Virus record (IMG/VR): IMGVR_UViG_3300009034_000013 | Coordinates: 1-64,000 of that record | Direction: 5' to 3' (one strand) | DNA length: 64,000 bases | Source: a virus | Shown here: in pieces, positions 1-64,000 of the stretch | How positions within the stretch are numbered: the stretch's first letter is position 1 | How the letters are laid out: each line of letters opens with the position of its first letter | Program-made: the position numbers and the translations under genes | Notes under the pieces: generated by a model | Told to the model about the DNA's origin: nothing | Databases searched by the model: none | The model's input: the letters and a program-made list of their open reading frames with translations, nothing else

Positions 1-311
1 AAGTTAGTAATGAAGTTAGTAATGAAGTTAGTGATAAAGTTAGGAATGTAGTTTGGAATGAAGTTAGTGATAAAGTTAGTAATGAAGTTAGTAATGAAGT
101 TAGGAATAAAGTTAGTGATAAAGTTAGTAATGAAGTTTGGAATGCAGTTAGGAATGAAGTTAGTGATAAAGTTTGGAATGAAGTTAGTAATGAAGTTAGT
201 AATGAAGTTAGTGATAAAGTTAGTAATGAAGTTAGGAATGAAGTTTGGAATGTAGTTAGTGATAAAGTTTGGAATGTAGTTAGTGATAAAGTTTGGAATG
301 TAGTTAGTAAT
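1..311 (+). repeat. 12-nt imperfect coding tandem repeat (AAGTTAGTAATG / AAGTTTGGAATG variants)
   Basis: About 26 consecutive 12-nt units are directly visible. Confidence 0.95.
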
Positions 312-998
312 GAGAAAAAATATTTAATTAATTTTATATATCCTTTTTTAGATGGCAATTTCAATTCATATTATTTTAGTTTTTATTCATTTTTTATTAA
401 TGAATGCAAAATTCAGATAACAAATAAATATTTTATATATGAAAAATTGTGTGATTATAGTCTTATCTATCCATTTAATAAAATTTGTTTTATTTCTGAA
501 AAACCAAATGAAATAAATTTAATCAATAATAAATTACATGCTGATTTAAAGCCAGCATTAAAATATTCTGATGGTTTTAGTATATATTCTTTAAACGGCA
601 CAATTATGCCCAAATGGATTGTTATGACAAAAAAAGAAGATATGAAAATAGAAGATATATTTAAATTAAAAAATATAGAACAGAGATTGGAAGCAATAAA
701 AAAAATGGGCGATTTATTTTTTGAGAAAATGAAATCTATGATTTATGATAAAAAAGAAATATATTTAGATGGCAATCAAAAAGTATATTTAAAAAATATA
801 GGAAATTTAAAAAAAGTAAATTATGAATTGTTAGGAATTAATATAAAAGATGTTGATAAAGAAATGAAAGTATTAAAAATGGAAAATCCATCAACAAATG
901 AAATTCATTATGAAATGGTAAATCCAGAATGTAAACAGATTTTAGATGCTTTTGAATTTAGAACAGGAATACGTAGTTTTCCTGCATATTTAAGTTAA
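3..998 (+). CDS. DUF6745-like protein with N-terminal tetrapeptide repeats (5'-truncated)
   Basis: Frame 3 is open from nt 3 into the 447..998 ORF. The 12-nt repeats encode (N/D)(E/K/V)V(S/W/R) and are followed by ICFISEKP...LHADLKPALKYSDGFSIYSLNG. Confidence 0.7.
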   Translation, partial: VSNEVSNEVSDKVRNVVWNEVSDKVSNEVSNEVRNKVSDKVSNEVWNAVRNEVSDKVWNEVSNEVSNEVSDKVSNEVRNEVWNVVSDKVWNVVSDKVWNVVSNEKKYLINFIYPFLDGNFNSYYFSFYSFFINECKIQITNKYFIYEKLCDYSLIYPFNKICFISEKPNEINLINNKLHADLKPALKYSDGFSIYSLNGTIMPKWIVMTKKEDMKIEDIFKLKNIEQRLEAIKKMGDLFFEKMKSMIYDKKEIYLDGNQKVYLKNIGNLKKVNYELLGINIKDVDKEMKVLKMENPSTNEIHYEMVNPECKQILDAFEFRTGIRSFPAYLS

Positions 999-1018
999 AT
1001 AATTTAGGAGGAACAAAT

Positions 1019-1345
1019 ATGAAAAGAAAAGAATATGTTCATCATGGGGATATTTTATTAGTACCTATTGATGAAATTCCAAAAGGAATAAAAAGAATAA
1101 AAGAAGAAAAATTAATTCTTGCAGAAGGAGAAATAACAGGACATATGCATGAGATTGTTAATAATAAAAAAGCTGAATTATATTTTGATGTTAAGAAAAA
1201 TAAAATGTATTTAAATGTACTTGAGCCAACTTTTTTGAAACATCAACAACACTATAAAATACAAATAGAAACCGGTTATTATTATGTTAATAGAGTTAAT
1301 GAATATGATTATTTTGAAAAACAAAAAAGAAAAGTACAGGATTGA
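1019..1345 (+). CDS. His-rich beta protein, usual partner of DUF6745 genes
   Basis: HGDILL...LAEGEITGHMH...LKHQQH...GYYYVNRVNEYD pattern; GGAGG RBS. Confidence 0.7.
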   Translation: MKRKEYVHHGDILLVPIDEIPKGIKRIKEEKLILAEGEITGHMHEIVNNKKAELYFDVKKNKMYLNVLEPTFLKHQQHYKIQIETGYYYVNRVNEYDYFEKQKRKVQD

Positions 1346-1386
1346 AAATAAGGATATTGAAACAATAATAATTAAGGAGGAATAAA

Positions 1387-1737
1387 ATGAAAAAAATTAT
1401 TATTTTAATGGTTATTATTTTAGGGATTGTAGGATGTAATTTACAAGAAAAACAGCAATTATATGATTTTACTGGATTTTGGAAAGTTACAAAATCAACT
1501 GATTCAGAGATAAATTATTATGAAGTTGATAGAAATAATCGTTTTTATCAATATAATTTATCTTTACTGCCAATAAATAGAGGAGTGATTTTTTGCCATG
1601 ATGATATTATTGTATTTGGATATGTTTCAAATTCTCATGTGAGATATGCAATACACAAAATAAATCAGATAGATGAAGATGGATTAGTTTTGTACAATAG
1701 AAATAATAATGAGAAATTATATTTTACAAAAATGTAA
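1387..1737 (+). CDS. putative lipoprotein
   Basis: MKK + hydrophobic stretch + IVGC lipobox; AAGGAGG RBS. Confidence 0.6.
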   Translation: MKKIIILMVIILGIVGCNLQEKQQLYDFTGFWKVTKSTDSEINYYEVDRNNRFYQYNLSLLPINRGVIFCHDDIIVFGYVSNSHVRYAIHKINQIDEDGLVLYNRNNNEKLYFTKM

Positions 1738-2148
1738 ATAATTTTTAACAATTTAAAAAAGTAAATCAAAAAGTATTAAAATTAAATAATAATAGGAGAA
1801 ATAAATGAAAAGATGTGATTATTCAGGAATAGAATGTGAATATATTGATAAAGCAAATAGATATATAAAAATGTGGAGAATGTTAGAAACAAAAATAGAT
1901 GATATATTATTCTTTGCAGAAAATAAGATAGAATGGGAAATTTATAATAATGTAGATATTGAAATGAAAAGAATAGAAAAAAAGGCTTTAAAAGATGAAT
2001 AGAAAAATAAAATTAAGGCGTATGAAAGATTGGTCAAAAAAAGAAAAAATGGAATTAAAAGAATATTTTAATAAAGAAATATATAAAGCGCATCTTGATG
2101 ATACTTGGTGGAGCGATAAAATATTAGAAATGGAGGAAAAATATCAAA

Positions 2149-2361
2149 ATGAAAAATAAATTATTTGATATAATAAGTGGAATTGTTTCAGGATTTTTTC
2201 ATATAATAGGGATAATTATAATTACGAGTGTATTTACTATCCTACTTATAATTGCAAAAACAATAGAGCAATATATAGTAATTGCTATAATAACACCTAT
2301 TTTTATATTGATTATTTTTATAATTATAATAAATTTATTTGAAATATTTAAAAAAATTTAA
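2149..2361 (+). CDS. small membrane protein
   Basis: Two hydrophobic segments; GGAGG RBS. Confidence 0.55.
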   Translation: MKNKLFDIISGIVSGFFHIIGIIIITSVFTILLIIAKTIEQYIVIAIITPIFILIIFIIIINLFEIFKKI

Positions 2362-2419
2362 AAATTCATACTATACAGAATTATTTTCATACTATAAGAC
2401 AATTTTTTTATAAAAACTA

Positions 2420-2447
2420 TTTACTTTTTCATATAGTATAGTATTAT
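2420..2447 (+). promoter_or_regulatory. putative promoter upstream of the small terminase
   Basis: TTTACT-16-TATTAT; the same TTTACT -35 recurs at 43999(-), 44505 and 55122. Confidence 0.45.
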
Positions 2448-2459
2448 ATATAATATACT

Positions 2460-2984
2460 ATGGAAAAAAGTAGTAAGAAAAGAAAAAATAAAAGTACTTT
2501 AAAAGATAAAAAGAAAAAAATAGGAAGACCTTCAAGATACAATCCAATTTATCATCCAAAAATAGTAGAATTACTTACTCGAATAGGAAAAACAGATAAA
2601 GAAGTATCCAAAGAAATAGGAATAAGTGAAGTTACATTAAATGATTGGAAGAAAAAACATCCAGAGTTTCTTAAGTCGCTAAAAAAAGGTAAGAAATATC
2701 CAGATGATAAAGTAGTCGCATCATTATTTCAAAGAGCAACCGGATATTCTCATCCAGAAGATAAGATTTTTTGCAATGCTCAAGGAAAAGTAACAATAGT
2801 AAAAACTATAAAACATTATCCTCCAGACACAGGAGCTATTTGTTTTTGGTTAAAAAATAGAAGACCTAAGGAATGGAAAGAAAGACAGGAGCTCGAAGTT
2901 AAAGGAGAAGTAGTTAATATAATTAAAGGTGTTTTTTCTAAAAAAGATAAAAAGATTAAAGGAGAAGATAAAGATAAAGAATGA
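2460..2984 (+). CDS. terS: terminase small subunit (HTH)
   Basis: GRPSRY...GISEVTLNDWKKKHPEF...SLFQRATGY...HYPPDTGAICFWLKNRRPKEW; upstream of TerL. Confidence 0.85.
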   Translation: MEKSSKKRKNKSTLKDKKKKIGRPSRYNPIYHPKIVELLTRIGKTDKEVSKEIGISEVTLNDWKKKHPEFLKSLKKGKKYPDDKVVASLFQRATGYSHPEDKIFCNAQGKVTIVKTIKHYPPDTGAICFWLKNRRPKEWKERQELEVKGEVVNIIKGVFSKKDKKIKGEDKDKE

Positions 2985-3409
2985 TAACAGAACTATAGCA
3001 AATACAACAAAATAAATTTCCAATACTTATTTATAATAAACGAAATGATGAGGAAATTTTTATAGTTTTTTAAAGGGAAGTGATTTGTATAAATTGCAAA
3101 AAAACGTATATTGATTTATGGCAATTATAGTTGGCATATGAATAAAATGTGTAAAAAAGAGATAAAAAAATGAAAAGATTATTAGGAATTATTTGTATTG
3201 CAAAAACTTTTTATCATCTTTTTAAAACTCCTTTAGGTTTTGATTCAGAATTGGGGTTATTATATAAGGATGGGCATGATTATGAATTACAAAAAAATAA
3301 TATTTTAAAATGCGTGTTATGCGGAAAAATAAGTAAATGATAAATATGAAGAAAGAAGATTTGAATCCAATTTTTTTTGGAACTTGTAAAAATAAATAAG
3401 AGGAAAGAA

Positions 3410-3691
3410 ATGAATAGATATGAAGAGTTAATAGAAGCGTTATGTGAATTGGTTCATAATATTTGGGCAAAATGGATGAAAGTTAATTTATTAGCAGAAT
3501 GTGAGATTTGGGAAGATGGGAAAAGTTTTGAGCTTATTCATGAAATACCAGAAGAATGTTATGAGAAATGGCAAGAACAAATAATTATGAAATGTAAAGA
3601 TTTACCTGAAAGAGAACAGGAAATAATAAGAGAGAATGTTTTTGAGATATTAGAAAAGGTAACAGAAAAATATTATTTACAGGAAAAATAA
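3410..3691 (+). CDS. hypothetical phage protein
   Basis: ORF; ATG at 3410 after AGAGGA is preferred to TTG at 3377. Confidence 0.55.
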   Translation: MNRYEELIEALCELVHNIWAKWMKVNLLAECEIWEDGKSFELIHEIPEECYEKWQEQIIMKCKDLPEREQEIIRENVFEILEKVTEKYYLQEK

Positions 3692-4004
3692 TAAATGGCT
3701 GAATTAAATGAGTTAAAATTTAAATTTGATACCTCTGAAATTGATAGAATAGTAAGGATAACTTGTCTCAATAAAGAATGTAAACATCATGTAGTAAATG
3801 AACAGTATGGAGTATGTAATTTGAAAGTTGTTAAAATAAATGAGAATGGAACTTATATGGGAGATGATAAGTGATAAATAAACTATTAGGAAGAATAAAA
3901 ATATTTTTAAATGAAGAAGAAGTAAAGGATTTCAGATCTGTTAATAAAAAATTAAATATATTTTATAGAAATATTAAATACAAAATATAGGATGCATAGT
4001 TCTC

Positions 4005-5330
4005 ATGTCCAAGAAAAAGAAATCTAAAGGTATAGTACTAACAGATAAACAGGAATTAGGTAGAAGGATATTGATGGAAGATAATAAGTATACTGATATT
4101 CTTTTTGATGGTGGTTCCAGATCTGGAAAAACACTTATTATTATTATTGTTATTATTATTCTTTGTCAGTTGTTTGTTGGTCTCCGAGCATTAGTGGCAA
4201 GAATGAAATTTGCACATGCAAGAGCATCTGTATGGGATCAAACTTTGATCCCTCTAATTCAAAAAATGTATCCACAAGCAGGAATAGATAAATCGAGATT
4301 TATTGTTAGAACTGGTAAATCTGAAATATGGTTAGGTGGATTGGATAGTAAAGAAAATACAGAGAGAGTGCTTGGTCAAGAATTTGGAATAATATTTTTG
4401 AATGAATCAGTTGAGATTCCTCAAAGTATTAGAGATTTGGTTAAAACAAGATTAGCTCAAAATGTAAATAAGTTAGAAAGGATTATAGATGATTATAATA
4501 ATTTAGGAAAATTAACTAAATTGATTAAAAATTTTCATAATTTTATAGTATATGATTGTAATCCAAGACAACCTACTCATTATTTATATAAGGAATTTTA
4601 TGTGGAGAATGATGAAAGTAGAAAGACATTAAAGTTTTATCCACAAGATAATATTGAACATTTACCGGAAGGTTATATTAAAAATATTTTAGAGAAATTA
4701 CCAGAAGATAAAAAGGCCAGATTTTTAAGAGGAGAATGGGCTTATTCTCCTGGAGCCGTTTATAGTAATGTTCATGAGAAAAATATAATAAATTGTGAAA
4801 AGAATATATATAAATTTTATGATGATATTGTTGTTGGTATTGACTGGGGACTACATATGTGTGCTGTTATTTGGGGAATTAAAATAACTTCTGATAAAAT
4901 AAAAGCATATTGTTTTCATGAAATAATAGTATTGGGAGGAGTTACTTCTGATTTGATAAATGAATTAGATAAAATTGTTGGATTAAAAGAAAAAGGAATT
5001 TTTTTATATTGTGATCATGAACCGGATAGAATATTGGAATGTCAATCAGCTGGATATCAGGCAAAGAAAGCATATAAAGAAGTTGGCCCAGGAGATAGTA
5101 GTGTTAATGAATATGAATTGTATTATGATTATAATTGCAAATATACTTTTCAATCTATGGTTAATTTAGTCAATCAGGAAAGTACTCTTGGGGATGGGTT
5201 TATTTATGGGAAACATGTTAAGGAGAATGACCACGAAGCAGATGGAAGCCGTTATGCATTACATGGTTGGAAGATAGATAACAGAGTGAAAGGACAAGGA
5301 CATTATATTTTGGAAAAGGCAGTAATATAA
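4005..5330 (+). CDS. terL: terminase large subunit
   Basis: Walker A GGSRSGKT, IIFLNE, DCNP, RFLRGEW; RNase H-like VGIDWG and DHEADGSRY. Confidence 0.93.
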   Translation: MSKKKKSKGIVLTDKQELGRRILMEDNKYTDILFDGGSRSGKTLIIIIVIIILCQLFVGLRALVARMKFAHARASVWDQTLIPLIQKMYPQAGIDKSRFIVRTGKSEIWLGGLDSKENTERVLGQEFGIIFLNESVEIPQSIRDLVKTRLAQNVNKLERIIDDYNNLGKLTKLIKNFHNFIVYDCNPRQPTHYLYKEFYVENDESRKTLKFYPQDNIEHLPEGYIKNILEKLPEDKKARFLRGEWAYSPGAVYSNVHEKNIINCEKNIYKFYDDIVVGIDWGLHMCAVIWGIKITSDKIKAYCFHEIIVLGGVTSDLINELDKIVGLKEKGIFLYCDHEPDRILECQSAGYQAKKAYKEVGPGDSSVNEYELYYDYNCKYTFQSMVNLVNQESTLGDGFIYGKHVKENDHEADGSRYALHGWKIDNRVKGQGHYILEKAVI

Positions 5331-6686
5331 ATGAATTTATTAAATATACTTTTTAGAAAAAGAAAAAAGAAAATAAAAATACATGCATCTATTCCTGAAG
5401 GAGGATCAGTTGATATTACAAGTACTTCTATTACAGGAAGAATCTCAACAGAAGCAACACAAAAGAAAAATCAATACAAAACTTATGCAGCTACGATTAT
5501 TGGAATATATGATATGTTTAATAATGCTAAAGATTTTGGAGGCGAGTTCATAAAAAGTATATTAAGAACAAGAGTTGCTTTTATTGCTGGTGGAGGAGTT
5601 ACTGTAATAGCAGAAAAAGAAAGAACAGCTAAATGGATTACTGATTTTTTAACATATAATAAATTATTAGAAGGAAGTAATTTATTTAGATATGTTCTTA
5701 CTTCTGAAATGGAAGGAAAAACATTATTAATAATTAAGCCTAACAAAGATAAAACAAAAATAGATGTAAGAATGTTTATATATAAGAAAAATCCTTATGT
5801 TGTTGATATGGATAAGAAAGATGATCAAGTAATTAAATCTGTAACTTATAAATCAGAAAGAGAAACAAAAGTAGAGGAAGTTGCTAATATAGACAATCTT
5901 GTCTATATTAAAATAGGGGGTAGTCCAGATAAAGTGAATGAAACGACTCCAGTTGTGGGTAATTGTTTAACTGATGTTGAAAATGCAAGTAGGATAAAAT
6001 ATGATTTGAGATATAATAATCATTTATTTGGTAAACTAACACCTTCTTTCAAAACGAATGATATGGTTGAAGCAAAAGCCTTGAATAATTTATTATTAAC
6101 TACTGATTGGAAAACAGGAAGGACTTATGTTGGAACAGCCGAATTAAAATTAGTTGGTCCTCCTCCAGAAGCAACAGAAGCTTTAATTATGGAATTGAAA
6201 ACAGCTTGTAGGATTATTAGTATGAATACTGGAATACCTATTCATTGGTTGTCTTGGCCAGATCTTATGTCGAATAGATCAACAGCGGAAAATTTAATGG
6301 AGGTAGTTAATGCTGCTACAATAATGGAAAGAGAAATATGGGAAGAAGGATTAACAGAATTAATACAAAAAGCTATGATAATAGCCACTGAACTTGGAAT
6401 GCCAGAGGCTGTAAATGATCCTGATGGTTTTGAAATACGTTTACCTTTGATAAGTGAAGCTAAAATGAAAGAAATAAATGAAACTTGGATACCATTAGCT
6501 GATGGAGATTATGTAACAAAGGATAGTGTGAGAAATAAAATACCTGGAATAAATCCTTTATTTGAAAAGAAAATGATTGAAGATGAAAAAGAAGAAAGAT
6601 TAAATAAAATAAAAAATAAATTTAATAATGAATTAGTTGATGAAAATCATGAAGAAGAAAATGAAAAGGAGAAAATTGAAGAATGA
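5331..6686 (+). CDS. portal protein
   Basis: 451 aa immediately after TerL; TGIPIHWL...SNRSTAE motif; acidic C-terminus. Confidence 0.8.
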   Translation: MNLLNILFRKRKKKIKIHASIPEGGSVDITSTSITGRISTEATQKKNQYKTYAATIIGIYDMFNNAKDFGGEFIKSILRTRVAFIAGGGVTVIAEKERTAKWITDFLTYNKLLEGSNLFRYVLTSEMEGKTLLIIKPNKDKTKIDVRMFIYKKNPYVVDMDKKDDQVIKSVTYKSERETKVEEVANIDNLVYIKIGGSPDKVNETTPVVGNCLTDVENASRIKYDLRYNNHLFGKLTPSFKTNDMVEAKALNNLLLTTDWKTGRTYVGTAELKLVGPPPEATEALIMELKTACRIISMNTGIPIHWLSWPDLMSNRSTAENLMEVVNAATIMEREIWEEGLTELIQKAMIIATELGMPEAVNDPDGFEIRLPLISEAKMKEINETWIPLADGDYVTKDSVRNKIPGINPLFEKKMIEDEKEERLNKIKNKFNNELVDENHEEENEKEKIEE

Positions 6687-7255
6687 GTAATATTCCAGAA
6701 AGAACTCAAAAATATATTAAGGGACTTACTGATTTTATAGATTATATTGATAGACAAATTCCTGTTAAAGATTTAACTATACTTGAAATAGGAGCTTGGA
6801 CTGGAATAGGATCTATTACATTTGCTAAAAGATTTAAAGAAGTTCATTGTGTTGATATTTGGAAGAAAGACAAAAGATGTTTGATTACAGTTAAATATGA
6901 TATTAATAAAGTTGAAAAAATATTTGATGAAAGAAAAAAGAAATATAAAAATATTTTTAAATATAAAGGGGATTGGAAACATTTTGCTAAAATATTTAAA
7001 TCAGATGATAAATGTTTTGATGTAATTTATGTTGATATGAATAAAATATTTGAGGAAAATCTAAATTGTTTACTTGCTTTCTATCCATTAACAAGAGAAT
7101 TTATATCAGGACATGATTATGAAGATAGATTTTCTGGGGTAAAAAAAGCAGTTAATAAAATATTTGGACGACCACAACTTGTATTTCCAGACACAAGTTG
7201 GATAGTTAAAATAAATAAATTTATAGGAGGAAAAGAATATGGGAATGGAAATTAA
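6683..7255 (+). CDS. class I SAM methyltransferase (Methyltransf_24-like)
   Basis: LEIGAWTG, FDVIYVD and SGHDY motifs. Confidence 0.85.
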   Translation: MSNIPERTQKYIKGLTDFIDYIDRQIPVKDLTILEIGAWTGIGSITFAKRFKEVHCVDIWKKDKRCLITVKYDINKVEKIFDERKKKYKNIFKYKGDWKHFAKIFKSDDKCFDVIYVDMNKIFEENLNCLLAFYPLTREFISGHDYEDRFSGVKKAVNKIFGRPQLVFPDTSWIVKINKFIGGKEYGNGN

Positions 7256-7529
7256 TGTTTATGGTTATATTTCACCAGAAAATCCTACATATCAAAAACA
7301 TGCTAAAGTTTTAAAAGCATGTATTAATGCTAGTATTGAGAAATTACCAGAGGAAACAGCAAGATATTTTAATAGCTATAAAAATATTCCTGATGTAGAA
7401 GATCTTGATAAAAAATTAGAAATTAAAATTCCAATACATGATAAATTTACTGACGATAGTGAAGAGTATGAAATATTTATACATGAATTACCGAAAGGAA
7501 TTTATAAAATAAAAATCATATATGCTTAA
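7239..7529 (+). CDS. hypothetical protein
   Basis: Coupled ORF with GGAGG RBS. Confidence 0.6.
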   Translation: MGMEINVYGYISPENPTYQKHAKVLKACINASIEKLPEETARYFNSYKNIPDVEDLDKKLEIKIPIHDKFTDDSEEYEIFIHELPKGIYKIKIIYA

Positions 7530-7543
7530 AAAGGAGGAAAAGA

Positions 7544-7822
7544 ATGGATAACAAAGAATTAAAGGACAAAGGCTTTGAATATGAAGTAAGAGAAAGAATA
7601 ATTAGTAATGAGGTTATTAAAGATGGCCCGAGAGCTGGAAAAAAGAAAGGCACAATGCCTGGTAAATTAATTGGTACTTACTTTCATAAAGGAATGTTAG
7701 CACCAAGAATGTTAATTAAGGTTAAAGGTAGAAATAGAAGAATCATTTGTGTTGACATTAATGGTAATGAAAGAATAGCAATAGTGGAGAAATGTGGAGA
7801 GTGGAGAAATGTAGAGAAATAA
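7544..7822 (+). CDS. hypothetical protein
   Basis: AAGGAGG RBS. Confidence 0.6.
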   Translation: MDNKELKDKGFEYEVRERIISNEVIKDGPRAGKKKGTMPGKLIGTYFHKGMLAPRMLIKVKGRNRRIICVDINGNERIAIVEKCGEWRNVEK

Positions 7823-7963
7823 TTATGGGATGTTGTGAAATATGTGGATCTGATAAAGAATTAATACAAATACAATCAAAAGATTTTGGAGAAAATTTTA
7901 AAGCAGCTAAAATACTTTGTAAAAAATGTATGATAGAAAATAATATAAAGGAGAAAAATAATT

Positions 7964-8251
7964 ATGGCGGGAAAAGTAATATCAACTGTTGATATGAAAG
8001 AAACAGTATTGACAGGAAAAGACAGAAATCTGGAAATTAGAAAAACAGATTTAGATTTTCCATTAACAGATACGGATCAGAGTAAGATTTGTTCTACTCA
8101 TAATATAGTCCCTAACAAACGATTACTTGAAAAAAAGGACATAAAAAGATTTATTAGGAGGCTAAAGGGAAATAAGAAAGAAGAAGTGGAAGAAAAGAAA
8201 AGAGGCAGACCAAAGAAAGTTGAAAAGGAAAATAAAATAAAGAAGGAGTAA
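7964..8251 (+). CDS. basic protein with AT-hook-like KRGRPKK
   Basis: AAGGAG RBS; KKRGRPKK motif. Confidence 0.55.
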   Translation: MAGKVISTVDMKETVLTGKDRNLEIRKTDLDFPLTDTDQSKICSTHNIVPNKRLLEKKDIKRFIRRLKGNKKEEVEEKKRGRPKKVEKENKIKKE

Positions 8252-8254
8252 GCT

Positions 8255-10099
8255 ATGCCCTTTCCAAATTTTCACAGTGCACGAATTAAAAATCCGGGTT
8301 TGTTTACTCGGATAAGAGTTTTACAAACTCTACCAAATGGTATAATGATATATGGAGGACCATTAAAGACTGATCCTGAAGGATCTGGAAAAGCCCAAGC
8401 ATATAGATTCCCAATAGATAAATTCACAGTAGCAGAAGCAAAAGAATGGTTAAGAGAACATAATATAAGATATATTATGTTTGAAAAAGCAACAGGAGTT
8501 CAAGCTTTTAGTGCGTCTATAAAAGTTAATCCTGTAGGTTTGAGAAATGCAAAAAATTTAATTAGTCGAGGTAAAATAAATAATACAGCAAGTTGGGAAT
8601 TTACGGCTGCCGATGGCAATAAGATTTTAGGAAATGATAATTGGAATAATTATTCGAAATGGCATCTTGCTATAGACACATCAAAAAATGAAGAGACAAA
8701 AGCTTATTATAAATTTCCTTTTGGAAAGAATGGAGAATTATATCGTAGTGCATTAAGAGCGATAAGAGTTAGAGCAGGACAACAAAGACAGGCTAACATA
8801 TCAAATGCGGCTGGAAAATTATTTGATCAATTAAAAGAAAAAGTAGAAGCTTTTGGAACAAATATAAGTTTATTAAGTCAAATATTATCTTTCGATCAAA
8901 GTGAAATAATTTCTCATATCCCAAAAAAGATTTTAGCTAAAATTAAAGAAAAAAATTCTCATCCATTTTTTACTATGTATTCTATTTGTCATGAAGGAGT
9001 AAGTGAGCCGATTGTTGTAGGCGAAGGTTCTAAGAAGATAAGTTGGCCAAGAAAGGCAATAGAATCTATTAAGAATATAATTACAAGAGGTATAAAATTA
9101 TTCAAAGGACATAACGCTGACGGTAAACATGCTGGTAGAAGAGTAATAGGAAAAGTTATTCATAGTTTTGAAGAAGAAATAGATGGAATATTACATCATC
9201 TTATAATTGCATATCATAAACCGGATACTATTGAAGAAGTAAAGAAATTTGATGTATGTAGTCAAGAAGCTTTTTGGAACATAATAAATGTAGCGGGTAA
9301 TTTTGTCGCAGACACAATTGACAAATTAACTGGTATAGCATTAGAGAATTCAAAGAATAAAATTCCAGCATTTGCAGGAGCAAAAAGATTGGGATATATA
9401 CAAGCATTCAACCTGTCTGGAAAAGACAGTAATAATTCATCTGGAAAAGATGAAAAAAATATACAAGGAGAAAAGAATATGCCAAAAGATAATAATCAAA
9501 CAGTTGATCAAAATTTTAATCCCGAAGGAAATTTAGATAATGATTTTAATCAACCAAATCAGAATCAACAAACAACTAAAATCCAACAACAAGTTAAAAA
9601 CAAAGAAATTAAAGATAAAGTTTGGACATATAGCGAATTAAGAGCAGAGATAAAAAGACTTGGTGTTTACCCATCTCAAATTTTTGAGATGGAAGATATT
9701 AAAAGAGACAGAGAATTTGTTCCTATTTTTAATGAGATTGAAATATTAAAAGAAGATAAAAAGAAAATGGAAGCAAAAGTAAATGAACTTAATAGAACAG
9801 CCGCTCTCTCAACTGCTCCTAATAGAATTGATGGAATTATATCAGAGAATAATGTTCCTTCCAAAGTAGCTGTTTTTATCAAAAAGCGATTTGATAAAAA
9901 TAAAGATTCTATTCCAGATTTGTCAGATAAAGGAATAAAAGATTTTGTAGAACAACAAACTGGATTATTCCAAGATTTAGCATCAGAAGTTTATCCAGAA
10001 TTTGATATGAAAACAGTTGATTCTGATAAAAATGCAGAACCGGAAGATATGACAAAAGTAGAAAATAACGAATTGTTAGACGAAGACCTCGATATTTAA
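8255..10099 (+). CDS. multidomain prohead protease/scaffold protein
   Basis: Lies between portal and capsid genes; KLFKGH protease-like core; coiled-coil, acidic C-terminus; internal RBS and in-frame ATG at 9479. Confidence 0.7.
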   Translation: MPFPNFHSARIKNPGLFTRIRVLQTLPNGIMIYGGPLKTDPEGSGKAQAYRFPIDKFTVAEAKEWLREHNIRYIMFEKATGVQAFSASIKVNPVGLRNAKNLISRGKINNTASWEFTAADGNKILGNDNWNNYSKWHLAIDTSKNEETKAYYKFPFGKNGELYRSALRAIRVRAGQQRQANISNAAGKLFDQLKEKVEAFGTNISLLSQILSFDQSEIISHIPKKILAKIKEKNSHPFFTMYSICHEGVSEPIVVGEGSKKISWPRKAIESIKNIITRGIKLFKGHNADGKHAGRRVIGKVIHSFEEEIDGILHHLIIAYHKPDTIEEVKKFDVCSQEAFWNIINVAGNFVADTIDKLTGIALENSKNKIPAFAGAKRLGYIQAFNLSGKDSNNSSGKDEKNIQGEKNMPKDNNQTVDQNFNPEGNLDNDFNQPNQNQQTTKIQQQVKNKEIKDKVWTYSELRAEIKRLGVYPSQIFEMEDIKRDREFVPIFNEIEILKEDKKKMEAKVNELNRTAALSTAPNRIDGIISENNVPSKVAVFIKKRFDKNKDSIPDLSDKGIKDFVEQQTGLFQDLASEVYPEFDMKTVDSDKNAEPEDMTKVENNELLDEDLDI

Positions 10100-10111
10100 G
10101 GAGAAAACTTT

Positions 10112-10546
10112 ATGTTTTATTTAGCAAATTGCCAGGCTGTTAGTCACAGAGAGTTATGGGATATTATACCCGCAGCAGTTGTGGTAAAAGGACAAGCAGC
10201 TTTAGTTCAAGATGTTTTTGGGTTTTATTTCAAAGCAACTGAACTCGCTGTTGCTGGTGAAGAGATTGCTCATGTTTATTGGGCTGACCAAGTATGGGCA
10301 GATAAAGAACAAGGTTCAGGAGAAGCAATTCTTGCTGGACAGGAGGTGTATTATAATTTAAGTACACCTGAAGTTGGTTTAGGATTGGTAACTGCTAATC
10401 CTGTTGGAACTATAGGAACAGAATATTATTTCTGTGGTATTGCAAAAAGAAATGCAGCCGCAACTGATACACGTGTTCTTATTGAATTTATTGGTGACGA
10501 ATATAATCATGGTGACCGAGATGATGGTCATGCTGATGGCGCATAA
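10112..10546 (+). CDS. capsid decoration/cement protein
   Basis: 144 aa just before the MCP; AILAGQEVYY...CGIAKRNAAA...VLIEF, DUF2190-like. Confidence 0.65.
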   Translation: MFYLANCQAVSHRELWDIIPAAVVVKGQAALVQDVFGFYFKATELAVAGEEIAHVYWADQVWADKEQGSGEAILAGQEVYYNLSTPEVGLGLVTANPVGTIGTEYYFCGIAKRNAAATDTRVLIEFIGDEYNHGDRDDGHADGA

Positions 10547-10564
10547 AAGAGAGGAGGGAATAAA

Positions 10565-11584
10565 ATGCCAAGAGGAATAATTTGTAAAGATGATAATAAA
10601 TTTTTTGAGACGCTTATAAAAGGTATTGAAAATAAAGATGAATCTGCTATGAATAAATGTATCATGGCACTTAAAGCTTATGTTAATGAACCTACTATTA
10701 TATTAGAAAAACAAAAAAAGCAAATCCATGCTGTAGGAGTAAGTGTTAGTTCTGATTTTCCACTTATAACTAAAGATAGTTTTAATGTTACTGTTCAGTC
10801 TCAAAATTTTGATATGGGTTATGAAAAAGTTTTCAGATTAGTTCCATTAGGAACTAATCAGGATGCTTGGGAAATCTACGATGTCGCAAACTCTCTTACT
10901 TTTGTGAGAGTTGAAGAAGGACAAAGAATTGATGTAGCCGGACATACTGGAAGTAAAGTGACCGCCTATGTAGATTATTATGGTGGGGCACTTGGATGGA
11001 CGGATAAAATGATTCGGTATAGAAAAGTACCTGCTATGTTAGATCTTGCTGAAACATTTAGGAATCGATTTTGGACAAATAAAGCTAATAATTTTTATGC
11101 TTTATTAGCTGCTGCTGGTGCACTTAATGTCACAGCATATCAAGGAGTAGCTGCTGATGGTCAATTACAGAGAGACATCCAGACCATCAATCAGGCTGCT
11201 TATAATTTAACTAATCGATGTAGAAATAAAGGTTACGGAGATACTGCTAATGCAAGATTAGTAATGTATTTTAATCCTGTTGATAAAAACAGAATTCTTG
11301 CTGCTTTTCAGGTTACATCTTCTGCTCTTGCAACTGCTGGACGCACAGGTGATACTGTTAATTATATGATTGAATTGGTTCCGACTTTCAATACTTTTAT
11401 TACTGCTGGAAGTCCTCTGCTTGTACTTCCTGGACAGAAATTACAGAGAGCTGAAGGAATGGCCCCAACTCCATATGGCCCTGAACTTGATATTCTTTCA
11501 CTTAATAGAGTGCAGGCTGTTTGGGCGATTTATGGTGGAATTGTTGCAGATACAGATCAGATAGAAACGGCAACGTTAGGATAA
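10565..11584 (+). CDS. major capsid protein
   Basis: 339 aa; strong RBS; RVEEGQRI and YYGGALGWTDKMI HK97-like segments; followed by a terminator-like hairpin. Confidence 0.85.
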   Translation: MPRGIICKDDNKFFETLIKGIENKDESAMNKCIMALKAYVNEPTIILEKQKKQIHAVGVSVSSDFPLITKDSFNVTVQSQNFDMGYEKVFRLVPLGTNQDAWEIYDVANSLTFVRVEEGQRIDVAGHTGSKVTAYVDYYGGALGWTDKMIRYRKVPAMLDLAETFRNRFWTNKANNFYALLAAAGALNVTAYQGVAADGQLQRDIQTINQAAYNLTNRCRNKGYGDTANARLVMYFNPVDKNRILAAFQVTSSALATAGRTGDTVNYMIELVPTFNTFITAGSPLLVLPGQKLQRAEGMAPTPYGPELDILSLNRVQAVWAIYGGIVADTDQIETATLG

Positions 11585-11592
11585 ATAATTTT

Positions 11593-11620
11593 ATCAGGTA
11601 TTCTAAATAGGATACCTGAT
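11593..11620 (+). terminator. hairpin terminator after the MCP gene
   Basis: ATCAGGTATTC-taaata-GGATACCTGAT. Confidence 0.6.
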
Positions 11621-11811
11621 TATTATGAGATTATTATGGGTAAATATTTAATTGTAATTTATAACAACGGAACAAATAAATATTCAAATAAAATAATTGG
11701 AATTAGCAACTTTGAGTGTTTTTTAAAATATTTTTTGGAAGGAAAAGCATCAGATGAAATGATAACAAATATCATTAAATTAGATTTCGGTAATGGAAAT
11801 GGAGAAATGCC

Positions 11812-13959
11812 GTGAGCACAAGAATAGCAAAATGGGAATCTAATACTCAGTTTGATTATAGTGGCCCAACAAAATCTGATGTTGAAATAGTTGGAACTGG
11901 TGATTCTGCTTATATTGCGTTAAAAGCAAAAGCAAATAATTCTGATGATGTCCCTTTTACAACACCTGCAAATTACATATATGATGGATCGAAAATAGAG
12001 GTATCGGGGGGTGTAGCTAAATTAAAAGCAACGGCAGCAGGAGATCAAAATTATCCTTTTACAGTACCAGCTAACTATACATATGATGGAGGAAAAATAG
12101 AAGTAACTGGTGGGGTTGCTAAATTAATTGGAACTCCTTTATTGCCTTATGGCTGGTGGCATTTAAACGAATTAAGCGGATCTAATGTTTCAGATAGTTC
12201 GAATAATGGTAGAGATGGAACTACTCAAAATATGGAAGATGGTGATTGGGTTGCTGGAAAATTAAATAATTGTTTACAGTTTGATGGTACAAACGAATAT
12301 GTGGATTTGGGGGATATTGCTGATTTTGCAAGAACACAACCTTTTTCAGTAGAATGTTGGATAAAAACTACAACAGCCGCAACTCAAATGATCGTATGTA
12401 GACAGAATACGGATGCAGTAAAAAGAGGTTGGAGTTTGTATATAAGGGAAGCAGCTGGTAATTTTAGAGCAGCTCTTGTATTATCAAGTAATATATCAAC
12501 AAGCACCTATGTTGCGGTTGAAAATAATTCAACAGATGTAAATGATGGAAATTGGCATCATATTTTTGCTACATATGATGGTAGTGGATTGGCTTCTGGT
12601 ATAACTGTATATGTTGATAATAATAGTTCAAATGTTACTATTCTTGATGCGTTGGGAGCCAATTCAATCAATATAGCAGTAAATTTAAATATTGCTGCAA
12701 GAAATGGAGATTCAGCTTTTTCATTTAATGGACAAATAGATGAAGTGGTTATTTATGATAGTGAAGTACCTGCAATTGATGTTGCTTTTCGTTATAATGC
12801 CAGTGTCGGCACAGAAGATATGTGGCTTGGTTATTCAAAAACTGATCCAGATATAGTTAATAATTCTGGATATGCTTTTTCAGTAAATTTGGATATATTT
12901 ACTGAAACTGCAACTAAACCAACTAACACGGGAATAAAATATCAAATATCTTCTGATAATGGTGTTACATGGAAGTGGTGGAATGGGGCTGTTTGGGTTG
13001 CTATAACAGGAGGGCAAACGGATAGCTGGTATTATTCTAATGAATCTAATATCGCAAGTATCATTAATACAAATATTACTAGTTTAGCGGCAAGTGGAAC
13101 ATTTAAATTTAGGGCTTTTTTACATACAGACACAGGGATAATTACTCCACAGCTTAATAATATATATATTGCGGAATCTGCTTCATATCCTATTGGTAGT
13201 TTTCCTATAGAAATGAACTGGGATATAGACCCAGTTCTTATTTTTGAATGGCTTATAGTAACTGAAACTTCAACTAAACCAGCTAATACAGATATAAAAT
13301 ATCAGTATTCAGTAAATAGTGGAGTAAGTTATAATGGAAGTTGGCTAACAAAAGATGAATTACAAATAGCTATACAAGGAATAGCATCTCCAGATAAATT
13401 AAGATTAAAAATACAATTAAGTACTTCAAATGGTATTGTTACCCCTGAAATTGATAATATAAATATTACAAGTGATACTGGATATGAGACAAGTGGTTAT
13501 TATGAGAGTACAGCTTATCAACCAGAAAATAATACTAATGGAGTGTATTTGGATAGTATAACTTTTGATGTTGTTATTCTATCTGGAACTACAATTAAAA
13601 TAGAAGTTCGGAATATTAATAATACTTTAGAAGATGGATATGTTGAATATAATTCTGGTGATGATATTCAATTGTGTGGTGATATAATTCAATTTAAAGC
13701 AACTTTTACGACTACTGGTCGTTATACTTCACGGCTTAATTATGTGTATATTGTTTTTCATACTTTGATTGGTGTAATGAGATCTATAGATGAAAATTCA
13801 GAATTTATAAAAGATATAGAAGGTGGGAAATGGGAAATAATTAATAATCAGATGATATTTTATAAATCTGATAATACCACTGAAGTAGCAAGATTTAATC
13901 TTTTTGACAAAAATGGAAATCCGTCTGAAATAGATTTGTATAAAAGAGAGCGTGTATGA
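11812..13959 (+). CDS. virion protein with LamG/concanavalin-like domain
   Basis: GWWHLNE...LQFDGTNEYVD...FSVECWIK...DGNWHHI...FNGQIDEVVIY; internal duplications PFTxPANYxYDGxKIEV and TETxTKPxNTxIKYQ. Confidence 0.85.
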   Translation: MSTRIAKWESNTQFDYSGPTKSDVEIVGTGDSAYIALKAKANNSDDVPFTTPANYIYDGSKIEVSGGVAKLKATAAGDQNYPFTVPANYTYDGGKIEVTGGVAKLIGTPLLPYGWWHLNELSGSNVSDSSNNGRDGTTQNMEDGDWVAGKLNNCLQFDGTNEYVDLGDIADFARTQPFSVECWIKTTTAATQMIVCRQNTDAVKRGWSLYIREAAGNFRAALVLSSNISTSTYVAVENNSTDVNDGNWHHIFATYDGSGLASGITVYVDNNSSNVTILDALGANSINIAVNLNIAARNGDSAFSFNGQIDEVVIYDSEVPAIDVAFRYNASVGTEDMWLGYSKTDPDIVNNSGYAFSVNLDIFTETATKPTNTGIKYQISSDNGVTWKWWNGAVWVAITGGQTDSWYYSNESNIASIINTNITSLAASGTFKFRAFLHTDTGIITPQLNNIYIAESASYPIGSFPIEMNWDIDPVLIFEWLIVTETSTKPANTDIKYQYSVNSGVSYNGSWLTKDELQIAIQGIASPDKLRLKIQLSTSNGIVTPEIDNINITSDTGYETSGYYESTAYQPENNTNGVYLDSITFDVVILSGTTIKIEVRNINNTLEDGYVEYNSGDDIQLCGDIIQFKATFTTTGRYTSRLNYVYIVFHTLIGVMRSIDENSEFIKDIEGGKWEIINNQMIFYKSDNTTEVARFNLFDKNGNPSEIDLYKRERV

Positions 13960-14366
13960 TAATAACAAGAGGATATGGAATAAATAGTTTAATTATTACT
14001 CGTGGTTATGGTATTTTTATTTCTGCTACTGGTATTGTTACAATAATAGTAAATAGCAATGAAAGTGAGATAGAAGCTGAAGGAAATAGTAGTGAAGTTT
14101 CTCCGAGTAGTTCTAAACCTGATATTAATATTTCTGGAAAGAAAAACGATATCAGTGCTTTTGGAAAGGAAAGCACAATAAATTTAAATGGATATAAATC
14201 TGATGTTGATGTTTCTGGAAAGAAAAGTATAATTAGCACTGAAAGCAAAAAACCAGAAATGAACGTTGGTAATAAAAAATCTATTGCAAAAAATAGTGGT
14301 AAGAAAACTGGAATCAATTTTACAGGAAGAAAAACTAATGCGAGTTTTAGTGGGAAAGGGAGTTAA
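13956..14366 (+). CDS. virion-associated repeat protein
   Basis: IITRGYG twice; 9-residue SGKK periodicity; translationally coupled. Confidence 0.55.
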   Translation: MIITRGYGINSLIITRGYGIFISATGIVTIIVNSNESEIEAEGNSSEVSPSSSKPDINISGKKNDISAFGKESTINLNGYKSDVDVSGKKSIISTESKKPEMNVGNKKSIAKNSGKKTGINFTGRKTNASFSGKGS

Positions 14367-14368
14367 AT

Positions 14369-15142
14369 ATGCCAGTAGAATTAACAACTGATGGAACAGA
14401 AGAAAGTACATATGTAGTAACCGCCTCCTTTACAGATGAAGATGATAATTCAGTTATTCCTAATAACATAAATTGGTGGTTATATGATTCCTCAAGAAAT
14501 ATTGTAAACGGTAGAAGTAATGTTCCAATAATTATACCAGCAGCTTCAGTAAACATATTATTGCAAGGAGATGATTTGGCCATTATTGGTACAGATAACA
14601 GAAGAGTAATGAGGATTGAATATGATTATGATTCCTTATTAGGATTTGGATTACCGGGAAAAGCTGAAATTGAATTTGATATAACTAATCTTGAAACATA
14701 TGTAGGAGCATTAGAGACTTTATTAACATTAACAGTAAATACAAATACATGGGCAACATTAGCAGAGGCAAATTCTTATATGGAATCTATTTGGAGTGGA
14801 GAAGTTTGGATAGCATTAGCAATAGAAAATAGAAAGAAGTTATTGATACATGCATACAGATGGATTAATAGGTTATCAAATTATTCAATAAGTTCGGTTA
14901 CAAATAAATTGAAATATGCTCAAATAGAATTAGCTTGGTATATTTATGAAAATTCTGATACCCATAAAAAGCATGAAGCATTAGAAGCTCAGGGAGTTAC
15001 TGAATTTAGATTAAGTAAATTTTATGAAAAATTGAGTAAGGTGGGATTGCCACAAGTGGTAAAAGATTTACTTGATGATTATGATGTTGGAAGTGGGGGA
15101 TATGTTCCATTACTTGAAAGAGAAGTTGATGATAATGAATAA
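14369..15142 (+). CDS. head-tail adaptor fused to an N-terminal Ig-like domain
   Basis: NTWATLAEANSY...LLIHAYRWI...LKYAQIELA connector-type motif. Confidence 0.65.
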   Translation: MPVELTTDGTEESTYVVTASFTDEDDNSVIPNNINWWLYDSSRNIVNGRSNVPIIIPAASVNILLQGDDLAIIGTDNRRVMRIEYDYDSLLGFGLPGKAEIEFDITNLETYVGALETLLTLTVNTNTWATLAEANSYMESIWSGEVWIALAIENRKKLLIHAYRWINRLSNYSISSVTNKLKYAQIELAWYIYENSDTHKKHEALEAQGVTEFRLSKFYEKLSKVGLPQVVKDLLDDYDVGSGGYVPLLEREVDDNE

Positions 15143-16076
15143 AAGACAATTTCTATCAGAAATAATTAGAATAAGAAATTCACTTCAGGAAAATATATCA
15201 ATTGCATTATCTTCTAATAGTATATCCAATTCATATTGGGCAAGAAAAAGAAAAAGAATAAATCGTTTATATGATGAATTAGAATTTGCTTGGACTGAAT
15301 ATTTAAATAATTCTAAAAAAATATTTGAAGATGAAAGATGGAAACAAATTACAATAGCAAGAAAAGAGAAATCCCAACTTAAAAAAATTCCATTTAGCAA
15401 AGAAATAGAGTTAGAAATTGTTCGTAATTTTTCTAATAATTTTATAGAAGATTTTGATATTGTAATTGAAGATAGTATAAAACCACATTTAGTATTGATG
15501 AGATTAATTGAAGCTGATAATAAAATGGGGAAAATAAGGGAGATAGAAGCTTTTTTTGAAGAAGATGAAATTGAACAATTGATAAGAGAGGCAGAAGATT
15601 ATCCAACAGTCAGAAAAGAAATAATAAGTAAGTTGGCAGTTCAATCAAAAGATGGAAAATTTATTACTACTATTACAAGAACAGGTAAAGCTATAAATCG
15701 TAATATCAAGAAATATGCTGAAATGTTATTAAGAACAACGACAAGAGAATTACAAACTCAAGGGACATTATATGCAGCAGAGGAAGTTGGTTCAGATTTA
15801 ATCCAAGTAAGTAGTCATAATACAACATGTCCAATTTGTGTTGAGTATGAGGGAAAAATATATAGTAGAAGTGGAACAAGTCAAATATTTCCTCCATTAG
15901 AAGAAACACCTCCTTATCATCCTTATTGTTTGCACAGTATAACAGTTACATTTATAGAATCATTATATAGAGAGGGAATTGATCAATATATAGATTTTTC
16001 ACAAGGAAGATCTAAACAACACCCAACTATTAAAGATTGGATACCAATTGAAGAAAGGAATATAAGAGCCGCATGA
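15135..16076 (+). CDS. minor capsid / head morphogenesis (MuF-like) protein
   Basis: YAEMLLRT, SSHNTTCPIC...EGKIYS, PPYHPYCLH; coupled ATG at 15135. Confidence 0.8.
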   Translation: MNKRQFLSEIIRIRNSLQENISIALSSNSISNSYWARKRKRINRLYDELEFAWTEYLNNSKKIFEDERWKQITIARKEKSQLKKIPFSKEIELEIVRNFSNNFIEDFDIVIEDSIKPHLVLMRLIEADNKMGKIREIEAFFEEDEIEQLIREAEDYPTVRKEIISKLAVQSKDGKFITTITRTGKAINRNIKKYAEMLLRTTTRELQTQGTLYAAEEVGSDLIQVSSHNTTCPICVEYEGKIYSRSGTSQIFPPLEETPPYHPYCLHSITVTFIESLYREGIDQYIDFSQGRSKQHPTIKDWIPIEERNIRAA

Positions 16077-17899
16077 ACAAAGTAATATCCTTAAATGAAA
16101 TTAGAAAAGATGTAGATTTAAAAACAACAGAAACATCACTTGGGAGTAAATCATTACAAATACATAAGATTTTTGTGGAAGAAAAGAAAGAAGAAAATAA
16201 ATTTTATACGAAGGAGATATCTGTGGAAAAGAAGGAAGAAAGAAATAACAAAGTAATAAGAAGTAGAGATGTTGATAAAGTTTGGGATATATATATGAAT
16301 AATGGATGGATAGATGGAAAAGTTTACACTCCAGGACCGTTTGGAGGAATAAATAATTGTTGGAAAAACAAGCCATGTTTTGTGATAGGAAGTGGACCTG
16401 ATTTAAAAGTATTTATAGATCAAGTAGGATTTCAATTTTTAGAAGGGAAACATTCTATAGGAATAAATCATGTAATAGAAACTTGGGATAGATTTGAATG
16501 GTTTTTATTTCTTGATCGAAGATTTTTGAAAAAAACGACTTACGATTTATATAAATTTAAAGGAAAAATATTTGCTCAAAATAATACAGGTATTTCTGCC
16601 GATTTAAAAAATGTAGTAAGGTTTCAGTGCGGAACAAAAAAACCTACTATAGATATAAAAGATGGTTTATATTCAAATAAATTTTCAGGATTAGCAGCTC
16701 TTAATCTTGCTATTATAGCAGGAGCAAATCCTATTTTCTTAATTGGGTTTGGTATGGGGAAAGATGGCAATAAAAATTTATTTCATTTTAGAACAAAATA
16801 TCAAGGAGTAGGAACTCAACCAAAAGAACAATATGGAAAATATTTAAAAGTATATAATAATTTTAGACATTTTAAAAAATGGCATCCAGCTATAATTCAT
16901 GTGACAGAAGGACAGTCATTAGTAGATTTTAAGAAAATAAATTTTCAAACATTAAAAAGAAAATTTAATATCAGTAAGAGATTTGAAAAAAATGTAAATG
17001 TAAACAAAAATATAGCGCCAAGAATAGTTCATTTATCTTTTAGCAATAATGTAAATGTTCATGCAGATATAACAAGAGCTATTATAGATAAATGTTATGG
17101 GAATCATTATTTATATACTTTTAATGATATTCCAAATGCAGATTTATATATCACAGAGCATTTTATCAGTACAAGAAGATTTATAGATAATTTTCCTTAC
17201 AGACATAAAACAATTAATATTATCCACAGTATGAATTGTTTTCCTATTGGAAATTGGAAATGTAATGTGGCATTAACTCATGCATGGAAAACATTATTAA
17301 GTAAAAGAGGGGTACAAAATATTAGAGTTATTTATGGGGGAATAAATTTAAAACCATATAAAAATGTTAATAGAAATAAAGGAAGAAAAATATTCGGAAG
17401 AATTACAAGATGGAGTCCTGGAAAAATTCCTGATTGGTGGAATGGAATGATTACCGAGATTCTTGATGCAAATGAAAATGTAAGTTGTTTGATGTTTATT
17501 GATAATAGAAATAGAGCAAGAAAATTACTAAATCATAAAAGAATGATTTATGATTATAGTTGTAAAATAAATGATTTTAAAGGGAATTGGTTAAAAAAAT
17601 TGAATATATATGTCCATGCTAATGGGTATTTTAGAGAGACTATGAGTTTTGCAGCTATAGAAGCTATGGCTACTGGATTACCTATAATATATTTAAAAGA
17701 ACCTGCTTTAAGAGAAGTTGTTGGGGATAATGGAATTTGTGTTAATAATAAACAGGAATTGAAAACGACAATATTAAATTTATTATATGATAATGATATC
17801 TGTGAAAAATATAGTCAATTAAGTAAAGAAAGATCTAAATTTTTCGATATTAAAAAGACTATAAAGAAGTTTGATGAATTGATAAAGGAAATGGTATAA
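16073..17899 (+). CDS. bifunctional glycosyltransferase (Maf/DUF115-like + GT4)
   Basis: CFVIGSGPDL, SIGINH, SGLAALNLAIIAGANPIFLIGF; C-terminal ETMSFAAIEAMATGLPII. Confidence 0.85.
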   Translation: MNKVISLNEIRKDVDLKTTETSLGSKSLQIHKIFVEEKKEENKFYTKEISVEKKEERNNKVIRSRDVDKVWDIYMNNGWIDGKVYTPGPFGGINNCWKNKPCFVIGSGPDLKVFIDQVGFQFLEGKHSIGINHVIETWDRFEWFLFLDRRFLKKTTYDLYKFKGKIFAQNNTGISADLKNVVRFQCGTKKPTIDIKDGLYSNKFSGLAALNLAIIAGANPIFLIGFGMGKDGNKNLFHFRTKYQGVGTQPKEQYGKYLKVYNNFRHFKKWHPAIIHVTEGQSLVDFKKINFQTLKRKFNISKRFEKNVNVNKNIAPRIVHLSFSNNVNVHADITRAIIDKCYGNHYLYTFNDIPNADLYITEHFISTRRFIDNFPYRHKTINIIHSMNCFPIGNWKCNVALTHAWKTLLSKRGVQNIRVIYGGINLKPYKNVNRNKGRKIFGRITRWSPGKIPDWWNGMITEILDANENVSCLMFIDNRNRARKLLNHKRMIYDYSCKINDFKGNWLKKLNIYVHANGYFRETMSFAAIEAMATGLPIIYLKEPALREVVGDNGICVNNKQELKTTILNLLYDNDICEKYSQLSKERSKFFDIKKTIKKFDELIKEMV

Positions 17900-18162
17900 T
17901 GATATTTTTTGAGATTTTAAAAAAAGAATTAAATTATTGGAAAAAACAAAGATCTTTAGTTTTAGTTAAAGGCAGAAGAACGAATTTATCTAATAGATTT
18001 AGAAAAAATAGAATAAATAATTTAAATAAGGATGAATTACGTAATTATAATTATTGGGATGAAGAAGGACAATTAACAAGTGATGAAAGAAAAGAAATAC
18101 AAAATATTAAATATCCAAATATTTTTAATCTTATTGGAAACATTATGGGGAGAATAATATGA
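17899..18162 (+). CDS. hypothetical protein
   Basis: Coupled ORF in the operon. Confidence 0.5.
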   Translation: MIFFEILKKELNYWKKQRSLVLVKGRRTNLSNRFRKNRINNLNKDELRNYNYWDEEGQLTSDERKEIQNIKYPNIFNLIGNIMGRII

Positions 18163-18833
18163 ATATAGCATTAGTTCTATTAGCAAGAATTGGAAGCAAA
18201 AGAATTCCTAAAAAACCACTTGTTAAACTTGGTGGAAAATATTTAATTGAATGGACATTAAATATTATGAGACAACTTCCATATCCTTCTTATATATTTT
18301 CTGATAGTGAACAAGTAAAAGATATTGTTAGAGAATATAAATTAAATGCAAGAGATAAAATTTTAGAAAATAAGGAAGGAAAACATTATACATCAGAAGA
18401 ATTGAAAGAATATAATAAAGAAATGAATGCAGATATTATTGTTTTATTTCAATCAACTTCCCCATTTAAAAATTTAGAATTAATAAATCAATGGATATTA
18501 GAATTTCCTTTGTATAATGTTAATTGTGCTTTTACTGTTTATCCTGTTATAGGCATTTTTTACACAGAAGATGGTAAAAGGATTTGGCCTATATATAGAG
18601 GATATGAGAATAATAAAAGATTATACAAAGAAACTGGATCTATATATATATTTGAAAAAGAGCAGATTGAAAAAGATCATATAACATTAGGCACAAAAAA
18701 ATTATTAATAGATCCTTATGATTTTGATATTGATACGTATGAAGATTTGAAAGAAGCAGAATTATTTTTAAAAGAAGAAGAAAAGTATAATAGAGTTAAT
18801 AGGAAAGAAAATGAAAACACATTTGATTCTTGA
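18159..18833 (+). CDS. neuA: acylneuraminate (nonulosonate) cytidylyltransferase
   Basis: LARIGSKRIPKK, QSTSPF, ETGSIY, DIDTYEDL. Confidence 0.92.
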   Translation: MNIALVLLARIGSKRIPKKPLVKLGGKYLIEWTLNIMRQLPYPSYIFSDSEQVKDIVREYKLNARDKILENKEGKHYTSEELKEYNKEMNADIIVLFQSTSPFKNLELINQWILEFPLYNVNCAFTVYPVIGIFYTEDGKRIWPIYRGYENNKRLYKETGSIYIFEKEQIEKDHITLGTKKLLIDPYDFDIDTYEDLKEAELFLKEEEKYNRVNRKENENTFDS

Positions 18834-19644
18834 GACGGGGTGTAATCATCAAGGTGATTTTAATATAGCTAAAAAAATGATAGATGAAGCATCTAAATTA
18901 AATATTTGGGCTGTTAAATTTCAAAAAAGAGATATTGAATCATTTTCAAAAGAATTAAAAAATATACCAAGAGATTTAAATAATTCTTTTGGAATAAATT
19001 ATTATGAGCACAGAAAAGTATTAGAATTTTCTTGTGAAGAAATTAAAGAATTGATGGAATATGCTAATCAAAAGAATCTTGTTTTTATATGTTCTGCATT
19101 TGATGAAAGAAGTATTTACGATTTAATTAAAATTGAATGTAAATGGATTAAATTGCCTTCTCAATTATTTACAAATAAATATTTTAAAGAAATACTTCTA
19201 AATATTAAAAAAAGTGAAGGAACAAAAATAATTGTTTCAACTGGGATGCATGAAGATGAAGAAATATTTGTAAATAGTTGGATAAGTCATGCTGATGTTG
19301 TTCTACATTGTATTTCTACATACCCAACAACTTTGACAAAAATGAATTTAAATATGTTACAAAAATTAAAAAGAAATGTTGTAAAAGAAATAGGCTATTC
19401 ATCTCATGAAAATGAAGGTTATGGAATAAAATATGCTGTTATGTGTGGGGCTAAATATATAGAAAGGCATTTTACTTTGAATAAAGAATGGAAAGGTTCA
19501 GATCATGGAACTGTCTCAAGTGATCCTCCTGAAATAGAAAGAATAATTTCTGATATTAAATGGGCTGAAAGAATACTTGGAGAAGGAAACAGAAAATGTG
19601 CTTTGAAAGAAAGAAAAGTTAGAAAAATATATAGAGGATTTTGA
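18811..19644 (+). CDS. neuB: N-acetylneuraminate/nonulosonate synthase (no C-terminal SAF domain)
   Basis: ETGCNHQGD, AVKFQKR, STGM, LHCISTYP, GYSSHE, IERHFTL, GSDH. Confidence 0.93.
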   Translation: MKTHLILETGCNHQGDFNIAKKMIDEASKLNIWAVKFQKRDIESFSKELKNIPRDLNNSFGINYYEHRKVLEFSCEEIKELMEYANQKNLVFICSAFDERSIYDLIKIECKWIKLPSQLFTNKYFKEILLNIKKSEGTKIIVSTGMHEDEEIFVNSWISHADVVLHCISTYPTTLTKMNLNMLQKLKRNVVKEIGYSSHENEGYGIKYAVMCGAKYIERHFTLNKEWKGSDHGTVSSDPPEIERIISDIKWAERILGEGNRKCALKERKVRKIYRGF

Positions 19645-20282
19645 TGTTAAGCAAAGGATTAATTGTATCAGTTCAAGGTTATTCAAGAAAAACAACAGAA
19701 GAATTAATTATTGAGATTGCAAATGCCGGAGCTGTAGCAATTAGAACAGATAAAAAATCTAATAGCAGATTGCCTTTGATTGGCTTGATTAAAAATAAAG
19801 TTAGAGATAGAAAAGAATGCGCTTATATAACTAATACATTAGACACTGTTAAAGAAGTTGAAAAATGGACAAAATATATAGCTATTGATTATAGAATTAT
19901 AAATGATGAATTAGAAGAAATAAGTAATTATTGTAAAGAAAAAAGACTAATTGTTATTGCTGATATTTCTAATATATTTGATTATATGACTATTAAAGAA
20001 AATGATTATTATTATTCTTATATAGCAACAACATTAAGCGTACTTTTTAATGAAGGATATAATCCTGATTTTGAATTAATTGAAAAACTCAATAGAGAAG
20101 GATGTAAAAATATAATAGCAGAAGGAAATTTTTATCAAAGAAATCAATTATATACAGCTTATGAGCTTGGGGCATGTAATGTATGTGTTGGTAATGCTAT
20201 TACTAATGTTTTTAGATTAACAAGGAATTTTTCATCAGTAAATATAAGAGAGAATAGAAATGAAGATACCAAAAGAATTTAA
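19641..20282 (+). CDS. nanE: N-acetylmannosamine-6-phosphate 2-epimerase-like protein
   Basis: GLIVSVQ, PLIGLIK, IADIS, IATTLS, IIAEG, VCVGNAIT. Confidence 0.8.
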   Translation: MMLSKGLIVSVQGYSRKTTEELIIEIANAGAVAIRTDKKSNSRLPLIGLIKNKVRDRKECAYITNTLDTVKEVEKWTKYIAIDYRIINDELEEISNYCKEKRLIVIADISNIFDYMTIKENDYYYSYIATTLSVLFNEGYNPDFELIEKLNREGCKNIIAEGNFYQRNQLYTAYELGACNVCVGNAITNVFRLTRNFSSVNIRENRNEDTKRI

Positions 20283-20568
20283 ATTAATGGGGCAAACTAT
20301 AAATGTAGAATATAAAAATAAACTTATACAGGAAACAGACTGTATTGGACAAGCATCCTATAGAGAAAATAAAATTTTTCTGCAAAAACAAGTAGAAGGA
20401 ATTACAAGAAAAAAAGAAATGATAGAACAGACATTTTTACATGAACTTCTACATTTTATTTTAGACAGAATGGGAGAAAATGAATTAAGGGATAATGAAA
20501 AATTTATCAACATGTTTTCTGGTTTACTTCATCAATATATTGAATCAAATAAAGGAGAATTGAAATGA
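20260..20568 (+). CDS. HExxH metallopeptidase-like phage protein
   Basis: QTFLHELLHFI. Confidence 0.7.
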   Translation: MKIPKEFKLMGQTINVEYKNKLIQETDCIGQASYRENKIFLQKQVEGITRKKEMIEQTFLHELLHFILDRMGENELRDNEKFINMFSGLLHQYIESNKGELK

Positions 20569-20891
20569 CTTTTATCATTGATATCGACGATACAATTTTA
20601 GTAGCTAATAAAATTAAATGTGATAAATGTAATCGACTATCATATGAAAATGCAGAACCTATTTTAAATGAAATTGAAGCAGTTAATAAATTATATAGCC
20701 TTGGTCATATAATAATATTTCTTACAGGAAGGAATTGGGATTGTTATAAACAAACAGTCATTCAATTATATTCATTAAAAGTAAAATATCATAATTTGAT
20801 TATGGGCAAACCTCAAGGAATTTATATAGATAGAACAGATAATTTGAACAGCGTATTTCAAGCATTAAAATTAGTAGGAGAAAAAAACTAA
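20565..20891 (+). CDS. HAD-family phosphatase (capsule-biosynthesis type)
   Basis: DIDDTI, LTGR, MGKP, YID. Confidence 0.85.
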   Translation: MTFIIDIDDTILVANKIKCDKCNRLSYENAEPILNEIEAVNKLYSLGHIIIFLTGRNWDCYKQTVIQLYSLKVKYHNLIMGKPQGIYIDRTDNLNSVFQALKLVGEKN

Positions 20892-21644
20892 ATGGAATTT
20901 ATCTTAATTATTTTGGCTTTTATATGTGAATTTATTGATTCGAGTTTAGGTATGGGATTTGGGACAACATTAACTCCTATATTATTATTAATGGGATTTG
21001 AAGCCATACAAATTGTTCCTTGTATTTTATTATCAGAATTATGTTCTGGTATTTTTTCAGCCATATTACATCACAAAGCTGGGAATGTTAATTTTAAAAC
21101 AAATTCAAAAGATTTAAAAATAGCATTAATAGTAGGTTCTTTTTCAATAATAGGATGTATTATAGCTGTTAATATTGCAATATCTATACCAAAAAATATA
21201 TTGAATTTAATTATTTCCTGTATTGTAATATCTATGGGGATAATTATTTTAGTTACATTTAATAAGAAAACAAAATTTGCTTGGTGGAAAGTAGGGGTAT
21301 TAGGAACAATAGCAAGTTTTAATAAAGGCTTATCAGGTGGAGGATATGGTCCTGTTGTTATGGGGGGTCAAGTATTTTCTGGAGTGAAAACAAAAAATGC
21401 TATAGGAATTACAAGTTTTGCAGAAAGTATGACTTGTTTGATTGGGATAATTATATTTTTAATTGCTGGAAAATTATTAAGTTTAAATATATTACCTTTT
21501 ATAATAGTAGGAGCGATGTTATCTGTTCCTTTATCTGTATTTATAGTGAAAAAGTTACCAGAGAAAAAATTAAAAATTGGAGTAGGTATTTTTATTATTG
21601 GATTGGGAATATTTACTTTGCTAAAATTATTTTTATGGGGTTGA
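20892..21644 (+). CDS. TauE/SafE family sulfite/sulfur-compound exporter
   Basis: DSSLGMGFGTTLTP, KGLSGGGYGP; about 8 TM segments. Confidence 0.88.
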   Translation: MEFILIILAFICEFIDSSLGMGFGTTLTPILLLMGFEAIQIVPCILLSELCSGIFSAILHHKAGNVNFKTNSKDLKIALIVGSFSIIGCIIAVNIAISIPKNILNLIISCIVISMGIIILVTFNKKTKFAWWKVGVLGTIASFNKGLSGGGYGPVVMGGQVFSGVKTKNAIGITSFAESMTCLIGIIIFLIAGKLLSLNILPFIIVGAMLSVPLSVFIVKKLPEKKLKIGVGIFIIGLGIFTLLKLFLWG

Positions 21645-21647
21645 AAT

Positions 21648-22238
21648 ATGCTTTTAATAGCCCAACCAAAAAGCGCAAGCACCTTTTTACTAAAAACATT
21701 AGTTAAAATAATGAAAGTTAAATTTCAAAATGGTTTTGGTAAGGATATTGGTTGGAAACATTGTAAAGGATTTTCTGAAATACAAAAATATTTTGATACA
21801 ACTATTAAACGAAATTATGCTTTTTTGAAAACTTGGATATTGAATAAAGACATCATTTTGAAAGAATACATATTACCAACAGAACATCATAAAGAGATAA
21901 TTAAAAAGATAAATAATAAGATTGTTATATTATTGAGAAATCCAGAGGATTCTTATAATTGTTGCTATAAGCAATATAAACAATATAAAAAAGGAGAACT
22001 TGATAAAGAGATAATAGAAAAATTAAAACTTAATAGATTTGATGCAATTCATTTTTTCATATTTTTACAAGATTTAATTTTATTTAATAAAAAATGGAGA
22101 GATTTTGAATATGATAAGAAACTAATTATAACATATGAAGATTTAATGACAAACAAGTTGGAAACAATAAAAAAAATTTTAAAATTTTGGAGTTTTAAAA
22201 TTCCAAAAAAGATAAAATATTCGAAAGGAAAAAAGTAA
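21648..22238 (+). CDS. sulfotransferase-like protein
   Basis: 5'-PSB QPKSASTFL, 3'-PB LLRNPEDS, ITYEDL. Confidence 0.8.
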   Translation: MLLIAQPKSASTFLLKTLVKIMKVKFQNGFGKDIGWKHCKGFSEIQKYFDTTIKRNYAFLKTWILNKDIILKEYILPTEHHKEIIKKINNKIVILLRNPEDSYNCCYKQYKQYKKGELDKEIIEKLKLNRFDAIHFFIFLQDLILFNKKWRDFEYDKKLIITYEDLMTNKLETIKKILKFWSFKIPKKIKYSKGKK

Positions 22239-23482
22239 TGTTTTGGATATCTCAACCTAAATCAGCAGGTTCAAGTTTGGCTTGTACATTGGCAAAAATA
22301 TTAAAGGCAAATTATGTTAATGGAAGAGTATATGAACATAAAAAGATATATTGTGAAGGATTTACTGAATTACAAAAATGGCATAACACTATGATACCAA
22401 GAACTGCAAAATTTTTATATGGATATTGTACTGGAACTAAAAATGTATATAAAGAACATATATTACCAACAAAAGAACATATGAAAATTATCAGAAATTT
22501 TAAATATGACATAATGATTCTTTTAAGAAATCCAATTGATTCTATTGATTGTTATAAAAGATTTGATTTAAATGAGATAAAAAAAAGACATGGAAGAAGT
22601 GGAATTGTAAATTTGATTGAAATAAAAAAAGATATAAATTTATTTTATAACAGATATATGAAAATTAAAAAAGAAAATCATTCTCATTTATTATTTATAA
22701 CTTTTGAAGATATTATAAATAATTTTTCTAAAACTTTAAAGAAAATATTTGAACATTATAAATTAATATTACCTAAAAATTATGAAAATATTAAATTGAA
22801 AAAAATTAAATATACAGGAATAGGAGAAAAGAGATCAAAAGAAAGATTAAATTTAGAACAATTGATGAAACGAGAATGGGAAAATGTCTCTCCAAGAATA
22901 GCTCATATTCAATTTAATGATGAGGATAGATTTTCTTTAAGATTTAAAACATTAGTTACAGATAAAATTAATTTAAAAAATAAAATTATAATTGATTATG
23001 GTTGTGGTGGAGGAGTAGCAGGAAAATATTTTTTAGATAATTTTAATATTAAAAAATATATTGGTTATGATATAGCTGAGAGAAGTTTAAATTCTGCTAA
23101 AAAAAGATTAAAGAAATATAAAAATACAAAATTTTATCTTATTGCTGATCATGATATAAAATTTAAACAAGAAAAATCAGATGTGTTTTGTTCTTTTTCT
23201 TGTTTAATGCATTTTCCTGATGAATTATATTTAAAAAGATTTTTAAAAAATGTAAATGAATGCAATGCTGAAATTGTAATATTAGAAATAAGAAACAAAA
23301 ATATTGGTACTGTATTTAAAAAACAACCATATAAAAATTTTGATGATTTGATAAAGGCTTGTATAACTAATCCAGAATATATATCAAAGAATCTCACTAA
23401 TTATATATTATATGAAAAAACAAATCAGAATACAGCTCCGACAAACTGTCAAATATTGTACTATAAGAGGAAATATGATTGA
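22238..23482 (+). CDS. sulfotransferase - class I methyltransferase fusion
   Basis: QPKSAGSS, LLRNPIDS, ITFEDI; then IDYGCGGG and GYDIA. Confidence 0.82.
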   Translation: MFWISQPKSAGSSLACTLAKILKANYVNGRVYEHKKIYCEGFTELQKWHNTMIPRTAKFLYGYCTGTKNVYKEHILPTKEHMKIIRNFKYDIMILLRNPIDSIDCYKRFDLNEIKKRHGRSGIVNLIEIKKDINLFYNRYMKIKKENHSHLLFITFEDIINNFSKTLKKIFEHYKLILPKNYENIKLKKIKYTGIGEKRSKERLNLEQLMKREWENVSPRIAHIQFNDEDRFSLRFKTLVTDKINLKNKIIIDYGCGGGVAGKYFLDNFNIKKYIGYDIAERSLNSAKKRLKKYKNTKFYLIADHDIKFKQEKSDVFCSFSCLMHFPDELYLKRFLKNVNECNAEIVILEIRNKNIGTVFKKQPYKNFDDLIKACITNPEYISKNLTNYILYEKTNQNTAPTNCQILYYKRKYD

Positions 23483-24290
23483 AAAAATAGAATTAAATAT
23501 AATTGATAATTGTAACTCAAAATGTATAATGTGTCCATCAAAGTTAATGTATAAAAGTGGAAAATCTATGTCTTATGATTTTATAAAAAAAATATTAAAT
23601 AATATAAAAGAATGTATTAAAAAAGAAATAATAATAAAAAAACCTACTATTATAATAGGTTTTTTTGGAGAACCATTTCTGGATTGTGAATTATTTAATA
23701 AAATAAATCTTATAAAAGAAGATGCTTCCAATTTAGGAATTGTTATTTATACGAATGGTTTATTATTGTATAAATATAAAAAACAAATATTAGAAAATAA
23801 AAAATTAATTGATAAATTAATTATAAGTAATTATGGAGATACTTTAGAAAAATTTAATCTTGTAACATCTCTAAATATAGAAAAAGATGTATTTAAAAAA
23901 ATGAAAGAAACGATTGAATTATTGAGAAATAAAATAAAAATGAGAATATGGAATGCTTGGAGAAATGGAGGATTATTTGATTTTTCAACAAGAGCAGGAA
24001 CAGTAAAAAAAATAAAGATAAAAGAAGAAACATATGGATGTAAACAAAATAGATTAAATTATCTTAATATATTATCTGATGGAAATTTAATCTTATGTTG
24101 CCAGGATTGGAAAAAAGAAACAATATTCGGAAATATAAAAGATAATAGATTAATAAATATATTAAAATCTGATAAATATAAAGATTTAATAGAGAAAGTT
24201 GAAGGCAGAAAAGAAAGCGATTTATTATTTATCTGCAAAAGGTGCAGATATTCAAAAATTGAAAAGGAGAATAATTATGATAACAACTAA
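23475..24290 (+). CDS. radical SAM/SPASM protein
   Basis: CNSKCIMC, FFGEPFL, YTNG; C-terminal GNLILCC...CKRC. Confidence 0.9.
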   Translation: MIEKIELNIIDNCNSKCIMCPSKLMYKSGKSMSYDFIKKILNNIKECIKKEIIIKKPTIIIGFFGEPFLDCELFNKINLIKEDASNLGIVIYTNGLLLYKYKKQILENKKLIDKLIISNYGDTLEKFNLVTSLNIEKDVFKKMKETIELLRNKIKMRIWNAWRNGGLFDFSTRAGTVKKIKIKEETYGCKQNRLNYLNILSDGNLILCCQDWKKETIFGNIKDNRLINILKSDKYKDLIEKVEGRKESDLLFICKRCRYSKIEKENNYDNN

Positions 24291-24951
24291 GGAATACAAA
24301 AGAGCATGGGAAAGGAGGGTAGGTCCTCGTTCTGCTCATTTGGATACAAATAATTTCACAAAAGAAGATTTAAAAAAATTATTTGATCAATACCAGATGA
24401 TTGTGGATAATTATAATTTGGATAATAAAACAATTATTGATTTGGGATGTGGAGGAGGTTTGTTTGGATTGTATTTATTTCGTGGAGAAATTAATATTAA
24501 AAAATATATAGGAATAGATATAGCAAAACGAAGTATAATAGAGGCAAAATTAAATAATATTTGTTGGACGGAAGCAAATAAGACAAAATTTATTTTAATA
24601 GATCCAATTAAAATGACGGATTTTAATAAATTTAAACCAAAACCTTATTTAATAGTAGCATTAAATATAATTCAATTTTTACCTGATATGCAATATGTAA
24701 AATTATTTTTTGAAAAAATTAATAATTCTGAAATTAGAAATATATTTATTCAATTTAGAAGAGGAGATAAGAATATATTTAGAAAAGATCCATATAAAAC
24801 TACTCATGATATTGGTCAAGCTAATTATTTAACATTACAAAAAATAACAAATTTAATGCCAAATTATAATTTAAGCGCAACAAAAGATGAAGAAGAAAAT
24901 TGTTACATCCGTTTTAAAAAAACAAATAAAAAGAAGGAAAAAAGAAATTGA
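24277..24951 (+). CDS. class I SAM methyltransferase (paralogue of the 22238 C-terminal domain)
   Basis: IDLGCGGG, IKKYIGIDIAKRS; AAGGAG RBS before 24277. Confidence 0.85.
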   Translation: MITTKEYKRAWERRVGPRSAHLDTNNFTKEDLKKLFDQYQMIVDNYNLDNKTIIDLGCGGGLFGLYLFRGEINIKKYIGIDIAKRSIIEAKLNNICWTEANKTKFILIDPIKMTDFNKFKPKPYLIVALNIIQFLPDMQYVKLFFEKINNSEIRNIFIQFRRGDKNIFRKDPYKTTHDIGQANYLTLQKITNLMPNYNLSATKDEEENCYIRFKKTNKKKEKRN

Positions 24952-25271
24952 TAAATAATTATATGACAGATGAAATAACAGTTATTAGACGTAAATTTGA
25001 TATAAATGGAGTCCCAACAGACACTACTACAATTGGAGTTCCAGCAAGAATCGAAGATTATAATAAAATGGTTAGAGATATAAATGGACAAGAAGTTATA
25101 GGTAATCAACTAATATTTGTAGATGATAGTAAAGATGTTAATTATGAAGATCTAATTAAAATTACAAAGAAGAATGGAAAGGCATATGAGTTAAGTAATA
25201 AAGAATTTGCTATTTTAAAAGTTGAGAATGTAGCTGGATTTATGGACAGCCATAAGGAGATTTACATTTAG
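24948..25271 (+). CDS. head-closure protein
   Basis: VPARIE...VRDINGQEVI; position in the module. Confidence 0.7.
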   Translation: MINNYMTDEITVIRRKFDINGVPTDTTTIGVPARIEDYNKMVRDINGQEVIGNQLIFVDDSKDVNYEDLIKITKKNGKAYELSNKEFAILKVENVAGFMDSHKEIYI

Positions 25272-25796
25272 ATGGCTAATAAAAAAATGTTGACAATAGA
25301 TTTTGATACTTCTGATATGGAAAAAGAATTAAAAAAATTTTTTAATAAAATAGATCCAAAAGCAAGAGAAAAAGGTTTAATGGCATTAGGATTAAAATTA
25401 CTTAATTATACTGTGAATGGTTCACCAAGAGAATCTTCATTACCTCCTATAAGAGATGGTCGATTAAGAGGAAGTGGTAGTGTGTTTGTAGGAAATAAAA
25501 AAATAGGGGATACATTATTTGCCGGAAAAGGAAAAGGAACACCAGTAACTTCTCTTAGAGAAAATAATCCAAATGTTGTTACTATTGGATTTAATACTCC
25601 ATATGCTGCCAAGATGCATGAAAATTTGATTCCTTATGGTGAACAATATGTCCCGGGTGGAAAGGTAAGGGCAAAAAGAACAAAAGAGAATGTAGCTGGA
25701 GTTAGAGGTAAATTTTTAGAAAATCATTTGAAAAACGATAAGAAAGAATTATATGGTTTATATGTAAAAATATATAGAAAGGCAGCTGGAACATGA
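25272..25796 (+). CDS. neck / HK97 gp10-like protein
   Basis: PIRDGRLRGS, GFNTPYAAKMHE, KFLE. Confidence 0.8.
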   Translation: MANKKMLTIDFDTSDMEKELKKFFNKIDPKAREKGLMALGLKLLNYTVNGSPRESSLPPIRDGRLRGSGSVFVGNKKIGDTLFAGKGKGTPVTSLRENNPNVVTIGFNTPYAAKMHENLIPYGEQYVPGGKVRAKRTKENVAGVRGKFLENHLKNDKKELYGLYVKIYRKAAGT

Positions 25797-26206
25797 TTTT
25801 TAATTTGGTTCAATATTTAAGAGTACAATTTCCTACTGAAGTGATTTATTCTAATGTTATGAATTTAAGAACTACCCAAACGATTATACCTGATAGAGTA
25901 GTGATTGTTAGAGATACTGGAGGAACTGAACAACCTTGGACAAGATATTCCGAACCAACTATTCAAATATTAACAAGAGATACAAATGCTCCAGCTTCAA
26001 GGAAATTATCTTTTGATATATTTAATAATATAACAAGCAGATTTGGGTTGATATTACCTTCTATTACGGTAGGTAGTGATACTTACCCAGCAATACAAAC
26101 AGCTCAAATATCAGCAATACAAAAACCGTATTTATTGGATACAGATGAAAATGGCAGAATAGAATATGTTACAAATTATAAAATTATTTTTGTGGAGGGA
26201 GATTAA
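25793..26206 (+). CDS. tail terminator
   Basis: DTGG...PTIQILTR...LDTDENGRIEYVTNY. Confidence 0.75.
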   Translation: MIFNLVQYLRVQFPTEVIYSNVMNLRTTQTIIPDRVVIVRDTGGTEQPWTRYSEPTIQILTRDTNAPASRKLSFDIFNNITSRFGLILPSITVGSDTYPAIQTAQISAIQKPYLLDTDENGRIEYVTNYKIIFVEGD

Positions 26207-26208
26207 TT

Positions 26209-26751
26209 ATGGCTAATGCTCCAATTGGAAACAATTTTTGGGAAGGACCACTTGGTGTAATTTTGATCGAATATGATAATGTTAATCTTGGGAAAACTAT
26301 TGATGAAGCTACTATTGAATATGTGGAAGATATAAAAGATATTCTATATGCTCAAGATGGAACTCAACCATATGACAAAATACCTACTGGTCAAGCTTAT
26401 CTCATTACTGCTACTTATGGACAAATTACAATTGATTTACTTAAAAAATTAATGAGAGGAGTGACTAAAAGTGGTGGAGGAAACAGTGCTAAACTTGGAA
26501 GGGATATTTATAGATCAGGAAGAGAAAATTTTACAAAAGAATTGATTTCAAGGAGAGTTGATTCTGATGGAAATGCCTCTTCTGATTTACTATATCGTTT
26601 GTTGATGTTCAAAGCTATGCCTATTATTACTGGAAATGTCGTATACGGCCCGGATTCTCAAAGAGGATTAGAAGTTCAGTTTTATTGTTTTTACGATGAA
26701 AGTCAAGAAGCGTTTGGTTATAGTGGATATGCTTCAAGTGTAGGTTTATAA
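26209..26751 (+). CDS. major tail tube protein
   Basis: Position and size (180 aa); followed by a terminator-like hairpin. Confidence 0.75.
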   Translation: MANAPIGNNFWEGPLGVILIEYDNVNLGKTIDEATIEYVEDIKDILYAQDGTQPYDKIPTGQAYLITATYGQITIDLLKKLMRGVTKSGGGNSAKLGRDIYRSGRENFTKELISRRVDSDGNASSDLLYRLLMFKAMPIITGNVVYGPDSQRGLEVQFYCFYDESQEAFGYSGYASSVGL

Positions 26752-26757
26752 TTAAGA

Positions 26758-26791
26758 AATATAGCTCCTAATAATTATCAGGAGCTATATT
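26758..26791 (+). terminator. hairpin terminator after the tail tube gene
   Basis: AATATAGCTCCT...AGGAGCTATATT. Confidence 0.65.
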
Positions 26792-26817
26792 AAATTATTA
26801 AGGAGAATGGAAAAATT

Positions 26818-27138
26818 ATGAAAGAGTTTATTGATGAATATAATAAGATTGAATATAAATTAATTGATACAGAAGGAAAAGAGAAAATAATACAATCAAA
26901 ACCTTTAACTATTGAAAAACAATTTGAAATGAAAAAGATAGTTAAAAATAAAAAATTATCTGTAGCCGAAAAATTGAGTATGCAAATAACTTTAATATTT
27001 GGGGGAGATCATAAAGAATATTTTAAATATTCTCTGCAATTTCTTGCTGATATATTGGTTGATTACCAGAAGGAAATAACAAAAGTAAACCCTATCGAGG
27101 AAGCGAAGTCAAAGATTTCGCAAAAGAAATTAGATTAG
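26818..27138 (+). CDS. tail assembly chaperone (gpG-like)
   Basis: Between tube and tape measure genes; contains slippery heptamer A AAC CCT. Confidence 0.75.
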   Translation: MKEFIDEYNKIEYKLIDTEGKEKIIQSKPLTIEKQFEMKKIVKNKKLSVAEKLSMQITLIFGGDHKEYFKYSLQFLADILVDYQKEITKVNPIEEAKSKISQKKLD

Positions 27139-27434
27139 GATTAACGATAGATGACATAGCATATTTTGATAATAATGTTGATATTAAATTAAGACGTGAG
27201 ATAATAAAAGAATTGATAATAATGAAAGAAGTAGATGAATTAAAAAATTCTATTAATACAGCCGAAGCAGTGAGAATAGGTATGGCAAGTATTCAAACGA
27301 GGAAAGGAAATCAAATATATAAAAGATGGCATAATAGAAAAGTAAGAATGATAAAAAAATTATTAGGATATAGACAAGAAACTCTTTGGGATAAATTAGC
27401 ACATAAAAAAAGTTTTAAAATTGGGAGTAAATAA
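27090..27434 (+). CDS. tail assembly chaperone -1 frameshift extension (gpGT-like)
   Basis: The -1 frame is open from 27090 to 27434 after AAACCCT (27087-27093). Confidence 0.75.
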   Translation, partial: PYRGSEVKDFAKEIRLGLTIDDIAYFDNNVDIKLRREIIKELIIMKEVDELKNSINTAEAVRIGMASIQTRKGNQIYKRWHNRKVRMIKKLLGYRQETLWDKLAHKKSFKIGSK

Positions 27435-27563
27435 TTGTGTTAATAACTAATATAAATATTAGAAAAGATAATAAAAGTTATTATTATGCTAAAGGAAATA
27501 GAAAAAATAGAGGAAATAATTGTAAATTAGATAAATATAGATCAAAATTTAAAGGAAGAAAAA

Positions 27564-30314
27564 ATGTTTGAGGCTGGGGCAGTTGTAGGAAGAGCGATAC
27601 TTGATTCTAAACAATGGGTGGCTGGAAGTAAAACAATTCAAGCAACTAACAAAAGTATGGCTACTAATCTTCAGAATCTACAAAAGGGATTTATGAGTAT
27701 TTCTTTAGCTATTGGTGTTGCGTTTACAGGTGCTATTGTCAAAACTGATGAATTTAATAAATCCTTTGCTAATGTATCAACTCTTATAGATGATGTAAAT
27801 GTAGACGTAGATAGTATGAGAAAAGAATTACTTGGACTTGATGAAAGGCTAGGATCAGCTAAAGATCTTAGTGAAGGATTATATCAAGCGTTATCTGCAA
27901 GTGTTGAACCAACTAAAGCAGTGGGCTTTGTGGCTGAATCTGCTCAGTTTGCTAGGGCTGCATTAGTTGATACTAATACAGCTGTTGATGTTATAACGAC
28001 TGGATTAAATGCCTACGGTTTAGAGGCAGAAAAAGCTGGAGAAATAAGCGATAAACTTTTTACTGTAATTAAAAAAGGAAAAATTACAGGGGATGAGTTG
28101 TCAGCTACAATAGGAAATTCTATTCCTATTGCTGCTAATATGGGAATAGAGTTTGATGAGTTAGGTGCATCTATTGCCATAATGACAAGACAAGGTATAA
28201 ATGCGGCGGTAGCTACAACTCAGTTTAATGCCATAGTAACAGCGTTCTTGAAACCTTCAAAAGAAATGATTAATAGATTAGAAGAAATGGGTTTTGAGAG
28301 TGGAGAAATGGCAATTCAGCAGTTAGGTCTTAAAGATACTATTGATAAAGTTATTGAATCAACAGATGGATCAAAAGAGGAGATGGCAAAATTATTTACA
28401 AATGTTAGAGCATTAAAAGGAGCGATGGCATTAACAGGAGAAGGAGCATCTGACTTTGATGAAGTTTTAAAGGATATAGAAAATAGCGCTGGAGCTACTA
28501 CAGAAGCTTTTGAAAAACAGGAATTAACTTTTGAGACTGTTAAGAATAGAATAGAAAAAGTCGCTATTAGTATAGGTGATGTATTATTGCCTATAATTTA
28601 TGATTTAACAAATTTTGTCTCTGGCTTGTTAGATGGTTGGAATAATCTTGATGATTCTACTAAAACAATTATTATAACAATAGTAGGATTAACAGCAACA
28701 TTAGCTCCGTTAGCTTTAGGGATTACGAAAGTAATAAAAACAATTCAATTATTATCAGCAGGTATTGCAGCAAATCCTTTAGGATTAATATTAACATCTG
28801 TAGCTACTTTGACTGTGGGTATTGCTACTTTAAATGAGATAATAGTATCAAATAATAACAGATGGAAAGAACAATATACGGTAATAGGAGATAATGTTAG
28901 TAGAACAAAAGAGTTAGTTGATGAATATAAAGATCTTATAATAAAAGCTGAAGATAATGAATTTGCTCAAAATGCGGTAAAAGAAACAACAGGAGAATTG
29001 GCAAAAATATTACCTGGAGTTACTAAAAAAATGGAGGAATATGGAGATGCCATTCCTGCCGAAGAAATGGAGAAATTAGCAAAAGAACAAGCAAAGTTAG
29101 ATTTATTAAATTTGCAGAAACAGTTGGTTCCACTTGAAGAAGAATATAAAAAAATAGAAAAAACATTAAGAGAATCAGCTGAAGCTCAAAAGCTGATTGG
29201 AAATACATTTGAGTTGACAAGAGAACAATATGAAGCATCAACAAAAATAATAGAATTAAGTGAAGAACAATTTTTAAAGAAAAAAGAGAAAAGACTTGGT
29301 GAAGAAATAGGATTAATAAAAAAGCAGGCTAATGCAATAAATAATATATTATTAACATTTACTGAAAAAGAAAATGAAATAAAAGAAAAACAGGAAAAGA
29401 AAAGAAAAAAAGAGAATGAAGAAGCGAAAGATAGAAGAATAGAATTTGAGCAAGAATGGACTGATAAATTATTTTTACAATCAGCTGACAGACTTCAAAT
29501 ACTTGAATTTGAAAGAAAAGAAACAATAGCAAAAGCACGAGAAATTGGGGCTTCTATTTCTGCTATAAATGAATTTTACAATAAAGAACGTTTACAGATT
29601 ATTAAAGAAATAAGAGAAAAAACAAAAAATGATTTAGAAGAAAGAATAGAAATGTTTATAAACTATTTTAAAAAAATTGGAAAAGTTGAAGAAGAAAGCG
29701 CAGAGAAATTTGTTGCTACTGTTACCGGAGTAAATCAAATTGTATCAGACATGATGAATGTAACTGCTGATGAAATACAAGAAAAATGGATTATAACTTT
29801 TGCTGGAATGGAATATAGTGTGGAAGAATTTTCTAAATCTGCTATCAAATTGATGATGAATTTTACTAATGCTATGATTGAAGGAGTCATCAAAGGAGAG
29901 GATGCCTGGGAAGTATTTAAAAAGGCTGCTCAAAATGCTATAGCTACTGTTTTAAATGCTTTTGCTGAAGAATTTGTGATAAGATCAGTAGCTTCTGCTC
30001 TTATACCAGGAGGATTACCTGCGGCTGCAAAATGGGCGTCTTTAGCTGTAGCAGCTGGAGCTGCCGCTACTTTGGTGAAAAATCTTGAAGCCGGAGGAAT
30101 GGTTACTCCAGGATTAGCAGTTGTAGGAGAAGCAGGGCCAGAACTCATGAATATAGGCAGAACATCCACAGTAATTCCAGCAAGTGAAACCAGAAATATG
30201 TTAGGCGGAAAGGTAATAATGAATAATACTTTCATAGTTAAAAATGATGCAGATGCAGAAATGGTAACAAGAAAATTAGGAAGAAGATTTCAAAATGTAC
30301 AAAGGACAATATAA
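27564..30314 (+). CDS. tape measure protein (TP901 family)
   Basis: LSEGLYQALSAS, TGLNAYG, DKLFTVIKKGKIT; C-terminal VVGEAGPEL. Confidence 0.93.
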   Translation: MFEAGAVVGRAILDSKQWVAGSKTIQATNKSMATNLQNLQKGFMSISLAIGVAFTGAIVKTDEFNKSFANVSTLIDDVNVDVDSMRKELLGLDERLGSAKDLSEGLYQALSASVEPTKAVGFVAESAQFARAALVDTNTAVDVITTGLNAYGLEAEKAGEISDKLFTVIKKGKITGDELSATIGNSIPIAANMGIEFDELGASIAIMTRQGINAAVATTQFNAIVTAFLKPSKEMINRLEEMGFESGEMAIQQLGLKDTIDKVIESTDGSKEEMAKLFTNVRALKGAMALTGEGASDFDEVLKDIENSAGATTEAFEKQELTFETVKNRIEKVAISIGDVLLPIIYDLTNFVSGLLDGWNNLDDSTKTIIITIVGLTATLAPLALGITKVIKTIQLLSAGIAANPLGLILTSVATLTVGIATLNEIIVSNNNRWKEQYTVIGDNVSRTKELVDEYKDLIIKAEDNEFAQNAVKETTGELAKILPGVTKKMEEYGDAIPAEEMEKLAKEQAKLDLLNLQKQLVPLEEEYKKIEKTLRESAEAQKLIGNTFELTREQYEASTKIIELSEEQFLKKKEKRLGEEIGLIKKQANAINNILLTFTEKENEIKEKQEKKRKKENEEAKDRRIEFEQEWTDKLFLQSADRLQILEFERKETIAKAREIGASISAINEFYNKERLQIIKEIREKTKNDLEERIEMFINYFKKIGKVEEESAEKFVATVTGVNQIVSDMMNVTADEIQEKWIITFAGMEYSVEEFSKSAIKLMMNFTNAMIEGVIKGEDAWEVFKKAAQNAIATVLNAFAEEFVIRSVASALIPGGLPAAAKWASLAVAAGAAATLVKNLEAGGMVTPGLAVVGEAGPELMNIGRTSTVIPASETRNMLGGKVIMNNTFIVKNDADAEMVTRKLGRRFQNVQRTI

Positions 30315-31078
30315 TGGCAGTGCCTAATTTAAAATTAACAGATGTAGATAATAATGTTTATAATTTTCCACCCGACTTTTGGATATCTGATGACCCGTTT
30401 GATACAAATTCAAATATTTCAAATAAATTTTATGCTGCTGGTGGAAGAAATATTGCGGATGGTTATCTTCAAGCAAGAACAATTTCAATAGGTGGTCAAA
30501 TAAGAGGAGATACTATAACTCAATACGAATCAAGATATAGAGATTTTATGCAAGCAGTTCTTAAAGGAGGGCAACTTGAAAAAACTGTTGATGCTGTTAG
30601 TCGATATATAGAGGTTTATTTTCCAAGTGTATCAACAGGACAGGAAGAAAATCAAAGATTTAAAGAAGTGACTGTTGATTTTATAGCAGAAGATCCTTTT
30701 TGGAAAGATTCTACACAGACTATAGACACCCAGGTATTAGCTGGAAATGGAACATTTTATGTTGATAATACTGGAAGCGATTTTTTAGTTTCTCCTATTA
30801 TTGAAGTTGAAGCAAATCAAGCAGCTAATTTACCAAGTGTAAAAATGATAAATAAATCAGATGGAGGAATGGAGTTTCAATTCAATTATCCAAATTTTCA
30901 GATTGGAGATGTTCTTGTTATAAATTGTGAAGAAGGAACAGTTAAAGTTAATAACGGAAATAGAATAGAATATTTTGATCCAGGAAGATTTTTCAGATTA
31001 CAGCCCTGGAATAATGAAATAGAGTATGAAGGAAATGCATGTACTATAAATTTTAAATTTAGGAAAATATACTTATGA
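30314..31078 (+). CDS. distal tail protein (Dit)
   Basis: ARTISIGG, FIAEDPFW, GDVLVINC, FFRLQPWNNEI. Confidence 0.8.
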   Translation: MAVPNLKLTDVDNNVYNFPPDFWISDDPFDTNSNISNKFYAAGGRNIADGYLQARTISIGGQIRGDTITQYESRYRDFMQAVLKGGQLEKTVDAVSRYIEVYFPSVSTGQEENQRFKEVTVDFIAEDPFWKDSTQTIDTQVLAGNGTFYVDNTGSDFLVSPIIEVEANQAANLPSVKMINKSDGGMEFQFNYPNFQIGDVLVINCEEGTVKVNNGNRIEYFDPGRFFRLQPWNNEIEYEGNACTINFKFRKIYL

Positions 31079-32304
31079 GTTATTCTTTTGGAACTCCGGA
31101 ATATGGAGATAGACCATATGGTGGAAAAGTTAATCCATACAATATATCAGCAATCCCCATTATAATAGAATGGTATGATAATAGTTTAGCATATAAAGGT
31201 GTTTATCAATCTGGAGTTGGTGATTTTTTAGGATGTGAATTTTCTTTAGATGAATCTGGTTGTAGAGATTTCATATTATATTTTGCTCAATCTGTTAGTA
31301 TTGAAAAAAAGGATATTATAAAAATTAAAATATTCAATAGCGACGATTATTTTTTTACCGGTGTAATTAGAGAAATACCAATAAATGGTAGTACAGAAGC
31401 AAGTTATAATTATAGTGGATTTGGATTAAATGATTATTTGGTTAGAATAAATGCCGAATCTCAAAGTTACGCTAATGATACAATACAAGATATTCTTGAT
31501 GATTTACTTGATAGTATTATAGTTTTAAAAACCCCTATTGTAAAAAATGCAACCAAAATAATCCCACCTAATATAACAATAACAAGTTTTGAAATAAATT
31601 ATAGTCAAATGAATAGTGTTTTAGATTCACTTAAAAAAATAGCAGCTTCTGATGGTAATGAATATATAACTGGGATTGATCAAGAAGGAGAATTCTTTTT
31701 TAGACCAAGAAATACGGAAACAAAAATAACTTTGGTTGTTGGTAAAAAAGGAAAATATGGAATTGATCAATATGAACCTGATGATGAATATCAAGCCAGA
31801 ACAAAATATTATGTATTAGATAAAGATGGAACTTATGTAACTACTGTTTCGAGTACTGAAGATAATGATATATATGAAGAAAAAATAACAGCGCCTGATA
31901 TTGATAATACTTCTATTGAAAAATGGGCAGAAGGATTATTAAGAGAAAATGAAATCAATACCAGGAGAGCATCAATACAGTGGAAAATAGAAGAACAATT
32001 ACCTTTGTTGCTAATTGCAGATGGCAGAATAAGAATATTATCAAATATTCCTCCAACAACTTCAACTGCTCCAAATCCAATTCCTTATGGAAGCGATCAT
32101 TATGGAGATAATTTGTATGGAGGTGGACAATACACTGGAAAAGATTTAGATGATCTTTTGACTGTAAGAGAAGTGAGGTATATTTTAACAGGAAGTAGTT
32201 CAGTTAGAGAAATTCAATTAGGAGCATTACCTGTTAGATTAGATGATAAAATATTAAATGTGCGCAAAGATTTATTAGATCTTCGTATATCATTAGGAAG
32301 GTGA
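31075..32304 (+). CDS. baseplate hub / Tal-like protein
   Basis: Follows Dit; FFTGVI, GIDQEGEFFFRP; YGxxxYGG motif near both ends. Confidence 0.7.
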   Translation: MSYSFGTPEYGDRPYGGKVNPYNISAIPIIIEWYDNSLAYKGVYQSGVGDFLGCEFSLDESGCRDFILYFAQSVSIEKKDIIKIKIFNSDDYFFTGVIREIPINGSTEASYNYSGFGLNDYLVRINAESQSYANDTIQDILDDLLDSIIVLKTPIVKNATKIIPPNITITSFEINYSQMNSVLDSLKKIAASDGNEYITGIDQEGEFFFRPRNTETKITLVVGKKGKYGIDQYEPDDEYQARTKYYVLDKDGTYVTTVSSTEDNDIYEEKITAPDIDNTSIEKWAEGLLRENEINTRRASIQWKIEEQLPLLLIADGRIRILSNIPPTTSTAPNPIPYGSDHYGDNLYGGGQYTGKDLDDLLTVREVRYILTGSSSVREIQLGALPVRLDDKILNVRKDLLDLRISLGR

Positions 32305-32305
32305 T

Positions 32306-33019
32306 ATGGGCTGTGTTTATGTATTAGAAAATAAAATAAATAACAAACTTTATATAGGACAGACGACAAGATCATTTGAAAAAAGATTTAGACGATATTT
32401 AGAAGAAATAAAAAATGAAAATTGTAGAATGGTAATTACAAGAGCTTTGAAAAAACATGGAAAAGATAATTTTAAAAAACATATATTTTATTTACCCAAT
32501 AAATTATTGGATTATTTTGAAGTTGAAATGATTAAAAAATTAAATACAATAATTCCTAATGGATATAATGTCTGTAGTGGAGGCAATAAAAACAGAGTTG
32601 TACATGAAGTAACAAAAAGAAAGATGTCAAAAGCAAAGAAAGGAAAAAAATTATCTAAAGAACGTATTTTGGAAATGAAGAAATTATGGAAAGATCCAGA
32701 ATATAAAAAGAAGATGAGTCAAATACATAAAGGACAGAAAGCCTGGAATAAAGGAAGATACACGGCCAGAATTAGTAAAAGATGTTTACAATGTGGAATA
32801 AAATTTGAATCATTGAAAAAAGCAAATAGAAAATTCTGTTCAAGAAAATGTTACGGAAAATATTATATAGGAAATAATAATGTTTCTAAAAGAAAAAAAG
32901 TAAGAGAAAAAATAAGCAATAAACTTTCTGGAATAATACGTACAAAAGAAACAAAGAATAAAATAAGTAAAATATTAAAAAAACGATGGCAAAAAAAGAA
33001 GGAGGAAATATATGGCTAA
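32306..33019 (+). CDS. free-standing GIY-YIG homing endonuclease with NUMOD3 repeats
   Basis: GCVYVLENKINNKLYIGQT, PNGYN, ETKxKxS repeats, CxxC...CSRKC. Confidence 0.9.
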   Translation: MGCVYVLENKINNKLYIGQTTRSFEKRFRRYLEEIKNENCRMVITRALKKHGKDNFKKHIFYLPNKLLDYFEVEMIKKLNTIIPNGYNVCSGGNKNRVVHEVTKRKMSKAKKGKKLSKERILEMKKLWKDPEYKKKMSQIHKGQKAWNKGRYTARISKRCLQCGIKFESLKKANRKFCSRKCYGKYYIGNNNVSKRKKVREKISNKLSGIIRTKETKNKISKILKKRWQKKKEEIYG

Positions 33020-33929
33020 TTATTTTTGGAGGAAACCTCGCATTGGTCAAGATGAAAATCAATGGGGACAATATAACGATGCTCATATTAATGTGGGATT
33101 AGGTATTTGTACTTGTAAGTTATATGATGATGCTGGCACACTAAAAATATCAAAAGGAAAAATAGGAATAGATGATAATACTATTACTGGGGTATCTCTA
33201 ATTGATACAATTACTACTATTTCTATGGCATTAGTTAGTAATGGAAATTGGGCAAAAATAGAAATGAGTGTTAGTGGAACAGCTGTTACTTTTGCAGCCG
33301 CTGATATAGTAGGAGCTACAGATGAAAGTTCTTTACCAGCTGGTTTTACAGGATCTTATGATGGAGATAAAACAGGATATTATATTACAGGTACTAAAAG
33401 ATGTATAGGATTGGCTTGGAAAAATAGCGGAGGTACTTTAGAAGGGGTTGTTAATGTTATTAGTAATTTGGAAGCATATGAAGGGTATAGTTTGAGTGAT
33501 GATGCTAATGATAATTGGTATTATTTTGATATAAATAAAGTAGAAGATGAAGAGAGAGTAAGTATTGATAGAGCAATGTATCTTGATGATGCTGGAGCTA
33601 AAAGTATTGTAAAATTAAAAACAAAAGTAATTGAAATAGGTGATTGGGATATGAATACAGTTCCTCTCGTTGCCGTTGCTCATGGATTACCTGATGCACA
33701 GAAAATCAGATCTATAAGTGTATTCATTAGACCTGATACTGGTACTACACTTTATCCTCTTAATTCTTTTCAAGATGGAGCGGATCCTCTTTTAGTAGCT
33801 GGAGGAGTTGATGGTGTAACTAGTACAAATATAAATCTCAGGAGAAGAAGTGGAGGTAGATTTAACGATGCTGCTTTTGATGCTACTTCTTATAATAGAG
33901 GATGGGTGACAATTGTATATGAAGAATAA
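33012..33929 (+). CDS. tail fibre / receptor-binding protein 1
   Basis: N-terminal ~170 aa paralogous to 33953; C-terminal EIGDWDM...NRGWVTIVY. Confidence 0.65.
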   Translation: MANYFWRKPRIGQDENQWGQYNDAHINVGLGICTCKLYDDAGTLKISKGKIGIDDNTITGVSLIDTITTISMALVSNGNWAKIEMSVSGTAVTFAAADIVGATDESSLPAGFTGSYDGDKTGYYITGTKRCIGLAWKNSGGTLEGVVNVISNLEAYEGYSLSDDANDNWYYFDINKVEDEERVSIDRAMYLDDAGAKSIVKLKTKVIEIGDWDMNTVPLVAVAHGLPDAQKIRSISVFIRPDTGTTLYPLNSFQDGADPLLVAGGVDGVTSTNINLRRRSGGRFNDAAFDATSYNRGWVTIVYEE

Positions 33930-33952
33930 AATAATTTTTAAAGGATTTACAA

Positions 33953-34912
33953 ATGGCTAATTATTTTCAAAGAGAACCAATTGATGGTGGAGATACTGGA
34001 GTATGGGGTATTCCTGAATTAAGACAAAATAGAGCTGGAACAATTGGTCAATTAACAGCTCAAATATATAATGATTCAGGAACATTAAAAGTAAGTAAAG
34101 GTTTAATTGGATTAGATAACGATAGTAATAAAGGTATAATTATAATTGATACTATAACTACTATTAGTATTGCTGGATTAACTGCAAGTAGATGGGCATT
34201 AGTTGAAGTTAGTGTAAGTGGAACTACCCCCTCTTTTACAGTAACTTCTTTAGCAGCTGAAAATGATCCTGGATCAATCCCAACAACTGAATTTACAGAT
34301 GTATATGATCCTGAAAAACAAGGATTTTATTATGTGTCTAATGAAAGAGTTATTGGTCTTGTATGGATCAATTCTGGAGGTGCTTTGGAAGGAGTTGTAA
34401 ATTGTCTTCCTTATGTAGATGGATACCAGGGATACAGTACAACTGATGATGCCTTGGATCAAATATATCAATGGGAGAAAGATGTTGAAAATACGGTTGA
34501 TGGTAATTATGTGGGAAGATTACATTTGATTCCAGAAGATGAGAGACCAGCTTCATATGTGCTTAATAATGGATCGGATACTTCTTGGACTGATGTTGAT
34601 TTTTCAGCTTATGTCCCAAAGGGAGTCCGAGCTTTGTTATTATTTGCTTTATTAAGATTAGATGGAAATGGAGTAGCTGATGGTTATTATTTACAAATAA
34701 GATCAAATGGAAGTACAGAAACTGCTACTGCTAAAATATCTGTAGCAAGAATAGGTTATACTAATTTGGCAGCTGGGGTTGATTTAGATAGTGGTATTAT
34801 GATTACTGTTTTGTGTGATGAAAATGGTATTATAGAATACCAAAATACAGATGCACAAGGAATATCTTTTTTAAATATACAAGGATATTATTTACCGGAA
34901 AATGTGGCGTAA
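33953..34912 (+). CDS. tail fibre / receptor-binding protein 2
   Basis: Paralogous N-terminus; distinct C-terminus WTDVDFSAYVPKG...IQGYY. Confidence 0.65.
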   Translation: MANYFQREPIDGGDTGVWGIPELRQNRAGTIGQLTAQIYNDSGTLKVSKGLIGLDNDSNKGIIIIDTITTISIAGLTASRWALVEVSVSGTTPSFTVTSLAAENDPGSIPTTEFTDVYDPEKQGFYYVSNERVIGLVWINSGGALEGVVNCLPYVDGYQGYSTTDDALDQIYQWEKDVENTVDGNYVGRLHLIPEDERPASYVLNNGSDTSWTDVDFSAYVPKGVRALLLFALLRLDGNGVADGYYLQIRSNGSTETATAKISVARIGYTNLAAGVDLDSGIMITVLCDENGIIEYQNTDAQGISFLNIQGYYLPENVA

Positions 34913-34943
34913 AAATAAATTTAATAAAAGGAGAAAAAAATAT

Positions 34944-35303
34944 ATGTCATTATTAAAAGATTTTGAAGTAATAGAATATTTTTTAAATGATAACAACAAT
35001 ATAACTGAATTACGAATACAGCCAAAAATAAAAAGACCGGATCTTATAAACAATCCAGAACCATTAGAAGAGATGTGTATTCCTGGATGGGTTAAGGATC
35101 AATATGGAAATTATAAATATAAATTAAAAAACAATAAAATTATATTGAATAATCCAATACCATCACAAGATCAATTAGACGATGAAAAAGCAAGAAAAGC
35201 TATGAGATTATGGTATAAAGTAATTAAAGGAATTTATAAAGGAACTATAAATTCATTTGCAGATATAAAGCAAATGATTATAAATATTATTGAAGGAGAT
35301 TAA
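34944..35303 (+). CDS. putative fibre assembly protein
   Basis: AAGGAG RBS before 34944; follows the fibre genes. Confidence 0.45.
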   Translation: MSLLKDFEVIEYFLNDNNNITELRIQPKIKRPDLINNPEPLEEMCIPGWVKDQYGNYKYKLKNNKIILNNPIPSQDQLDDEKARKAMRLWYKVIKGIYKGTINSFADIKQMIINIIEGD

Positions 35304-35304
35304 A

Positions 35305-35550
35305 ATGGCTGTAGGTTATAAACAAAGAGGGAATGTTGTTAATTATTATGAAAATTCGGGAAGTCTAACTTTAAATAAATCTTCAAGAGATTGGATTTCA
35401 TTAATGATTACTAATGATGATGGTACTAATAATCTAACAATAACTGTAAATGGATTAGCTATGATTGTTAAACCAGGAGAAACTATAGATGAAGATTTTG
35501 AAGATTTTAATTCTGTAATTATTTCTGCAAATGGTAATTATAGAATATGA
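35305..35550 (+). CDS. small beta-rich virion protein
   Basis: AAGGAG RBS; ITNDDG...VKPGET. Confidence 0.5.
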   Translation: MAVGYKQRGNVVNYYENSGSLTLNKSSRDWISLMITNDDGTNNLTITVNGLAMIVKPGETIDEDFEDFNSVIISANGNYRI

Positions 35551-35566
35551 TTAAGGGAGTAAAATT

Positions 35567-36094
35567 ATGAGTTTATGGAAATCTAATAAACGAGAAATTG
35601 ATCAAATACTTGAAGAATCTGTTGAAATAGAAACTCATATACATTCATATGAAAGATGGTTTGAAAAAGCTTCTTCACCAAACGGAGAAATTCATGTTGC
35701 GGATGAAGTAGGAAGCGGCGCAGGACCTTTTCAAATTGATGCGGGAAATGATACATGGGGATCATGGGTTCAAATATTAGGATCAAACGATACTCCTGTA
35801 CAGACTGGAAAAGTTGCTTTTGATCTACACAGGATTGAAGTTGAAAATACCGAAAGAAATGAAACATATTTTATACAATTTGGAATAGGGGATAGTGGGG
35901 CAGCTGCTTTAATTAATGACACTTATTCGGATATTGTTTTCACCCCGCTATCCAATCAATTAGATGGTGGTCCAAATGAGCTACAAATGCCTAAGGTTGC
36001 AGCAGGGAATAAAGTGTGGGCACGATGTAAATGTGCAGGACAAGTCACAGCAACAATAGATTTTTATGTAGGATTACATGAATATGATGAATAA
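35567..36094 (+). CDS. putative virion protein
   Basis: TWGSWVQIL...KVWARC...IDFYVGLHEY. Confidence 0.55.
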   Translation: MSLWKSNKREIDQILEESVEIETHIHSYERWFEKASSPNGEIHVADEVGSGAGPFQIDAGNDTWGSWVQILGSNDTPVQTGKVAFDLHRIEVENTERNETYFIQFGIGDSGAAALINDTYSDIVFTPLSNQLDGGPNELQMPKVAAGNKVWARCKCAGQVTATIDFYVGLHEYDE

Positions 36095-36104
36095 GGAATA
36101 AAAA

Positions 36105-36953
36105 GTGAAATATAATCTATTTATTGGTAGGTGGTCACCATTTCATGAAGGACACAAATATATAATTGATTCATTTGTTAATAATAAAAAACCTGTTTGT
36201 ATTGCAATTAGAGAAACTCCATTATCTTTATCAGATCCATTTCCAATAGAATTAAGAGAAAGAAAAATTAAAGAAATATATCAAAAAAACGAACTTGTAA
36301 AAGTTATTAGAATACCAGATATTGATACTGTGTGTGTTGGTAGAGGAGTTGGATATTCTATAATGGAAGTACCACAAAACATAACCAAAATATCAGGTAC
36401 TGAAAAAAGAAAAATGAAATGTGATACCTGGAATAATGGTAAAGGAAAAATATTATGGTTCACCGGATTACCTTGTTCTGGAAAAACCACTATTGCAAAT
36501 CAATTATTATTAGAAATACAGAAAGATAAAGTTTTGTTAGATGGAGATATTTTCCGAAAAGAAGTTACTCCTCATTTAGGATTTTCAAAAGAAGATCGAA
36601 TTGAAAATATAATGACAGCTTTTAATATAGCTAAAATATTATGTAATCATGGATTGATAGTTTTATGTTGTTTTGTTTCTCCTATTGCTTATATTAGAAA
36701 ACAATTTAAAGAACAAATAGGAAATAAATTTAAGGAAATATATGTTAAATGTAGAAAGGAGGTATGTAGTAGTAGAGATGTTAAGGGAATGTGGGCCAAG
36801 GCTATAAGAGGAGAAATAAAAAATTTTACTGGATATAATGATTCTTATGAAATTCCTAATAATCCTGATTTAGTTTTAAATACTGAAAAATATTCCGTTA
36901 ATGAATGTATAAAAAAAGTAAAAAAAAATTTAATGCATAAAGAGGAAGAGTAA
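36105..36953 (+). CDS. cysC: HxGH nucleotidyltransferase - adenylylsulfate kinase fusion
   Basis: GRWSPFHEGH; WFTGLPCSGKTT, LDGD, LGFSKEDR, RDVKG, NFTG. Confidence 0.9.
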   Translation: MKYNLFIGRWSPFHEGHKYIIDSFVNNKKPVCIAIRETPLSLSDPFPIELRERKIKEIYQKNELVKVIRIPDIDTVCVGRGVGYSIMEVPQNITKISGTEKRKMKCDTWNNGKGKILWFTGLPCSGKTTIANQLLLEIQKDKVLLDGDIFRKEVTPHLGFSKEDRIENIMTAFNIAKILCNHGLIVLCCFVSPIAYIRKQFKEQIGNKFKEIYVKCRKEVCSSRDVKGMWAKAIRGEIKNFTGYNDSYEIPNNPDLVLNTEKYSVNECIKKVKKNLMHKEEE

Positions 36954-36954
36954 A

Positions 36955-37293
36955 ATGAATGAAAAACTAATAACTGAAATATTTACAGATATTAAAAGTT
37001 TGATAAAGGAATCTGGGGATATAAAAACAGATATTGGGATAATAAAAACTGAAGGAAAACAGATTCAAGATGAAATAAAAAAAATAAATGGAAAATTACA
37101 TAATTTACCAAAAAATTGTGAAAATGATCCAATATTAAAACAACATTTACAAGAGCATAAAGAGAATAAAAAACAATGCTTACAAGAACTTAAAAAAAAT
37201 GAAGAATTTAAATTTAAAACTTATCACGCAATTATTGTTGGTATAGGATTGATTACATCTATATCAATTGGTATTGTAAATTTTTTTGTATAA
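36955..37293 (+). CDS. holin-like membrane protein
   Basis: Coiled coil plus C-terminal TM; lysis-module position. Confidence 0.45.
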   Translation: MNEKLITEIFTDIKSLIKESGDIKTDIGIIKTEGKQIQDEIKKINGKLHNLPKNCENDPILKQHLQEHKENKKQCLQELKKNEEFKFKTYHAIIVGIGLITSISIGIVNFFV

Positions 37294-37308
37294 ATATAGG
37301 AGGAAAAT

Positions 37309-37518
37309 ATGTTTAATTTTTTTAAAAATTTTGTGAAAAGAATTGGTGATTTGTTAATTAAACTAATCAGTGTCAAAGGATTGGTTTTCTTTATTGCCAC
37401 ATCTTTAATGTTTTTAGAAATTCTTGAAGGATGGATATGGTTCGCAACAGCCATACTAATAGTCAGTACTCGAATGTTTGAAAAACTAATCAGAAGCATA
37501 CTCCCACCAAAGGGTTAA
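37309..37518 (+). CDS. putative holin
   Basis: 69 aa, two TMs, strong RBS. Confidence 0.55.
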   Translation: MFNFFKNFVKRIGDLLIKLISVKGLVFFIATSLMFLEILEGWIWFATAILIVSTRMFEKLIRSILPPKG

Positions 37519-37521
37519 ATA

Positions 37522-37803
37522 ATGAATTGGATTGCTATATTATCTACTCTTTCAGGATGTGTTATTGCCATGATAATTATGTCTTTGTTAGGAAATAAAA
37601 AGAATAATGTCTCAATCACAAAAAAAAGAAAGGAGATTAAAAATGAATTGGAAAAGAAAACTCCTGATGAGCTTATTGATGATCTTGATAATACCAATGA
37701 TGTACGGACAATTATTGACAGAGGAAGAAATAGATTCTCTAATAGAATTAGAAAAGTATTATCAAGGTTTAGAAATAAAGGAATTGATAAACCAAATAAT
37801 TAA
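37522..37803 (+). CDS. N-anchored membrane protein (i-spanin-like)
   Basis: N-terminal TM plus charged helix. Confidence 0.4.
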   Translation: MNWIAILSTLSGCVIAMIIMSLLGNKKNNVSITKKRKEIKNELEKKTPDELIDDLDNTNDVRTIIDRGRNRFSNRIRKVLSRFRNKGIDKPNN

Positions 37804-38008
37804 AATTGTAGATGAAGAGATAATTAAAACAAGTGAGGAAGCTGTAAAAGAAGCAACTATTCCTATTTTAATTGACAATGAAATATTAAAATTGCAATTA
37901 GAAGAAATTACAAATAAATATAATATAAATAAATTGATTGTAATTGGTGGGGTATTGTTAGGAGTGATAGGTGGGTTTTTGATAGGTTATTTTGTAGGTT
38001 CTATATAA
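37643..38008 (+). CDS. overlapping membrane protein (spanin-partner-like)
   Basis: AAGGAG RBS inside the previous gene; signal-like N-terminus; C-terminal TM. Confidence 0.45.
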   Translation: MNWKRKLLMSLLMILIIPMMYGQLLTEEEIDSLIELEKYYQGLEIKELINQIIKIVDEEIIKTSEEAVKEATIPILIDNEILKLQLEEITNKYNINKLIVIGGVLLGVIGGFLIGYFVGSI

Positions 38009-38020
38009 GGAGATTGAGAA

Positions 38021-38875
38021 ATGAATAGAAAAGAATTAAATGAAATTTTAAAATCACATAAAATGTGGTTAAACAATTCTGTAAACGGAAAAAAAGCTGA
38101 TTTATCAAATGCTAATTTATATAAAGCTAATCTAACAGATGTTAATCTATCACATGCTAATTTATTAAAAACTAATTTATCCTATGCAAATCTAATAGAC
38201 ACTAATTTATCAGGGGCTAATTTATCAAATGCTAATTTATATAAAACTGATCTATTAAGAACTAATTTATATATACCTAATTTATATGAAGCTAATTTAA
38301 CAGATGCTAATTTATATAAAGCTAATTTATATAAAGCTAATTTATCAGGGGCTAATTTATATAAAGCTGATCTATCCTATACTAATCTAACAGATGCTAA
38401 TTTATCAAGAGCCAATCTAACAGATGCTAATTTATCAAGAGCCAATCTAACAGATGCTAATTTATCTGGATGTAAAGGATTATTAAATCCAAAAGATTGG
38501 ATGAACAATAATTTTAAAAAAACAGAAAAAGGATATATCGTATATAAAGCAATTGGAGAAACATATTATAAAACCCCTAAATATTGGGAAATAAAAGAAG
38601 ATTCATATATAGAAGAAATATGTAATCAAAATAGAACTAATCCTGACGGATGTGGTATTAATTTTGCAACTAAGGATCGAGTACAAAATGAATTTAAAAA
38701 TAAAAAATATGATTTATGGGAATGTTTATTAGAATGGGAAGATTTAATCAATGTTTGTGTTCCCTATAATACTGATGGGGTAATAAGATGCAGAAGATTA
38801 AAACTTTTAAAAATAATAAATAAAGAAAATGAAATTGTCATGGAAGATAAGGAGAGAAAATGTTACAACAAATAA
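38021..38875 (+). CDS. pentapeptide-repeat protein
   Basis: About 25 A(N/D)Lxx repeats; C-terminal GYIVYK...GCGINF...DGVIRC domain. Confidence 0.9.
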   Translation: MNRKELNEILKSHKMWLNNSVNGKKADLSNANLYKANLTDVNLSHANLLKTNLSYANLIDTNLSGANLSNANLYKTDLLRTNLYIPNLYEANLTDANLYKANLYKANLSGANLYKADLSYTNLTDANLSRANLTDANLSRANLTDANLSGCKGLLNPKDWMNNNFKKTEKGYIVYKAIGETYYKTPKYWEIKEDSYIEEICNQNRTNPDGCGINFATKDRVQNEFKNKKYDLWECLLEWEDLINVCVPYNTDGVIRCRRLKLLKIINKENEIVMEDKERKCYNK

Positions 38876-39510
38876 TTAAAATTATTTTAAAATGGTTAAA
38901 ATTGATAACTAATAATAAAATAAAAATTCTTTATATTGATAAAGAAAAAGCAGCTAGAAAATTATATAGAGTAGCCAAAGAAGTAGTTAAATTAAAACAA
39001 TATAAAAGAGGTTATCCTAATAATCGATGTTATAAAGGAACTAATAAACCTGTCACTTATTGTAATATTTTTGCACGTGATTTTCTTGATAGTAAAATGA
39101 AAAAAATATGGATAATGGGTTACTTGATTTCAGAATATAATTATGATATTAGTTTTTTACGTCCAGATAAAAGTATATCTGATATAATATTAAGTACAAG
39201 TATTGAAATAGCTTATGATAATTTAAAATATAAATATAGTAATGTAAAAGAACATACCAGAGAATCTGCCCAAAAAAGAGCTAATGAAGGAATACCAATT
39301 TTTTGTATTTCTAAAAAACATAGACATGAAGTAATTGTTATATCTGATTTAGATAACGATTATGATGAAACTAAAGGCCCTTTAGTTGCTCAAGCTGGAT
39401 GGTTTAATGGGATCTACTATTCAAGTGACAAAAGATGTTGGGGAGTAGATTACAAAGATCCTGAAATAAAATACTATGAGTTTCCAGTAGTAAAAAGTAA
39501 TTTAGAGTAG
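38860..39510 (+). CDS. putative endolysin (papain-like Cys/His amidase)
   Basis: TYCNIF, AQKRANEG, HEVIV, VAQAG; last gene of the lysis module. Confidence 0.5.
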   Translation: MLQQIIKIILKWLKLITNNKIKILYIDKEKAARKLYRVAKEVVKLKQYKRGYPNNRCYKGTNKPVTYCNIFARDFLDSKMKKIWIMGYLISEYNYDISFLRPDKSISDIILSTSIEIAYDNLKYKYSNVKEHTRESAQKRANEGIPIFCISKKHRHEVIVISDLDNDYDETKGPLVAQAGWFNGIYYSSDKRCWGVDYKDPEIKYYEFPVVKSNLE

Positions 39511-39552
39511 TTTAAAGTAGTTTTTGGACTACTTTTCATTAGATACCTCCTT

Positions 39553-39583
39553 AAAAAAAGGCAACCTGATGAGGGTTGCCTTT
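39553..39583 (-). terminator. intrinsic terminator between convergent late and early units
   Basis: AAAGGCAACC-7-GGTTGCCTTT with a U-tract on the - strand. Confidence 0.8.
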
Positions 39584-39606
39584 GTAAGAAGTATAAGAAG
39601 ATATTA

Positions 39607-39783
39607 TTAAGAAATACTAACAGTATCTCTTTTGTGATATCTTATATTATCTATATTATGTGACATTTTGCTAAAACAAATATCACACAATATAGATGTT
39701 CCATGTCTATTTTCTATTTCAATTAAATCCCGATGTTTTATTTCTTTATTGCAAAAATCACAATAATATTTATTTTCTTTCAT
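39607..39783 (-). CDS. small zinc-finger protein
   Basis: CDFC...CDIC; AGGAG RBS before ATG 39783. Confidence 0.55.
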   Translation of the reverse strand: MKENKYYCDFCNKEIKHRDLIEIENRHGTSILCDICFSKMSHNIDNIRYHKRDTVSIS

Positions 39784-39793
39784 AATTTTTCTC

Positions 39794-40821
39794 CTATACA
39801 ACAATTTCATTCCATTCTTTGTCAGATAAAATAAGAATATCATTTCCAATTTTTTCAACTTCATATTGTTTGTCTTGGTTATCAATTTCATGAGCAAGAG
39901 CAGTAATGGAATTTATCAAACCCCATCGAGTAGATTTTTCACTCATCATGTTGTTAATAACTTTTTTTCCATCTTCTTTTGTTAATGGAAATCTTTTTGT
40001 AACATTTTCAACAGTATCTTGGATCATATTAATAGTTTGATTGGCCGCTTTTTTCATTTTTATAATTTCATTATCAAAGTTGGATTGAGTTATAGTTTTT
40101 TCAAGCAAACATCTTATTCTTTCCTGAAAACTTTTTAGTTCAGCCATTATAGCTTTATTATCATAAATATTGTAATCTTCAAGATCGTTTCCAATCCTTC
40201 TGCCAACATGATATTTTCTTATCACATTTTCACCTATCATTCCATTAGTACAAACTAATCTCCAAACAAGTTGTTTTATATTTATAGATCCACATCCGAC
40301 CTCTGAATTAGAAAATGTAATTCCAAATTGAACAATATCTCCTTTTTGAACTTCTCCTTGTATTTCTGGAAAAACAACTTGAATATACATTTTTTTTCAG
40401 TAATGCTACTTGACTTCACTCTCAAATTCATTTCTTTAATAATCGGTAGAAAAGCATGAAGTAGAAAAATGTTATCAATCGGTTTAAATCTATCAGACAA
40501 AAAAGCTCTTACTTTTCCATCTAATAATCTAACAAGATGCTTTTCTTGATTATTATTAAGCCAGGCATTAACATTTTGCTGTCTTAATCCTGGAACAACA
40601 GATCCCATTCGATTATAATATTCTTTTGGGATTTTTAATTTTTCTGCAACTTGACTGTGAGCTAAGCCATTAAGTTGATAATTAGATTTTCCTTCAATAT
40701 GGAAAAAATCATCTTTAATCATTCTTAACTTGTGATTTGGTACAGTCAGATCTTCTTTATTTCGATCCATCCTGTCAACCTCTTCTGCCAAATCTAACAG
40801 ATTCTTGTAATTTCCTTTCAT
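39794..40821 (-). CDS. DUF932-family protein, frameshifted at an A8 run (40390-40397)
   Basis: N-half VRAFLSDRFKPIDN; C-half NSEVGCGS...RLVCTNGMI...HVG; a -1 shift joins them as TEKKMYIQ. Confidence 0.8.
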
Positions 40822-40847
40822 AATATCCTCCTAAAAATATTTTATAG

Positions 40848-40915
40848 TTTCCTACGAACCTGAAATTAATCAGGTTTTCGGCTGGTTACCATTCAGCTCT
40901 CATTCAGATAGGAAA
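40848..40915 (-). ncRNA. hammerhead ribozyme, type I (variant core)
   Basis: TTTCCTAT-CTGAATGA-GAGCTG..CAGCC-GAA-AACCTGA..TCAGGTT-C-GTAGGAAA; stems I-III all pair. Confidence 0.65.
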
Positions 40916-40939
40916 AATTTATTTTTTTATAATCAATAT

Positions 40940-41158
40940 TTATCTATCAAATTCACATTTTTCAATATGACAAAAATCATCAACTCTGCAACCATAACAT
41001 ATAGTTAAATTGGGACAATATTTTTGAACAATTCCATAAAAATCATTCCCAAATTTATTATATGTTTCATTTAAAATTTTAGTAAACATTCTACTATTTG
41101 GATGATATATTATAGGGCAATTATTACAATCTTCATCACATAATTTTTTTCTGTTCAT
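40940..41158 (-). CDS. Cys-rich small protein
   Basis: CDEDCNNCP...CYGCRVDDFCH; AAGGAG RBS. Confidence 0.6.
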   Translation of the reverse strand: MNRKKLCDEDCNNCPIIYHPNSRMFTKILNETYNKFGNDFYGIVQKYCPNLTICYGCRVDDFCHIEKCEFDR

Positions 41159-41290
41159 TTATTATTCTCCTTTTATTATATTAAAATTTAGCTTTTATAG
41201 TTTGATAAATAGCATAAAAAAATCCAAATATTAAAATTATTGAAAATGAAGTACTAATAAATACATCTAATCCATATAATATTAAATTGA

Positions 41291-41518
41291 TCATAATGTT
41301 CTCCTCTTTATTTTATTATTTTTCCAATTTTTATATGGAGTGTAGTCAGGATCTAAAAAGGTAGGTTTACTTATTTCTTTATTAACAAAATCATGTATAA
41401 ACCATCTTATTTGTTTGCCTTCAAAATTAGAAGGCATATTACGTATTTCACATAGCATTTGATCTGTAAGTTCATGAAATATATCTATAATATAAGTTGA
41501 TCTTTCTTTTAATGTCAT
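41291..41518 (-). CDS. hypothetical protein
   Basis: AGGAG RBS; coupled. Confidence 0.55.
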   Translation of the reverse strand: MTLKERSTYIIDIFHELTDQMLCEIRNMPSNFEGKQIRWFIHDFVNKEISKPTFLDPDYTPYKNWKNNKIKRRTL

Positions 41519-41519
41519 A

Positions 41520-41741
41520 TTATCTCTCCTGTATAATTATTTTATTTTCAATAAGATAATTATAAATTTGTTTGATTTTATTATAAACTTTTATTTTTGT
41601 AACTTTTGCAATAATATGAAAAAAAGTTTTTTCTTGACTAAAACCAATATCTTTTATTTGTTGCATCATAATTTTACCTTTTTTTGAATTTAAATAATGT
41701 TGTACTTTTTGAGCATGATTTTTTAATTCATTATCTTTCAT
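41520..41741 (-). CDS. hypothetical protein
   Basis: AGGAGG RBS. Confidence 0.55.
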   Translation of the reverse strand: MKDNELKNHAQKVQHYLNSKKGKIMMQQIKDIGFSQEKTFFHIIAKVTKIKVYNKIKQIYNYLIENKIIIQER

Positions 41742-41788
41742 CTTCTTACCTCCTAAAAAATAATTTTTACTTTTTTAAATGACTTTTT

Positions 41789-41995
41789 TTAGAACCAATT
41801 GGACCAACCAAATTCATCAAAAATTCGCATAGTAAAATCATTTTCATTAAACTGAAGCGTTATTTTACAATCTATATAATCAGTTACAATTTCAGGCATA
41901 TTTATTATTCCTTTTTTATCTTTTTCTTGTAATATATCAATTTCTTTTTCTGTGAATGCTTTCATTCTTCTTCTTTCTTTTTCTTTAATACTCAT
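41789..41995 (-). CDS. hypothetical protein
   Basis: GAGGGG RBS. Confidence 0.5.
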   Translation of the reverse strand: MSIKEKERRRMKAFTEKEIDILQEKDKKGIINMPEIVTDYIDCKITLQFNENDFTMRIFDEFGWSNWF

Positions 41996-42596
41996 TACAT
42001 TCCCCTCTTTATCATATAATGATTTGTTTTATGTTCAAAAATGTTCAAAATAACACTATCTTTTTTCTTCATATTAGTTATTTCTTTAAACATTTCTTTT
42101 ACATTATTTACATAGATTTCATATACTTTTCTTGATCTTTTTGTTTTGTTATAATATATAGTATATCCCTTCATTTATCTTCCTCCTTGTTTATAAAAGA
42201 AATTAAATCTTTTTCTGCTTCTATTAAAGTGTCAATTAATTTTCTATTTTTATCAATTAAATTTGTGATGATATCATCAAAATCTATAATAGTATTATCA
42301 GAAGTAGATTGTTCCATGTTAATCCTCCTAAAAAATGTTTTTTACTTTTTTAAATGATTTTTATTATTTAAAGATTCTTTTTTTATTATTATTGAATATA
42401 CTTATAATAAAATAACTTTATTTTTCATATTTTCAATTTTCATGTTTAATAATTTTCTATTCTTTGCAAAAGTTATATAAAGAATTTTCATATTATTTTT
42501 GAATGATAAAAAATAGTAAATTCATTTTCTTGAATATCTAATGTAAAACTTCCAGGAATAGAAGAAATATTCTTTTTAATCAATTGAATTAAAAAA

Positions 42597-43004
42597 TTAT
42601 TTTCCAGTACAAACTTTCTTGATTTTATTTGCTACTATACATAGTGCAGATAATGTGATTAACTTTTCTGTCAGTTTATCATTTTCCATTAATAATTCTT
42701 GAATATTCTTTTTCTTTTTTCTTAAAGATAACCATTCATCTTTTTCCTTCCTGCATTTTTCTAATGATTCATCTAACCATGAAAATAATACCCCATTTTC
42801 TGTTCTGTATTCATAGAAACATTCTTCTTTTTTTGTGAAAGGATTCAGAAATTTTTCATATATTTCTTTTCCTGATTTACATTTTGATCTTCCTGATTTA
42901 TCCCAGAAATTGGATTTTGTGTAATATCCATTTACTTTATTTAATGTTATTTCATCGATTGGTAAGCTCGTTTTTGGATACGTAATCCCAAATTTTCTTT
43001 CCAT
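42597..43004 (-). CDS. hypothetical early protein
   Basis: Start reassigned to ATG 43004 after GAGGAGGG; YEYRTENGVLFS motif. Confidence 0.65.
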   Translation of the reverse strand: MERKFGITYPKTSLPIDEITLNKVNGYYTKSNFWDKSGRSKCKSGKEIYEKFLNPFTKKEECFYEYRTENGVLFSWLDESLEKCRKEKDEWLSLRKKKKNIQELLMENDKLTEKLITLSALCIVANKIKKVCTGK

Positions 43005-43012
43005 AATACCCT

Positions 43013-43101
43013 CCTCAAGGTTGTTTCGGCAATGCTTTGCCTTCATCAGTACCTCAGCATCAGAGGTAGACAGACCCCGGTTTCCCAGGGTCACCTTAAG
43101 G
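43013..43101 (-). ncRNA. hammerhead ribozyme, type III
   Basis: TGTC^TACCTC-loop-GAGGTA-CTGATGA-A-GGCAA-AGCA-TTGCC-GAAACA; stem III extended by CCTTAAGGT/ACCTTGAGG with an inserted GAAA hairpin. Confidence 0.85.
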
Positions 43102-43136
43102 AATAGGTCAGCTGTGCCTATCCCTCTATATTTCTA

Positions 43137-43580
43137 TTAATATAGTTGATTATATTCTTTTTCATTATTCCTCCTTTCTTCAATCTCTTCCTCCTCTTCA
43201 ATTTCTTCTTTCAAAAGATTTTCCCATTCATCGTATAAATCTAAAAAATCGCCATCTTCAATACATTCTATAATTGCTTCTTCTTCCGTCAATTTTCTCT
43301 CATCGTCTGTAGTGAATATTTCTGCCTCTTGATCCCAAGAACCCCAGCTCTCAAGATAATAAGATACATCAATATTTCCTAATCCCCACGCTTGGAGTAT
43401 CAGAATAGGTTGCTCATTTTCTGGATTTGGATATGTTCCAGAAGTTTGTGTACTAATTTTCCCATCTTCATAGATCCAGATTCTGGACCCAGAATTATTG
43501 AAAACCATTTCTTTGTGAACTTCCATCCAATTGATGGAAGCAAGTGTTTTTTGAAATCTCTTTGTATTTTGTTCGTTCAT
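43137..43580 (-). CDS. acidic hypothetical early protein
   Basis: Start reassigned to ATG 43580 after the same RBS cassette as 43004. Confidence 0.65.
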   Translation of the reverse strand: MNEQNTKRFQKTLASINWMEVHKEMVFNNSGSRIWIYEDGKISTQTSGTYPNPENEQPILILQAWGLGNIDVSYYLESWGSWDQEAEIFTTDDERKLTEEEAIIECIEDGDFLDLYDEWENLLKEEIEEEEEIEERRNNEKEYNQLY

Positions 43581-43714
43581 AATACCCTCCTCAAGGTCGG
43601 GGGCTTTTCTTGCCCCTCTAATTATAATATACAACAGAAAAATTAACTTCTGCTCCAGTCAATATTAATTGATTTATAACTTTTCTTATTACGTTTTTAT
43701 TCCATATAAAATAA

Positions 43715-43792
43715 AATCGACTTGAGAATCGAACCCAAGATAATCAACCATGTCGATTAGATGCAGAATCGAACTGCAATTAAAACCCATCT
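43715..43792 (-). ncRNA. two tandem tRNA-elbow-like mini-elements
   Basis: Each has a closing stem, a GG-containing linker and a T-stem with TTCGATT loop; no anticodon arm. Confidence 0.55.
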
Positions 43793-43970
43793 TGTTTTTG
43801 TGCTCCTTGATTACTCCTCATTTTCAATCATCCCAGTTTCTCTCAACTAATTTCATCTTGGATAATGGATACTGGACTTTCTTGATCTTAAGATCTCCGT
43901 GCCCCTGGTCTCCATCCAAGATAGGTTTTCTCCCCCATCTTGGACAAGGTTTTTATTACCTTATATTAAT

Positions 43971-43999
43971 AATATACTATATATGTAAGCAAAAGTAAA
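43971..43999 (-). promoter_or_regulatory. leftward sigma70-like promoter
   Basis: TTTACT-17-TATATT on the - strand. Confidence 0.6.
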
Positions 44000-44228
44000 G
44001 TACTTTTTGTAAAATAATAAAAAAAATACATCTTTTTTTAAATAAAATCGTATACTTTCTCATACCTCTTTTACATGAAATATTTAGACGCTTATATCTT
44101 CAAAATAATGAACTTGTTTTATAAAAATGTACTGTACTTTACAGTTTTTTATAAATAACATAATTTCTAATTCTTTATAACATAAGGAGATAGAAGTCTG
44201 TCTTTTAAGCTAATATTTCTCATATTTT

Positions 44229-44273
44229 ATAAATCATATAATTACTTATAATATAAGTAATTATATGATTTAT
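44229..44273. repeat. perfect 22-bp-arm palindrome
   Basis: ATAAATCATATAATTACTTATA-A-TATAAGTAATTATATGATTTAT. Confidence 0.95.
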
Positions 44274-44504
44274 TTATATTTATACTATATAAAAAAGTGG
44301 TATATAAGTATCACTTTTGAAATAAAACCTTACTACGCCAATCTATGAGCGTCTAATATTCTTATAGTATTGAAAAAGTAAGAGGGGTCCATTACAAAAT
44401 GTATTGAATCCCTCTTTTTCGAAGTATATATGAAATAAACAAAAATAAAAAAAGTGTTCATATATATTATAATAAAAAATAATCAAAATTTATATATTTT
44501 TCTA

Positions 44505-44533
44505 TTTACTTTTTTGAAAATATTTTGTACTAT
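44505..44533 (+). promoter_or_regulatory. rightward sigma70-like promoter
   Basis: TTTACT-17-TACTAT. Confidence 0.6.
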
Positions 44534-44540
44534 TATATTA

Positions 44541-44676
44541 GGATGGTTGAGTATAGCATATATTATATAAGAAAATTTACAGCCCTTATTAAGGGGCGTC
44601 TTTTTTGGGTTTACTCAACCATCCAAAATGCCCAAAATACCAGAAATGGTAAGACGCTCTTTAATAAGGGTTTTTT
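44541..44676 (+). promoter_or_regulatory. structured leader with interleaved helices (attenuator-like)
   Basis: 44541-53 pairs with 44612-24; 44581-602 pairs with 44651-72 (3 G-U); then a U-tract. Confidence 0.65.
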
Positions 44677-44690
44677 ATTGGAGAAAATAA

Positions 44691-44894
44691 ATGAATGCAT
44701 CTGGACAATTGATGGAATTATTGAAACAAAATATAGATATCAATTCTAAAATTACATGTGGTAGATGTAATAGGAAACATAAAATATCAAGAATGTTTAG
44801 ATGTTATGAGGGTTTGATTTGGTTTTGTAATGAATGCGCAAGTATTCATTTTAATATGAAAAGACCTAATATATTTGAAAGAAGAGATAAATGA
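44691..44894 (+). CDS. small zinc-finger protein
   Basis: CGRC...RCYE...FCNECASIHF; GGAG RBS. Confidence 0.6.
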   Translation: MNASGQLMELLKQNIDINSKITCGRCNRKHKISRMFRCYEGLIWFCNECASIHFNMKRPNIFERRDK

Positions 44895-45250
44895 ATAGAA
44901 ATGAAGGAATATGGATACATCATAAAAGTGTATTTGAATTTCCGATTACTATAAAAGAATTTGTTAAGAATGATGAATTAGATTATAATCCAACATATAG
45001 TTTTATTTTTAATAAAGATAAAGGAGGAATAAATGATAATAAAAGAAGGTGATTGTTTTTATAAACGATACGATAAAAGGAAATATCATATAATCAAAAT
45101 AATAGAAGACAATAATAAAAAATTAGTCATTTATAAATTTTATGGTATTCACAAATAGTGGTGGCAATTATACAATAGAAAGTTTGAAGATGATGGAAGA
45201 TTGGTTTAAACATAATTTATATATATTTAAAAGAAATAAAGGAAAATTAA

Positions 45251-46570
45251 ATGAATAATTTACTTAAAAAAACATTATCTAATAATGGATGGATTCAGTG
45301 TAATAAATATTTAGCAAAAACAATAGGTATTTATGAATCAATACTTATCAGTGAACTTATATCAAAATATAATTATTTAGAAGAAAATAATAAAATAAAT
45401 AATGAATGGTTTTTTTATTTAAAAAAAGATATAGAAGACAATACAGGATTATCAAATCATAAAGCATGGAAAACTATGAGCCATCTTCAAGAAATAAAAT
45501 TTATAGATATAAAAAGAAAAGGAATTCCATCTAAACATTTTTTTAAAATATTAGATGATAATATTATTAAATTTATTGAAAATCCTTTACAATATATAGA
45601 AAAATATATAGATCCCAGTGATTTGAAAATTAAATGGCTTAGTGATTTAAAAATCAAATCACTTGCGATTTTAAAATTAAATGTATATTCTACTAATAAT
45701 AAGAATATTAATAAAAAGAATAAAAAAGAAGATAAGTGTTTTCCTATAGAAAACACAAAAACTTCTATTAAAAAATTAAATTCTTCTATAGAGAAAATTA
45801 TAAAAGAAATTCTTCCTATAGGAAATTTTACTAATAAAATCTATAAAAAAGATAAAAGTATACACAAAACAATCTTTTCTATAGAAAAATTTATATTATC
45901 TATGAAAGAAGGTAGATTAAGTCAACATTATAAATTTGATCCTAATTGGATAGATAAATATAATATTATTATTCCTAATGGGAAATTTGATAATAATGAA
46001 ATCATCCTAAAGAATTTTAAAAAAGCTATCAAAAGATATAATAAAATGAAAATTGAAGGGTATTGGCCTCCTGATAAATCCGGATTAACCACTAATTTTA
46101 TGAATTTTTTATACAACCCAAGATCACATAAATCAAGATTTTTATATTGTTTATCTAATAGACCAATAAAAATAAGAGAAGCAGAAGTAGATAAATTAGT
46201 GGATAAACTTGATCCTAATATCAGACAAATAGCTATAAAATATAAACAGAAAGATTGGGATGAAGTTATTTATTGGGAGAAAATATATAAATTATATAAA
46301 TGGTATGATGAAAGTGAAGATGGATTATCAGAATTAAATATGCCGAGATGGGAGGGAGTTTGTGGGTCATTTAGTATGTTTCTCGAAAAAATAAAAGAAT
46401 TTTCAGAAACTTGGTCTAATTGGAATATAGGTAATTTTGGTTATAATAATTCTACCTGGAAAATATTTGCCAGATGGCTTAAAGAAAAATATGAAATTAA
46501 TATAAATTTTTCAAAAAAAGCAATAAAAAAGGCAATTGAAAATTATAATAATAATATAGGTATAGGATAA
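45251..46570 (+). CDS. putative replication initiator / origin-binding protein
   Basis: N-terminal wHTH-like region (LAKTIG...WFF...IEDNTGLS...IKRKGIPSKHFF); internal iteron-like repeats. Confidence 0.7.
   Translation: MNNLLKKTLSNNGWIQCNKYLAKTIGIYESILISELISKYNYLEENNKINNEWFFYLKKDIEDNTGLSNHKAWKTMSHLQEIKFIDIKRKGIPSKHFFKILDDNIIKFIENPLQYIEKYIDPSDLKIKWLSDLKIKSLAILKLNVYSTNNKNINKKNKKEDKCFPIENTKTSIKKLNSSIEKIIKEILPIGNFTNKIYKKDKSIHKTIFSIEKFILSMKEGRLSQHYKFDPNWIDKYNIIIPNGKFDNNEIILKNFKKAIKRYNKMKIEGYWPPDKSGLTTNFMNFLYNPRSHKSRFLYCLSNRPIKIREAEVDKLVDKLDPNIRQIAIKYKQKDWDEVIYWEKIYKLYKWYDESEDGLSELNMPRWEGVCGSFSMFLEKIKEFSETWSNWNIGNFGYNNSTWKIFARWLKEKYEININFSKKAIKKAIENYNNNIGIG
45617..45888. repeat. iteron-like repeats (putative origin)
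   Basis: Three 24-nt AGTGATTT.AAAAT.AAAT units; four palindromic TT(C)CTATAG(G)AA-type units. Confidence 0.6.
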
Positions 46571-46643
46571 AAGAAAAGAGTAAATAGATTTATATTTAGC
46601 CTGTGCGGTATAAATCGAAAATATAATTATTTATAGGATAAGG

Positions 46644-46670
46644 CCCCTATTGAAAAATAGGGGAACTTTT
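46644..46670 (+). terminator. intrinsic terminator
   Basis: CCCCTAT-tgaaaa-ATAGGGG followed by AACTTTT. Confidence 0.55.
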
Positions 46671-46708
46671 ACTTGACTTAATTTTTGCAATAGGATAATA
46701 TAATGAAT

Positions 46709-46800
46709 ATGCTGTCGGAAAAAATAAATAATAAATATTTATCCCCCAGGTGGTTTTTAAACAAATCTTTAAATTCCGACAGCATCCTGGGGGATTTTTT
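46709..46800 (+). promoter_or_regulatory. structured leader with interleaved helices (attenuator-like)
   Basis: 46709-20 pairs with 46774-85; 46741-50 pairs with 46786-95; U-tract follows; promoter TTGACT-17-TAATAT at 46673-46701. Confidence 0.65.
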
Positions 46801-46814
46801 ATATAGGAACAAAA

Positions 46815-47261
46815 ATGAAAAGGAATGGGTATTTTGGAATAGGGATTGAGCAGGGAAAAACAAAGTTTAATTATTGGACTTTGTTCAGAACAGCTCAAAT
46901 ATTTAATGCAGATTTTTTGTTTACTATTGGTAAAAGATTTGAAAAAGGACATCCAGATACTATGAAATCATTTAGACATATTCCAACATATAGTTATATT
47001 GATTTTGATGATTTTAATAATCATAGACCGTATGGATGCATTTTAGTTGGAATTGAATTGATTGATTCTGCTGTTAATTTAAAAAACTTTGTACATCCAA
47101 AACGAGTATGTTATTTGTTAGGGGCAGAAGATAATGGATTAACAAAGAATGCAATTAAAAAATGTCAATATTTAGTCAAACTTCCTGGGGAGAAAAGTTT
47201 GAATGTGGCTGTAGCTGGATCTATTGTCTTATATGATAGAATTCAAAAAGGGATTGTTTAG
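46815..47261 (+). CDS. SpoU/TrmH-family SPOUT RNA methyltransferase
   Basis: NYWTLFRTA, YLLGAEDNGL, SLNVAVAGSIVLYDR. Confidence 0.9.
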   Translation: MKRNGYFGIGIEQGKTKFNYWTLFRTAQIFNADFLFTIGKRFEKGHPDTMKSFRHIPTYSYIDFDDFNNHRPYGCILVGIELIDSAVNLKNFVHPKRVCYLLGAEDNGLTKNAIKKCQYLVKLPGEKSLNVAVAGSIVLYDRIQKGIV

Positions 47262-47265
47262 CAAA

Positions 47266-48282
47266 ATGGAAAACAAGAATCTAATTGATAGAGTAAAAGA
47301 ACATATTATTTTATATTATAAAAAAAATGATAAAAGAATTCCTAAAATATCCAATATTGAAAGACATTTTAATATAACAAAAAAGAAAGCTACTAAAATA
47401 TACAGAGCATTAGTTGATCAAGGATTTTTGAAAAGAAATTATAGCCAATATAAAAAAGTTGAAAAACAATCTATTTTGAAAAAAAATAAAAATGATATAA
47501 TTGTCTTTATTATTAAAATTATCATGGCTATAGTAGGAATTGGGGCTGTGTGTTTGAGCGTTTATTATACTGGAATATGGTTGGATGAATTTTTACCTGT
47601 ATTTTTGGCCTATCTATTATCAAGTATAATGATTGCTTTTTCTGTAATTGCTTTTGAGACTATTATAATTTTATGGGAAAATAAACAATTTCCTATTGTT
47701 AGTTTATTTATTGTTTTATGGATTATAGTTTTAGTTTTTTCTATGATATCAACGATAGCTGGTCAATATAATCAAAGAATAAAAAATGTAATAACAGAAA
47801 CTATAGTAAATGTTGAAATAACTCATAATAAGTTAACTTATGATATCTATAATCAAGAAGAAAAAGATGTTCAAGAAAGTATAAAAAGAAAAGAAAAAGA
47901 ACTTGATCCTTTTTTGAATATATTATCAGACTTTGAAGAAGTAGATGATATTGATGAAAGTAAAAGAACGCAATATGTCCACTGGGATACTTATGAGAAA
48001 ATAAAAAGTATAAATAAAGAAATAGAAAAATTGAGAGATGAGTTGAAAAAAGTTAGAGAAAAAAAGAAAATTCATCTTGAAGAAAAAGAAGTTATTGGAG
48101 CTGTGGAAGATACTGATGTTGAATATGCTTCATTTTATGTATGGTTATCGAATATTTTTAATGTTGAAGTAATGTATATTGAATTTTGGTTGAGTATCTT
48201 CCCAGCTATTTTTATCGATTTAATCGCGCCTTTAGCAATTGCTATTAGTATGTTTTTGAGGAGAAAGAAAAATGAAATGTAA
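47266..48282 (+). CDS. wHTH + multi-TM + coiled-coil membrane protein
   Basis: N-terminal HTH-like segment, three TMs, coiled coil, C-terminal TM. Confidence 0.6.
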   Translation: MENKNLIDRVKEHIILYYKKNDKRIPKISNIERHFNITKKKATKIYRALVDQGFLKRNYSQYKKVEKQSILKKNKNDIIVFIIKIIMAIVGIGAVCLSVYYTGIWLDEFLPVFLAYLLSSIMIAFSVIAFETIIILWENKQFPIVSLFIVLWIIVLVFSMISTIAGQYNQRIKNVITETIVNVEITHNKLTYDIYNQEEKDVQESIKRKEKELDPFLNILSDFEEVDDIDESKRTQYVHWDTYEKIKSINKEIEKLRDELKKVREKKKIHLEEKEVIGAVEDTDVEYASFYVWLSNIFNVEVMYIEFWLSIFPAIFIDLIAPLAIAISMFLRRKKNEM

Positions 48283-48535
48283 AATGTGTAATAAAGAATA
48301 TCATTATTGTGGTACTTGCGAATATGATTTTTCTATGTACCCATTATCTGAAGGTTATTGCTATATGGATTGTTTTATAAAATCAGATGTATATAATCAA
48401 CATATAAATCTTTTAATAAAATTTGAGGAATCATTATTAGATGATCAAAAAGTGTTATTAAAAGAAATATTAGGATATGATGATTTTTATATCGATGAAT
48501 TATTAAATTTATTGGAGTATGTTAATGAAAAATAA
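48272..48535 (+). CDS. Cys-rich hypothetical protein
   Basis: CKMC...CGTC...CYMDC. Confidence 0.55.
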   Translation: MKCKMCNKEYHYCGTCEYDFSMYPLSEGYCYMDCFIKSDVYNQHINLLIKFEESLLDDQKVLLKEILGYDDFYIDELLNLLEYVNEK

Positions 48536-48941
48536 TAAAAATAAAATAAAACAATTTATGAAATTAAAGAATAAAGTTATTGATAATTTGCAAATAAAAG
48601 ATGGTATTTATTATAATGATAAAGATGAAAAAATTATAAATAACTGGAAAGAAGAAGATTGTGAAGAAATATGGAAATTTATAAAAGAAAAAATAAAAGA
48701 AGGATATAAAGGATTAGGCAATGAAACATGTCCTTTTTGTGTGAAAAAAATAATTGAAAATCTATATACAAAGTTTTTTGATAGAAGTTTATGTGGTAAA
48801 AAGAATATATGTGAATATAGTAAAAATCATGGTAATTGTTATATGTATAATAGTGATTATAAAAAATATAGTGATTTTGTTTATCACTTTTTTATAAATG
48901 ATTTCTATAAAAATATGATAAAGGAAATAGAAAATGATTGA
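48519..48941 (+). CDS. hypothetical protein
   Basis: CPFC motif; coupled. Confidence 0.55.
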   Translation: MLMKNNKNKIKQFMKLKNKVIDNLQIKDGIYYNDKDEKIINNWKEEDCEEIWKFIKEKIKEGYKGLGNETCPFCVKKIIENLYTKFFDRSLCGKKNICEYSKNHGNCYMYNSDYKKYSDFVYHFFINDFYKNMIKEIEND

Positions 48942-49141
48942 AGGAATACTAATTAAAATAAATGACAATTGTTTTAAGAAATCTTTTTTTAAGAAAATAC
49001 TATCTATATTTTTCAAAAAATATAGAATTAAAAAATATATAATTAAAGATAATTAGATATTACAAATGAAAAATGGATCAATTATTATGAATTCAAATAC
49101 TTTTAAAAAAATGAAAGATTATTTTAACAAGGAGGAAATAA

Positions 49142-49480
49142 ATGAGATTAGCACCTGATGGTAAAGTATATGATGTTGATAATATTTGTAAAGAACCAAA
49201 TGAAAATGAAATAGAAGCAATTCAATATTTAAGGCCAGATGGAAAGCGGAGATGTATGATGGCTGTTATTAAGAATAAAAAGATAGTTAAATATTCAAGA
49301 AAGATGATATTATCGATGGAAGAATTAAGAACTGGAGAAGTTGCATTTTATGCAAGATTCAAGGATGAAAAAGAGGAAGAAGAGAATATTATATTATTAA
49401 ATAATGGCCCTGGTATTATAGAGAAATGTTGTAATCTTATAGAACAGAAATGGAATCAAAGATATGGAGAAAAAAAATGA
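49142..49480 (+). CDS. hypothetical protein
   Basis: AAGGAGG RBS. Confidence 0.6.
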   Translation: MRLAPDGKVYDVDNICKEPNENEIEAIQYLRPDGKRRCMMAVIKNKKIVKYSRKMILSMEELRTGEVAFYARFKDEKEEEENIILLNNGPGIIEKCCNLIEQKWNQRYGEKK

Positions 49481-49663
49481 AAGAAATTGAATGTGATGAT
49501 TATGAATTTGTAAATATTCATTCAGATGCTGGTAGTTCTGGAGTACAATTTAATTGTCCCGCATGTTCTGATACAATTACTATTGCTGAATATGATTGGT
49601 GGTCAAAAGTATGTAGTTGTGGTTATGAATGGGAATTAGAAATTATTATAAAAGGATATAAAG

Positions 49664-49993
49664 ATGATTAAAAATAGAGATAATAATAGAGATAATAAAA
49701 TTATAAAAATAGATACATGGAATATGTGTTGTTATTTTGTGAAATCCATTAAACATCATTTGAAGAAAATTCATGAGATAAAAAGGATTGATTTAATTAT
49801 TTTTTCTGATTTATATTATGAGAAAAATGATGTCTGTGAAGTTTATAAACATATGGATGAAGTAAATATAATAATAAATAAAAAAGAAATTATTTTGGAA
49901 AGGAAAGTTGATTCTATTTTTAATAGTATTAATTTTGATTCAAATGTTTTTAATCGAGGATATGTATTTTTGGGATTAAAATATAAAATATAA
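49664..49993 (+). CDS. hypothetical protein
   Basis: Coupled ORF. Confidence 0.45.
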   Translation: MIKNRDNNRDNKIIKIDTWNMCCYFVKSIKHHLKKIHEIKRIDLIIFSDLYYEKNDVCEVYKHMDEVNIIINKKEIILERKVDSIFNSINFDSNVFNRGYVFLGLKYKI

Positions 49994-50113
49994 GGAAATA
50001 TAAATGATTAAAAAAATATGTGAATGTGGCTGTGGTGATTTTGTTAAAAAAGAAAAAAATAAATTTATAAATGGACATCAAAATAAAGGAATGGTGGAAA
50101 AGGAGAAAAGAAG

Positions 50114-51163
50114 TTGATACGATGTATAAAAATATTTAATTTCCAATCACATGAAAATACAAAATTAGAATTACATGAAAATGTAAATGCTATAATAGGT
50201 AATACTAATCAAGGTAAAACAGCTGTTATAAGATCCTTGCTTTGGCCTCTAACTAATAAACCAAGAGGAATTTCATTTATATCACACTGGGCAGATGAAA
50301 AGATGGATACATCTGTGGAAGTTGAAACTGATAAAGGAATAGTGATAAGAAAAAGAACAGAAAAATTTAATGGTTATATTATTAAAAGTAAAAAAGGAGA
50401 ACAAACATTTGAAGCGATAAGAGCGGATGTTCCAGATGAAGTAAAAAAAATAATAAATATAGATGAAGTTAATATTCAAAAACAACTTGATGCTCCTTTT
50501 TTATTATCTGAATCATCTGGAGAAGTTGCAAGATTTTTTAACAGAACTATTAAATTAGATTTGATTGATAAAATGTTGAGTTTGGTGGAACAGAAAAAAA
50601 GAAAAGAAAAAAATAATTTAAAAACAATTCAAAATAATTTAATAGAAATCGAAAAACAACTTGAAAATTTAACTTGGATTGATAAAGCTAAAGAATTAAT
50701 AGACAGAGTAAAAAATATTGAAAATAAAATAGATACTATAAAAGATAATTTTGAGAGTATATCTTTATTTATAAACAAATACAAAGAAAATAAAAAAATA
50801 GAGATTGCTATAAATATTGAATCTATTGAAAAATTAATAGAAAAATATGAGTTAATTGAAAAAAGGTATAATGATAAAGAAAAGGAAAATGATGATTTTT
50901 CTAATCAATTACGTAGGTATAAAATAAATAAAAATATTTTGGATAAGATAGGGGATTTGAGAAATGTTAAAGAATTATTTAAGAAGATAAATGAAATTGA
51001 AAAAAAGATTAAAATAATTGAGGATGAATATTCGAATGTACAATTAGAAATACAAAAATATGAAATGAATGAAAATAGAATAAGAAAAATGGAAAATGAA
51101 ATAAGAAAAATGGAAAATAAATTACCGAATAATTGTCCATTATGTGGTCAAAAGATAGAATGA
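50114..51163 (+). CDS. Rad50/SbcC-like ATPase, N-terminal half
   Basis: NFQSH, Walker A GNTNQGKT, Q-loop QKQLDAPFLL, coiled coil ending in the CPLCGQ zinc hook. Confidence 0.88.
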   Translation: MIRCIKIFNFQSHENTKLELHENVNAIIGNTNQGKTAVIRSLLWPLTNKPRGISFISHWADEKMDTSVEVETDKGIVIRKRTEKFNGYIIKSKKGEQTFEAIRADVPDEVKKIINIDEVNIQKQLDAPFLLSESSGEVARFFNRTIKLDLIDKMLSLVEQKKRKEKNNLKTIQNNLIEIEKQLENLTWIDKAKELIDRVKNIENKIDTIKDNFESISLFINKYKENKKIEIAINIESIEKLIEKYELIEKRYNDKEKENDDFSNQLRRYKINKNILDKIGDLRNVKELFKKINEIEKKIKIIEDEYSNVQLEIQKYEMNENRIRKMENEIRKMENKLPNNCPLCGQKIE

Positions 51164-51172
51164 GGAAAGAAA

Positions 51173-51622
51173 ATGATTGATAATAGAGACGAAAAGTATA
51201 TAGGTTTAATTTATGCATATTTTTATAAGATGACAGGAAAAGAAATTGCAAATATTTTGGATAAAAAACATGTATATAAAGAAGAGGATTTACCTCGTTA
51301 TTCTTTTAATGATAGAAAAGAAATTGTTCGTTCTGATTGTTGGTTCCAATTTGTAGAGCCAGATAAAAAAACATATATACTTTTTGATATTGTCACATGT
51401 GATTACACCTTTCAGGATAATTTATTTGATTATTTTGATGATTATTTTATAAGTGAGAAAAATAAAATTGATCAAGATAATATAATAATAAATGAATGGA
51501 ATACAAGAAAAATACCATATCCTACATATTTTAAAATTACATTAAGATGGAATTATGATTATTGGGGAGAATACGATGATAGTATTGAGATAGTTTTATG
51601 GAAAGGATTAGAAAATGAATAA
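51173..51622 (+). CDS. hypothetical protein
   Basis: GAGG RBS. Confidence 0.55.
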   Translation: MIDNRDEKYIGLIYAYFYKMTGKEIANILDKKHVYKEEDLPRYSFNDRKEIVRSDCWFQFVEPDKKTYILFDIVTCDYTFQDNLFDYFDDYFISEKNKIDQDNIIINEWNTRKIPYPTYFKITLRWNYDYWGEYDDSIEIVLWKGLENE

Positions 51623-51917
51623 GATTAAAAATTATTTTGAAAAATTAAGATTTGATAAAACAAGTCATTTAGGATTGGGTGATATACGATTAACTATGGG
51701 GCAACAAGAAGATATTTTATCAATTATAAAAGATGAAAATAAAGTTAATTTTTTGAAAGAATTAAAATTATTATTAGATAAATATAATGTAAGAATCTGT
51801 GTGTATGATAAATATGATGGAGAAGAAAGAATGTGTGGAAATGAAATATGTTTTGTTAGTAGTGATTATACTATTGATATTGATGAACGGCATATGTTTG
51901 ATGGAATAAAGGATTAA
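51615..51917 (+). CDS. hypothetical protein
   Basis: Coupled ORF. Confidence 0.55.
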   Translation: MNKIKNYFEKLRFDKTSHLGLGDIRLTMGQQEDILSIIKDENKVNFLKELKLLLDKYNVRICVYDKYDGEERMCGNEICFVSSDYTIDIDERHMFDGIKD

Positions 51918-51920
51918 ATA

Positions 51921-52340
51921 ATGAATAATAAATTTATTGTTACAAGTGATTGGCACTTACGGTATGATAAACCAAGATGCCGATTGGATGAAGATTGGAT
52001 TGAAACACAAAGAAAAACTATTCAATTTGTATATGATGAAGCTATTAAAAGAAGCGCAGATATAATTATTTGTGGGGATCTTTTTCATGAACCTAAACCT
52101 AGAAATCCACAAGAATTAGAAATAATGATTATTAAAGCTGCAAAAGAATTTTATGAAAAAACTAATAAATACACATATATAATAATAGGTAATCATTCTT
52201 TATTATATCATAATATTAAAAACAAAGATAAAGGAAGTATAGGTGTTATTTTAGCATCTGGTTATTTTAAGTTATTATCACAAAACGGTATTAAAATAAA
52301 TGATGTAAAAATAAAAGGATATAGTTATGGAGAATGTTAA
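51921..52340 (+). CDS. Mre11/SbcD-like metallophosphoesterase, N-terminal part
   Basis: SDWH, GDLFH, GNH (motifs I-III). Confidence 0.88.
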   Translation: MNNKFIVTSDWHLRYDKPRCRLDEDWIETQRKTIQFVYDEAIKRSADIIICGDLFHEPKPRNPQELEIMIIKAAKEFYEKTNKYTYIIIGNHSLLYHNIKNKDKGSIGVILASGYFKLLSQNGIKINDVKIKGYSYGEC

Positions 52341-52851
52341 AGAGATATGGAAAGATATTCCAGGATATAAAGGAATATATCAAGTATCTAATTTTGGAAG
52401 AGTAAAAAGTTTAAAAAGAAAATTATGGAATGGATCCGGTTATTTTTATTGTAAAGAAAGAATATTAAAGAGTAGTGAAACAAAAAAAGGATATGTTTAT
52501 TATTATTTAAGAAATAAGAGGAAAAAAAGAAAAAGTGAATTCAGTCATAGATTAGTTATGTATGCTTTTGTAGGAAAAAATACAAGTAAAAAAATTGTAG
52601 TAAATCATATTGATGGAAACAAAAGGAATAATTGTATAGATAATTTAGAATATATTACATATAAACAAAATAATAGACATGCTTGGGATATAGGATTATA
52701 TAATGATGAAACAAGAAAGAAATTATCTGAAATAAGTAAAAATAAAAAAGTATCTAAAGAAACGAAAAAGAAAATGTCTGAATCAGGTAAAATTGCTTGG
52801 ATAAAAAGAAAGGAAAGAATGTTAAATGAAAGAAACAGTTGTATTGCATAA
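52327..52851 (+). CDS. NUMOD4-HNH homing endonuclease
   Basis: EIWKDIPGYKGIYQVSNFGRVKS, HRLV, VNHIDGNKRNN..DNLE. Confidence 0.93.
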   Translation: MENVKEIWKDIPGYKGIYQVSNFGRVKSLKRKLWNGSGYFYCKERILKSSETKKGYVYYYLRNKRKKRKSEFSHRLVMYAFVGKNTSKKIVVNHIDGNKRNNCIDNLEYITYKQNNRHAWDIGLYNDETRKKLSEISKNKKVSKETKKKMSESGKIAWIKRKERMLNERNSCIA

Positions 52852-53311
52852 AATGATTTTTAAAAATGAAGTTCCTCCTTTTATAGATGGTTTTACAGCA
52901 AAAGAAATGTTAGAACGATTTCCAATAGCAAAATATATTTGTACTGGAGATAATCATCATGGGTTTATTTATGAGGATAATTATAGATATGTGATAAATC
53001 CAGGATGTTTGATTAGACAAACTGCTGATTTAAAAGATTATCAACCTTTTATTGTTTATTTGGATATGGAAAAAGAAATTGTAAAAAAAATATTTGTTCC
53101 TGATGATTGTGATATAGTAGATGATGAATATTTGAAAGATGAAGAAAAAAGAAATGATAGAATTGAGGCTTTTGTTGATTCGATTAAGAAAGGTAAAAAT
53201 GTTAGTTTGTCTTTTGAAGATAATTTGAGAAAAGCGGTGCTGAAAAATAAAAAAGAGATAGGAAAAGGAGTAATTGATATAATTCAAGAGATTATGGAGG
53301 AAGTGAGATAA
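52826..53311 (+). CDS. Mre11/SbcD-like metallophosphoesterase, C-terminal part
   Basis: VVLH, TGDNHHGF, INPGCLIR (motifs IV-V). Confidence 0.85.
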   Translation: MKETVVLHKMIFKNEVPPFIDGFTAKEMLERFPIAKYICTGDNHHGFIYEDNYRYVINPGCLIRQTADLKDYQPFIVYLDMEKEIVKKIFVPDDCDIVDDEYLKDEEKRNDRIEAFVDSIKKGKNVSLSFEDNLRKAVLKNKKEIGKGVIDIIQEIMEEVR

Positions 53312-53667
53312 TGAAAAAAGATTGTGATACTTGTATGCATAAATGTACTAATATATATCCTTGTCCTAAATGTGATAGTAATAATATAGAAATTTATTTT
53401 GAAAAAAATAATATTGTTATTATTAAATGTAAACACTGTAATATTCAATATAGACAGCAATATAAATATATAACTAAAGAAAAGCTTTTAGAGAAAATGA
53501 TAAATAAATGGAATAATAGAATAAATAATAAATATAAGGTTATGTGGGAAATAATGAAAGATAAAATGACAAAAAGTTATTATGTTTCTCATTTTGAAAT
53601 TATAAAAGTAATACAAGATATAGAGAGAGAATATAATAAAAATTATGATAAAGAGGAAATAAAATGA
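53311..53667 (+). CDS. Lar-like zinc-ribbon protein
   Basis: PCPKC...IKCKHC...KWNNR. Confidence 0.6.
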   Translation: MKKDCDTCMHKCTNIYPCPKCDSNNIEIYFEKNNIVIIKCKHCNIQYRQQYKYITKEKLLEKMINKWNNRINNKYKVMWEIMKDKMTKSYYVSHFEIIKVIQDIEREYNKNYDKEEIK

Positions 53668-53989
53668 CAAATCAACAAAAAGAAATTGTTAGAAATTATA
53701 TAACAGATATGATAAATAATTTTAGTTATTGTGATATTGATTGTATGATTGAAGATAATGGAGATATATTTACACCTCCGGACGCTGATTTGGTAGTGGA
53801 ATATTTGACTAAATTAAAAGTTGTGGAGAAATAAAATGAGGAGAATAACAGCAAGAAAAATAAGAAAATTAGCGAATAAAATTAAATTGAAAGATAATAA
53901 AAATGAAATTCTTTATAAAGTATTAAAGAAGGGATATTATTCTATGAATAGAATAGAAAGAACAAAATATTTGAAAGGAGTAAAATTAT

Positions 53990-54286
53990 ATGACAACAAC
54001 AGAGTTTGAAGATTTGAAAGATAAAATTGAAGATTTGAAAGAAAAGAAAGCAAAAGCAAAAGGAGTGATGGAGGAAATAGAAAAAAATTGGAATGAAAAA
54101 TATGGATTTTTTGATTTAGAATCAGCCGAAAAAAAAGAGCAGGAATTAAAAAATGAATTAAATAAACTTGAAAAAAAGAGAGATAATATAATGAAAAGGA
54201 TTGAAGATATAATGAAAGAAAAAGAATCTGATAAAGAATCTTCCAAAATGCATAAATGGGGTTTATTTGATTATAAAAAAACATAA
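53990..54286 (+). CDS. short coiled-coil protein
   Basis: AAGGAG RBS; heptad pattern. Confidence 0.6.
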   Translation: MTTTEFEDLKDKIEDLKEKKAKAKGVMEEIEKNWNEKYGFFDLESAEKKEQELKNELNKLEKKRDNIMKRIEDIMKEKESDKESSKMHKWGLFDYKKT

Positions 54287-54499
54287 AATATATAAAAATC
54301 TATAATTATGGTAAAAATTGGATTGATCCTGAATTTATTGAAAATATGAAAATGACTATGCAAAAGGAAACAGAAAAAGAAACAGAAAAAGAAACAGAAA
54401 AAGGTAATATTTTAAGACATTTATTGTTTAAATCAAGAATTTTATTAAATATTGATTTTCCTGATAATAATTTTATACACGGAGTAATAGGAGGTTATT

Positions 54500-55114
54500 T
54501 TGTTGAAAACAATAAATAAATATTCAGACTTATTAAATAAACAAATAGGAAAAAGAGAATTATTACAAAAAGAAAAAAATAGTTATGATAATAAAATCAA
54601 ACTATTAGAAAGTAGAATAATTTCTATAGAAAAAGCTCAAATATTTATCCAAAAAGTAGCAAAAGAAACTCAGGAAAAATTAAGATATCACATTGAAGAT
54701 ATTGTTCAAATGGCGTTAGATGCTTGTAATCTTGAAGAGTATGAATTTCGAGTTAAATTTGAAATTAAAAGAGGAAAGACAGAAGCTGATTTAATTTATT
54801 TAAAGGATGATCAGCCGGTTAATCCTATAGATGCTACTGGTGGAGGTGTAGTTGATATTACTGCTTTTGCTTTGAGAATTGCTGCATGGTCATTGAGTAA
54901 AACAGATAATTTAATTATTTTTGATGAACCATTTAAACATATTTCAAAGAACTTAAGAAATCAAGCAGGAGAAATTTTAAATAAATTGAGTAAAAAATTG
55001 AATTTACAAATGATAATTGTAACACATGATGAAGAAATTATGAATAATTCAGATAAGATTTTTAGAGTGAAATTGGAGAAAGAAAATGGATATCTTAAAA
55101 GTAAAACATCTTAA
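54500..55114 (+). CDS. Rad50/SbcC-like ATPase, C-terminal half
   Basis: Signature-like ATGGG, Walker B IIFDEP, IIVTHD. Confidence 0.88.
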   Translation: MLKTINKYSDLLNKQIGKRELLQKEKNSYDNKIKLLESRIISIEKAQIFIQKVAKETQEKLRYHIEDIVQMALDACNLEEYEFRVKFEIKRGKTEADLIYLKDDQPVNPIDATGGGVVDITAFALRIAAWSLSKTDNLIIFDEPFKHISKNLRNQAGEILNKLSKKLNLQMIIVTHDEEIMNNSDKIFRVKLEKENGYLKSKTS

Positions 55115-55121
55115 AAAATAC

Positions 55122-55150
55122 TTTACTTTTTTTGATATATAAAATATAAT
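55122..55150 (+). promoter_or_regulatory. sigma70-like promoter
   Basis: TTTACT-17-TATAAT. Confidence 0.7.
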
Positions 55151-55168
55151 AAATTAAGGAGGAAAAAT

Positions 55169-55465
55169 ATGAAAAATAAATTTTTTAAATTAAGTATTAT
55201 TATTTTGGTATTAATGGGAATAATAATTATAGGTTGTAGTGAAATGGAACAAGAAATGCGAGAAAAAGACAGAATAGCAAGAATTGAAGGACTTTTAAGA
55301 AAAGTTGAAATTTTTGATAAAGGAATTCTTGTAAAAGAATATCAGGGAAAAATGAATATTGAAACAGGAGCAGCGGATAACTTGTGTAGAATTATTATAA
55401 ATACAGGAGATAGGTTTAAAAAAATTATGGTAAAAGCTGATTGTATTATTATTGAGGAATTATAA
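55169..55465 (+). CDS. putative lipoprotein
   Basis: IIGC lipobox; AAGGAGG RBS. Confidence 0.6.
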   Translation: MKNKFFKLSIIILVLMGIIIIGCSEMEQEMREKDRIARIEGLLRKVEIFDKGILVKEYQGKMNIETGAADNLCRIIINTGDRFKKIMVKADCIIIEEL

Positions 55466-55487
55466 ATAAATTTTCAAGGAGTATATT

Positions 55488-56102
55488 TTGAAATATAATA
55501 AATCAAGAATATTTAAAAGAGCATGGAAATATAAAAAGTCAAAAAATGTGGGTATGAATTATGCTCTTAAAAGATCCTGGAGAATAGAAAAAAATACAAG
55601 AAAGGGAACAGATTTAAAAGATTATAAAAATATGATAAGAAAAGTATCTTTTTATTTTTCGAATAAATATAAAGTAGAATATGAAGATGTTGAAGCTCAA
55701 GCATATTTGATTTTTTGTGAAACATTAGAAAAATATGATAATACTAAATCATCATTTTCTACTTATTTATATACAAGATTGAATGGTTATTTAAATTTAT
55801 ATTTAAAAAAGAATATAAATAATGATTATGAATATATAGATGAAGGGAAAGATAAAATATTTGATAAATTTTGTAAGATTTTAGAGTTTTATGATCAAAT
55901 AAATACAGAGTTATCAGAAGATGTAAAAAAGGTATTAGATTATATTTTAAATAACCAAAGAAGAAAAAAAGCAAGTAAATATTCAACAATAAATTATTTT
56001 ACAGAAAAATATAATTGGACTCAATCAAGAGTAATAAGAGCATGGGAAAAGATAAAAATATGGTGGTCTGAAAATAGGAAAGAATATTGTTATGATTTTT
56101 AA
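55488..56102 (+). CDS. sigma-factor-like protein (region 2)
   Basis: EYEDVEAQAYLIF...KYDNTKSSFSTYLY. Confidence 0.7.
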   Translation: MKYNKSRIFKRAWKYKKSKNVGMNYALKRSWRIEKNTRKGTDLKDYKNMIRKVSFYFSNKYKVEYEDVEAQAYLIFCETLEKYDNTKSSFSTYLYTRLNGYLNLYLKKNINNDYEYIDEGKDKIFDKFCKILEFYDQINTELSEDVKKVLDYILNNQRRKKASKYSTINYFTEKYNWTQSRVIRAWEKIKIWWSENRKEYCYDF

Positions 56103-56979
56103 TGTAGCTGAATTTTTAACAGATTATGGAATTCAATATTGGACGGAAGGAAATAATGTACAGAGAGGATGGATTAATATTAGATGTCCGAGTTGTGGAG
56201 ATGATAGTAATCATGGCGGGTTTAATTTAGCTAAAGGATATTATAATTGTTGGATGTGCGGTCATAAAGAATTGGAGAGTATAGTATGCTTATTAGCGGG
56301 TGTTTCTTATATAGAGGCCCAAGATATTATTAGAGAATATTCTGGAAGAAATAGTTTACTAAAATTATTAAATAAAAAAGAAAATAAAAAACAAGTTGAT
56401 AAAATCGAATTGCCTGGTGATGAATTACAAGAAATACATAAAAAATATTTAAGAAAGAGAAATTTTAATCCAAATCATTTAATAAATAAATACAAAATAA
56501 AAGGAACTGGAATTATTGGTTATTGGAAATATAGAATTATTATTCCTATAATATATAAAAATAAAATTGTTTCGTTTCAGGGAAGAGATATAACAGATAA
56601 GCAAAAAAATAGATATATTACATTATCTAAAGATGAAAGTATAATAAATCCTAAAACTATATTATATAATCTTGATAATTGTAAACGTGATATTATTGGT
56701 GTAGTTGAAGGTGTGTTTGATGTATGGCGTTTTGGAAGTAATTTTGCAGCGACACTTGGAACAATTATTAAAAAAGAACAATTAAGGTTGTTAAAAAATT
56801 ATAAGAAGGTGTTTTTTTTATTTGATCCAGAATCAGAAGCTTTGAAGAAAGCAGAGAAAGCAGCTATTTGGTTAAATCAGTATAAAGTTGAAGTTGAGAT
56901 AATTGAATTAGACAATTGTGATCCTGGAGATTTTAGTTTTAATGAAGCAAAAGAAATGAAAAAAGAGATTGGAATATGA
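56092..56979 (+). CDS. DNA primase (zinc finger + TOPRIM)
   Basis: CPSC...H...CWMC, RIIIPI, SFQGR, VVEGVFD, FDPE, DPGD. Confidence 0.92.
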   Translation: MIFNVAEFLTDYGIQYWTEGNNVQRGWINIRCPSCGDDSNHGGFNLAKGYYNCWMCGHKELESIVCLLAGVSYIEAQDIIREYSGRNSLLKLLNKKENKKQVDKIELPGDELQEIHKKYLRKRNFNPNHLINKYKIKGTGIIGYWKYRIIIPIIYKNKIVSFQGRDITDKQKNRYITLSKDESIINPKTILYNLDNCKRDIIGVVEGVFDVWRFGSNFAATLGTIIKKEQLRLLKNYKKVFFLFDPESEALKKAEKAAIWLNQYKVEVEIIELDNCDPGDFSFNEAKEMKKEIGI

Positions 56980-57206
56980 AAGAGGTAAAATAATGTTAAT
57001 TATAATTTTATTGTTGATAATAGTTTGTGTATTAATTGGATTATCAATATATATGAAATATATAGGGAGTAATATTTGGGGAATACCTGTTATTTATGCT
57101 GTGTTATTTTTTGCATTGGTAATGTTCTTTTATAATAGATCTTATCATCTATCGAAATATTCAGATAAAACAACAGAGGAAATATTTTATACATCAGGAA
57201 TAAAGA

Positions 57207-58823
57207 ATGAATAAAATAGTTAAATATGAGAATAAAGAATTGAAAATAAAATTTAATTCTGAAGATAAAACAGAATTTTATAATATTCTTAATAATGTAA
57301 AAACATTATATGGCAGACAATTTCATTCTAATTCAAGAACATGGATAGCTCCTCCTACAAAAGAAAATATAGAATCACTTGCAAAATTTGGTTTTGATAT
57401 GGATGAATCTGTATTTATACTTTTTGAAAAGAAAAAAGAAAAAGATTTTTCTAAAATAAAATTGAAAAAAAAATTATCAAAAGAATTTTATCCTTTTCAA
57501 ATAGATGGCATAAAGTTTTTGGAAAGTAGAAAAGGTAATGGATTGATAGCTGATGCTATGGGTTTGGGAAAAACAATACAGGTATTAGGTTATTTTATAA
57601 TCCATCCAGAATTAAAACCCGTTTTAATAGTTTGTCCTGCTTCTGTAAAATTGAATTGGAAAAGAGAGATTGAAAAATGGACAGATTATAAAGATGAAGA
57701 TGTAAATATTTTATCAGGGAAAACTCCTTATAATACTACATTATCTTGTTTTTATATTATTAATTATGATATTTTAGACAGTTGGAAAGAAGTTTTAATT
57801 GAGAAAAAGTTTGCTATAATACTGTCTGATGAATGTCAATATATTTCTAATGGTCGATCTTTGAGGACAGAAGCATTTAAAAAAATAGCAAGGAAAGTGG
57901 ATAAAAGAATATTTCTGTCAGGTACACCAATAAGAAATAGTCCAAGAGAATTCTTTACAGTTCTGAATCTTTTAAATAAAAAATGTTTTCCTAATGAGTA
58001 TAAATATCTATATAGATTTTGCAATCCTAAATATAATGGTTTTGGCTGGCAGTTTAAAGGGGTAACAAATTGGAAAGAATTACATAATATTATTCAACCT
58101 CTTATGATTAGAAGAGAGAAAAAAGAAGTACTAAAGGATTTACCAGAAAAACGAAAAATAGTTGTACCACTTGAATGTTCAAAATTAGAATATGAAAAAT
58201 ATTTGGATGCTATTGAGAATATAAAGGAATGGGCAGGTGAGGATGAAAAGAAAAGTATAGTTGAAATAAAAAATAGAATGGAATTTATTTCTGGTCTTGC
58301 TTATGGAGCAAAAAGGAATTCAGTTATAAGTTGGATTAAAGATTATATTTCTACTGGAGAAAAATTAGTTGTATTTGGATATCACATTAAAGTATTAGAT
58401 GATATTGAAGCCGCTTTTTCAAAAGTGAAGACTGTTAGAATAGATGGTAGTGTAAAATCTGATGATAGACAAGGATTAGTTGATCAATTTCAAAATGATT
58501 CAGAAACAAAATTATTCATAGGACAGATAAAAGCAGCTGGAATTGGTATAACTTTGACAGCTGCTTCTGCTACTTGTTTTTTGGAATTTTCATGGACACC
58601 AGCAGATCATGAGCAAGCTGAGGATAGAGTTCATAGAATTGGGCAAAAGGCAGATTCGGTATCTGCTTATTATTTGATTGGGGAAGGGACTCTGGAAAAA
58701 GATATTGTAAAATTATTGCAAAGTAAACATGATACAATTAGTAAAGTGATAGATGGAAAGGAGAATGAAAATTTTTTTAAAAAGGATATTTTAATTGAAA
58801 TATTTAATGGTTTGAAATTATAA
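57207..58823 (+). CDS. SNF2-family (SMARCAL1/HARP-like) helicase
   Basis: ADAMGLGKT, DECQ, LSGTPIRN, GITLT, QAEDRVHRIGQ. Confidence 0.95.
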   Translation: MNKIVKYENKELKIKFNSEDKTEFYNILNNVKTLYGRQFHSNSRTWIAPPTKENIESLAKFGFDMDESVFILFEKKKEKDFSKIKLKKKLSKEFYPFQIDGIKFLESRKGNGLIADAMGLGKTIQVLGYFIIHPELKPVLIVCPASVKLNWKREIEKWTDYKDEDVNILSGKTPYNTTLSCFYIINYDILDSWKEVLIEKKFAIILSDECQYISNGRSLRTEAFKKIARKVDKRIFLSGTPIRNSPREFFTVLNLLNKKCFPNEYKYLYRFCNPKYNGFGWQFKGVTNWKELHNIIQPLMIRREKKEVLKDLPEKRKIVVPLECSKLEYEKYLDAIENIKEWAGEDEKKSIVEIKNRMEFISGLAYGAKRNSVISWIKDYISTGEKLVVFGYHIKVLDDIEAAFSKVKTVRIDGSVKSDDRQGLVDQFQNDSETKLFIGQIKAAGIGITLTAASATCFLEFSWTPADHEQAEDRVHRIGQKADSVSAYYLIGEGTLEKDIVKLLQSKHDTISKVIDGKENENFFKKDILIEIFNGLKL

Positions 58824-58838
58824 TGTAAATAAGAATCT

Positions 58839-58946
58839 GATGAGTAGAGTAAACCAAAGATAAAGAATGAGTTATATAGTGAAAGTAAACCAATAAAAGA
58901 GAGCGAGCCAGGCCGAGTGAGTAAACCAGCGCATGAGAGCGTATTT
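58839..58946 (+). ncRNA. TIGR-like dual-repeat guide array 1 (3 units, 36-nt period)
   Basis: GAGTAAACCA-type repeats at 58847, 58883, 58919 alternate with GAGCGAGCCA-type repeats at 58865, 58901, 58937; unique 8-nt spacers. Confidence 0.85.
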
Positions 58947-58996
58947 TTGTAAATGATCATTATATAATGATTAAATAATTTTATAGGGGATATCCG

Positions 58997-59686
58997 ATGG
59001 ATACTACAAAAAAATTAAAAGTTGGGGAATTGATCCTTGACTGGAATTTATGGCCACGTTATAAGGTGGAATTTTTAGATTCTACGAATATAACAAGAAT
59101 GAAACAAGCTATAAAAGCTGGGTTGAAACTTCCGTCTATTATAGTTAATAAAGCTGATTATAGAATAATAGATGGTTTTCACAGAGTAAAAGTTTATAGA
59201 GATTTATTTGGTGAAGAGCATGATATCACTGTTAAATTGAGAGAATTTAAAAATGATGCAGAAATGTTTATGGAATCTGCCAGACTAAATTCTGTTCATG
59301 GATTACCTTTAAGCCCACAAGATAAAGCTCATGTGATTTTAAGAGCAAGACGATTTAAATATCCTTTTCCAGTTATTGCACAAATAATAGGAATGGATGA
59401 AGATACTTTAAAAAAGTTTTATAAATCAAGAATAGCAAAAACTAAAAAAGGAGAAACTTTAGTTTTGGCGAATGGTGCTTCTGATTTAAGTGATTTGGAT
59501 AGACCATTAACAAATAATGAAGAAATACATGCAAGATCGGCTAATGGATGTAAAGCTTCTGTTAATATAGCTTTATTGTTATATGCTTTAAAAGCTGATA
59601 ATGTTAAACTAACAGAAAAAACAGTGTCAAATCTTATACAACTGAAAGAAGAAATAATAAGGATTTTAAAAAAGGCAGGTGTATAA
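58997..59686 (+). CDS. ParB/Srx-like protein with C-terminal HTH
   Basis: LWPR, LPSIIV...IIDGFHR, LNSVHGLPLS; stop codon overlaps the next ATG. Confidence 0.85.
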   Translation: MDTTKKLKVGELILDWNLWPRYKVEFLDSTNITRMKQAIKAGLKLPSIIVNKADYRIIDGFHRVKVYRDLFGEEHDITVKLREFKNDAEMFMESARLNSVHGLPLSPQDKAHVILRARRFKYPFPVIAQIIGMDEDTLKKFYKSRIAKTKKGETLVLANGASDLSDLDRPLTNNEEIHARSANGCKASVNIALLLYALKADNVKLTEKTVSNLIQLKEEIIRILKKAGV

Positions 59687-60480
59687 TGTTAAAAGATAAA
59701 AAAGTTGAGAATTCACTGAAAATATTGATAAGACAATATTATGATTATAGTAATGAAAGAATAGCTATGGATGGAAGATTAGGAATTAAGAAAGATGGGG
59801 AATTAAAGAAGAAAACTCCTGATAGAGATGAAATAATGTTGGCTTATTTATACACAAGAAGAAAAGAAATAATAACTGTGGAGAAAGAAATTGAAAAAGA
59901 AATCAGAAAAGAAGTGAACATACATACTCTGTGGAAAGGATTTTTCGAAGATGTTATAGGAGTGGGCCCAATAATGGCAGCGGTAATTATCACTGAATTT
60001 GATATTAAAAAAGCTAATACAGTTTCAAAATTATGGGCTTTTGCAGGGATAAATCCTGGTATAGTATTTGGGAAAACTGGAAAACTTGGTAATATAAAAA
60101 CCTCTAATATTTTGATAAGACAAGATAAAAAAACAAAAGGATTTTTATGTCCATATAATCAGTTTTTAAAGTGTAGATTGTTAGGTGTTTTGGCAGGAAG
60201 TTTTTTAAAAGCATCATCCCCATATAGTAAGTTTTACTATGATTATCGTTTTAGATTGGTGTCCTTAACAGATGAGGAAAAAGAAAAAAGAGGATTATGT
60301 AAGTCAAAAAATCCAACCGATAAAAATAAACCATATGCTAGTCATATAAATAACAGAGCTAAAAGATATATGATAAAGATGTTTTTGAAAGATTTATATG
60401 TTGCGTGGAGGACGTTAGAAGGATTACCAGTTAGAGATCCATATGCTGATGAATATTTGAATAGAAAACATGCTGGATAA
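59686..60480 (+). CDS. Nop-domain (IS110 C-terminal-like) RNA-binding protein, TasA-like
   Basis: Coiled coil, VIGVGPIMAAVII, SKLWAFAG, YNQFLK, HINNRAKRYMIKMFL; no RuvC/DEDD or HNH domain; flanked by the arrays. Confidence 0.82.
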   Translation: MLKDKKVENSLKILIRQYYDYSNERIAMDGRLGIKKDGELKKKTPDRDEIMLAYLYTRRKEIITVEKEIEKEIRKEVNIHTLWKGFFEDVIGVGPIMAAVIITEFDIKKANTVSKLWAFAGINPGIVFGKTGKLGNIKTSNILIRQDKKTKGFLCPYNQFLKCRLLGVLAGSFLKASSPYSKFYYDYRFRLVSLTDEEKEKRGLCKSKNPTDKNKPYASHINNRAKRYMIKMFLKDLYVAWRTLEGLPVRDPYADEYLNRKHAG

Positions 60481-60482
60481 TT

Positions 60483-60600
60483 GAGCGAGCTACAAATAAG
60501 GAGTAAACCATTGTTCTTGAGCGAGCCAGGAGATTTGAGTAAACCAAGAAAATAGAGCGAGTCAAGGGAAGAGAGAAAACCATCTCTATAGAACGTATTA
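60483..60600 (+). ncRNA. TIGR-like dual-repeat guide array 2 (3 units, 36-nt period)
   Basis: GAGCGAGCCA-type repeats at 60483, 60519, 60555, 60591; GAGTAAACCA-type repeats at 60501, 60537, 60573; 8-nt spacers. Confidence 0.9.
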
Positions 60601-60690
60601 AAAAGGCAGGATAAAAAAACCATGCCTAATTTGAAAGTTTTTTTCAAATTTTGTGTTTAAATTATTATAATATAAGTATAGGGGAATAAA

Positions 60691-62535
60691 ATGTATGAAA
60701 TAATGAAATTATTTAAATCAGTATTAGTAAAACAGAAAAATGTTACAGGATCTCCTTATATTAGAAAAGGAATATTATATACTCCTGATGTTGGAAATGA
60801 ATATAAGGATATTGATTCTATAATAAATATGGCAGAAAAGATATTTTTACTTTCTGCAAAACAAATAAATAGTTCTTTTCATAAATCATGGCAGAAAATC
60901 AGAGATGTAAATATAGAACAGCTTGTATTAGAGCAAATTATCCATTATATAACTACATATGGTTTTGAATCTCTAAATATTTATAATAGCGAATCTGTAT
61001 ATATTCCAAGAGAGAAATTAGAATTACCAGAAATAGATATAGATAAAATTGAGTTGATTGTTATAAAAGGAATTACTAAAGAAGAATTAAAGGAAAAATT
61101 AATGAAAATGATGTGTTCTGGAATTGCTCTTGATGAAAATACTATTAAAGATATTGTAAATATTATTACTGATAATGATATTGGATTTGATAATGAAGAT
61201 GTTAGAAATATAAAAAATAAAGAAATAAAATCAATTATAATGGATAAATTAAGTTTAGTACCAGATGATCCAGTTGAATATTTGAGATATATTATTTATA
61301 AAATGACAGGTGAAACTTTGTTGATTAAAAATAAAGAGTTAATAGAAAAGATAAAAGAAAATCAGAAAATATTTTCTCTGTTAAAAATTGATGAACATAG
61401 TCAAAGAAAATTAGCCAGTATATTTTATCGATTCAAACCTTTATTTTTAGCAATGAAAGGAACCCCAACAACAAATAAAATAATAAATAGAATAAGAAAA
61501 TTAGCAAAGAAATATCATAGACCGATGAAACAAGATTATCTAAATAATATAACAAATCAAAAGTATATAGATATACTTTTTTTCAAGAAAGAACTTAATA
61601 AGGTTAATATTTTCAGAAAAATAAGATTAGCAAATGCTATAAAATATAGAATGTTAAATAGTGGTTCAATTGTATACAGAATAAGAAATGGAAAAAGTTA
61701 TTCTACAGAAAATAAAAAGAGAGATAAAGATTATTATGATAATATATATGAAATAATAGAAAAGAGTATAAAGGATGATATAAAAGAGATCATAGGAAAT
61801 AAGAAAATATATATACCAGATTATATAAAGTATACTTTACCATCTTCTGAAAAACAATTTTCTGATAATGTTCCATTAGGTACAAATATAACTGTGAAAG
61901 AGAATATGGTTTTTGGGGTGTACTGGAAGAATGTTGATAAAAATAGAATTGATTTGGATTTGTCTTTATTATCTGTTGATAGTAAATTTGGATGGGATGC
62001 AAGATATAGAAATGAAGAAAGAAGTATATTGTTTTCTGGGGATATGACAGATGCTTGTGATGGAGCTTCTGAATTATATTACATAGAAAAAAATAAACCC
62101 GGTATTTATTTAGTGATGTTAAATTATTATAATTATAATAAATACGAAGAAAAAGATATTCCAGTTCCTTTTAGAATATTTATTGCAGATGAAAAAATAA
62201 ATTTGATTGAAAAGAATTATATGGTTAATCCTGAAAATATATTGATAAATATAAATACTGAAATAAAAAGAAAACAGAAATTATTAGGATTAGTAAAAAT
62301 AGATGAAAATAAAAGTATATTTTATTTTTGTGAAACAAACATAGGAATGTCAATAACATCAAGTGATAATGAATATATGAAACATTGCAGAAATTATTTA
62401 AAAGATTTTTATAGTAATTTAATGAATTTAAATGATATGATAGGAGATGTAACTAAGAAAAATGAATGTGATATTGATTTATCACCTAAAAATCTAACAA
62501 AAGATAAATTATTGGATATTATAATAAAGACATAA
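60691..62535 (+). CDS. helical N-terminal + TerD-like C-terminal protein
   Basis: FGVYW...IDLDLS...GWD...FSGDMTDA.DGASE TerD-like motif; long helical, basic N-terminal region. Confidence 0.65.
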   Translation: MYEIMKLFKSVLVKQKNVTGSPYIRKGILYTPDVGNEYKDIDSIINMAEKIFLLSAKQINSSFHKSWQKIRDVNIEQLVLEQIIHYITTYGFESLNIYNSESVYIPREKLELPEIDIDKIELIVIKGITKEELKEKLMKMMCSGIALDENTIKDIVNIITDNDIGFDNEDVRNIKNKEIKSIIMDKLSLVPDDPVEYLRYIIYKMTGETLLIKNKELIEKIKENQKIFSLLKIDEHSQRKLASIFYRFKPLFLAMKGTPTTNKIINRIRKLAKKYHRPMKQDYLNNITNQKYIDILFFKKELNKVNIFRKIRLANAIKYRMLNSGSIVYRIRNGKSYSTENKKRDKDYYDNIYEIIEKSIKDDIKEIIGNKKIYIPDYIKYTLPSSEKQFSDNVPLGTNITVKENMVFGVYWKNVDKNRIDLDLSLLSVDSKFGWDARYRNEERSILFSGDMTDACDGASELYYIEKNKPGIYLVMLNYYNYNKYEEKDIPVPFRIFIADEKINLIEKNYMVNPENILININTEIKRKQKLLGLVKIDENKSIFYFCETNIGMSITSSDNEYMKHCRNYLKDFYSNLMNLNDMIGDVTKKNECDIDLSPKNLTKDKLLDIIIKT

Positions 62536-62789
62536 AAAGTTCCTATGAATAGATTATGGAGGAGAGATCCTCTATTAAATTACTTTTTGTCTTTAAAATA
62601 AAAGCATAGAAAGTTCCTATAAATAAAAAACTTGAAATTTTTTACTTTCTGTTTTTAATGATAAGTCAAAGAAAGTTCCTATAAATAAAAACTATGGGTG
62701 TTTACTTACTTTCCGACTTTTTTAGAAATTATTGGGATCAAAGGAAGTTCCTAAAAATTAAGACTGCAAATCTATTACTTCCCGATTCT
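62525..62789 (+). ncRNA. array of four covarying stem-loop units with conserved AAGTTCCTA...TTACTT core
   Basis: Units at 62525-95, 62599-657, 62663-719, 62734-789; compensatory changes in the stems. Confidence 0.8.
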
Positions 62790-62814
62790 TATTTAATAGT
62801 ATAGGAGAAAGAAT

Positions 62815-62979
62815 ATGACAATTAAACAAGTGACATTAAGAAGAGTTTTTAATTTAGGTAATTATGAAACTCTTCATATAGAATTACAAGCGGATATAGA
62901 TAAAAATGAAGATGTAAAAGAAGTATTGGACGATTTACATCAAGAAGCTAAAAAATATAAAAGATATACGAAATCTTAA
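62815..62979 (+). CDS. small conserved phage protein
   Basis: AGGAG RBS; FNLGNYET motif; below the ORF-track size cutoff. Confidence 0.65.
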   Translation: MTIKQVTLRRVFNLGNYETLHIELQADIDKNEDVKEVLDDLHQEAKKYKRYTKS

Positions 62980-62987
62980 TAATATTT

Positions 62988-64000
62988 ATGAAAAGGAAGA
63001 AGATTGATTTGTTTCAGGAGAGACAAATTATAATTAATATGATTGTATCAACCAGATTTTTAAAAGAAATATCAAATATAGTTCAACCAAAATATTTTAA
63101 ATCACAATATGGAAAATTAATAAGTAGATGGATTTTAGAATATTGGAATGAATTTAAAATTGCTCCTGGAAAACAAATCCAAAATATTTTTTATCAAAAA
63201 GGAACATTTATTCAAGACGAAGATGATCGTGAAGATGTTTCAGATTTTTTATCTTTTCTATCTAAAGAATGGGAGGAGATAGAAAAAGAACAAAATATTG
63301 ATTTTTTAATTAAGAATGCTATTCATTATTTGAAAATAAGATCATTAGAAATATTAAAAGATAAATTGGAATCCTCTATTATTGAAGGAAATCCGCTTAA
63401 GGGGGAACAAAATATTATAGAATATAATAGAGTTGAAAAAATAAGTGGAATTGGAGTATCTTTGTTAAAAGATAGTTCTGCTATTATATCTGCCTTTCTT
63501 GAAGAGAATGAGATAATGTTTAAATTTCCTGGAGTGTTTGGGGAAGTATGTGGATTATTTCTTCGAGGAGATTTAGTGTCATTTTTAGCTGCCGCAAAAA
63601 AGGGAAAAACTTGGCTTCAACTTTATATAGGAGAAACAGCAGCGGCTTATGGTTATAAGACGATAATATTTACATTAGAGATGACACAAAATCAAATATT
63701 AAGAAGGGGATGGCAATTACTTGTTGGAATGCCAAGAATATCTGGATCAATTTTAATTCCACGATTTGAAAAAACAAATACTGATAAAAAGAAAAGATGG
63801 AAAGTGATAATGAGTAAGAAAAAGAAAAAGGGAGTAAATGTTTCAAATATAGAGAAGGAACAGAAAAAGTTAAAAACTATTTTTAGATCAGGTGATTTGA
63901 AAATAGTAACTCTACCAGCTTATTCAGCAACGATAGAAGATTTGGAAGCATATTTAGATAATTTTTATTATTTTGAGAATTATGTTCCTGATGTTATAAT
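62988..64000 (+). CDS. DnaB-like replicative helicase (3'-truncated)
   Basis: Frame reads MKRKKIDLFQERQII...RGDLVSFLAAAKKGKTW...IFTLEM and appears open to the window end. Confidence 0.85.
   Translation, partial: MKRKKIDLFQERQIIINMIVSTRFLKEISNIVQPKYFKSQYGKLISRWILEYWNEFKIAPGKQIQNIFYQKGTFIQDEDDREDVSDFLSFLSKEWEEIEKEQNIDFLIKNAIHYLKIRSLEILKDKLESSIIEGNPLKGEQNIIEYNRVEKISGIGVSLLKDSSAIISAFLEENEIMFKFPGVFGEVCGLFLRGDLVSFLAAAKKGKTWLQLYIGETAAAYGYKTIIFTLEMTQNQILRRGWQLLVGMPRISGSILIPRFEKTNTDKKKRWKVIMSKKKKKGVNVSNIEKEQKKLKTIFRSGDLKIVTLPAYSATIEDLEAYLDNFYYFENYVPDVI

What the first reader, a model, noticed from the sequence alone, without database searches (positions are those of the whole stretch)
58839..60600. 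RNA-guided TIGR-TasA-like locus: two 36-nt dual-repeat arrays flanking a ParB-like gene and a nuclease-less Nop-domain gene
Seen: two arrays with strict 36-nt periodicity. Two different 10-nt repeats (GAGCGAGCCA and GAGTAAACCA) alternate, separated by unique 8-nt spacers (possibly 9 nt if the first repeat base is variable). Array 1 spacer pairs are GATGAGTA/AAGATAAA, TATAGTGA/ATAAAAGA, GGCCGAGT/GCGCATGA. Array 2 pairs are CAAATAAG/TTGTTCTT, GGAGATTT/AGAAAATA, AGGGAAGA/TCTCTATA. Array 2 starts 2 nt after the stop of a 264-aa protein with IS110-C-terminal/Nop-fold motifs and no nuclease domain. Established: TIGR-Tas systems use 36-nt dual-spacer guides bound by Nop-domain Tas proteins, and TasA has no nuclease. 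Inference: this is a phage RNA-guided DNA-binding system with six guides.
Basis: partly seen in the sequence, partly recalled or inferred. Interest (0 to 1): 0.92.

Follow-up and report, generated by a model that had tools for sequence, protein, structure and literature searches.

The report
Phage TIGR guide arrays with TasA and TasParB
An uncultured 84-kb phage carries a small but well-formed TIGR-TasA system: six 36-nt two-part guide RNAs, a nuclease-free guide-binding protein and its ParB-like partner; this kind of system was published in 2025, so it is a good new example, not a new kind.

Summary
Two 36-nt-periodic arrays (58829-58944 and 60483-60598) flank a two-gene operon. They alternate the edge repeat GAGCGAGCCA and the loop repeat GAGTAAACCA, separated by 8-nt unique spacers.

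- **TasA (59686-60480).** The 264-aa protein passes NCBIfam "TIGR-Tas" above its cut-off. Its high-confidence model matches the solved TasR and TasH structures. It has no nuclease domain and keeps the Tyr/His residues that cut guide precursors.
- **TasParB (58997-59686).** The upstream gene has a ParB fold and the published DGFHR motif.
- **Relatives.** Every relative with enough flanking DNA carries the same repeats with different spacers: 437 units in 52 loci (the window among them), 434 distinct spacer pairs.
- **Guide closure.** The two base pairs that close each guide covary across 554 units, and all six window units keep them.

This is the tasParB-tasA operon type of Faure et al. 2025, so it is a new member of a known kind. 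This scan had already found such loci on other DNA.

Two results are new here. None of 50 guides in three whole phage genomes matches its own genome. Spacer G+C follows the resident genome (r = 0.76). The targets, the host and the role of TasParB remain unknown.

The parts
58795..58824 (+). Promoter-like site, TTGAAA-18 nt-TATAAT (11 of 12 positions). It would start transcription about 58831, just before array 1.
   Evidence: best match in 57000-61000. Promoter-like sites as a class are not enriched there (23 found against 25.4 in shuffles), so this is a candidate only.
58829..58944 (+). TIGR array 1: three 36-nt units plus a truncated terminal edge repeat (GAGCGTAT at 58937). Predicted tigRNAs are 58834-58869, 58870-58905 and 58906-58941. 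Spacer pairs are GATGAGTA/AAGATAAA, TATAGTGA/ATAAAAGA and GGCCGAGT/GCGCATGA.
   Evidence: The edge repeats of units 1 and 2 are degenerate, yet both handle base pairs are kept (U:A and A:U; U.G and G:C).
58997..59686 (+). tasParB: a 229-aa protein of the ParB/Srx fold with the motif DGFHR (residues 59-63). Its stop codon overlaps the tasA start by one base (TAATG).
   Evidence: phrog_1033, E 8.6e-13. Model pLDDT 96.8. Foldseek top matches are ParB-CDP 6sdk, pNOB8 ParB-N, Noc and KorB. G60 and R63 are invariant; D59 and H62 are kept in at least 90% of 44 relatives. The published TasParB motif is DGFHR.
59686..60480 (+). tasA: a 264-aa nuclease-free TIGR-associated protein. Coiled-coil hairpin at residues 2-78, then the Nop domain, then a C-terminal loop carrying Y253 and H262.
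   Evidence: NCBIfam NF052498, 135.6 bits (cut-off 100). PDB sequence matches to TasR 9mty (7e-10) and TasH (6e-8). Model pLDDT 91.1, pTM 0.86. Foldseek matches to TasR and TasH with TM 0.63-0.68.
60483..60598 (+). TIGR array 2: three 36-nt units plus a truncated terminal edge repeat (GAACGTAT at 60591). Predicted tigRNAs are 60488-60523, 60524-60559 and 60560-60595. Spacer pairs are CAAATAAG/TTGTTCTT, GGAGATTT/AGAAAATA and AGGGAAGA/TCTCTATA.
   Evidence: In unit 2.3 the handle pair C8:G3 is replaced by U8:A3, a change on both sides.
60604..60650 (+). Two hairpins followed by a U-rich run: the likely end of the transcription unit. A promoter-like site for the next gene follows at 60643-60671.
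   Evidence: -12.6 kcal/mol, z -2.34. for the promoter-like site. The strict terminator scan did not list it.

Best explanation
This is a dual-repeat TIGR-TasA system with the accessory protein TasParB, carried in the replication-gene region of an uncultured, AT-rich (26% G+C) phage of 83.8 kb.

**Proposed mechanism, step by step.**
1. One rightward transcript (candidate promoter at 58795-58824, hairpins after 60604) carries array 1, tasParB, tasA and array 2. This is inferred.
2. A TasA dimer binds each unit through the shared box D (GAG, at the repeat start) and box C (CCA, at the repeat end). This is inferred from homology and repeat anatomy.
3. TasA cuts inside the edge repeats, about GAGCG|AGCCA, using the Tyr253/His262 loop. 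This would give up to six 36-nt tigRNAs of the form AGCCA-spacer A-loop repeat-spacer B-GAGCG. The ends are closed by two base pairs (positions 7:4 and 8:3). The residues and the pairs are shown here by conservation and covariation; the cutting itself is inferred from SpTasH.
4. Each ribonucleoprotein then binds a 16-bp DNA site. Spacer A pairs with one strand and spacer B with the other, so one strand reads [spacer A][reverse complement of spacer B]. This is inferred from the published TasR, TasH and PlTasA structures.
5. With no nuclease, the outcome is binding. The most likely effect is a roadblock or transcriptional repression, as shown in 2026 for the stem-loop MbTasA.
6. TasParB, translationally coupled to TasA, probably acts at the RNA-specified site. 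What it does there is unknown.

**Targets.** The targets are not in the phage's own genome. They are therefore probably host DNA or competing mobile elements of similar base composition.
For: **Protein identity.**
- NCBIfam NF052498 is matched above its cut-off.
- The sequence matches solved TasR and TasH chains.
- The model (pLDDT 91) has TasR, TasH and then IS621 as its top structural matches.

**Processing dyad.** SpTasH R286, Y289 and E292 align with R250, Y253 and E256. Y253 is invariant and H262 is kept in at least 90% of 35 relatives. The catalytic roles of Y289 and H296 come from PMC13421893.

**Arrays.**
- The spacing is exactly 36 nt.
- All 17 IMG/VR TasA loci have period-36 arrays beside the gene, with the same repeats and other spacers.
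- Spacer columns carry about 0 bits of information, and there are 434 distinct pairs among 437 units.
- Units occur only on the tasA strand in the 73 ParB-query loci (motif counts).

**Handle pairs.** Pair 8:3 is Watson-Crick or wobble in 534 of 554 units, with 29 U:A double changes. Pair 7:4 is paired in 516 of 554, with 24 A:U. No within-locus shuffle out of 1000 reaches either value. All six window units keep both pairs.

**TasParB.**
- It has the ParB fold and the DGFHR motif.
- The 10 closest full-length ParB relatives all have tasA directly downstream plus arrays.
- In the quick TasA tree, the window's nearest rows all carry ParB.

**Literature.** 36-nt tigRNAs bound by TasA, and the tasParB operons, are in PMC12045711. 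TasA as a repressor is in bioRxiv 10.64898/2026.09.09.750476.

**Not self-directed.** None of 50 guides in three whole phage genomes has a perfect self match. Only one has a 1-mismatch match in the published geometry. Mismatch distributions equal those of shuffled spacers, in four orders and with gaps of 0-12.
Against: - No RNA or binding data exist for this locus.
- The arrays are very short (3 + 3 units against the usual 5-15).
- Two edge repeats of array 1 have lost box C (CCA has become TTA or TCT), and unit 1.1 scores within the range of shuffled sequence.
- The promoter is only a consensus match in AT-rich DNA.
- No target was found for any guide, and the host is unknown.
- Repression was shown for a stem-loop TasA (MbTasA), not for a TasParB-linked dual-repeat TasA.
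- The published multimer model found only weak TasA-TasParB contact.
Confidence: 0.88

Rival explanations
1. The locus is a decaying remnant. The genes and a few repeat units persist, but the system no longer makes working guides.
For: Only six units exist in the whole genome. The edge repeats of units 1.1 and 1.2 are degenerate, and 60483 and 60555 each carry one change in box C. Guide 1.3 is GC-rich (11 of 16) in a 26% G+C phage, as if inherited from another genome.
Against: - Both genes are intact, and every family-invariant residue is present.
- Both models fold with high confidence.
- The genes remain translationally coupled.
- The degenerate units keep both handle pairs through changes on both sides, which suggests selection on the RNA.
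- TCA and CTA box C variants are common in long arrays of relatives.
Confidence: 0.07
2. The guides act on the phage's own DNA. They would mark a partition or centromere-like site for TasParB, or regulate the phage's own promoters.
For: - ParB proteins normally act on sites in their own replicon.
- Spacer G+C follows the resident genome (r = 0.76).
- Five of the six window guides have the phage's own composition.
- Guide 2.1 has a 1-mismatch match at genome position 79342, minus strand.
Against: - No perfect self match exists for any of 50 guides in three whole genomes.
- Mismatch distributions are like those of shuffled spacers in every order and gap tried.
- The single 1-mismatch hit is equalled by 7 of 200 shuffles for that guide, so it is not significant across six guides.
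- That hit lies inside a predicted 135-aa gene, not at a promoter.
Confidence: 0.04
3. The repeats work as DNA, as iterons or binding sites for the ParB-like protein, and are not transcribed guides.
For: They flank a ParB-like gene. No RNA evidence is available for this phage (one search listed no run).
Against: - Units lie on one strand only, the tasA strand, in all loci scored for strand.
- Many relatives have arrays with TasA but no ParB.
- The trans pairs between successive edge repeats covary as RNA pairs, including G.U.
- Homologous arrays are shown experimentally to give 36-nt RNAs (PMC12045711).
Confidence: 0.01

Closest known systems
[quoted passage not shown]
   Same: - Gene order is ParB-like gene, then tasA.
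- Arrays lie upstream and downstream.
- Repeats are 10 nt.
- TasParB carries the DGFHR motif.
- TasA is nuclease-free.
- The setting is a phage.
   Different: - The guide set is very small (3 + 3 units) and there is no array between the genes.
- It sits in the most AT-rich genome of all loci compared (27% against 28-63%).
- ParB identity to the nearest relative found is 62% and TasA identity is 54-59%.
FpTIGR-TasA of Flavonifractor plautii (dual-repeat TasA shown to bind 36-nt tigRNAs; PMC12045711)
   Same: A solo coiled-coil plus Nop protein, with a dual-repeat 36-nt unit.
   Different: FpTIGR has 9 + 9 nt of spacer against 8 + 8 here. No ParB partner is reported for it. I did not compare the sequences directly.
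SpTIGR-TasH of Salicola phage CGphi29 (PDB 9w03, 9w04, 21kl; PMC13421893)
   Same: - Spacers are 8 nt and the tigRNA is 36 nt.
- The Nop fold is shared (TM 0.65-0.68).
- The Tyr/His processing loop aligns.
- tblastn identity is 31.5% over the Nop part.
   Different: TasH has an N-terminal HNH nuclease and cuts DNA. The window protein has no such domain.
MbTasA and PlTasA (stem-loop TasA proteins; bioRxiv 10.64898/2026.09.09.750476 and 10.64898/2026.08.11.744272)
   Same: Nuclease-free TasA proteins that bind DNA under RNA guidance. MbTasA represses transcription reversibly.
   Different: Their guides are hairpin-framed, and they lack the Tyr/His processing loop that this protein keeps.
IS110/IS621 bridge-RNA recombinases (PDB 8wt6, 8wt9)
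   Same: The RNA-binding Nop-like domain is shared (Foldseek E about 1e-3; weak Pfam Transposase_20 hit).
   Different: There is no DEDD/RuvC-like catalytic domain. The NCBIfam IS110 model scores 24 bits against a cut-off of 140.

Membership tests
TIGR-Tas system (dual-repeat type) | A Tas protein with a coiled-coil dimerisation hairpin followed by a Nop RNA-binding domain | tested here: met
   NF052498 scores 135.6 bits against a cut-off of 100, over profile positions 1-215 of 215. The model has helices 2-32 and 49-78, then the Nop domain. Foldseek top matches are TasR 9mty and TasH 9w04, 9w03 and 21kl.
TIGR-Tas system (dual-repeat type) | An array of two distinct alternating short repeats (edge and loop) with two short spacers per unit, 36 nt in all | tested here: met
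   Edge repeat of 10 nt, spacer of 8, loop repeat of 10, spacer of 8. Spacing is exactly 36 nt in both arrays.
TIGR-Tas system (dual-repeat type) | Edge and loop repeats share box D at the start and box C (CCA) at the end. The loop repeat is A-rich in the middle. The edge repeat has one extra base pair. | tested here: met
   The repeats are GAG-CGAG-CCA and GAG-TAAA-CCA. Loop pair 3:8 is G:C in 530 of 554 units. Edge trans pairs 8:3 and 7:4 are paired in 96% and 93% of units and covary. The description of the feature comes from PMC12045711.
TIGR-Tas system (dual-repeat type) | Spacers differ between units and between related loci, while the repeats stay the same | tested here: met
   434 distinct spacer pairs among 437 unique units in 52 loci. 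None is shared with the window.
TIGR-Tas system (dual-repeat type) | A Tyr/His dyad on the C-terminal loop of the Nop domain that matures the guides (dual-repeat systems only) | tested here: met
   Y253 aligns with SpTasH Y289 and is invariant. H262 is kept in at least 90% of relatives. H262 lies two residues beyond the ungapped position of H296, so the His assignment rests on conservation.
TIGR-Tas system (dual-repeat type) | [quoted passage not shown] | tested here: met
   The terminal repeats are GAGCGTAT (58937) and GAACGTAT (60591). Relatives likewise keep only GAGCG. Hairpins and a U-rich run follow array 2. After array 1 there is only an AT-rich palindrome that folds no better than shuffled sequence (z -0.25).
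TIGR-Tas system (dual-repeat type) | 36-nt RNAs are made from the array and bound by the Tas protein, which then binds DNA matching both spacers | not testable with these tools
   No sequencing run could be listed for this phage. This needs small-RNA sequencing after pull-down, and EMSA.
TasA subtype | No nuclease domain (no HNH, no RuvC) before the coiled coil | tested here: met
   The protein is 264 aa and the first helix starts at residue 2. Residues 65-123 align with TasR 153-212, so nothing corresponds to the RuvC part. The ORF starts at the ParB stop codon.
TasParB | A ParB/Srx-fold protein with the conserved motif DGFHR, encoded directly upstream of tasA in one operon | tested here: met
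   Foldseek matches ParB-CDP 6sdk at 5.9e-7, plus pNOB8 ParB-N, Noc and KorB. D59, G60, F61, H62 and R63 are present; G60 and R63 are invariant. The stop and start codons overlap as TAATG.
Canonical ParB CTPase of ParABS partition systems | The GERRxR CTP-binding motif, a parS site on the same replicon and a ParA partner | tested here: not met
   The motif position reads DGFHR, not GERRxR. Pfam ParB models give no match. No self-directed guide or site was found. I did not search for ParA.
IS110-family RNA-guided transposase | An N-terminal DEDD/RuvC-like catalytic domain as well as the RNA-binding domain | tested here: not met
   NF033542 scores 24 bits against a cut-off of 140, matching only profile positions 173-262. 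Pfam Transposase_20 scores 18.6 bits, below its cut-off of 21.3.

The most novel reading that the evidence does not exclude
TasA-tigRNA would work as an RNA-programmed loader for TasParB. The guide picks a 16-bp site on foreign DNA (host or rival element). The DGFHR ParB-like protein then clamps, spreads or chemically acts there. This would be an RNA-addressed version of ParB, KorB or Noc-type silencing or DNA marking, and would explain why the two genes are translationally coupled in a whole clade and why no guide matches the phage itself.
Probability: 0.25. Interest if true: 0.8.

Novelty: new member of a known kind. Interest (0 to 1): 0.3.

Why it matters
TIGR-Tas systems are compact, PAM-free RNA-guided DNA binders of current interest as tools. 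Their natural targets and the role of the ParB-like partner are still open. In the library searched, only the 2025 paper mentions TasParB.

This locus adds nothing new in kind, but it is a convenient test case:
- the phage genome appears to be whole;
- only six guides exist in the whole genome;
- both genes are intact, in 1.9 kb that could be cloned as one piece.

Two results here narrow the question. Guides of TasParB-linked systems do not match their own phage, in three whole genomes. Their base composition follows that of the resident genome. Both point to host DNA or to co-resident mobile elements as the targets.

Tried and rejected

- Tandem Repeats Finder did not list the arrays, so I used a period-36 self-match instead.
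- Pfam has no match for the ParB-like protein or its 44 relatives. PADLOC has no match for either protein. Rfam has no match in 58600-62900.
- Sequencing runs: none was listed, and no RNA holder was listed.

**Host not identified.**
- The genome has no tRNA genes.
- The isolated phages nearest by the SNF2 helicase are below 37% identity and come from unrelated hosts.
- TasA relatives in genome bins lie in MAGs of many phyla.

**Target search.**
- Own genome: no match with 1 mismatch or fewer except guide 2.1, which is not significant.
- Other orders and gaps of 0-12 gave no signal.
- Guide 1.3, read as [A][rc B] = GGCCGAGTTCATGCGC, has at least 119 exact hits in IMG/VR against 6 for the other order. 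The hits lie in many unrelated genes of GC-rich phages and read Ala-Glu-Phe-Met-Arg in preferred codons. My rough estimate from codon usage gives a similar number. I rejected it as a specific target.
- Guide 2.3 has 23 hits against 17, which is background.

**Other checks.**
- A third period-36 peak at about 61690 is A-rich coding sequence.
- The stem-loop units at 62535-62790 have no box C or box D pattern by eye.
- The arrays themselves fold no better than shuffled sequence, as expected for dual-repeat guides.
- Tree caveats: only the quick tree finished. Support for the window's clade is 80-90 SH-aLRT, which is not strong. Rows L019 and L020 are wrongly labelled 'noParB' there, because their genes overlap (one search shows ParB ends where tasA starts). 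Hits aligned over fewer than 200 aa and duplicate sequences were left out.
Full report
**What is there**

The window is the first 64 kb of an 83,839-bp virus record with 26% G+C. At 57-64 kb all genes run rightward and belong to the replication set:
- a sigma-like protein, a primase, and an SNF2 helicase at 57207-58823;
- then the locus in question;
- then a 614-aa protein of unknown kind and a DnaB-like helicase.

The locus reads as follows: a promoter-like site at 58795-58824, array 1 at 58829-58944, a 229-aa gene at 58997-59686, a 264-aa gene at 59686-60480 whose ATG overlaps the previous stop codon, array 2 at 60483-60598, and two hairpins with a U-rich run at 60604-60650.

**The observation**

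Each array stacks in a strict 36-nt register: 10-nt edge repeat, 8-nt spacer A, 10-nt loop repeat, 8-nt spacer B.
- The loop repeat occurs at 58847, 58883, 58919 and at 60501, 60537, 60573.
- The edge repeat occurs at 58901 and at 60483, 60519, 60555.
- The period-36 self-match is about 4 sd above the window mean at both places.
- A template scan of the whole genome finds these six units and nothing else above background.

Array 1 is partly worn. Its first two edge repeats are degenerate, and unit 1.1 is marginal by sequence alone. Both arrays end in a truncated edge repeat that keeps only GA(G/A)CG. The same is true of the array ends I read in relatives.

**The proteins**

*The 264-aa protein.*
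- It passes NCBI's curated TIGR-Tas model: 135.6 bits against a cut-off of 100, over the full profile.
- It matches the sequences of solved TasR (9mty, 7e-10) and TasH (6e-8).
- A model built on 35 relatives has pLDDT 91 and pTM 0.86. It consists of a two-helix coiled-coil hairpin starting at residue 2, followed by a helical domain.
- Foldseek against the PDB returns TasR and TasH chains as the ten best matches (probability 1.00, TM 0.63-0.68), then IS621-type recombinases.
- Nothing precedes the coiled coil, so it is the nuclease-free TasA form.
- SpTasH matures its guides with Y289 and H296 (PMC13421893). Y289 aligns with Y253, which is invariant. A nearly invariant H262 follows on the same C-terminal loop. 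According to the 2026 survey, this dyad marks dual-repeat systems.

*The 229-aa protein.*
- It matches a phage ParB-like family (phrog_1033, 8.6e-13) but no Pfam model.
- Its model (pLDDT 96.8) matches ParB-CDP, pNOB8 ParB-N, Noc, Myxococcus ParB-CTPγS and KorB.
- Where canonical ParB has GERRxR, it has DGFHR. G60 and R63 are invariant; D59 and H62 are nearly so.
- DGFHR is exactly the motif given for TasParB in the supplement of Faure et al., where it is likened to DndB.

**Relatives**

- TasA has 542 relatives at E ≤ 0.001 in the clustered protein collection, the best at 57% identity.
- All 17 IMG/VR loci found with TasA carry period-36 arrays beside the gene, with the same repeats and other spacers.
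- Of 73 IMG/VR loci found with the ParB-like protein, the 10 closest full-length ones have tasA directly downstream plus arrays. Two have ParB and arrays but no tasA within 3.5 kb. The distant ones have neither.
- Across 52 loci I collected 437 unique units. The spacer columns carry no information, and 434 spacer pairs are distinct. None is shared with the window.
- In a quick TasA tree the window groups with L018, L021, L030 and L031, all ParB-linked, with weak to moderate support.

**RNA-level constraint**

In the solved TasR complex the two ends of a processed guide meet and form two base pairs. Here those pairs join positions 7 and 8 of one edge repeat to positions 4 and 3 of the next.
- Over 554 units in 49 loci they are paired in 93% and 96% of cases, with 24 and 29 double changes.
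- No within-locus shuffle out of 1000 reaches the observed counts.
- Neighbouring positions 9:2 and 6:5 are not paired.
- All six window units keep both pairs. Unit 2.3 has U:A in place of C:G. Worn unit 1.1 has U:A and A:U.

This favours a transcribed, selected RNA over a DNA-level repeat, and argues against a dead locus.

**Targets**

An 8-nt 3' overhang is reported for TasR. From it I derive that one strand of the target reads [spacer A][reverse complement of spacer B].
- I tested this order and the other order, as a control, on the whole genome. There is no perfect match. There is one 1-mismatch match, for guide 2.1, inside a gene; that level is reached by 7 of 200 shuffles.
- I then fetched two complete relatives with 17 and 27 guides. 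Again there is no match with 1 mismatch or fewer, and the mismatch distributions equal those of shuffled spacers. This holds for four orders and for gaps of 0-12.
- So these guides are not aimed at their own phage.
- Spacer G+C follows locus G+C (r = 0.76, n = 44). Five of the six window guides are as AT-rich as the phage.
- Guide 1.3 is the exception (11 of 16 G+C). Its many IMG/VR hits are a codon-usage effect in GC-rich phages.
- The host could not be identified.

**Comparison with what is known**

Faure et al. 2025 define TIGR arrays, TasA, TasH and TasR, and the 36-nt tigRNA. They describe tasParB-tasA operons with dual-repeat arrays upstream, downstream or between the genes. Xu et al. 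2026 show that a TasA represses transcription under RNA guidance.

The window's locus meets every sequence-level criterion of this type. What remains untested is the biochemistry.

This scan had already met TIGR-TasA loci on other DNA, one of them with TasParB.

**Verdict**

This is a new member of a known kind, with modest interest.

Noticed in passing
window 1-313 and genome 83234-83839 (L109 19234-19839): Both ends of the 83.8-kb record lie in the same 12-nt tandem repeat (AAGTTAGTAATG, about 75 copies in all). One reading frame runs from L109 19020, through V(S/W/R)N(E/V) tetrapeptide repeats and across the junction, to window 998. The record therefore appears to be circularly closed or terminally redundant, and the assembly breaks inside a gene with about 300 aa of 4-residue repeats.
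   Followed up: partly
window 62535-62790: Four stem-loop units with a conserved TCCTA(T/A)(A/G)AAT segment start at the stop codon of the 614-aa gene, directly downstream of the TIGR locus (noted before as e1-6106077). They show no CCA...GAG box pattern by eye, and the 614-aa protein has no relative in the TasA or ParB loci I held. They seem unrelated to the TIGR system.
   Followed up: partly
window 58901-58936 (guide 1.3): This spacer pair is GC-rich (11 of 16) in a 26% G+C phage. Joined as [A][rc B] it reads like in-frame high-GC coding DNA (Ala-Glu-Phe-Met-Arg), with at least 119 exact IMG/VR hits against 6 for the other order. This may be a leftover from a GC-richer donor of the module, or chance.
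   Followed up: partly
L026 1620-2600 and L027 3501-4470: A TasParB relative (42% identity) is followed directly by a canonical array of at least six units, but no tasA lies within 3.5 kb downstream. tasA may sit elsewhere on these 35-kb contigs or be lost.
   Followed up: no
G003 (record of L030) 13722-13886: This complete 54.9-kb phage has a satellite array of five units about 10 kb from its main tasParB-tasA locus, on the same strand.
   Followed up: no
L025 1812-1900, L018 4975-5050, L010 3931-4000: Neighbouring units within one array are near-copies of each other, with the same spacer pair or one to three changes. This suggests that new guides arise by unit duplication followed by mutation.
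   Followed up: no
window 38068-38509: A repeat region of period 15/30/45 nt reads as (A/S)NL-type pentapeptide repeats (GCTAATTTA...).
   Followed up: no

Follow-up and report, generated by a model that had tools for sequence, protein, structure and literature searches.

What does a ParB-like protein do when it is made from the same operon as an RNA-guided DNA binder that seems unable to cut? The question is raised by a phage genome of 83.8 kb and 26% GC, of which a 64,000-nt stretch (the window) was analysed, and which carries a TIGR locus with tasParB and tasA. From 5' to 3', the locus consists of a promoter candidate, an array, tasParB, tasA, a second array and a likely terminator (Table 1), and it is a self-contained tasParB-tasA system. 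The preliminary description of this DNA had stated that it knew of no demonstrated function for the pairing of the two proteins. None is indeed given in the searchable literature, but the pairing itself is already published: Faure et al. (Science 2025, PMC12045711, fig. S14) named tasParB-tasA and noted its DGFHR motif, and the window locus belongs to that family. The contribution of TasParB and the natural role of nuclease-free TasA are questions that Faure 2025 (PMC12045711) raised. Here we add the clade-wide conservation of the operon, a clamp-type fold, a comparison of the nucleotide pocket and a kinship with the ParB-like accessories of VIPR systems.

Table 1. Features of the tasParB-tasA locus, with positions in the window
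Feature	Position	Strand	Description
Sigma-70-like promoter candidate	58795..58824	+	TTGAAA-18-TATAAT, 11/12 consensus matches, best site within 58600-60800
Upstream TIGR dual-repeat array	58829..58945	+	3 units x 36 nt, the first with degenerate repeats
16-bp perfect palindrome ATCATTATATAATGAT	58956..58971	+	between the upstream array and the tasParB RBS
tasParB, 229 aa	58997..59686	+	predicted ParB/Srx N-domain, HTH domain and helical C-terminal domain
tasA, 264 aa	59686..60480	+	predicted nuclease-free Nop-domain TIGR-associated protein; ATG overlaps the tasParB stop by 1 nt
Downstream TIGR dual-repeat array	60483..60599	+	3 units
Two adjacent hairpins and T-rich tract	60604..60650	+	likely end of the transcription unit

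The gene arrangement given in the preliminary description, i.e. a ParB/Srx-like gene with the motif IIDGFHR between two arrays and with its TAA on the ATG of the Nop-domain gene, is confirmed, with the stop (59684-59686) and the start (59686-59688) sharing one base (ATAATG). An SD-like AGGCAGGTG lies ahead of the tasA start at 59673-59681. The promoter candidate overlaps the 3' end of an SNF2 helicase gene directly 5' of the upstream array; it is a candidate only, with the total of sigma-70-like sites in the scan showing no excess over shuffles. The hairpins behind the downstream array have an MFE of -12.3 kcal/mol (z -3.25), equalled by 1 of 200 shuffles, and were not called by a simple terminator scan. 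Rfam gave no match at the locus, and a DNA search of the phage collection returned no match to it.

TasA scored 135.6 bits on NCBIfam NF052498 (TIGR_Tas_endo, 'TIGR-Tas system RNA-guided endonuclease'), above the cut-off of 100 bits, with the match spanning residues 11-242 of the protein and positions 1-215 of the model; weak Pfam IS110 C-terminal matches were also seen. Its length of 264 aa leaves too little space for an HNH or RuvC domain, and it is predicted to be nuclease-free. Its relatives among cultured phages (INPHARED) are found only in phiRSL1, Salicola CGphi29, Mvi-JY20 and Morrissey, at 26-34% identity. Other TasA proteins form dimers that bind 36-nt tigRNAs, and matching dsDNA is bound through both spacers. 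These proteins process and load tigRNA partner-free (Faure 2025, PMC12045711), and TasA alone represses transcription without cutting in reporter assays (bioRxiv 10.64898/2026.09.09.750476).

Both arrays have a 36-nt period composed of a 10-nt edge repeat GAGCGAGCCA, an 8-nt spacer, a 10-nt loop repeat GAGTAAACCA and another 8-nt spacer, and both close with a shortened edge repeat of the form GAGCG/GAACG-TATT (GAGCG upstream, GAACG downstream). The edge and loop repeats are identical to those of 40+ arrays in related TasA loci. The spacer pairs are GATGAGTA/AAGATAAA, TATAGTGA/ATAAAAGA and GGCCGAGT/GCGCATGA in the upstream array, and CAAATAAG/TTGTTCTT, GGAGATTT/AGAAAATA and AGGGAAGA/TCTCTATA in the downstream array. 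Candidate targets were sought with 309 loop-centred spacer pairs from the 40+ related arrays in 0.85 Mb of related loci, giving 3 exact and 29 one-mismatch hits; 302 edge-centred control pairs gave 1 and 20 in the same 0.85 Mb, and the loop-centred pairs are thus not enriched over the control among these loci. The palindrome between the upstream array and tasParB was considered as an operator and rejected. It occurs once in the genome, its region does not fold better than shuffles (z -0.25), and most related loci carry at its position a small, GC-rich hairpin of varying sequence. Because the hairpin at that place changes sequence in related loci, the palindrome is more likely an RNA element than an operator.

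A Pfam search with the window's TasParB gave nothing, and a PDB search with its single N-domain sequence returned noise only, the wider family profile being needed to reach M. xanthus ParB (E 7.5e-5). TasParB matches PHROG 1033, 'ParB-like partition protein', with E 8.6e-13, and a protein search found no homologue of it in the cultured phages of INPHARED. Besides the IIDGFHR motif (I57-I58-D59-G60-F61-H62-R63), the protein is marked by DWNLWPR and N98. Its predicted structure (pLDDT 94.8) is nearest to KorB in the KorA co-complex (8qa9_B; Z 11.9, 170 residues, 18% identity), followed by pNOB8 ParB-N (Z 11.2) and M. xanthus ParB-CTPgammaS (Z 11.2, rmsd 1.9 A, 24% identity), with Noc and B. subtilis ParB-CDP also among the nearest folds. 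The KorB, ParB and Noc structures score Z 10.4-11.9 in all, and the KorB HTH domain aligns too (1r71, Z 3.9). TasParB is therefore modelled as a ParB/Srx-fold protein with an HTH, and among solved structures its fold comes nearest to the CTP-dependent clamps KorB, Noc and ParB. The PHROG and M. xanthus profile matches, the predicted fold and the HTH domain together bear out the ParB/Srx assignment made before. Conservation between clades is highest in the N-domain (40% identity) and lower in the HTH (24%) and the clade-specific C-terminal domain (22%).

The nucleotide pocket was compared with that of M. xanthus ParB, in which the CTP-hydrolysis residues Q52 and E93 were picked from the titles of solved ParB mutant structures in the PDB. 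D15, P20, R21, R56, D59, G60, H62, R63, N98 and G102 are invariant, and the invariant polar and acidic set comprises D15, N17, R21, R56, D59, H62, R63, N98 and D109. TasParB retains the box I Pro-Arg (P20-R21), the Gly and second Arg (R63) of GERR and the Asn of ENLQR (N98). W19 takes the position of Q52, as placed by motif spacing, where the family has W or Y; F61 aligns with E93 and H62 with the first GERR Arg; and in box III, L97 and H101 stand for the ENLQR Glu and Arg, with N98 alone retained. TasParB thus lacks the box I Gln and the box III E-N-x-x-R of CTP-dependent ParB clamps, as well as the box II GERRxRA with both Arg and Glu, of which DGFHR holds the Gly and the second Arg only. 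Judged from these residues, the canonical CTPase signature is half retained, and TasParB does not appear to be a textbook CTP-hydrolysing clamp. The kinship with CTP-dependent clamps that had been suggested holds for the closest folds and only by half for the signature. With the box I Gln, the Glu and first Arg of GERR and the Glu and Arg of ENLQR replaced, CTP binding by TasParB is putative. As the hydrolysis-linked residues are replaced and the phosphate-contacting Arg and Asn retained, any nucleotide switch in TasParB would be slow or non-hydrolytic.

A survey of relatives, which the preliminary description had called for, shows that the linkage of the two genes is conserved. tasA lies directly 3' of tasParB in 14 of the 16 distinct members of the TasParB clade, mostly with a stop/start overlap. 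Of 13 related viral loci, nine have an overlap of 1-8 nt between the two genes and two an overlap of 23-29 nt (taking the longest ORF); at one locus the genes abut, and at another an array separates them. The distance matrices of ParB and TasA correlate (Mantel r 0.54), with none of 2000 permutations as high, and the neighbouring genes vary among related loci while the operon stays. The arrangement is beyond chance. It is not obligatory: L012/L013 has TasParB and a TIGR array with TasA absent within the 35-kb record, and L015, a complete record, has a clade member with neither TasA nor an array, so TasParB can persist lacking a cis-encoded TasA. At more distant TasA loci, a ParB-like neighbour is found in only 3 of 17.

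The DWNLWPR/DGFHR family extends beyond TIGR loci. In 37 unique viral loci it adjoins a Cas7-like protein, the profile of which matches SUSP1 Vipr (E 6.6e-27), and 28 of the 37 carry GGNNN pentamer arrays. VIPR systems consist of Vipr and vrRNA with vap accessories (bioRxiv 10.64898/2026.04.26.720920, 10.64898/2026.04.26.720927, 10.64898/2026.10.15.759431), and the wider family represents the ParB-like accessories of these systems, i.e. of Cas7-like Vipr with GGNNN guide arrays; the word 'ParB' is absent from the main texts of the VIPR preprints. The VIPR ParB-like accessories have the entire N-domain in common with TasParB, including DWNLWPR, DGFHR and N98 (identity of 25-37%; tblastn E between 1e-11 and 1e-36), and TasParB is a homologue of them. 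It is not a vap itself, as the window's genome has no Vipr homologue and no GGNNN array. SUSP1 Vap1 (146 aa) and the LESphi2 vap were also rejected as TasParB homologues (hhalign probability 0.2-0.4%). The accessory tested in VIPR type II is a different one, Vap1, which is needed in vivo and raises restriction (bioRxiv 10.64898/2026.04.26.720920, 10.64898/2026.10.15.759431); because the tested Vap1 proteins are not detectably homologous, these experiments serve TasParB as an analogy only. One ParB-like family thus partners two unrelated nuclease-free RNA-guided DNA binders, which favours an accessory role in silencing. Because the same family serves TIGR-TasA and VIPR, it probably acts after target binding and independently of any single guide protein.

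We therefore favour, at a probability of about 45%, the reading that TasParB is an accessory DNA-binding subunit which acts at or next to the site of the TasA RNP and makes the silencing of a host gene or a competing mobile element stronger or more extended. In such a scheme, TasParB and TasA would be made together through translational coupling, and the TasA-tigRNA complex would locate its 16-bp target. TasParB may then be recruited or captured there, similar to the capture of the KorB clamp by KorA, with its HTH touching flanking DNA and its N-domain, probably nucleotide-bound, self-associating. The resulting larger or longer-lived nucleoprotein block could stop transcription, replication or packaging. 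Since TasA represses by itself in reporter assays, TasParB would be dispensable for basic silencing. Speaking against an accessory subunit is the AlphaFold3 2:2 model of Faure et al. (PMC12045711), in which TasParB only 'weakly interacts with TasA'. The self-sufficient repression by TasA, the replaced pocket residues, the clade members that lack a cis-encoded TasA and the small share of distant TasA loci with a ParB-like neighbour also count against it. The preliminary description went further and proposed that the TasA RNP loads ParB as a 'programmable parS', a step that we infer rather than observe. A bolder form of this idea, which we hold to be doubtful, is that the DWNLWPR/DGFHR proteins are a portable phage effector module on TIGR-TasA and VIPR, which would recognise the RNP or the DNA that it opens or distorts, close as a slowly or non-hydrolysing nucleotide-gated ParB clamp, and finally silence a rival element at a distance by spreading or bridging, i.e. 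an RNA-programmed parS.

TasParB could instead be an enzyme rather than a structural clamp, namely a ParB/Srx-type NTPase, a nickase, or a sensor or writer of DNA modification that serves nuclease-free TasA as its catalytic effector. Faure et al. (PMC12045711) suggested an enzymatic reading from the DndB-like DGxHR motif and likened DGFHR to DndB's DGQHR in fig. S14F, and a D-G-x-H-R motif does stand at the same position in the DndB/DGQHR and DUF262 (GmrSD_N) branch. The invariant polar and acidic constellation of the pocket would suit a catalyst, weak Pfam matches to GmrSD_N/DUF262 occur in 4 of 26 family members (best E 6.5e-4), and some ParB/Srx proteins are enzymes, with Srx, SerK and SbnI among the fold matches of TasParB at Z 6-8.5. 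However, the clamp-type proteins ParB, KorB and Noc match the fold far better (Z 11-12, the HTH also aligning) than do Osa (Z 4.3) or the solved DUF262 proteins SspE (Z 3.1) and BrxU (Z 2.8). TasParB has no attached nuclease domain, and PADLOC gave no family match for TasParB or the locus. Published accounts further cast TasA, and VIPR with its DNA-binding accessories, as silencers and not cutters, and we consider the enzymatic reading unlikely. It is equally hard to favour a TasParB that acts on its own locus and not on targets, either as an HTH protein that regulates its own operon and the arrays or as a helper in the assembly or processing of the tigRNA RNP. The HTH diverges between clades, as in site-specific regulators; tasParB directly follows the promoter-like site and an array, with a conserved hairpin or palindrome just 5' of its RBS; and L012/L013 retains TasParB and the array without TasA. 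Yet the upstream element is conserved as a sequence-changing hairpin and not as a common operator, and other TasA proteins process and load their tigRNA without a partner. The most conserved domain is that of the nucleotide pocket, which a simple repressor would not need, and the same family serves the structurally unrelated RNA-binding Vipr.

Partition was also among the functions offered in the preliminary description. TasParB would then position the phage's own DNA, with tigRNAs marking the genome as a programmable centromere. Its fold is closest to partition ParBs, and the tandem repeats beside the gene resemble plasmid centromeres, where tandem repeats next to parB genes are typical (sopC, parS). 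However, no perfect match to any of the six spacer pairs was found in the 83.8-kb genome in both geometries with gaps of 0-2 bp; the best, a 1-mismatch A-rich 16-mer at about 79327, was judged to be chance. No perfect palindrome of at least 14 bp recurs at least three times in this genome, a search that a lone or imperfect loading site would escape, and no ParA-like gene adjoins tasParB. The arrays are standard TIGR arrays that are also present in TasA loci without ParB. This part of the earlier proposal is not borne out, and we regard it as highly improbable.

If TasParB, as the favoured accessory subunit, makes of a point-like RNA-guided binder a silencing complex that spreads or is long-lived, this would account for the ability of phages to shut down rival elements without cutting them, and it would offer a compact route to stronger or longer-range programmable repression. 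The shared family gives two independent experimental systems in which the role of the ParB-like protein can be tested.

Among known systems, the chromosomal and plasmid ParB-parS CTPase clamps (B. subtilis Spo0J 6sdk, M. xanthus 7bnk/7bnr, C. crescentus ParB and Noc) have the N-domain followed by the HTH as TasParB does, and its N-domain superposes on theirs with an rmsd of 1.9-2.1 A over about 92 residues at 16-24% identity; unlike theirs, its locus has no ParA gene, and there is no parS candidate among repeated perfect palindromes. KorB-KorA of plasmid RK2 (PDB 8qa9, 8qa8), in which a CTP-dependent ParB-family clamp is captured by a site-specific partner and represses over a long range, offers a working model of how such a protein silences genes with a second sequence-specific DNA binder. 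KorB is the top structural match of TasParB across N-domain and HTH; unlike KorB, TasParB has only parts of the GERR and ENLQR signatures, and its partner would be an RNP and not a protein repressor. With the tasParB-tasA set of Faure et al., the window copy has in common the gene order, DGFHR, dual-repeat arrays with 10-nt repeats on both sides and a TasA predicted to be nuclease-free; it differs in the very small size of its arrays (3 + 3 units, of which one is degenerate) and in its setting, a 26%-GC phage of 83.8 kb. For the DndB/DGQHR and DUF262 branch, the NCBIfam DGQHR and DndB models gave no match to TasParB at E <= 1, no solved DndB structure is among its fold matches, and the window ORFs near tasParB include no dnd, ssp or nuclease gene. 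VIPR and TIGR-TasA are both phage-borne, nuclease-free, RNA-guided dsDNA binders flanked by guide arrays, and the ParB-like protein meets a Cas7-like RAMP filament with GGNNN pentamer guides in the former and a Nop-domain dimer with 36-nt tigRNAs in the latter.

The locus of TasParB (a ParB/Srx-like protein) and TasA (a nuclease-free, Nop-domain, RNA-guided DNA-binding protein) is a small, intact new member of the published tasParB-tasA kind. It sits 3' of phage replication genes (sigma-like factor, primase, SNF2 helicase) in an 83,839-bp virus record of 26% GC, whose first 64 kb form the window. The preliminary description had placed the ParB-like gene, with its IIDGFHR, between two arrays, its TAA overlapping the ATG of the Nop-domain gene. 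Both points are borne out, with one base (59686) common to the tasParB stop and the tasA start. The downstream gene is indeed TasA, as the 264-aa ORF reaches 135.6 bits against the NCBIfam TIGR-Tas model (cut-off 100) and is too short to hold a nuclease domain as well. Both TIGR arrays (dual-repeat guide arrays) repeat a unit of a 10-nt GAGCGAGCCA repeat, an 8-nt spacer, a 10-nt A-rich GAGTAAACCA repeat and an 8-nt spacer, and terminate in a truncated GAGCG/GAACG; Faure et al. (PMC12045711) have described this array type.

At 3 + 3 units, one of them degenerate, these arrays are the smallest among about 45 related ones (4-36 repeats). The guide GGCCGAGT/GCGCATGA is notably GC-rich against the 26% GC of the phage, suggesting that its target is foreign; for spacer targets in general, a search of 0.85 Mb with a control gave no enrichment, and the 8 + 8 nt pairs are too short for database searches. 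The tasParB RBS is preceded by the AT-only palindrome ATCATTATATAATGAT, 3' of the upstream array. At this position most of L001-L018, a subset of the related viral loci, carry a short hairpin (4-7 bp stem, loop of about 4 nt) whose pairing is kept and whose sequence varies; this element may signal an RNA end or RNA processing. Four units sharing AAGTTCCTA(T/A)AAAT within pairing flanks were also seen 3' of an unassigned 614-aa gene that follows the TIGR locus. Rfam gave no match in window positions 58000-63500.

Coordinates of features in the window and in related loci (L0xx)
Sequence	Feature	Coordinates	Remark
Window	Promoter-like TTGAAA-18-TATAAT	58795-58824	Candidate; unit start
Window	Upstream TIGR array	58829-58945	36-nt period
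Window	AT-only palindrome	58956-58971	
Window	tasParB ORF	58997-59686	229 aa
Window	tasA ORF	59686-60480	264 aa
Window	Downstream TIGR array	60483-60599	36-nt period
Window	Two hairpins and T-rich tract	60604-60650	Likely end of unit; folding z -3.25
Window	Four AAGTTCCTA units	62536-62790	
L012 (= L013)	TasParB-clade gene, then TIGR array	1569-2575	
L017	TIGR array between tasParB and tasA	6699-6876	7 repeats
L019	ParB-like gene, Vipr, GGNNN array	5144-6675	Example from L019-L066
L026	ParB-like gene, Vipr, GGNNN array	5278-7985	Example from L019-L066
L051	ParB-like gene, Vipr, GGNNN array	5983-7860	Example from L019-L066
L020	ParB-like gene and 37-nt repeats	4006-5290	
L047	TasA	3843-4715	Locus spans 3843-8071
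L047	Vipr-like	5351-5992	
L047	ParB-like	5995-6678	
L047	GGNNN array	6718-7097	
L047	TasA	7106-8071	

The tasParB-tasA pairing has been published before, and the literature searched demonstrates no function for it. According to the legend of fig. S14 in PMC12045711, TasParB bears the motif DGFHR (contained in the IIDGFHR noted here), which is compared with the DGQHR of DndB; HHpred matches the protein to ParB-like CTPases, with 'a distinct and conserved motif' replacing the CTPase catalytic positions, and the two proteins were modelled with AlphaFold3 as a 2:2 complex, where 'TasParB weakly interacts with TasA'. By itself, TasA represses transcription in an RNA-guided manner (10.64898/2026.09.09.750476) and its structures have been solved (10.64898/2026.08.11.744272); neither preprint mentions ParB. 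The preliminary call was thus correct but of a published kind, and the mechanism discussed below is a proposal.

A word-indexed search returned 57 TasParB homologues (36-61% identity, about 225 aa), a full HMM search 640 representatives of 50%-identity clusters at E <= 1e-30, and a scan with the two signature peptides of the family, DWNLWPR and DGFHR, 66 loci from viral contigs. Motif invariance is partly by construction in these 66 loci, which were gathered by those peptides, and also holds in the independently collected homologues. In a quick maximum-likelihood, midpoint-rooted tree, the window protein falls within a TasParB clade of 16 distinct proteins (SH-aLRT 100%). The expected conservation of the linkage in related genomes is seen here, tasA lying directly 3' of the ParB gene for 14 of the 16. 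The genes overlap by 1-8 nt in 9/13 such loci. From locus to locus, the ParB distances track those of TasA (Mantel r 0.54), which is what joint inheritance of the pair would produce. Among 17 more distant TasA loci (35-45% identity), a ParB-like gene precedes tasA in only three, in agreement with 'occasionally operonized' in PMC12045711. On the quick tree, the link to TasA must have been gained or lost three times or more. In L012/L013, the TasParB-clade gene is directly followed by a 15-repeat TIGR array (GAGCGAGCCA / GAGTCAACCA) and TasA is absent from the whole 35.5-kb record (85% complete), an arrangement reminiscent of the 'solo vrRNA' phages reported for VIPR; L015, a complete record with a clade member, has neither TasA nor array. 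One further locus has a TIGR array between tasParB and tasA instead of the stop/start overlap, and three arrays in all.

An AlphaFold2 model of TasParB built on 26 homologues (pLDDT 94.8) matched KorB from its KorA co-complex (8qa9_B; Z 11.9 over 170 residues, N-domain and HTH), pNOB8 ParB-N (Z 11.2), M. xanthus ParB-CTPgammaS (Z 11.2, rmsd 1.9 A, 24% identity), and Noc, B. subtilis ParB-CDP and C. crescentus ParB (Z 10.4-11.0), followed by sulfiredoxin (Z about 8), serine kinase, SbnI (Z 6-7), Osa (Z 4.3), SspE (Z 3.1) and BrxU (Z 2.8). The predicted fold places TasParB with the clamp-type ParB/KorB/Noc proteins, not with the DUF262/DndB-like branch that its motif recalls. A 40-member family profile aligned to M. 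xanthus ParB at E 7.5e-5 and to B. subtilis Spo0J at E 0.024, the alignments covering box I through the HTH. The box I Pro-Arg of M. xanthus ParB corresponds to P20-R21, whereas Q52 is replaced, by motif spacing, by W19 (W or Y in the family). Its (A)GERR pairs with DGFHR, with F61 at E93 and H62 and R63 at the first and second Arg; in ENLQR the Asn is kept as N98, with L97 for Glu and H101 for Arg. Q52 and E93 are, by entry titles, the residues mutated in PDB 7bnr and 7o0n from a ParB CTPase study. The family keeps an invariant pocket scaffold and two invariant phosphate-contact residues, but not the residues associated with hydrolysis. The proposed kinship with CTP-dependent ParB clamps is thus upheld by fold but not as a textbook CTPase, which the TasParB sequence does not fit; it would fit a nucleotide-binding switch with slow or no hydrolysis, and equally a different chemistry.

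Outside the TasParB clade, no TasA was found in about 45 unique loci, nearly all of which have a conserved gene of about 190 aa adjoining the ParB-like gene (37 unique loci). The encoded family matches PHROG 4652 (unknown function) and has a C-terminal glycine-rich motif, for which a RAMP protein was suspected; its AlphaFold2 model (pLDDT 92.7) matches type VII Cas7, Csm3, Cmr4 and Cas7-11 domains (Foldseek E 1.6e-6 and up, probability 1.00). GGNNN pentamer units occupy non-coding DNA around the two genes in 28/37 loci and, with few exceptions, share the strand of these genes. The VIPR preprints (10.64898/2026.04.26.720920, 10.64898/2026.04.26.720927, 10.64898/2026.10.15.759431) describe a protein, Vipr, together with GGY/NN vrRNAs and an accessory gene, 'vap'. 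The 190-aa profile matches a hypothetical protein of Escherichia phage SUSP1 (28474-29061; E 6.6e-27) whose gene adjoins a 146-aa gene, in agreement with the preprint description of vipr + vap1. The PHROG 4652 family is therefore Vipr, so that the DWNLWPR/DGFHR family is mainly a VIPR accessory and TasParB a branch of it travelling with TasA. Neither ParB nor TIGR is named in the main text of any of the three VIPR preprints, and a link between the VIPR and TIGR-Tas accessories was not found in the literature searched; what we add is the finding that TasParB belongs to one family with the ParB-like accessories of VIPR. In a single locus, L047, the two systems stand side by side, with two TasA genes, Vipr and a pentamer array around one ParB-like gene. 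In L020, whose ParB-like gene belongs to the sister group of the TasParB clade, neither TasA nor Vipr occurs within 6 kb of that gene, and 3' of it lie seven copies of a 37-nt repeat (GGTGTGCTCACCGCTGCATTCCCGAGGGAGCGCA-like; 64-66-nt period; no Rfam match), which could be a third array kind paired with the family.

Several roles for TasParB can be weighed. Its invariant polar residues and DGxHR motif would suit an enzymatic effector, which the fold ranking makes unlikely. Action as a locus-directed regulator or assembly factor, suggested by L012/L013 without TasA, seems about equally doubtful. Genome partition, which the preliminary description had entertained, is very improbable: neither a tigRNA self-target nor a parS-like repeat was found in the 83.8-kb genome, and no ParA gene lies beside tasParB.

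We favor, at a probability of roughly 0.45, an accessory role in which TasParB would be recruited or captured at RNP-marked DNA and would there reinforce or extend silencing. This is the earlier idea of a guide-loaded 'programmable parS' in broad form, committed neither to CTP nor to loading over capture. The tight translational coupling of tasParB and tasA argues for joint production. Between clades, identity is 40% in the nucleotide-pocket domain, 24% in the HTH and 22% in the C-terminal domain; the pocket is also the most conserved part within clades, and the other two domains are clade-specific, as expected if a shared mechanism resides in the pocket and the other domains are tuned to the partner or the site. 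Against a satellite, SUSP1 Vap1 is required in vivo, and it increases restriction (10.64898/2026.04.26.720920, 10.64898/2026.10.15.759431). Vap1 and LESphi2 vap were rejected as TasParB homologues, having no detectable homology, so the Vap1 experiments are an analogy rather than evidence on the DGFHR family. TasA and Vipr have unrelated folds, yet each is an RNA-guided dsDNA binder of phages that lacks a nuclease and has been shown to repress transcription. That one ParB-like family partners both is most simply explained by a role as a downstream accessory in DNA silencing. KorB, the nearest solved relative of TasParB by fold, is a ParB-family clamp that silences genes jointly with a second sequence-specific DNA binder.

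What the first reader, a model, noticed from the sequence alone, without database searches (positions are those of the whole stretch)
60691..62789. Unassigned RNP candidate: helical/TerD-like protein followed by a 4-unit covarying stem-loop RNA array
Seen: four 56-71-nt units begin on the stop codon of the 614-aa gene. Each has an outer stem, a 2-3-nt bulge, an inner stem, a conserved unpaired TCCTA(T/A)(A/G)AAT, a variable hairpin and TT. Inner stems covary: AAAAGT/ACTTTT, GAAAGT/ACTTTC (twice), GGAAGT/ACTTCC. Outer stems differ in sequence but still pair: AAAGACA/TGTCTTT, AAAAGCA/TGTTTTT, AAGTC/GACTT, GGGATC/GATTCT. G-U pairs indicate a + strand RNA, and unit 1 has a GAGA (GNRA) tetraloop. 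It is not CRISPR and shares no repeat with the TIGR arrays. Inference: multi-copy small RNAs bound by the upstream protein, conceptually like Ro60/TROVE with Y RNAs or type III antitoxin arrays. This is possibly an undescribed phage ribonucleoprotein system.
Basis: partly seen in the sequence, partly recalled or inferred. Interest (0 to 1): 0.87.

Follow-up and report, generated by a model that had tools for sequence, protein, structure and literature searches.

The report
Y-RNA-like array with TerD-fold protein
Four small folded RNAs behind an unnamed 614-residue phage gene belong to a large RNA family, absent from Rfam, that sits beside this one protein family in every phage and bacterial locus with enough flanking DNA, so the pair is probably an undescribed RNA-protein particle laid out like Ro60 with its Y RNAs but built from unrelated parts.

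Summary
Four units at 62526-62789 (+) share a fixed "handle": an outer helix, a 3-nt A-N-A bulge opposite one bulged C/U, a 6-bp inner helix, then UCCUA. Each carries a variable tip.

A covariance model built only from other loci hits all four units (E 3e-10 to 2e-8) and nothing else in the 83.8-kb phage record. The same RNA lies next to homologues of the 614-aa gene in almost every locus tested: 226 hits in 83 viral loci and 46 hits in 33 genome loci. All hits are on the gene's strand, and 10 of 12 pairs show compensatory changes.

In relatives the tip can be a tRNA-like body, in three permutations. Recurring neighbours are tRNA arrays, RtcB, CCA-adding enzyme and RlaP.

The protein has a TerD-fold C-terminal domain and a helical N-terminal part with no known fold. 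It shows no detectable relation to Ro60, and Chryseobacterium carries both systems, each with its own RNA.

The best reading is a non-homologous analogue of the Ro60/Y-RNA particle, probably acting on tRNA damage. Binding and expression are not shown.

This scan had already flagged the same family on at least nine other genomes. I found no published description.

The parts
60643..60671 (+). Promoter-like site (TTCAAA-17-TATAAT) ahead of the 614-aa gene. It is the likely start of a transcript that runs through the gene and the RNA array.
   Evidence: Consensus scan, (10 of 12 positions match). No terminator-like site was found anywhere in 60300-63100. This is a pattern match only.
60691..61887 (+). 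N-terminal, mostly helical part (residues 1-399) of the 614-aa protein. It holds the most conserved motifs of the family (NSSFHKSW, EQxxHYxTTYGF, several invariant R/K). It is the inferred RNA-binding part.
   Evidence: ORF; alignments A1 and A4; AF2 models. There is no Pfam, PHROG, NCBIfam or PADLOC hit. No fold match is better than Z 6.8 over a 70-residue helical hairpin.
61888..62400 (+). TerD-fold beta-sandwich domain (residues about 400-570) of the same protein.
   Evidence: VIA-align Z 11.5 (rmsd 3.1, 145 aligned) to 2qz7 and Z 10.2 to TerD 2kxt. Foldseek probability 1.0 to 2kxt, 2qz7 and 2qng. No member of the family reaches the Pfam TerD model.
62401..62535 (+). C-terminal helical tail and stop codon of the 614-aa gene. 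The stop (62533-62535) lies inside the handle of RNA unit 1.
62526..62594 (+). RNA unit 1 (69 nt). Outer helix 62526-62531/62589-62594, bulge AUA 62532-62534, inner helix 62535-62540/62582-62587, bulged U 62588, UCCUAUGAAU 62541-62550. The tip is a hairpin with a GAGA tetraloop.
   Evidence: R1 hit of 41.3 bits, E 1.2e-8; fold; sequence.
62600..62656 (+). RNA unit 2 (57 nt). Outer helix 62600-62605/62651-62656, bulge AUA 62606-62608, inner helix 62609-62614/62644-62649, bulged U 62650. The tip is an A6/U6 stem with the 7-nt loop CUUGAAA, which resembles an anticodon loop.
   Evidence: R1 hit of 40.1 bits, E 2.4e-8; loop analysis.
62662..62720 (+). RNA unit 3 (59 nt). Outer helix 62662-62667/62715-62720, bulge AAA 62668-62670, inner helix 62671-62676/62708-62713, bulged C 62714. 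The tip is a hairpin, AAAC-UAUGGGU-GUUU.
   Evidence: R1 hit of 47.1 bits, E 3.3e-10; fold.
62734..62789 (+). RNA unit 4 (56 nt). Outer helix 62734-62739/62784-62789 with two G-U pairs, bulge AAA 62740-62742, inner helix 62743-62748/62777-62782, bulged C 62783. The tip is a short hairpin with loop CUGCAAA.
   Evidence: R1 hit of 42.3 bits, E 6.2e-9; fold.

Best explanation
The four units are genes for small structured RNAs (56-69 nt) of a widespread, uncatalogued family. Each RNA has a constant 'handle' and a variable tip. The handle is made of five parts in order. First comes an outer helix closed by an invariant C-G pair. Next is a 3-nt A-N-A bulge facing a single bulged C (U in units 1 and 2). 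Then follows a 6-bp inner helix ending in G-C and U-A. After that comes the invariant UCCUA. Finally, an invariant U precedes the 3' strand of the inner helix.

Inferred: the 614-aa protein binds the handle, so that each RNA becomes a protein-held scaffold that displays its tip. In this phage the tips are simple hairpins, two of which have anticodon-loop-like loops. In relatives the tips are T-arms or whole tRNA-like bodies without an anticodon.

Inferred: the RNAs are co-transcribed with the gene and cut out of the transcript, as tRNAs are.

Inferred from neighbours (tRNA arrays, RtcB ligase, CCA-adding enzyme, RlaP nucleotidyltransferase): the particle acts in tRNA or RNA damage control during infection. 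It could serve as a platform that brings tRNA-handling enzymes to damaged RNA, or as a decoy for host tRNA-cutting defences.

What is shown: the RNA family, its structure, its strand and its near-obligate linkage to the protein family. What is not shown: binding, processing and function.
For: 1. Membership. Model R1, built from 45 units of other loci, hits the four window units at 40-47 bits and nothing else in the window or the rest of the phage record.

2. Linkage, protein to RNA. In 83 viral and phage loci found through the protein there are 226 hits at E<=1e-3, all on the gene's strand. By a separate regex scan of the same loci, most units lie within 0-400 nt upstream. Every locus with usable upstream DNA has at least one unit. 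In 33 independent genome loci, with proteins down to 32% identity, there are 46 hits, again all on the gene's strand.

3. Linkage, RNA to protein. In the one complete genome where units lay far from any copy of the gene (a 424-kb phage), the gene is present.

4. RNA, not DNA. 96.6% of cells are paired against 75% in shuffles and 36-52% when partners are slid. Ten of 12 pairs have compensatory changes; one pair reads AU 52, GC 32, UA 25, CG 23. G-U pairs occur but the A-C equivalents do not. A strict pattern scan gives 203 units on the gene strand against 2 on the other.

5. Modular tips. tRNA-like T-arm and D-arm are recovered with covariation inside the same handle. Three permutations exist. 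Rfam calls some of them tRNA.

6. Action in trans. Units in the 424-kb phage are spread over tens of kb, and one is on the other strand. In the window they lie downstream of the gene, not upstream.

7. Context. The gene lies inside or beside tRNA arrays in 21 of 60 loci scanned and in S-CRM01 and S-CBWM1. Units abut tRNA 3' ends. RtcB is a neighbour in 6 loci and CCA-adding enzyme in 5. C. defluvii has RtcB - RNAs - protein - RlaP.

8. Specificity. Chryseobacterium has a true Ro60 with a YrlA-like RNA at one place and this protein with handle RNAs at another. R1 finds nothing beside Ro60.
Against: There is no experimental or transcript evidence; no RNA run was listed. The protein's N-terminal part has no recognisable RNA-binding fold, and its most conserved segments are modelled with low confidence. 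In most loci the last unit ends only 10-40 nt before the start codon, so a purely cis-acting leader role cannot be excluded for those units. RtcB, CCA-adding enzyme and RlaP neighbours are a minority; most neighbours are phage replication genes. This phage has no tRNA gene at all. Units 1 and 2 carry U where the family has a near-invariant bulged C, and the window units score in the lower half of the family.
Confidence: 0.65

Rival explanations
1. The units are cis-acting leader or UTR elements. The protein (or a host factor) binds the handles on its own mRNA to set translation, stability or processing, as ribosomal proteins and T4 RegA or gp32 do. No free small RNA has a function.
For: In 76 of 83 loci the units lie directly upstream of the gene on the same strand, and the nearest one often ends 10-40 nt before the start codon. 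No terminator-like site separates the gene and the array in the window.
Against: In the window all four units lie downstream of the gene. In a complete 424-kb phage they are spread over tens of kb, with one on the other strand 300 kb away. The tips carry elaborate tRNA-like bodies in three permutations. Units are packed head to tail with tRNAs, as further members of tRNA arrays would be. Feedback through the proximal unit could still exist alongside a trans role.
Confidence: 0.15
2. The pair is an RNA-antitoxin or inhibitor pair in the manner of type III toxin-antitoxin systems. The array encodes RNAs that neutralise a harmful activity of the protein.
For: An array of small RNAs lies next to the gene, usually upstream, as in toxIN (from my own knowledge of ToxIN). 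The linkage is strict.
Against: The units are not near-identical tandem repeats. Only the handle is conserved, stems covary freely, and lengths range from 46 to 128 nt. Tips are modular tRNA parts. The protein has a TerD fold plus a helical part and no nuclease signature, and there is no PADLOC hit. The system is carried mainly by lytic-type phage contigs among replication and tRNA genes.
Confidence: 0.05
3. The units are self-cleaving or RNase-directing punctuation elements that process polycistronic tRNA/mRNA transcripts. The neighbouring protein is incidental or a cofactor.
For: They have a compact conserved core with invariant unpaired nucleotides. They lie directly next to tRNA 3' ends and inside tRNA arrays. 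Phage tRNA arrays are known to carry small ribozymes (my own knowledge of theta/HDV-like ribozymes).
Against: No Rfam ribozyme family matches. Phages without any tRNA, such as this one, keep the array. The strict pairing with one protein family is not expected of a self-sufficient ribozyme.
Confidence: 0.06
4. The repeats are double-stranded DNA sites (iterons or operators) of the replication module, related to the repeats near 45.7 kb.
For: The array lies between replication-type genes: an SNF2 helicase and a ParB-like protein upstream, and a DnaB-like helicase downstream. TTCCTATA occurs 14 times in the window against 7.5 expected, three of them near 45.7-45.8 kb.
Against: The helices are kept by compensatory changes and G-U pairs that make sense on one strand only. 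The model finds nothing at 45.7 kb. The family follows the protein gene, not replication genes, across unrelated genomes, including chromosomal RtcB operons.
Confidence: 0.02

Closest known systems
Ro60 (Rsr; TROVE + vWA) with Y RNAs, especially bacterial and phage YrlA/YrlB/Yrn1 and the Yrl1/Yrl2 RNAs of Thermus phage phiLo (PMC4201824, PMC12135203; Rfam RF02553)
   Same: One or more small RNA genes lie right beside the gene of a protein of about 500-600 aa made of a helical part plus a beta-rich metal-site-type domain. The RNAs have a bulged stem with conserved nucleotides as the constant module and a variable module. In some RNAs the variable module is a tRNA-like body with T- and D-arms and no anticodon, in different permutations. 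The system occurs in phages and bacteria and recurs with RtcB RNA-repair genes.
   Different: The protein is not a detectable TROVE protein. There is no Pfam hit, and hhalign against a real Ro60 gives a probability of 0.3%. No Ro60 appears among the fold matches. The C-terminal domain has a TerD fold, not vWA. The RNA lacks the GNCGAA/CGAA Ro-binding motif and has its own invariant set instead (C-G, A-N-A bulge, bulged C, GU-UCCUA). Rfam's YrlA and Y_RNA models do not hit it, although YrlA does hit beside the true Ro60 of Chryseobacterium, which carries both systems.
SPFH/Band-7 proteins with a cognate tRNA-like RNA in RNA-repair operons (Burroughs and Aravind 2016, NAR 44:8525; recalled from memory, paper not held)
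   Same: A predicted scaffold protein is paired with its own tRNA-like non-coding RNA beside RNA ligase genes.
   Different: The protein fold is different (TerD plus a novel helical part). The RNA family is different. I could not check that paper for this family.
tmRNA with SmpB
   Same: A tRNA-like body without an anticodon is held by a dedicated protein. Four of the seven open-acceptor forms seen here carry G3-U70, the alanine identity pair. In Phass-1 three units lie directly before the tmRNA gene.
   Different: There is no mRNA-like reading frame and no pseudoknot set. Rfam tmRNA hits only the true tmRNA. The window units have no tRNA-like body at all.
Type III toxin-antitoxin RNA arrays (ToxI/ToxN)
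   Same: An array of short RNA units lies next to a protein gene and is inferred to bind its product.
   Different: The units here are not near-identical repeats, they covary, and they carry modular tips. The protein has no ToxN-like features, and there is no PADLOC hit.
TerD family proteins of Ter stress/defence operons (PDB 2kxt, 2qz7)
   Same: The C-terminal domain has the TerD beta-sandwich (Z 10-11.5). It keeps DLDxS-like and SGDxT-like motifs that, from my own knowledge, resemble the TerD calcium sites (A1 consensus).
   Different: It is fused to a family-specific N-terminal region of about 400 residues, is never in Ter operons here, is always paired with RNA genes, and does not reach the Pfam TerD model.

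Membership tests
Ro60/Rsr - Y RNA ribonucleoprotein | The protein has a TROVE domain (sequence level) | tested here: not met
   No Pfam TROVE hit for the window protein or for any of 32 family members. The profile search of PDB sequences finds no Ro60. hhalign of the family profile against Chryseobacterium Ro60 gives probability 0.3%. The TROVE model finds nothing in this phage while it rings in control genomes.
Ro60/Rsr - Y RNA ribonucleoprotein | The protein forms a HEAT-repeat ring with a vWA domain (fold level) | tested here: inconclusive
   The full-length and N-terminal AF2 models were searched with Foldseek and VIA-align wide. Ro60 is not among the listed matches, and the best N-terminal Z is 6.8 on a helical hairpin. 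The C-terminal domain is TerD-like, not vWA. The N-terminal model is only moderately confident (pLDDT 72.9).
Ro60/Rsr - Y RNA ribonucleoprotein | The RNA carries the Ro-binding motif (GGUCCGA in animals, GNCGAAN0-1G / CGAA in bacteria and phages) in a bulged terminal stem | tested here: not met
   The family consensus has no such motif. Rfam Y_RNA and YrlA give no hit on the window or on 14 related loci. As a positive control, YrlA hits beside the true Ro60. The motif definitions are from PMC4201824 and PMC12135203.
Ro60/Rsr - Y RNA ribonucleoprotein | RNA genes are encoded next to the protein gene | tested here: met
Ro60/Rsr - Y RNA ribonucleoprotein | At least one partner RNA has a tRNA-like domain | tested here: inconclusive
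   This is met in many relatives but not in this phage, whose four units have simple hairpin tips.
TerD domain family | TerD beta-sandwich fold | tested here: met
   Z 11.5 (2qz7) and 10.2 (2kxt), well above the next rows at 5.6. Foldseek probability 1.0.
TerD domain family | Match to the Pfam TerD sequence model | tested here: not met
   No member of A1 reaches it at E<=0.05.
Type III toxin-antitoxin (ToxIN-like) | Tandem near-identical RNA repeats processed to unit length | tested here: not met
   The units are 56-69 nt, and repeat copies share only 62-86% identity in direct-repeat comparison. Across loci the stems covary freely.
Type III toxin-antitoxin (ToxIN-like) | The protein is a ToxN/AbiQ-type endoribonuclease | tested here: inconclusive
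   No PADLOC, Pfam or fold match of that kind was found. Absence of a match does not exclude it.
CRISPR or TIGR arrays | Constant direct repeats that alternate with unique spacers | tested here: not met
   The constant parts are two halves of a helix that enclose the variable part, with no repeat-spacer periodicity. The 36-nt-period array at 60500-60600 shares no sequence with the units.
tRNA | Cloverleaf with an anticodon | tested here: not met
   ARAGORN finds no tRNA in the window or in the rest of the phage record. There is no Rfam tRNA hit in the window.

The most novel reading that the evidence does not exclude
The pair is a new class of phage and bacterial ribonucleoprotein. One protein grips a universal RNA handle, and the RNAs display interchangeable tRNA parts: anticodon-arm look-alikes, T-arms, or whole anticodon-less tRNA bodies, some with the alanine identity pair G3-U70. 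The displayed parts would sense, soak up or repair the damage done by host tRNA-cutting defences. That would make it a modular counter-defence and RNA-repair platform, evolved independently of Ro60/Y RNA.
Probability: 0.3. Interest if true: 0.9.

Novelty: new variant of a known kind. Interest (0 to 1): 0.82.

Why it matters
The protein family is large: 1,719 clusters at 50% identity at E<=1e-3, and 1,139 at E<=1e-30. It has no name in Pfam, PHROGs, NCBIfam or PADLOC, and its partner RNA is not in Rfam.

If the pair is a particle, it is a second, independently evolved version of the Ro60/Y-RNA design. That design is a protein-held RNA scaffold presenting a tRNA mimic. The function of Ro60/Y RNA itself is still debated.

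The system sits in tRNA arrays of phages and in RtcB/RlaP repair operons of cultured flavobacteria. It could therefore make the link between phage tRNA arrays, tRNA-targeting defences and RNA repair directly testable.

It would also annotate a recurrent stretch of 'non-coding' DNA in many phage genomes. Tractable systems exist: S-CRM01, S-CBWM1 and Chryseobacterium.

Tried and rejected
- **Rfam.** At gathering threshold on the whole window, and at E<=10 on 62300-63000, there were only two chance-level hits.
- **tRNA search.** ARAGORN found nothing in the window or in the rest of the record.
- **Whole-array fold.** Its z-score is unremarkable (-1.05), as expected for 26% G+C. The evidence for structure comes from covariation, not energy.
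- **blastn of 58000-64000 against phages.** No match.
- **Single-protein locus scans.** Scans of viral contigs and metagenome contigs found no close relative. A scan with the four closest proteins returned only relatives of 49% identity or less, so I could not see whether the downstream placement of the array is shared by the nearest kin (P0002-P0004, 55-61% identity).
- **The look-up of sequencing runs.** No RNA holder was listed.
- **Fold searches of the N-terminal part.** No match above Z 6.8. The ESM Atlas returned only the family's own unnamed clusters.
- **Exact DNA pattern GGCATANNNNGTTCCTAT in viral contigs.** Hits were mostly chance. Of 31 loci with room on both sides and no family gene, 28 had no model hit. 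This is a warning against pattern-only counts.
- **MFE folding of the short tips.** Too noisy: 60 of 170 tips gave no hairpin. I replaced it with a stem-and-loop count against shuffles.
- **Burroughs and Aravind 2016.** It could not be read.
- **Literature searches.** Searches for TerD with Y RNA, RlaP or tRNA-like RNAs found no description of this pair. The 2026 preprint on three tRNA-mimic families concerns other motifs.
- **dsDNA operator and 45.7-kb link.** Rejected.
Full report
**The object.** The window is the first 64 kb of an 83.8-kb IMG/VR virus record with 26% G+C, about 74% complete and without any tRNA gene. A 614-aa ORF at 60691-62535 (+) has a good ribosome-binding site and a promoter-like site at 60643-60671. 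Four units follow it at 62526-62789. The first unit overlaps the stop codon, and the last ends 25 nt before a 54-aa ORF and a DnaB-like helicase gene. Upstream lie an SNF2 helicase, a ParB-like gene, a 264-aa 'transposase-like' gene (phrog_4285) and a short 36-nt-period array.

**Check of the observation.** AGTTCCTAWRAAT occurs only at the four stated places in the window. The + strand fold gives the stem, bulge and stem of each unit. The decisive check used a covariance model (R1). It was built from 45 units taken from other loci, with the window excluded and the helix-bulge-helix given as structure. R1 hits the four units at 47.1, 42.3, 41.3 and 40.1 bits (E 3e-10 to 2e-8). The next hit in 64 kb has E about 1, and the whole record has no further copy.

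**A real RNA family tied to one protein family.**
- The 614-aa protein has more than 2,000 relatives of about 620-660 aa in metagenomes. A search of 1.84 billion representatives finds 1,719 clusters at 50% identity. Cultured-phage homologues are in Synechococcus phages S-CRM01 and S-CBWM1 and in gut phage Phass-1.
- In 80 IMG/VR loci fetched through the protein, plus those three phages, R1 finds 226 units at E<=1e-3, every one on the gene's strand.
- A strict pattern scan gives 203 units on that strand and 2 on the other.
- 76 of the 83 loci have units directly upstream, usually 1-4 and up to 6. Eight sources, the window among them, have units downstream. The five loci that the pattern scan missed are either hit by the model or lack upstream DNA.
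- In an independent set of 33 bacterial and archaeal genome contigs, with proteins down to 32% identity, there are 46 hits, again all on the gene's strand. Almost all of them lie just upstream.
- For the converse direction, an exact-pattern scan of viral contigs gave mostly chance matches. Three loci had true units but no gene nearby. The one complete genome among them (424 kb) does encode the protein.

**Structure.** On 135 distinct sequences, 96.6% of cells pair. This compares with 75% in column shuffles and 36-52% when partners are slid. Ten of 12 pairs show compensatory changes; one pair reads AU 52, GC 32, UA 25, CG 23. The alignment was fitted to the model, which inflates pairing somewhat. 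Even so, the number of pair types and the strand bias cannot come from that.

Invariant or near-invariant positions are:
- the C-G pair that closes the outer helix;
- A7 and A9 of the bulge;
- the bulged C;
- the last G-C and U-A pairs of the inner helix;
- UCCU(A) after the inner helix;
- a U before its 3' strand.

G-U pairs are tolerated while A-C is not, so the gene strand is the RNA strand.

**Variable tips.** Most tips are short hairpins. They are enriched for 7-nt loops with the anticodon-loop signature Y-U-NNN-R-N on stems of at least 4 bp: 24 seen against 4.8 +/- 2.1 in shuffles. The loop CUUGAAA of window unit 2 is one of them. Others hold a T-arm, or a whole tRNA-like body. RNAalifold on 13 long units recovers the handle plus covarying T- and D-arms.

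Three topologies of the tRNA-like body occur:
- the handle at the anticodon-stem end, with the acceptor stem closed by a tetraloop (the YrlA layout);
- the handle at the acceptor end, with the anticodon arm capped by GCAA;
- an open acceptor stem, with the handle itself closed by a loop and sitting where the anticodon loop would be.

Rfam scores the last kind as tRNA. None has an anticodon. Such circular permutations of one architecture are strong evidence of a folded, modular RNA.

**The protein.** No Pfam, PHROG, NCBIfam or PADLOC family matches. AF2 (pLDDT 80.6) gives a mostly helical N-terminal 400 residues and a C-terminal beta-sandwich. The sandwich matches TerD at Z 11.5 and 10.2, far above the next rows. 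The N-terminal part, folded alone, has no convincing match; the best Z is 6.8 on a 70-residue hairpin. Its most conserved motifs fall in low-confidence segments, which may order only on a ligand. That last point is inference.

**Relation to Ro60.** The design parallels Ro60 with Y RNAs. In that system the RNA genes lie beside the protein gene, a bulged stem is the constant module, and the effector module is variable and tRNA-like in YrlA and Yrn1 (PMC4201824). Phage phiLo has two Yrl RNAs upstream of its Ro60 gene (PMC12135203).

Descent from Ro60 is not supported:
- there is no TROVE hit;
- hhalign against a true Ro60 gives probability 0.3%;
- no Ro60 appears among the fold matches;
- the RNA lacks the CGAA-type motif, and the Rfam Y RNA models do not hit it.

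Three Chryseobacterium genomes carry both systems at different places. A 505-aa TROVE protein has a YrlA-like RNA beside it (RF02553, 37.9 bits). Elsewhere lie RtcB, a tRNA-like RNA, three handle RNAs, the TerD-fold protein and RlaP. R1 finds nothing beside Ro60. Earlier notes of this scan that call the protein 'Ro60-shaped' are not borne out by my tests.

**What it probably does.** No protein neighbour is universal, so the minimal system is the protein plus its RNAs. The recurring context is RNA-related:
- the gene lies inside or beside tRNA arrays in 21 of the 60 loci scanned and in both cyanophages;
- units start directly after tRNA 3' ends (L044, L001), and in Phass-1 they lie just before the tmRNA gene;
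- RtcB is a neighbour in 6 loci, CCA-adding enzyme in 5, and RlaP in Chryseobacterium.

RlaP adds nucleotides to cleaved tRNA ends before ligation (bioRxiv 10.64898/2025.12.29.696909). In the complete 424-kb phage the units are scattered over tens of kb around the gene, and one lies 300 kb away on the other strand. This argues for RNAs that act in trans.

My best reading (confidence 0.65 for the RNP, lower for the role) has three steps. The protein grips the handle. The RNAs are released from long transcripts as tRNAs are. The particle then presents hairpin, anticodon-arm-like or tRNA-like tips to tRNA-handling enzymes or to host tRNA nucleases, in repair, quality control or decoy functions. 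The unit nearest the start codon may also give feedback on translation in loci where the array is upstream.

**This window within the family.** It is an atypical member. The array lies downstream, there are no tRNA genes, the tips are only simple hairpins, units 1 and 2 have U for the bulged C, and the scores fall in the lower half of the family. None of this argues against membership. All of it fits a very A+T-rich genome.

**Limits.** Binding, processing and function are all inferred.

**Prior notes and literature.** The same family had already been flagged by this scan on at least nine other genomes. I found no published description.

Noticed in passing
window 60500-60600 (and the 264-aa gene at 59686-60480): A 36-nt-period array, GAGTAAACC-N9-GAGCGAG-N11, of about 2.5 units lies directly after a 264-aa gene. 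That gene matches phrog_4285 ('transposase', E 1.6e-38) and weakly matches Transposase_20.
   Followed up: no
window 1-313 and 38092-38466: Two long tandem-repeat tracts: a 12/24-nt period (AAGTTAGTAATG-like, 13 copies) at the window start, and a 15/30/45-nt period (CTAATTTAT-like) near 38.1-38.5 kb.
   Followed up: no
L104 2635-2748, L106 2704-2802, L026 2768-2883, L075 about 2585-2700: These are open-acceptor tRNA-like RNAs whose anticodon loop is replaced by the handle. Four of the seven such RNAs seen carry G3-U70, the alanine identity pair, and two of them also have A73. They might be charged by AlaRS as tmRNA is.
   Followed up: partly
related loci, e.g. L031 2780-2894, L022 4900-4990, L027 2800-2935: Units that carry tRNA-like bodies often contain GGAAC a few bases after UCCUAU(n)AAAA. 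This is exactly complementary to the invariant GUUCC of the handle. An alternative helix or a pseudoknot is possible.
   Followed up: no
L243-L245 against L104, L106, L119 (Chryseobacterium pennae, vrystaatense, defluvii): The same genomes hold a true TROVE Ro60 with a YrlA-like RNA and, elsewhere, RtcB - tRNA-like RNA - handle RNAs - TerD-fold protein - RlaP. These are two parallel RNPs in one cell.
   Followed up: yes
G001 (424,163-bp complete phage with terminal repeats; L165, L241, L242): Handle RNAs lie at 414.5, 419.9, 423.4, 13.5 and 19.5 kb on the + strand and at 320.4 kb on the - strand. The 679-aa family gene lies at 19.6-21.5 kb. The units are dispersed, not only in a leader array.
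   Followed up: partly
L003 (phage Phass-1) 7421-8079: Three handle RNAs (7421-7633) are followed 8 nt later by a full tmRNA gene (7641-8079, 77.9 bits), about 1.5 kb downstream of the family gene.
   Followed up: no
L088-L120 record titles: Many family loci sit on contigs binned as archaeal MAGs (Pacearchaeota, Woesearchaeota, Nanoarchaeota, Promethearchaeota). They are probably viral contigs binned with hosts, but an archaeal-virus range is possible.
   Followed up: no
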